DNA of 14,591 bases from Candidatus Iainarchaeum sp. (GCA_043809245.1 JAZDDZ010000046.1:1-14591), one strand, 5' to 3'; positions 1 through 14,591 are shown, numbered from the stretch's first letter. The notes: generated by a model from the letters alone, not told the origin. A program made the numbers and translations.

Positions 1-140
1 GTGCTTTTTCTCGAACAACATTTACAGAATTAGTGCGTTTAAGGGGACCATCTGGCTGTTCCCCTTAACAACCCCTTACCAAAGCCTCGATTCATCTATC
101 CCCTAAAGGGGATAAAGGTTTCTCTCGGCAACGGAACTAA
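1..140 (+). mobile_element. Probable terminus of an IS200/IS605-like element; remainder lies left of the window
   Basis: Hairpin TATCCCC-TAAA-GGGGATA (97-114) in the context TTCATC...GGTTTCTCTCGG resembles IS200/IS605-family subterminal hairpins. A second inverted repeat is TTAAGGGGA/TCCCCTTAA (39-47/60-68). The opposite-strand restriction gene loses recognisable character at about 137-140. No transposase is visible in the window. Confidence 0.45.
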
Positions 141-404
141 AGAAATGCCCACTTTTTTTACTTCCAAATAAAATACAATAGTATCATTTATTTTGAAAGA
201 ATAATCTGCTATTCCTCTTTTGCCCTCTCTTCCCGCTTTGGGTCGTTTGTCAAAATCTCCTTTAGTCCAACCTAAAGCTTCAAACAAAGGCTCAATTAGT
301 TTAGTTTCAGTATCCGCTTCCGAACCCTGCTCATACTTTGAATAATTAGCCCTAAAATCATTAATTAATTCTTGAATTTTTGCCTTGACTTGTTCTTCTT
401 GCAT
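96..404 (-). pseudogene. Truncated N-terminus of a restriction endonuclease (HsdR_N-like / type IIG restriction-modification) gene
   Basis: SEADTETKLIEPLFEALGW...GIADY...FYLEVKK is the HsdR_N-type PD-(D/E)xK signature. The ORF stops about 19 aa after ExK, and its last residues (VPLPRETFIPFRG) are read from the hairpin element. AT-rich. Confidence 0.7.
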
Positions 405-426
405 ACTTTGTTAAAGACAAAAAAAC

Positions 427-434
427 TATATAAA
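427..434 (-). promoter_or_regulatory. TATA box (TTTATATA) for the restriction gene; probably a leaderless transcript
   Basis: Box ends 22 nt upstream of the ATG at 404, with no Shine-Dalgarno sequence between them. Confidence 0.5.
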
Positions 435-523
435 ACCCACTTTAACGAATTTAGGGGTAGATTTGTTAATTTAAGAGCAGAACGAAATAAAGGTGCAAAG
501 TTTGCTGCAACTGTTCAATAAGT

Positions 524-742
524 TTAATCAGTAGGTGCTTTAAAACCCGCAAATTTTTTGGTTATTATAAAATACGCTCCACCGAGTAATTCCAAGCCGA
601 CTATTATTTGATAACCATTAATATTATGTGAAAGAATTGGTTCAATAATAATAAAAGCTCCAAGTAGCATGACTAAAATAGCAAGACCTAAACGGCAATA
701 ATACTCCCCTCTTTTTTCTTGTTCTAACTTAACTGCGTCCAT
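524..742 (-). CDS. Small hypothetical membrane protein (about 72 aa, 2 TM)
   Basis: MDAVKLEQEK... with two hydrophobic segments (LGLAILVMLLGAFIII; IIVGLELLGGAYFII). The ATG at 742 is preferred over the 781 track start because it minimises overlap with the upstream ORF. Confidence 0.55.
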   Translation of the reverse strand: MDAVKLEQEKRGEYYCRLGLAILVMLLGAFIIIEPILSHNINGYQIIVGLELLGGAYFIITKKFAGFKAPTD

Positions 743-1020
743 ACGAAAACCAAGCCGAGTATTCCAAGAGCTGGAAGCCATTGCCCAAAGAATGCAAAAA
801 TTCCAGCCAAAATTATTCCGCCGACAACAACTGGTTTATGCCTGACTGATAAACCCAAAATCCATTTGCCAGCACCAAGAATCCCCATATATACCATTTG
901 GAATACGCTTTTCTGGCTTAAATGCTTTTCCATTGCCCTGTTTTCTTGTTTTTTCACCTCCTTTTCGCTTACTCCGTTGTCCATTGCTCCGTTTGGTTTG
1001 CTCCGTTGGGGGCTATTCAT
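724..1020 (-). CDS. Hypothetical membrane protein (98 aa)
   Basis: Charged N-terminus followed by a hydrophobic C-terminal half. A G-rich SD-like AGGGGGG lies 6 nt before the ATG. Confidence 0.55.
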   Translation of the reverse strand: MNSPQRSKPNGAMDNGVSEKEVKKQENRAMEKHLSQKSVFQMVYMGILGAGKWILGLSVRHKPVVVGGIILAGIFAFFGQWLPALGILGLVFVWTQLS

Positions 1021-1175
1021 TTACAGCCCCCCTGAAAATCCGCCGACAATGCAAAGGGCGAAAAAACCAGCCGAGAATGCAAAAGAACCCGCAAACAATA
1101 TGTTTAAATAGAACCACAACACAGTATTATATAATTAACATTAATAAGTGAATTAAACTCTGGTGGGTGTAGGGA

Positions 1176-2024
1176 GTGGGTTTTTTCGTGCATAAGGCTT
1201 TGCTGGCTTTTGCCTGTGTTTTGGCAATTATGGCTTGCGGGAGCGCTTTGGCTGCGGATTTTTCAGTGAGCGGTTTTCCTGCAACAGTCAGCTTTTATGC
1301 TGCGCCAAAAGACATTTCATTTACTGTGAAGAATGATTCCAATTCCATAAGGAGCCTCTCCGTGGATTTCTTTGTTCCAGTGGAAGTCAAATTTTTGGAA
1401 TTGCCTGACTTCATTGGCGCTGGAGAAGAAGCGCAAGTTAAGGCAAGGCTTTTTCCGAAAGAGGAATTGATTGGTTCAAAGTACAACAGCCGCGCGGTTA
1501 TTTTTGTGGGCGCGGAAAAGGCTGAGAAAACCTTAAGGCTGAATTTTTTTGCAGCGGAAAAATGCATGTTGGATTTATCAATCGCAAAAAAGGAAACCGA
1601 TGTGAACGGATTGCATGACATTAACCTCCTAATACAAGCATCAAACCCAAGCCTCGCTTCGGCGAAATTGGAATTGCTTGAATTGAAGGGGCTGCCAAGT
1701 GACTGGGGTTATTCAATTGTTGGCGGGGAAAAAAAAGTTTCAGTTGAAGCGCAAGGGAATTCCGTAATAGAAATTGACTTGATTGAAAAAAGCGCTTTTG
1801 ACGGAAATGTTTCCGCAATTCTTTCCTGTGATGGCTTCCGCGCGGGGCAAACAGTTTCCGTTAAGCATGAATCCAGTGAAAGCGGGGCTGGGCTGATGGT
1901 TTTAAGCGGTTTGGCGTCTTTTTTCACCTCTGAACTGGCATTAGATATATTTTTAGCCTTAATTGCCTCAATTCTGCTGATTGCATTCCTGGCAAGGCTT
2001 GTGAAGAGAGTGGCGGTGAAGTGA
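1176..2024 (+). CDS. Cell-surface protein: signal peptide, two Ig-like (COG1470/NEW3-like) domains, C-terminal TM anchor
   Basis: GTG start, signal peptide ending ALA-AD, beta-rich pattern (FTVKNDS; GLPSDWG), C-terminal hydrophobic helix followed by basic residues. Confidence 0.85.
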   Translation: MGFFVHKALLAFACVLAIMACGSALAADFSVSGFPATVSFYAAPKDISFTVKNDSNSIRSLSVDFFVPVEVKFLELPDFIGAGEEAQVKARLFPKEELIGSKYNSRAVIFVGAEKAEKTLRLNFFAAEKCMLDLSIAKKETDVNGLHDINLLIQASNPSLASAKLELLELKGLPSDWGYSIVGGEKKVSVEAQGNSVIEIDLIEKSAFDGNVSAILSCDGFRAGQTVSVKHESSESGAGLMVLSGLASFFTSELALDIFLALIASILLIAFLARLVKRVAVK

Positions 2025-2025
2025 A

Positions 2026-5000
2026 TTGAAGGGAAGAATTAGCGCTTTATTTGTTTCATTAATATTTATTATGCTGGCTGCGGGTTTCTCGCTCGCGGCA
2101 GACGTTCAAGTGGTTCAGCCAAACGGCTCCGAACTTATAAGCCAGGCGAACGGAAGCTATTCAATAATTTTTGACATAAACGCTTCCGGCGCTGTTTTCG
2201 CGGATGGAAACGAATTCAATTACATTTTGGATACAGCAACTGCAACAGTTTCGTACGGCGCAACAAAAATAGCTGACCTCAACTTGCTTGAAGCAGGAGC
2301 ATGCAACAGCGCAAACCTTTCAAACAAAAGCACTTGTTCGCTTGAATGGAACACAAGCGGCATAAACGGCGCTTATTCAATTACGGTTAATGCAGCGCTT
2401 TCACATGAAGGCGGCACGATTACGTTAAGCGATTCAAGCGACGCGCAATTCAATGTGGATAATGCGGCTCCAACCGCTTCACAGAAAAGCCCGGCACCGG
2501 GAAGCGCCACAAACAACAGGGCTAAGGACATTTCCTTCCTGCTCTCCGATGCCGCAGGCGTGAACATAAACTCGCTTGTGTTGACTGTAAATGACACGAA
2601 TTATTCCTGGCCTAATCCATCGCTTTCATTTGACGCAAACGTTTTAATGTTTGACAATCCAGTGCAGTTTGCAGCGGAAACAGATGTAAACATTTCAGTT
2701 GACGTGAAAGATGTTTTGGGAAACAGGCTTTTCGATAAATGGGCTTTTGTTGTGGACGCAATTCCCCCTGCGCCAATTGACAACCTCGCCTATTCACTTG
2801 ATTCATTCAACCGCTTAAACCTTTCATGGAGCACGCCGGCATCAAGCAAAAGCCCTGTAAGCAATTACAAAGTGTACAGGGCAACCTCTCCGCGAAATGA
2901 ATCAAACAAGGGAACCGCGCTCGGCACAACCTCTTCAACTTCTTACACGGACGCAACAGCCGTTGAGGGAACCTCCTACTATTATTACGTTGCATCAATT
3001 GATGCAGCGGGAAACGAGTCATTGCTTTCAAACGAATTAAGCGCCACTTATTCAACTGATTTCGGGTTAACTCTTGACAAAACCGCGGTGAAAATGGAGA
3101 AAAGCGGTTCGGTCGCGGTAACCGTTACGGCTTTCAACAACACTGCTGAAAGGAAATGCTTTGAATTGAAGTCAACGGTTGACAACAGCAATTTGAAGGT
3201 TGCGATTTCCAACAAAAATTTCTGCTTAAACAAAAATGAAACCCTGAAAACAAGCGCTGTGCTTTCAACATCCTCTTCAATAAGCGACGGGGCATACACT
3301 GCAAGGCTCAGGCTCATCAGCGGTGCAACTGAAAAAAACGCGGAAGTGTCAGTAACAGTCGGCCAGGTGCAGGCAATTGAATTAACGCAACTGAATGCAG
3401 GCGCGGATTTCTGCATTGAAGGCTATTCAAAAAACCTCAAAATAGATGTGAAAAACAATTCCGCTTCAACTGCAACTGTTTTGCTTAACGCGGAATCAGA
3501 ATTGTTTGTGCCGGAAGTGGAAGAAACTGAATTGGAGCTTGCTGCTGGAGAGTCAAGGGAATTGAATGTAAAGGTTAACATAAACCAGACAACGCAGCCG
3601 GGAGATTACACGGTTACGGTTTTCGCGCGCTCAGGAAGCCTGTTGGTTCAGAAAAGCCTTTCATTCACTTTAGAGGACTGCGGCCCAAGCGCGGAAACAA
3701 AATTCTCTGTTTCAATCTCCGGCGGTTGTGTGGAACTGGACAAGAACGCGGGAACAAAAACGCTTTCATTCACTTTGAAGAATCTCGTGAATTACGATTA
3801 CAGCGTTTACCTGAGCGCTTCAGGCGGCTTAAGCTATGACCTCAATTCGCCAGTGGAACTTGAGGCGAACGGCTCTTACAGCGGAAAAATAAAGTTCACA
3901 GGCAGTTTGGATGACGTGAACGGAGACCACAAGATTGTGTTTTACGCTTCAGGCGAAGGCCAGACAACTGACAAGAACCTCTGCATAAGGGTTAAGCCAA
4001 TCCATTGGGCGGAAGTAAGCGTTGAAAAAAATACCGCGGAAGACCATCAAGTCAAATTAGAGCAGGCTGAAACATTCCAGATAAGGGTTAGGAACAGGGG
4101 CGACTTCACTGAAAAGCTTGACTTAAGCATTGAAAGCGTTTTCTCCTCAATTGAATCTGATTTAAGCGAATCCTCAATAACCCTTAAAGCAGGGGAAACA
4201 GGAACCGTGTTTGCAAGTGTGGCGCCAAAAACCGGAACCGCTTTAGGGGACAAAACAATTTACCTTATAGTGAAATCAAAGGGAGCGAAAACCACGACAA
4301 CAAGGACTTCGGGGGACATTTACACGCTAAAGGTGAACAAGTTAAGCGAAAACCTCAACACAAGCTCAATCAAGTGGGTTGCTGGAGGCAGCACTTACAA
4401 TTTGAACAGCAGCCAGTTAAGCTATGACAGCGAAGAAAAATCAATCATCTTCGAGCCAAGCATTGGTTTCACTGAAGGGCAGAAGGCAACGCAAAGCATT
4501 GACTTTTTTGACAGGCGCGGAAACCGCTACTTCCTCTGGTTTGACTTTTTGCCGGGCAATGAAAGGCTTTCAAATGAAAGAATCGTTTTAAGGTTTGACG
4601 ATTTCAAATACGAAGTAGACGAAGGCAGCATCGAGCTTGAGGTCAACGGCATCACTTACAGCGAGGGCGGGGTTGAACTTAATTACAATTCAACCGACAA
4701 GGAACTTGTGTTCGAGCCCGAAGACGAATTCGCGAACAATGAAACAGTCAAAGCCGAGTTAAGGTTCAGCGACGTTCAGGGAAACCAGTTCACATTCAAC
4801 TACGAATTCACTGTAGGCTCAACAACCATAAGGGAGCCTTCACTGAAAGTAAAAATCGGAATGACCGATGCGGCAATTGACTCCGGAACAATTGACTTCG
4901 GCTGGAACGGAAGCTTTTACGATGTAAGCGATTCACAGTTAAGCTATTCCTCTTCAAGCAGGACAATTTCCTTCAATTCAAGGCAGAACTACACCGCGCC

Positions 5001-5955
5001 GAAAGACTTTGACTTTGACATCACATTCAGGGGAGGCACAGCAAACCAAAACCTGCAGGGAACAATTAACGTGAAGGAAAACCTCAAGAGAGACGATGAC
5101 AGGCTTGAAATAACCCTGAACGAACTTGACGGAACAATCAAAAGGGACAGCGTTGAGTTCACTGTAAACGGGGAAACATTTGACGCGGACAGCGATGAAA
5201 TAACAGTCATTGAATCCCAGAACCGCGTAAGCTTTAACCTTGCGAACACGTTTTACTTCGGCGACACGATTGACTTTGAGCTTAAAGCGGAAGACAGCAC
5301 AGGGGATTCAGTTGACTTAACAGGCGAACTTGAGCTTGGCGCCGAGCAGGGGGAAAGCGGAACAGTGACAACAAGCACCGGCGTTTACGTGAAAACACCG
5401 CTTCACTTCAAAGTCATTGAAGCAGACCACAGCCTGCAGGAAGGCGTAATAGAAATAGTTAATTTTCCCTCGGAAATAAGCCTTAACCCGGGCGAGGAAA
5501 AAGAGGCAAGCATTTCAATCAAAAACAATTCCAATGAAACGATTCCAAAAATAACGATAAGGCTCTGGGGCTTAGGCACTGCGACTTACTTCAAGAACCT
5601 TGAAATAATTGATTTGGCGCCAGGGGAAACAAGGACAGTGAAGGGAACGCTGATTGCATCAGAGGCAACGCTGAACAACAAGGCCTATGATTTAACGCTT
5701 GAGGCAAGGTCTGATAAATTCATTGCGACAAAAACAATCAGGTTAAAGGTAGGCGAAGTTGAAGAGCCACAGGGGCCTGTTGAACAAATCCAGGGATTTG
5801 TAATGGGGCTGGTAACCTTTATAAGTAGTCACGCATTAATTGGATTGGGTTTATTAATATTAGTGGTGGTAATAATTGTTATTGTTCTTGCGCTCAAAAG
5901 GCATTATATTGGCCCAAAAGAGCAGGAACAGGTTTGGCTGAAATACAAGCCCTAA
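2026..5955 (+). CDS. Large (1309 aa) cell-surface glycoprotein / adhesin-like protein with Ig-like, fibronectin type III and COG1470/CARDB-like domains and a C-terminal TM
   Basis: TTG start 1 nt after the previous stop; signal peptide SLA-AD. FN3 signature LNLSWS...YKVYR...YTD...YYYYVASIDAAGNES at about 2755-3048. Repeated (V/L)xN strands, many N-x-S/T sequons, and TM LIGLGLLILVVVIIVIVLAL followed by KRH. Confidence 0.9.
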   Translation: MKGRISALFVSLIFIMLAAGFSLAADVQVVQPNGSELISQANGSYSIIFDINASGAVFADGNEFNYILDTATATVSYGATKIADLNLLEAGACNSANLSNKSTCSLEWNTSGINGAYSITVNAALSHEGGTITLSDSSDAQFNVDNAAPTASQKSPAPGSATNNRAKDISFLLSDAAGVNINSLVLTVNDTNYSWPNPSLSFDANVLMFDNPVQFAAETDVNISVDVKDVLGNRLFDKWAFVVDAIPPAPIDNLAYSLDSFNRLNLSWSTPASSKSPVSNYKVYRATSPRNESNKGTALGTTSSTSYTDATAVEGTSYYYYVASIDAAGNESLLSNELSATYSTDFGLTLDKTAVKMEKSGSVAVTVTAFNNTAERKCFELKSTVDNSNLKVAISNKNFCLNKNETLKTSAVLSTSSSISDGAYTARLRLISGATEKNAEVSVTVGQVQAIELTQLNAGADFCIEGYSKNLKIDVKNNSASTATVLLNAESELFVPEVEETELELAAGESRELNVKVNINQTTQPGDYTVTVFARSGSLLVQKSLSFTLEDCGPSAETKFSVSISGGCVELDKNAGTKTLSFTLKNLVNYDYSVYLSASGGLSYDLNSPVELEANGSYSGKIKFTGSLDDVNGDHKIVFYASGEGQTTDKNLCIRVKPIHWAEVSVEKNTAEDHQVKLEQAETFQIRVRNRGDFTEKLDLSIESVFSSIESDLSESSITLKAGETGTVFASVAPKTGTALGDKTIYLIVKSKGAKTTTTRTSGDIYTLKVNKLSENLNTSSIKWVAGGSTYNLNSSQLSYDSEEKSIIFEPSIGFTEGQKATQSIDFFDRRGNRYFLWFDFLPGNERLSNERIVLRFDDFKYEVDEGSIELEVNGITYSEGGVELNYNSTDKELVFEPEDEFANNETVKAELRFSDVQGNQFTFNYEFTVGSTTIREPSLKVKIGMTDAAIDSGTIDFGWNGSFYDVSDSQLSYSSSSRTISFNSRQNYTAPKDFDFDITFRGGTANQNLQGTINVKENLKRDDDRLEITLNELDGTIKRDSVEFTVNGETFDADSDEITVIESQNRVSFNLANTFYFGDTIDFELKAEDSTGDSVDLTGELELGAEQGESGTVTTSTGVYVKTPLHFKVIEADHSLQEGVIEIVNFPSEISLNPGEEKEASISIKNNSNETIPKITIRLWGLGTATYFKNLEIIDLAPGETRTVKGTLIASEATLNNKAYDLTLEARSDKFIATKTIRLKVGEVEEPQGPVEQIQGFVMGLVTFISSHALIGLGLLILVVVIIVIVLALKRHYIGPKEQEQVWLKYKP
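4330..5340 (+). repeat. Four diverged tandem protein-level repeats of about 85-90 aa (Ig-like) within the 1309-aa protein
   Basis: Units align by eye: SSIKWVAGGSTY..QLSY..SIIFEP..DRRGN / GSIELEVNGITY..ELNY..ELVFEP..DVQGN / GTIDFGWNGSFY..QLSY..TISFN / DSVEFTVNGETF..EITV..RVSFN..DSTGD. Confidence 0.75.
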
Positions 5956-5977
5956 AAAAAAGCTTGCCTCAGCCAAA

Positions 5978-6027
5978 TAAGCGTTTTGAACGAGTGAAGC
6001 TTGGTATTTATTTGTTCAACACGCTTA
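5978..6027 (+). other. Long intergenic RNA hairpin
   Basis: 5978-5998 pairs with 6007-6027 at 20 of 21 positions, including three G-U pairs that work only on the + strand. Confidence 0.7.
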
Positions 6028-6046
6028 GAAAAGGGATTGGTGGGGT

Positions 6047-8620
6047 TTGGCTTTGAAGGCATGGTTTTTGGCTTTATGCGCTGCAATGCTTTTGCTCGCG
6101 GTTTCCGTTAACGCAGCGGAATTCACGGGCGGATGCTCTTTTTCAGGAGTGCAGTGCGATTTAATGGTAAAAGAGCTCATGCTCTGCAACAACTCCGCTT
6201 CAGATAAAACTTTTTTTGTTTCAAGCTCCGGCGACAAGGCAAGCTGGCTTAACGTTGTCCCTGAAAGCGTTTCACTTGTTGCAGGAGAATGCAAGCCGGT
6301 TAACGTCGCGTACATTGCCCCCTGTTACCAGGCGCCTGGCAATTACTCAGCGGAAGTGACCGCAAAGGCAGGCACTGACACTGCAGCACAGGCATGCATT
6401 CTTGAAGTGAAGCAGGGAAACGAGGCAATGGTTTCAGTTTCTCCAGGGGCACAGAGCGCAACTCAATGCGAAAACAAGGCTTATGCGATTGACGTTTCAA
6501 ACAATTCAACTGTTCCAAACCAAAACGAGCAAATAATTTACCTGAATGTTTCGGGAATTCCCGCTGAATGGTTCAGGCTGGCAAAGGAAAGCATTGTTGT
6601 CGGAAAAGGCGCAACTGAATCAGTTGACTTAAATGTAATGCCTCCTTGCACAGCGGCTTTGGGAAAATACGATTTCAAGGTAACGGCTTCGCTTTTCAAC
6701 AAGGACTTCAAAAGCGATGCAACAGCATCCTATGAAATAACGCAGGGGCAGGCAGTGGAGTTAAGCGCTCCGGAAAAACTGGGCAAATGCATGGAGGAAA
6801 CCGAGGCAAAAAAAATCACGGTAAAAAATACAGGAAAGCTTGCGGACGAATTCACGCTCTCAGTTGACGGCCCGGAATGGGTTAAGCTCGCAGAGAACAC
6901 TGTTTCGCTCGCGGCAGGCGCTTCCAGCGACTTGGACTTGATTCTTGAAAAAAGCGAAAGGCAGGGCTCTTTTAAAGTGGAAATAACCGCTGAATCAAAA
7001 AAATTCGGGGTAAAGGAAAGCGCGGAATTCAGCGTTGTTTCGGAGAACTGCTTTGAATTGTCTTTGGAAAAGGTTTCCGGCGATGAAAGCGTGTGCGCAG
7101 AGGAAACCCCTGAAATGGAGTTCACTGCAAAAAACAAGGGCTCAAGGGACTTCAATGGGGAGATCAGCTTCAGGGGCTTCAATTCTCTGCCGCAAACTGT
7201 TAAAGTTTATTTAAGGCCGGAGGAATCGCAGAGCATAAAGCTGCAGTTGGATGTTTCAGGAATCATTGACGCTAACTCAGGTGGAAAAAAGGCAAAGCCA
7301 GTGAAAAAAGACCTCATCGCATCAGTTTCATCTGAATTCTTTTACTTAGACGAAAAATTCCCAATAACCGTGAACGACTGCTATAATTTGTCTGCGGAAA
7401 AAACAAAGGCGGCTTTGTGCGCAAAAACCGGCTCGGAAATTTCACTCACAGTAAACAATTTGGGCTCAAAGGACAGGGCGCTTGAAGTAAACGTTTTTCC
7501 GGGGTGGATTAGCGCGGAAAAAGAGTTAACAGTTAAGGCAAATTCAAGCGCAAAGCTTTTATTGAAAGCAATTGTTCCTGAAAACGCCCCTGAAAAAGAG
7601 GCAGTTGTCTCGTTAAAGGACAGGTTTGTTTCAATGGAGGAAAAAATCCCCATCGAATACCTTGATGAACGCGAATGCTTTGGATTAGAGGCATCTGCTT
7701 CCGATAAAGAGGTTGACGCGGTTGTCGGCGAGGGAACAAAATTCACTTTAAGCGTTTCAAACAGGGGAATGGTTGCGCAAACAATTTCTTTAAGCGCTGA
7801 CAAGGAATGGGTTTACATTTTTCCGAAAACAATTGAGCTTGCGCGCAATGAAACGCAGGAAGTTTTCTTTCTCATCAGCCCGCCATTCGATGCAAGGGAG
7901 CAAAACCAGAAAGTTGTTTTTTCAATTGACTCAAATTATGGCTTCACAGCGGAAACCGAAATAACCGTTGGAATTTTCGGCGCAAGGCAAGGCATTGAGC
8001 CAGTGAAGCTTTCCATTGAGGCAGGCGAGGGAGGAAAAGCGGATGCGAACGCGATTGAAACCGCATTCACTCTTTCAAACAATGGCGCAAAGGCACTGCT
8101 TGTTTACTCAATTGAAGCGCTTGACTTTAACGCTGAAATAAAGACAAGCGATGGAAAAATTGACGTTAACTCCTCGATTAAAGGAATGCTTTCACTTAAT
8201 CTGCCGGTGGATTCAAACGCATTAAAGGACAAAAACTCGTTCACAGTTGTTTTGAAAATTGAAACAGACCAGGGAACCTTTGCAAGGGAACTGAACATTG
8301 ACCTTAAAGCAGTTGAAGCATCAGACCATAACGCGTCCGGCGGGGAAGGCGCTGCAGCAGCGGGCCTGATTGCCTTGCTTAACCCTTTGAACATTCTTTT
8401 AGCACTTGTTGTAATTGTTGCCGCAATTGCAATCATTGCCTTTTTCATGTATTCACGGCAGCCTGCATACCGTGAAGGAAAGCCTTCAATTGCTTTCGTT
8501 GAAGATGAAACCGCGCCAACAGCCCAGCAGCCAATAATTGAATTCGCTTCAGAGGAAAAGCCAAAGCCAAGGAAAAAAAGAAAGGCCGCAAAAAAAAGGC
8601 CCGGAAAAAAGAAAAAGTAA
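6047..8620 (+). CDS. Cell-surface protein (857 aa): tandem Cys-containing COG1470/NEW3-like Ig domains, C-terminal TM and Lys/Arg-rich cytoplasmic tail
   Basis: TTG start, signal peptide VNA-AE, repeats of (V/A)xNxG...W (VKNTGK..GPEW; VNNLGS..PGW; VSNRGM..KEW), TM ILLALVVIVAAIAIIAFFMY, tail KPKPRKKRKAAKKRPGKKKK. Confidence 0.9.
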   Translation: MALKAWFLALCAAMLLLAVSVNAAEFTGGCSFSGVQCDLMVKELMLCNNSASDKTFFVSSSGDKASWLNVVPESVSLVAGECKPVNVAYIAPCYQAPGNYSAEVTAKAGTDTAAQACILEVKQGNEAMVSVSPGAQSATQCENKAYAIDVSNNSTVPNQNEQIIYLNVSGIPAEWFRLAKESIVVGKGATESVDLNVMPPCTAALGKYDFKVTASLFNKDFKSDATASYEITQGQAVELSAPEKLGKCMEETEAKKITVKNTGKLADEFTLSVDGPEWVKLAENTVSLAAGASSDLDLILEKSERQGSFKVEITAESKKFGVKESAEFSVVSENCFELSLEKVSGDESVCAEETPEMEFTAKNKGSRDFNGEISFRGFNSLPQTVKVYLRPEESQSIKLQLDVSGIIDANSGGKKAKPVKKDLIASVSSEFFYLDEKFPITVNDCYNLSAEKTKAALCAKTGSEISLTVNNLGSKDRALEVNVFPGWISAEKELTVKANSSAKLLLKAIVPENAPEKEAVVSLKDRFVSMEEKIPIEYLDERECFGLEASASDKEVDAVVGEGTKFTLSVSNRGMVAQTISLSADKEWVYIFPKTIELARNETQEVFFLISPPFDAREQNQKVVFSIDSNYGFTAETEITVGIFGARQGIEPVKLSIEAGEGGKADANAIETAFTLSNNGAKALLVYSIEALDFNAEIKTSDGKIDVNSSIKGMLSLNLPVDSNALKDKNSFTVVLKIETDQGTFARELNIDLKAVEASDHNASGGEGAAAAGLIALLNPLNILLALVVIVAAIAIIAFFMYSRQPAYREGKPSIAFVEDETAPTAQQPIIEFASEEKPKPRKKRKAAKKRPGKKKK

Positions 8621-8625
8621 AACTA

Positions 8626-8640
8626 TTTTTCCTTTTTTTT
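8626..8640 (+). terminator. Oligo-T archaeal-type terminator of the surface-protein cluster
   Basis: TTTTTCCTTTTTTTT just after the stop at 8620. Confidence 0.6.
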
Positions 8641-8670
8641 AAGTCACTTAACGAACCCAGTGCATTGCGT

Positions 8671-8686
8671 GAAAAGCTATTTAAAG
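8671..8686 (+). promoter_or_regulatory. BRE/TATA promoter upstream of the structured RNA candidate
   Basis: GAAAAGC followed by TATTTAAAG. The predicted start near 8706-8712 coincides with the beginning of the structured region. Confidence 0.55.
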
Positions 8687-8704
8687 ACATTGCTGCTATT
8701 TTCT

Positions 8705-8818
8705 AAAAGTATTGGGAGTTAAGGAGGCAAGTCACACCGTTCACCAAAGCAATTTGGGGTTTTTTTCTAGGAAAAAACTGCGGCTCCCTGGCTTGCCCTC
8801 CAACACTTTTCTGATTTT
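8705..8818 (+). ncRNA. Candidate structured non-coding RNA of unknown family
   Basis: Outer stem GGAGGCAAGUCA (8723-8734) / UGGCUUGCC-C-UCC (8789-8801). Inner CCGU/GCGG closes two hairpins: CCAAA-GCAA-UUUGG and GUUUUUUU-CUAG-GAAAAAAC. There is an upstream TATA box, downstream T tracts and no ORF. Confidence 0.55.
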
Positions 8819-8845
8819 AAAAAAAAAACCTTTTAAAACAAAAAA

Positions 8846-8860
8846 GGAAAAATTATTAAA
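8846..8860 (+). promoter_or_regulatory. BRE/TATA promoter for the 8884 gene (leaderless)
   Basis: GGAAAAA followed by TTATTAAA, ending 23 nt before the ATG at 8884. Confidence 0.5.
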
Positions 8861-8883
8861 GGTTAAATGGCTAATTGTAGGTT

Positions 8884-9195
8884 ATGGCTGAAATAACCGT
8901 GAGCTTCGGCGGCATAGTGAAGACCTCACTCGTCACCGCATTCACTATTGCGGTTGCGCTGATTTGGAAGGACTTTATTGTTGAAGTCATTGCCTTGCTT
9001 GTGCCGCCGGGGGAGGAAGTGCTTTACAAGTTCATTGCAGCAGTGCTTTCAACTGCAGCGGTAATAATCGCAATCTATCTTGTGCTTGAAACAGAATCTG
9101 AAGCGGAAACATTGGTGAAAAAAATCAGGACAAAGAAAAGCACGATAAAGGTGGACATAAGCCACAAAAATGAAACCAATGTGAAGCAGCCTTAA
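8884..9195 (+). CDS. DUF5654-like small two-TM membrane protein
   Basis: LVTAFTIAVALIWKDFI...LYKFIAAVLST resembles the DUF5654 pattern (L..AF....AL.W.D.I). Recognised from memory, not from a search. Confidence 0.75.
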   Translation: MAEITVSFGGIVKTSLVTAFTIAVALIWKDFIVEVIALLVPPGEEVLYKFIAAVLSTAAVIIAIYLVLETESEAETLVKKIRTKKSTIKVDISHKNETNVKQP

Positions 9196-9200
9196 AAAAA

Positions 9201-9578
9201 TTAAGGGGCATTGGCTGCATTGAGTTTCCTGAAAGCACTTTCAACAATCTGGTGGTTCACGTAAGGCCTGTGGTGCCTGAAGCCTCCTCCGAAGTTATGC
9301 GGGATGTGCAAGAGTTCGTGAATCAGTGTTTTCGTTTTTTCCTCTTCGCTTTGCCTGTCAAATTTTTCCGAAAGCAATTCAATGACGTAAAACGGCTTTG
9401 AATTTAATGCGAGTTGCAGCACTTTGGGGAAAGCGTGGATTCGCGCAACAGTCCTCCTTGTCTTTGAGCCGTGCGAGCGAATGCATTTCACGCGGTCAAC
9501 GTCAACGTGCTGCATTCCAAGCGCCAGGGCAATGCGCCTGATTTCCCCGTCAAGTTCCGGTGCAAGGGAGTACTTCAT
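9201..9578 (-). CDS. Putative zinc metallopeptidase (COG4900 / putative phage metallopeptidase-like)
   Basis: HExxH motif in TLIHELLHIP...GGGFRHH, plus RSHGSK..RTVARIH and YVIELLSEKFD, typical of this small archaeal/CPR family. Confidence 0.85.
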   Translation of the reverse strand: MKYSLAPELDGEIRRIALALGMQHVDVDRVKCIRSHGSKTRRTVARIHAFPKVLQLALNSKPFYVIELLSEKFDRQSEEEKTKTLIHELLHIPHNFGGGFRHHRPYVNHQIVESAFRKLNAANAP

Positions 9579-9595
9579 GCAGAAATTGAAACTGA

Positions 9596-9613
9596 AAGGT
9601 GTTAAAAAACCTT
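9596..9613. promoter_or_regulatory. Probable bidirectional TATA element shared by two divergent leaderless genes
   Basis: AAGGT-GTTAAAAA-ACCTT is centred at 9604.5, exactly midway between the start codons at 9578 (-) and 9631 (+). Confidence 0.45.
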
Positions 9614-9630
9614 AACAAAAAAATTAATTA

Positions 9631-10233
9631 ATGGAAGCAAAGCCAATCCTCTGGTTCACAATCATCGCAAACCTTGCCGGCGCGTACTTCGGCTTCTTTG
9701 TGTACTATTCCACACAGCTTTTGTCCACTAATCCCTTGCTGTGGGTTTTTGTGGCAGACTCCCCTTTAAGCGTAACTGTGTTCGCAATCGCCTTGGTGCT
9801 GATTGCCTTCAACAAAAAAAGCGATTTCCTTAACTTTCTTGCAAGCGCTTTGGTGCTGAAATACGGCTTGTGGACAATTTTTGTAATAACCGCTTTCCCT
9901 GACATCTTTTTTTCGCCGCAGAGCCTCTGGCTTTACATTGCAATGTTAGTGCTTCACGCTGGAATGGTTTTGGAGGCATTCGCCTTGGCTGGAAAAACCA
10001 CGCTAAAAACCGCTACTTGGGTGATTGTTCTGGCTTGGCTGCTGTTGAATGACGTTTTAGACTATGGTTTTGGCTATTTTCCTTCATCCATAGCCCATAC
10101 AGGCCTCTCAATCGTTGCGCCAGTGAGCCTGTTGCTTTCCTTTGCCTGCATTCTGCTGCTTTTCGCTGCATTCAGGAAAAACAAGCCGAACGCGCTCTCA
10201 AAATTGCTGTTTTTTCCGGAAAAACTCACTTAA
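9631..10233 (+). CDS. DUF1405 (YpjA-like) integral membrane protein
   Basis: [33 protein letters not shown] and W...ND..DY motifs; about 7 TM. Confidence 0.85.
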
Positions 10234-12481
10234 CCTTCGCCTTATACCCTTTCATCAGCAAAGAATTTGACACAACGAAAATGCTGCTGAAAGCCATTGC
10301 ACCGCCCGCAATCATGGGATTCAAAAGCAAGCCAAAAGAAGGGAAAAGGATTCCAGCCGCAATCGGAATCCCCGCGACATTGTAAATGAAAGCCCAGAAA
10401 AGATTCTGCTTTATTTTGTTGACAGTGTATCTGCTCAAATCAATCGCGGTTGCGACGTCACGCAAGTCATCCTTGATTAAAACAATGCTGCCGGTTTCAA
10501 GCGCTACATCTGTTCCGGAACCGATTGCAATGCCGACATCAGCCTGCGCCAAAGCAGGAGCGTCGTTTATTCCGTCTCCAACCATTGCAACCTTTTTTCC
10601 CTCAGCCTGAAGCGCCTTAATTTGCTTTTCTTTTTCTTCAGGAAGCACTTCAGCCAAAACCCTTTCAATGCCAAGCTGTTTTGCAATCGCATTGGCAGTT
10701 CGGGAATTGTCGCCGGTAAGCATCACTGTTTCCAAACCCATTTTCTGCAGCAATGCAATTGCCTCGCGGGAATGCTTTTTCGGCACGGCCTGCGCGGCAA
10801 TCATGCCGGAAGGCTTGCCCGCAAAGGAAACAAGCATCACTGTTTTTCCCGCATCCTCCAGGAAAACAATTTGCTTTTCAAAAGGATTGAAATCAATTTT
10901 TGACTCCAGCATTAATTTCCTGTTGCCCAAAAGAATCTTTCCGTTCTTCCACTCCGCTGTAATTCCTTTTCCGGGAATCGCGCTGAATTTTTTTGCATCC
11001 CCCGCATTAATGCCTTTTTCTCCGGCTGCCTTTACTATGGCTTCCCCAAGCGGGTGCTCAGAGCCTTTCTCGGCAACAGCAGCCAATTCAAGCAAATCCT
11101 TTTCTTTTCCTGAAAATGCGATAACATCCGTGACCTTTGGGGTTCCCTCAGTCAATGTGCCTGTTTTGTCCAAAACAATTGTGCTGACTTTGCGCGCGGT
11201 TTCAAGCGCTTCGCCGCCCTTGATGAGTATGCCGTTCTCAGCGCCTTTTCCCGTGCCAACCATTATCGCAGTGGGAGTTGCAAGCCCTAAAGCGCACGGG
11301 CACGCAATAATCATTACCGCAATGAAAATAGTGAGGGAAAAAACAAAGCCCTGCCCTGCAATGAAAAACCAGAAAAGGAATGAAAGGATTGCAATGCTTA
11401 TAACCGCGGGAACAAAAACGCTTGCAACCCTGTCAGCAAGCCTTTGAATTGGCGCCTTTGAGCCCTGCGCTTCCTCAACAAGGCGAATGATTTGCGCAAG
11501 CGTTGTGTCCTTGCCGACTTTTGTTGCCTTGAATTTCAGCAAGCCGTTCCTGTTTATTGTAGCGCCAATTACAATGCTTCCAGGGGTTTTTTCAACCGGA
11601 ATGCTTTCCCCTGAAATCATTGACTCGTCAACAGTTGAATGCCCTTCAACCACAACTCCGTCAACGGGAATTTTTTCACCGGGGCGGATTACAACAATGT
11701 CGCCGACAACAACCTCTTCAACATCAATTTCTACTTCCTTTCCATTCCTTACCACGCACGCTGTTTTTGGCTGCAGGCCAGCGAGCTTTTTTATTGCCTC
11801 CGAGGTTTTTCCCTTTGCAATCGCTTCAAGGTATCTGCCCAGAACAATAAGCGTTATGATAACCGCTGCAGTGTCATAGTAGGCGAAACCGCCTTGCGCT
11901 CCGAAAAAAGTCATTGCCGCGGAATAAAAAAACGCTGCGCTTGTGCCGACCGCAATCAAGGTGTCCATGTCAGCGCTCAGGTTTTTCAAAGCAACCCATG
12001 CGCCCCTGTAAAAGCGCAGGCCCACAAAGAATTGGACTGGAAGCGAGAGAAAAAACATCACGTAAAGGACAATTGATTCAGGCAAAAGCCTGCCGAAAAA
12101 ATCCGGAAAGGATAAAATGAAAATTATTGCGCTTAAAACAGCTGAAATGGACAAATCCCTTTTCAAAACGGAAATCTCTTTTTCTCTGGCTATCTTTTCC
12201 CTGTCGCTGAAGCCCATTTTCATGTGCCCGTGCCCTTCGTGCTGTGGCTTGGCTTCAGGCTCGGAAAGGCTGAAAGCCTTATAGCCTATTTTGTTCACCA
12301 ATCCGATTATTTTTTGCTCATCCAGCGAGCCGTCATGCTCGACTGTAATGCGCTCTGATGCAAAATTGACCGCGGCATTGTCCACTCCGCTTACTTTTTT
12401 GGCTGCCTTTTCAATTGTCAAAGCGCAGGCAGCGCAGTGCATGCCGGAAACGCCTAAAGTGATTTTCTTTTTTTCAGGCAT
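10226..12481 (-). CDS. copA: Copper-translocating P1B-type ATPase
   Basis: N-terminal HMA domain GMHCAAC, His/Met linker, SGES actuator loop, [27 protein letters not shown], and TM ligands YN and MAFSS (P1B-1, Cu+/Ag+). ATG at 12481 is preferred; TTG at 12490 is the alternative. Confidence 0.95.
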
Positions 12482-12496
12482 AAGAATCAAAGATTG

Positions 12497-12526
12497 AAAA
12501 TAAAAAAAGGAAAAAGAAAGGAAAAG
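12497..12526 (-). terminator. Pyrimidine/oligo-T tract between the Cys peptide gene and copA (possible leaky terminator)
   Basis: Minus strand reads CTTTTCCTTTCTTTTTCCTTTTTTTATTTT directly after the TGA at 12527. Confidence 0.45.
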
Positions 12527-12604
12527 TCAGTCGCAGCAACAGCAGCAGCCGGCTTTCTCTTCCTTCAGCTCTTTTTTTGCGGATTTAATTTTTTTATCAG
12601 GCAT
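12527..12604 (-). CDS. Unannotated 25-aa peptide with a penta-cysteine C-terminus, MPDKKIKSAKKELKEEKAGCCCCCD
   Basis: ATG at 12604, TGA at 12527, perfect SD GGAGGT (12618-12613) 8 nt upstream. Lies directly upstream of copA on the same strand and is below the ORF-track size cut-off. Confidence 0.75.
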   Translation of the reverse strand: MPDKKIKSAKKELKEEKAGCCCCCD

Positions 12605-12619
12605 TTTTCAAGACCTCCG

Positions 12620-12668
12620 TGGAAAATTTTCCATATATGGATTTTTGGAGCCATTACCTTTTAAAAAA
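12620..12668 (-). promoter_or_regulatory. Probable internal promoter with overlapping palindromes near the start site
   Basis: TTTTTTAAAAG (12668-12658, minus strand) followed by perfect palindromes TCCATATATGGA (12630-12641) and TGGAAAATTTTCCA (12620-12633). Confidence 0.45.
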
Positions 12669-12691
12669 GTAAGCAAAAGGCCGCGGGGGCA

Positions 12692-13171
12692 TTACCAGCC
12701 GCCCATCATTCCGCAGCCGCGTGCAGAGGGTGTATTTTCCACGCCGCCATTGTTTGCATAGTATCCCTGCATCATGCCATTCACGCCCATCATTCCGTAA
12801 GGCGTGCTATAGCCGTATCCGTTCATCATGCCGCTATAGCCTGCGTATTCCGTGCTTGTGAAATTCCCGCAGTACATGTGCTCAGCCATGTTTATGTGCA
12901 TTGCATCATGCTCTGGTGTGCCTTCCTCAAAGCCCATCATTTGGTGCATTAACTCATGGGCTTCGCCTGGATGCATTTGCTCCATTAAGTATTCGCCGAT
13001 TGCCTCCAGTTGCCCATCGTTAAGGCTGCTGCAGCTTGCGCCTGAATCCACTAACTGTTTTCCCTCTGCTATTTCCTGGCTGATGCCGGTTTCAGTTGGC
13101 CCTGCAAAAATCAAGAGCGCACTGAAAAGCATTACAGCCAGAACCGTTGAACCCAATAACACTTTTTTCAT
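12692..13171 (-). CDS. Exported or membrane-anchored His/Met-rich hypothetical protein, putative metal binding
   Basis: N-terminal hydrophobic segment; MEQMHPGEAHELMHQMMG...HDAMHINMAEHMYCG; repeated GMM; ends GCGMMGGW. SD GGAGG spacing fits ATG 13171 better than 13177. Confidence 0.85.
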   Translation of the reverse strand: MKKVLLGSTVLAVMLFSALLIFAGPTETGISQEIAEGKQLVDSGASCSSLNDGQLEAIGEYLMEQMHPGEAHELMHQMMGFEEGTPEHDAMHINMAEHMYCGNFTSTEYAGYSGMMNGYGYSTPYGMMGVNGMMQGYYANNGGVENTPSARGCGMMGGW

Positions 13172-13199
13172 TTCCATTCCTCCATTAAAAACATCGTGT

Positions 13200-13460
13200 T
13201 CAACATCCCCCGACCTGCTGTGCGGGCGGAGCCGAAACAGTTGTGCTAACAGGTGCCTGTGGTGCTGAAATCGTTGAAGCCACGGAAGCCGTGGCAGAGG
13301 TTAAACCCGCTGTATTCTGCCCTGCAGCCGAGAAAAGCGCTGTCTCCTGCGCGCTAACCCTTTCATTCAGCGAGCCGAGTGAAAATGTTTGTATCAATGC
13401 AATGGCAAGCACTATTGCCAGCCCTGCCATTGCCAGTGTTTCGGTTTTTATTTCAACCAT
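13200..13460 (-). CDS. Small membrane-tethered protein ending in QVGGC
   Basis: N-terminal TM, Ala/Ser/Thr/Pro low-complexity stalk, C-terminal QQVGGC. SD GGAGGT lies 7 nt upstream, inside the previous gene's last codons. Confidence 0.8.
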   Translation of the reverse strand: MVEIKTETLAMAGLAIVLAIALIQTFSLGSLNERVSAQETALFSAAGQNTAGLTSATASVASTISAPQAPVSTTVSAPPAQQVGGC

Positions 13461-13461
13461 T

Positions 13462-14196
13462 TTAACAACCTCCTACCTGTGTTGAGCCTGAAACCGCCCC
13501 ATTCTCTATTCCCTTGTATTTGTTTGAAGCAAGGTTAATGTAATTCAGCTCTATTCCCTGCTCCTGCAGCACCTGCGCTTTTGCAGCCATGTTGCTGGGG
13601 AAGTAAAGCGCCTTCCATTTGCCTAATTCCTCTAAAATCTGGTCGTTGGTGAATTCATTTGGGTGCTTTTCAAGCAGATACTTTGCAAGGCCCCTCATCG
13701 CGCCTGAGTGAGCGCAACCGCATGCCGCCTGGCCATTGGAAAAAGTTATTGCGTCAGCGCCGCAGCAGTACTCGCATGAAATGTTTGTCGTGACAGCAAT
13801 GTAACGGGAAAGCGTTTCACCGCTCAAGGCGTCATTGTCATACCTAGCCATTTTTGCAATTGCATCGTTTGCCTTCTGCTGGTTTGAAACGGATACATCA
13901 TCGTAAGAAACGCCCAATTCCGCCCCGTAAATCCTCGGAACGCCCTTGGGAATCACATCGGAGAAAGAAGCGGAAGAAACACCGGAAGAGGCACTGGGGG
14001 TGGGCGCTGCACCGCTTAAGGAGCTTGCGCCGCCTTTAACGGAAATCAGCGAAACCAGCGCCTCCTGCCGGTCAAGTGAAGAATCAATTCCTGCGGCTGT
14101 GAAAAAATTCAGGCCCAAAACAAGTATAACCGCGACCATTAGCGCGCCGAAAATAGTCCAGTTAAAAGAACTTTCCTTTTTTTCCGATTCAGCCAT
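13462..14196 (-). CDS. Membrane-anchored hypothetical protein (244 aa) with a CxxCC...CGCxH cluster, ending in QVGGC
   Basis: SD GGAGGT (14208-14203) 6 nt before ATG 14196 (MAESEKK), preferred over the track start at 14238. N-terminal TM, Ser/Ala linker, ISCEYCCG...AACGCAHS, C-terminal TQVGGC. Confidence 0.85.
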   Translation of the reverse strand: MAESEKKESSFNWTIFGALMVAVILVLGLNFFTAAGIDSSLDRQEALVSLISVKGGASSLSGAAPTPSASSGVSSASFSDVIPKGVPRIYGAELGVSYDDVSVSNQQKANDAIAKMARYDNDALSGETLSRYIAVTTNISCEYCCGADAITFSNGQAACGCAHSGAMRGLAKYLLEKHPNEFTNDQILEELGKWKALYFPSNMAAKAQVLQEQGIELNYINLASNKYKGIENGAVSGSTQVGGC

Positions 14197-14243
14197 CAAA
14201 AAACCTCCAAAAAAACCAAAATGCTTTGCAACACACAAAAGGA

Positions 14244-14260
14244 TTTACAAATTGTGTAAA
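14244..14260. promoter_or_regulatory. Candidate operator for the BlaI/CopY-family regulator
   Basis: Inverted repeat TTTACA-N5-TGTAAA in the divergent intergenic region. It contains the TACA/TGTA half-sites used by BlaI/MecI/CopY. Confidence 0.55.
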
Positions 14261-14298
14261 GCATTACATTTTTAAACATATGCCGCGGAATGATAATT

Positions 14299-14591
14299 AT
14301 GGAGCTTGGAAAGATTAACCTGGAGAAGGACGGCGTTGAAGCGCTTGTCGGCTCCCTTGAATCCGACATAATGAACTATTTGTGGAAGCACGGCAGCTGC
14401 TGCTGCAAGGAAATGTTTGAATCGCTTGGGAAAAAGAACGGCATAGCGCCGACAACTGTTACGGTTACATGCGACAGAATGTATGGAAAGGGCCTGCTTG
14501 AAAGGAAAGTGGAGAGGGGCAAGGGCGGATTGAAGTACATTTACTCCCCGAAAATTTCAAAGGACCAGATGGCCTCAAAGATTTCAAAAAA
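14299..14591 (+). CDS. BlaI/MecI/CopY-family winged-helix transcriptional regulator (partial, runs off the window)
   Basis: Translated by hand: MELGKINLEKDGVEALVGSLESDIMNYLWKHGSCCCKEMFESLGKKNGIAPTTVTVTCDRMYGKGLLERKVERGKGGLKYIYSPKISKDQMASKISK..., showing the LE..IM..LW, TTV....R...KG.L.R and Y.YSP signature. Alternative in-frame ATG at 14290. Confidence 0.9.
   Translation, partial: MELGKINLEKDGVEALVGSLESDIMNYLWKHGSCCCKEMFESLGKKNGIAPTTVTVTCDRMYGKGLLERKVERGKGGLKYIYSPKISKDQMASKISK

Follow-up and report, generated by a model that had tools for sequence, protein, structure and literature searches.

Several described systems resemble parts of the locus analysed here. The cop operon of Enterococcus hirae encodes the repressor CopY, the chaperone CopZ and the ATPases CopA and CopB. 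The P1B-1 class of ATPases is recognised by a transmembrane CPC motif, DKTGT, an N-terminal HMA domain with CxxC, and the YN and MxxSS signatures. CopG/DUF411 and the thioredoxin-like Scs proteins (suppressor of copper sensitivity) are extracytoplasmic Cys-motif proteins of copper islands, while PcoE, CopM, CusF and CopC are Met/His-rich copper binders of the periplasm. CcmH (PDB 2hl7), a three-helix bundle with a CxxC in the loop behind helix 1, is the periplasmic thiol oxidoreductase of cytochrome c maturation. The carrier arm of SoxY has the C-terminal sequence GGCGG.

The window, by which we mean the whole stretch of 14,591 nucleotides analysed and which is an entire contig, comes from a tiny groundwater archaeon of the DPANN group, Candidatus Iainarchaeum sp., whose genome (1.48 Mb) is 91.8% complete. 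Genes A, B, C, D and copA share one strand and the BlaI-type repressor is divergent from them (Table 1), all six genes lying on the strands described in an earlier, sequence-only reading of this DNA. That reading also noted that the window holds no CopZ, TRASH, CsoR or multicopper oxidase, with which a scan of 15 window ORFs agrees. Neither a stand-alone HMA domain nor YHS (0 hits) was found in the 91.8%-complete genome, where the sole above-cut-off HMA is the one inside copA. The intergenic gaps from A to copA are 1, 28, 87 and 45 nt (C counted from 13171), and Shine-Dalgarno sequences stand ahead of A, B, C and D. The final 141 nt of the contig are identical to the opening 141 nt of two others, C31 and C32; because of this assembly fork the locus is cut at the contig end and is not complete. 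Beyond that end lie a BlaR1/HtpX-like protease and then a second operator-controlled operon. Proteins A, B and C, previously called uncharacterised, indeed match no Pfam or NCBIfam family, and no description of the cassette was found in the literature searched.

Table 1. Features of the locus (window positions unless contig C31 is named; a dot marks features without a strand)
Feature	Position	Strand	Description
copA	10226..12481	-	P1B-1 Cu(I)-exporting ATPase; TIGR01511 650.9 bits (cut-off 397)
T-rich spacer D-copA	12482..12526	-	Read from the sequence; no operator
D	12527..12604	-	25 aa, Lys/Glu-rich, ends GCCCCCD; GGAGGT 8 nt before ATG
C	12692..13171	-	159 aa, His/Met-rich; at least 530 homologues, some with SHOCT
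B	13200..13460	-	86 aa: TM helix, low-complexity stalk, QQVGGC; no Pfam match
A	13462..14196	-	244 aa from ATG behind GGAGG; no Pfam match
Operator	14242..14268	.	Dyad ATGCTTTACA-N5-TGTAAAGC, 1 mismatch here, overlapping TGTAA-N4-TTACA
TATA-like box	14269..14276	.	TTTTTAAA; abuts operator; read from the sequence
Reg	14290..14591	+	BlaI/MecI-type winged-helix repressor; 5' part, 100 codons (14290-14589), cut by contig end
Protease	C31:232-945		BlaR1/HtpX-like; M48 37.0 bits (cut-off 20.3), M56 35.4 bits (cut-off 31)

The assignment of copA to P1B-1 is secure. The translation shows CPC, DKTGT, YN and MAFSS, and the Pfam domains are E1-E2_ATPase, Hydrolase and one N-terminal HMA (E 2.9e-14, with CAAC). 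The protein also has a His-rich stretch. A gene of the DUF1405/LhaT family abuts copA in the window. For the T-rich stretch that separates D from copA, an oligo-T terminator inside the operon and a promoter of copA are both conceivable. Since this stretch intervenes and copA lacks an operator of its own, its co-regulation with A to D is only putative.

The repressor, completed on C31 and C32 to 122 aa, belongs with Pfam Penicillinase_R (PF03965; E 7.8e-14, 52.4 bits, cut-off 22.6), and its C-terminal part on C31 matches the same family at 26.1 bits. CopY was rejected as an identity, with 29.4 bits for CopY_TcrY (TIGR02698) against a cut-off of 121.95 and a 122-aa product lacking CxCx4CxC. The earlier label of a BlaI/CopY-type regulator thus holds for a BlaI-like repressor with a protease partner, and not for a CopY-type metal sensor, whose C-terminal Cys motif is missing. 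The protease on C31 is a membrane protein of 237 aa with a conserved HExxH and a conserved N-terminal Cys pair. A full BlaR1/MecR1 was rejected for it: the protein has no further domain, hence no C-terminal penicillin-binding sensor, and scores 16.5 bits with blaR1_generic (cut-off 400).

The operator, located between the repressor and A, is a 23-bp palindrome that can also be written ATGCTTTAC-N7-GTAAAGC. The TATA-like box, which is conserved as TTTAAAAA beside the dyad in relatives, possibly serves both divergent promoters. The operator is present at three intergenic promoters of the genome (window 14242, C31:987 and C55:10404), the last of which has DsbD-like and redoxin genes beside it, and it recurs in 11 other genomes of the order. 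With 0 mismatches it occurs in 12 of the 196 genomes of the order, 11 of these 12 carrying A; the reversed sequence, with up to 1 mismatch, gives 3 hits over all genomes. It lies in the intergenic region between repressor and A in 9 of 13 related loci. In 10 other genomes it stands upstream of A at a distance of about 100 nt, and it is usually found twice, flanking the repressor-protease pair. The second operons under its predicted control in relatives start with a small protein and a thioredoxin-like protein. The repressor probably regulates itself, as its own promoter carries the dyad. Both repressor and operator, which the accessory genes have in common, are conserved across species.

The A-B cassette is kept across DPANN archaea, with 323 loci found in contigs from one genome per species. 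In 80 loci with 81 A genes, a small ORF ending in G[GS]C follows A in 76 cases; A itself has a Cys-ending tail in 67, and a tailed B is still present beside 13 of the 14 tail-less A genes. A CopA-like ORF lies inside the fetched flanks of 20 of the 80 loci against about 1.1 expected, an enrichment of roughly twentyfold, and the other 60 have no copA there. A known copper marker (CopA, DUF411, PadR-TRASH or Cupredoxin_1) is present within 5 kb at 41 loci and absent at 39, with DUF411 at 17; thioredoxin-, redoxin- or DsbD-like neighbours occur at 26. In the genome of the window, the only DUF411-like stretch is one on C31 that stays under the threshold (18.1 bits, cut-off 27). Within the order, copA is present in 33 of the 36 genomes that bear A and in 78 of the 160 that do not, and in 17 of the 33 genomes having both, A and copA lie on one contig within 20 kb. 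Because related genomes are not independent, the Fisher P values make the link look stronger than it is. The accessory families co-occur with copA and other copper genes far above chance. On balance, the locus probably forms one branch of a regulon for copper or thiol stress, with Cys and Met/His carriers that face outward.

In protein A, a signal-anchor helix and a Ser/Ala linker lead to a conserved Cys domain, with the motifs CEYCC and CGCAH, and then to a QVGGC tail. The protein has at least 1653 homologues, none of them named, and in 120 sequences five Cys and two His are invariant (C155, C158, C159, C173, C175, H177 and H192). The model has a pLDDT above 90 over residues 90-245; as the tail has values of 77-86, it is not modelled as free disorder. 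The best fold match of the domain (model residues 135-241) is CcmH, 2hl7_A, with rmsd 2.2 over 73 of 82 residues and a Z of 6.7, which for 73 residues is under the safe level of the tool for helical folds; the next hit has a Z of 4.0. The CxxC of A follows the first helix of the domain, the fold comparison returning no residue-level equivalence with the CxxC of CcmH. CcmH was not among the matches when the profile was searched against PDB sequences. With E values of up to 10 allowed for the 120 sequences of A, CcmH PF03918 is also absent from the 25 most-matched families listed, each of which is matched by at most 6 of the 120. The modelled domain resembles CcmH in fold only. Membership in PCYCGC (PF13798) was rejected, hhalign of A2 against 7 PCYCGC neighbours giving a probability of 2.5%. 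A distant paralogous family, cl16, keeps exactly the CC...CxH, also has a near-terminal Cys at its end, and is without the CxxC pair of A.

The CcmH-like fold and the position of the CxxC would also suit A and B acting mainly as an extracytoplasmic thiol-disulfide relay, in which A would be a CxxC reductase that takes its electrons from DsbD/CcdA-like and thioredoxin-like proteins. Under oxidative or copper stress it would maintain the terminal Cys of both A and B, or else proteins of the envelope, in the reduced state; copper would then be the stressor and not the cargo. The thiol-redox neighbours at 26 of the 80 loci, about as regular as the copper genes, the thioredoxin-like proteins in the second operons of relatives and the genes at the third operator point the same way, and a pure redox function fits these neighbour and operon data as well. 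Such a relay is a serious contender but still appears unlikely, since cl16 dispenses with the very pair that a relay would use, and the three further invariant Cys/His of A would be superfluous in a dithiol reductase. Copper markers are also the commoner neighbours (41 loci against 26), and metal binding is suggested by the His/Met motifs of C and of the linkers.

The terminal Cys is common to A and B. The two genes are translationally coupled, the last Gly codons of A (GGAGGT) being the Shine-Dalgarno sequence of B. The shared tail is more than chance: the 1.48-Mb genome has 10,165 six-frame ORFs with a length of 40 aa or more, and VGGC ends no others than these adjacent two. Since the tail codons differ (GTA GGA GGT TGT in A, GTC GGG GGA TGT in B), conservation is at the level of the protein; V, G, G and C of the B tail are invariant in 48 aligned sequences. 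The Met that precedes them in relatives (MVGGC) is Gln in the window and hence cannot be an essential ligand. In other species the linkers of A and B contain Met/His motifs, for example MARMHP, like the MEQMHP of C.

The terminal Cys might instead be a site of covalent attachment, either lipidated at a lipobox-like VGGC to give a second membrane anchor or bearing an adduct, for instance a persulfide, in the manner of the SoxY arm. MVGGC would fit a loose lipobox pattern, and SoxY likewise has a Gly-flanked Cys at its end. At 8 of the 80 loci the cassette has Lgt-like genes nearby (Pfam LGT, E 3.8e-80), and the DUF1405/LhaT-family gene adjoins copA. This seems quite improbable, however, since Lgt PF01790 is found in none of the 196 genomes of the order, including 36 with A (the control matched 10 bacteria), and no Sox or sulfur-oxidation genes occur among the 24 neighbour-cluster representatives scanned. 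The tail is present on only two proteins per genome, unlike a sorting signal, and no hydrophobic stretch precedes the VGGC motif.

In protein C, a signal-like N-terminus is followed by a four-helix His/Met domain and a tail rich in Met, Gly and Tyr; the C-terminal TM helix that most of its relatives have is missing. In the alignment C49, H69, P70, H74, H94 and C103 are invariant and a Met is near-invariant. The model (pLDDT about 90 over residues 31-102) has no fold or sequence match in the PDB, the best fold match (Z 4.1) being unrelated. C has no Pfam match to CpxP/LTXXQ; an LTxxQ-like string was spotted in its relatives by eye only. Genes of the C family often stand beside ArsR-type regulators and DUF302. 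Together with a weak match of the membrane part of the C31 protein to an ArsG-type permease (E 1.3e-5), these neighbours could suggest that the cargo is another thiophilic metal (Ag, Hg, Cd or Zn) or a metalloid. A cargo other than copper is nevertheless very improbable, because the linked pump has the P1B-1 signature with its top score on the copper subfamily, and the known families linked to the cassette are copper ones (DUF411, Cupredoxin_1 and TRASH). That the accessory genes are unrelated surface proteins merely adjoining copA, as the 60 A loci without copA in their flanks might suggest, is already disfavoured and scarcely credible in view of the roughly twentyfold enrichment over chance, the common and conserved operator, and the translational coupling.

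The composition of D is unique among the ORFs of the genome. A composition filter applied to 930 kb of related loci yields 2 loosely similar K/E-rich Cys peptides and 3 YHS-like small proteins, and this penta-Cys peptide is not conserved there. That D buffers Cu(I) in the cytosol is speculation and the weakest element of the explanation. Of the undescribed copper-handling system proposed for this locus, the undescribed families, their co-occurrence with copA and their common conserved regulator and operator are supported, a conserved D and a CopY-type sensor are not.

The predicted working of the regulon, in its operator binding, signal, topology and every metal or redox step, would be as follows. 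The BlaI-type repressor would bind the palindrome next to the TATA-like box and hold down A-B-C-D (and perhaps copA), its own operon with the protease, and another two promoters in other parts of the genome. The membrane Zn-protease of BlaR1/HtpX type, which is without a penicillin-binding sensor, would sense stress and remove the repressor. CopA would export Cu(I) from the cytoplasm. On the outer side, A and B would each be anchored by one N-terminal helix and present a terminal Cys thiol on a flexible tether, A adding a compact CC...CxH/CxxC site on its CcmH-like helical fold, while C would contribute its four-helix Met/His site along with the Met-rich tail. Jointly these proteins may capture exported Cu(I) at the surface in thiolate or thioether complexes shared by tails and domain, which would keep copper from re-entry or from oxidising envelope thiols. 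Reduction of the cysteines would be maintained by the DsbD/CcdA-like and thioredoxin-like neighbours.

More tentatively, the terminal Cys on its flexible membrane leash may be the surface-bound DPANN stand-in for a low-molecular-weight thiol, an N-acyl-cysteine shuttling Cu(I) or electrons between the CopA exit, the new Cys3His/CxxC domain and the Met/His sponges; the switch would be the sensor-less BlaR1-like protease, reading copper or thiol stress through its own Cys pair. If this were true, extracytoplasmic metal/redox carriers would gain a new class, and BlaI/BlaR1 signalling an input of a new kind. The apparent coupling of a CopA pump to undescribed Cys-tailed surface proteins, behind a conserved control site in the DNA, points to unstudied extracellular copper handling.

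Each known system shares part of this arrangement. Like PcoE, CopM, CusF and CopC, C joins invariant His and near-invariant Met on a small secreted domain with a Met-rich tail, but it matches no solved structure by sequence or fold. CopG/DUF411 and Scs proteins share with A and B an extracytoplasmic Cys motif, a place in copper islands and dependence on a DsbD-type electron supply, which for A and B is a prediction; A, B and C are not members of those families. By its model, A would resemble CcmH as a small helical bundle with a CxxC after its first helix, predicted to be membrane-tethered and outward-facing; unlike CcmH, it has an inserted CGCxH hairpin, an extra Cys, a conserved N-terminal subdomain and a Cys tail. 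As in SoxY, where the Cys is the working group, a Gly-flanked Cys ends a flexible C-terminal peptide in A and B. These proteins, however, are without the SoxY fold, the SoxZ partner and the sulfur-oxidation context; their Cys is the last residue and the carrier would be anchored in the membrane by its N-terminal helix. SoxY itself was rejected as an identity for A and B, with no Pfam match for either and tails ending in GGC. The E. hirae cop operon also combines a Penicillinase_R-family repressor with TACA/TGTA-type dyads at the promoter of a P1B ATPase, whereas here the repressor lacks CxCx4CxC, no CopZ was found, and their places are taken by a protease that partners the repressor and by four proteins, undescribed and either small or extracytoplasmic. 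BlaI/BlaR1 and MecI/MecR1 have the same repressor family, an adjacent membrane M48/M56 Zn-protease with HExxH and a dyad at their own promoter. Unlike BlaR1 and MecR1, the protease of this locus has 237 aa, no penicillin-binding sensor and an N-terminal Cys pair, and the putative regulon, an archaeal one, is made up of genes for copper and thiols.

The window contains an accessory module of archaeal copper defence that is genuine, conserved and undescribed, and whose biochemical mechanism we infer. It is one whole contig (C46, 14,591 nt) of a genome of 1.48 Mb (55 contigs, 91.8% complete). Five closely packed genes, A, B, C, D and copA, run on the minus strand between 10226 and 14591. CopA scores 650.9 bits against the TIGR01511 cut-off of 397, has the HMA, CPC and DKTGT elements, and is securely predicted to be a P1B-1 copper ATPase. 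The divergent repressor is a member of the Penicillinase_R family (52.4 bits). Pfam and NCBIfam have no family for A (a Cys-domain protein ending in QVGGC), B (a membrane anchor and stalk with the same ending), C (a His/Met protein) or D (a 25-aa penta-Cys peptide), and no consistent family emerges from a scan of 120 homologues of A. The remaining ORFs encode Ig-like surface proteins, DUF5654, a small metallopeptidase and DUF1405, with no copper family found among them. Given these assignments, the genes and strands described by the sequence-only reading, a copper pump preceded by uncharacterised accessory genes and a divergent regulator, are correct.

Positions of the genes and sites discussed in the text
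Feature	Contig or locus	Position	Strand	Remark
Three large surface proteins	window	1176-8620	+	successive
DUF1405 membrane protein	window	9631-10233	+	convergent with copA
copA	window	10226-12481	-	
D	window	12527-12604	-	
C-D spacer	window	12605-12691	-	
C	window	12692-13171	-	
B	window	13200-13460	-	
A	window	13462-14196	-	
Shine-Dalgarno of B	window	13462-13475	-	
Repressor gene	window	start 14290	+	divergent; truncated at contig end
End shared with C31 and C32	window	14451-14591		
Operon missing from C32	C31	945-3514		protease gene to tRNA-Ser(TGA)
Second operator	C31	987-1009		
Third operator	C55	10404-10426		
Operator-like site	C42	37160		intragenic
210-aa membrane protein	L083 (G000:C55)	742-1374	-	
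Homologue of the 210-aa protein	L057	3560-4393		directly after A-B

Each of the three large surface proteins (282, 1309 and 857 aa) starts with a signal-like N-terminus, contains Ig-like/NEW3/FixG_C repeats and finishes with a C-terminal transmembrane anchor and a Lys-rich end; they are probably cell-surface or adhesion proteins. The DUF1405 gene overlaps copA by 8 nt, and its product scores 75.8 bits against the LhaT/YpjA family, under the cut-off of 255. One paper assigns DUF1405 to LhaT, a lipoprotein N-acetyltransferase, and mentions that copper resistance is connected with modification of lipoprotein N-termini (PMC12345273). In the C-D spacer lie two short, perfect palindromes, CCATATATGG and GGAAAATTTTCC, together with an inverted repeat, CCTTTT...AAAAGG. 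No Rfam family matched within the window; no RNA run was listed as containing the sequence, and one DNA run contained a tenth of the sampled words.

At least 1653 homologues of A are found at E ≤0.001, all of them unnamed or 'hypothetical', in records labelled Iainarchaeota/Diapherotrites, Woese-, Aenigm-, Nano-, Pace- and Micrarchaeota, and an exhaustive profile search groups the family into 318 clusters at 50% identity. C155, C158, C159, C173, C175, H177 and H192 are invariant in 120 sequences. A search of a representative library, strong matches only, connected A with no named family, the ESM Atlas returned unnamed clusters only, and the fusion proteins, one with FKBP_C and the others with nothing, offer no functional hint. 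The model of A has a mean pLDDT of 83.5, with values above 90 for the domain (90-245) and of 77-86 for the tail. Foldseek found no PDB match at E ≤0.001 for A or C, and profile searches against PDB sequences gave nothing relevant. With an exhaustive aligner, the best match of A is CcmH (2hl7_A; Z 6.7, under the tool's caution line; rmsd 2.2 Å, 73 of 82 residues; next match Z 4.0), which is suggestive of a CcmH-like fold. Profile comparison also gives a weak link (probability 58.5%, E 9.6e-5) between A and a neighbouring family, cl16, which keeps CC...CxH, lacks CxxC and has a near-terminal Cys at its end. This pattern speaks for a Cys3His metal site as the core common to both. A kinship of A to PCYCGC was rejected by profile comparison. 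The predicted complex of A (88-246) with B (40-86) scored 0.26 against a mark of 0.32, a value that speaks neither for nor against an interaction. A rival reading of A-B, as a redox relay, fits the CcmH-like fold and the thioredoxin and DsbD neighbours.

The VGGC ending is a distinctive feature of the pair. Among 10,165 six-frame ORFs of the genome it occurs only in A and B, which are mutual neighbours. Three of the four third positions of the tail codons differ between the two genes, as do the stop codons, so the identity is kept at the protein level and does not reflect a recent DNA copy. The Shine-Dalgarno sequence of B, GGAGGT, 7 nt before its ATG, consists of the last Gly codons (GGA GGT) of A, and the tail sequence therefore doubles as a coupling signal for B. 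A relative of A is encoded at 323 loci in species-representative genomes, of which 80, holding 81 A genes, were fetched. The ending is MVGGC in 62 of these genes, QVGGC in 2 and a close variant in 3, while 14 are tail-less, with a stop right after the globular domain. A small same-strand ORF ending in G[GS]C follows within 450 nt in 76 of the 81, a tailed B is retained beside 13 of the 14 tail-less A genes, and both QVGGC-type A proteins have a QVGGC partner, like the window pair. Many relatives of A and B have short conserved His/Met motifs in their low-complexity stalks, MSGWTE.EKM.YE.HG and GGETYEEMMARMHP (for example P0020, P0021, L013:3487-3756, L016:8653-8898); the latter resembles MEQMHPGE of C, and both are absent from the window's own A and B.

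The tail is lipobox-like, but its lipidation by an Lgt-type enzyme is unlikely because Lgt is found in none of the 196 genomes of the order Iainarchaeales, and Lgt-dependent lipidation was rejected for this order. At 8 of the 80 DPANN loci, however, the cassette has bacterial-type Lgt genes (cluster 17; Pfam LGT, E 3.8e-80) in its vicinity, for example L036:1295-2083.

The homologues of C number at least 530; C49, H69, P70, H74, H94 and C103 are invariant and Met residues near-invariant. Its model has four confident helices (residues 31-102), with no match in a fold search (best Z 4.1); a CpxP-like reading is not supported by any Pfam family or fold match. C is present in 9 of 41 related genomes, where its neighbours are ArsR, PadR-TRASH, cupredoxin, HMA, DUF302, copA or the same repressor-protease pair. 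D is preceded by a good Shine-Dalgarno sequence, and no other ORF of the genome shares its composition. It is not conserved: a composition filter applied to 930 kb of related loci returned just two loosely D-like peptides and three YHS-like small proteins. With D-like peptides so scarce, a chaperone-like role is possible but unsupported; a stand-alone HMA or YHS chaperone was not found in the genome (91.8% complete). A genome scan for five Cys codons, with matches in 121 of 196 genomes, was discarded, all 30 of the 30 fetched loci being out-of-frame artefacts.

For the neighbourhood survey, all ORFs within 5 kb of A were clustered across the 80 loci and one representative per cluster was scanned.

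Families found near A
Family	Loci of 80
Membrane-anchored MarR-like regulator	61
cl2, unnamed Cys-motif membrane family	50
cl3, unnamed Cys-motif membrane family	45
cl4, unnamed Cys-motif family	39
CopA-like ORF (E <1e-20, anywhere in flanks up to 8 kb)	20
PadR-TRASH	18
DUF411/CopG	17
C family	17
Thioredoxin-like	15
M48/M56 protease	14
BlaI-like repressor	13
Redoxin	11
DsbD-like	11
Cupredoxin_1	7
PCYCGC	6

A known copper marker is present at 41 of the 80 loci and a thiol-redox marker at 26; that the module serves a metal other than copper is disfavoured. Chance adjacency of the accessory genes and copA is likewise disfavoured, random placement giving about 1.1 loci with copA versus the 20 observed; among loci of at least 12 kb, CopA is found in 16 of 39. 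Within the order, 36 of 196 genomes have A and 111 have copA (E ≤1e-30). CopA is encoded in 33 of the 36 genomes with A versus 78 of the 160 without it (Fisher P ~1e-6, which is overstated since relatives are non-independent); the three exceptions are 93%, 60% and 79% complete. The two genes share a contig, no more than 20 kb apart, in 17 of the 33. The distribution of A-B is thus that of an optional extra in genomes with copA, and the proposed association of A, B and C with the pump is borne out.

Little is understood of how archaea deal with copper beyond the cytoplasmic membrane, least of all in the host-dependent DPANN lineages. In the literature searched, no account of A, B, C or the operator was found. 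By title and abstract, searches for MVGGC gave nothing relevant; those for DPANN, copper and CopA gave survey-type papers only, among the matches listed; those for 'C-terminal cysteine', 'swinging arm' and copper gave unrelated matches only; and those for BlaI, BlaR1, archaea and copper gave only a review. Here, gene order, phyletic pattern and a common operator that is itself conserved link three conserved unnamed families (A, B and C) to a textbook copper pump. The A ectodomain, the six-residue tail, the 75-residue His/Met domain, the 122-aa repressor and the 23-bp site are small, expressible targets, which would allow tests of thiol-based metal defence as a new mode and of BlaI/BlaR1-type switching without a beta-lactam sensor.

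The last 141 nt of the window are also the first 141 nt of two other contigs, C31 (L081) and C32 (L082), which are 86-96% identical and form an assembly fork. Both complete the repressor to 122 aa. The BlaI side of the BlaI/CopY-type assignment stands with its Penicillinase_R membership, but the CopY side does not, the CopY Cys motif being absent from the full product. Each contig also encodes a 237-aa M48/M56 (BlaR1/HtpX-like) membrane protease with HExxH and a conserved N-terminal Cys pair and without a sensor domain. In C31, the protease gene is followed by a second operator and an operon. This operon opens with a gene for a 386-aa protein, whose head, with CGHC, is glutaredoxin-like or weakly DUF411-like and whose body resembles a permease; two Cys-motif proteins come after it. 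The 2.6-kb operator-controlled operon is missing from C32, and tRNA-Ser(TGA) is then reached on both contigs. The difference looks like a strain-level presence/absence polymorphism.

A newly defined putative operator regulon accompanies the copper module. The repressor-A spacer has TTTTTAAA and then a dyad of the type ATGCTTTACA-N5-TGTAAAGC. With the core dyad GCTTTAC-N7-GTAAAGC and at most one mismatch, the genome has four sites, in the window, on C31, on C55 and within a coding region of C42, the last being taken as chance. Of 13 related loci, 9 repeat the TATA-plus-dyad layout between the repressor gene and A, with A proteins that share only about 50% identity. The zero-mismatch dyad occurs in 12 of 196 genomes of the order, 11 of them with A; a reversed control pattern has 3 matches over all 196 at one mismatch or fewer. 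The sites are usually paired, 1.2-4 kb apart, and bracket the repressor-protease genes; in 10 other genomes, one of the two precedes A by about 100 nt. The products of the operons at the second operator are thioredoxin-like and Cys-motif proteins. On C55, the third operator lies upstream of a gene for a 210-aa multi-pass membrane protein, which has no Pfam or NCBIfam family and has an HMA-like C-terminal domain with CSGH replacing CxxC; a homologue directly follows A-B in a related genome. DsbD-like, redoxin and superoxide dismutase genes adjoin this operator. Half-sites of the TACA/TGTA type are known for BlaI, MecI and CopY, and those of the putative operator here are likewise of this kind.
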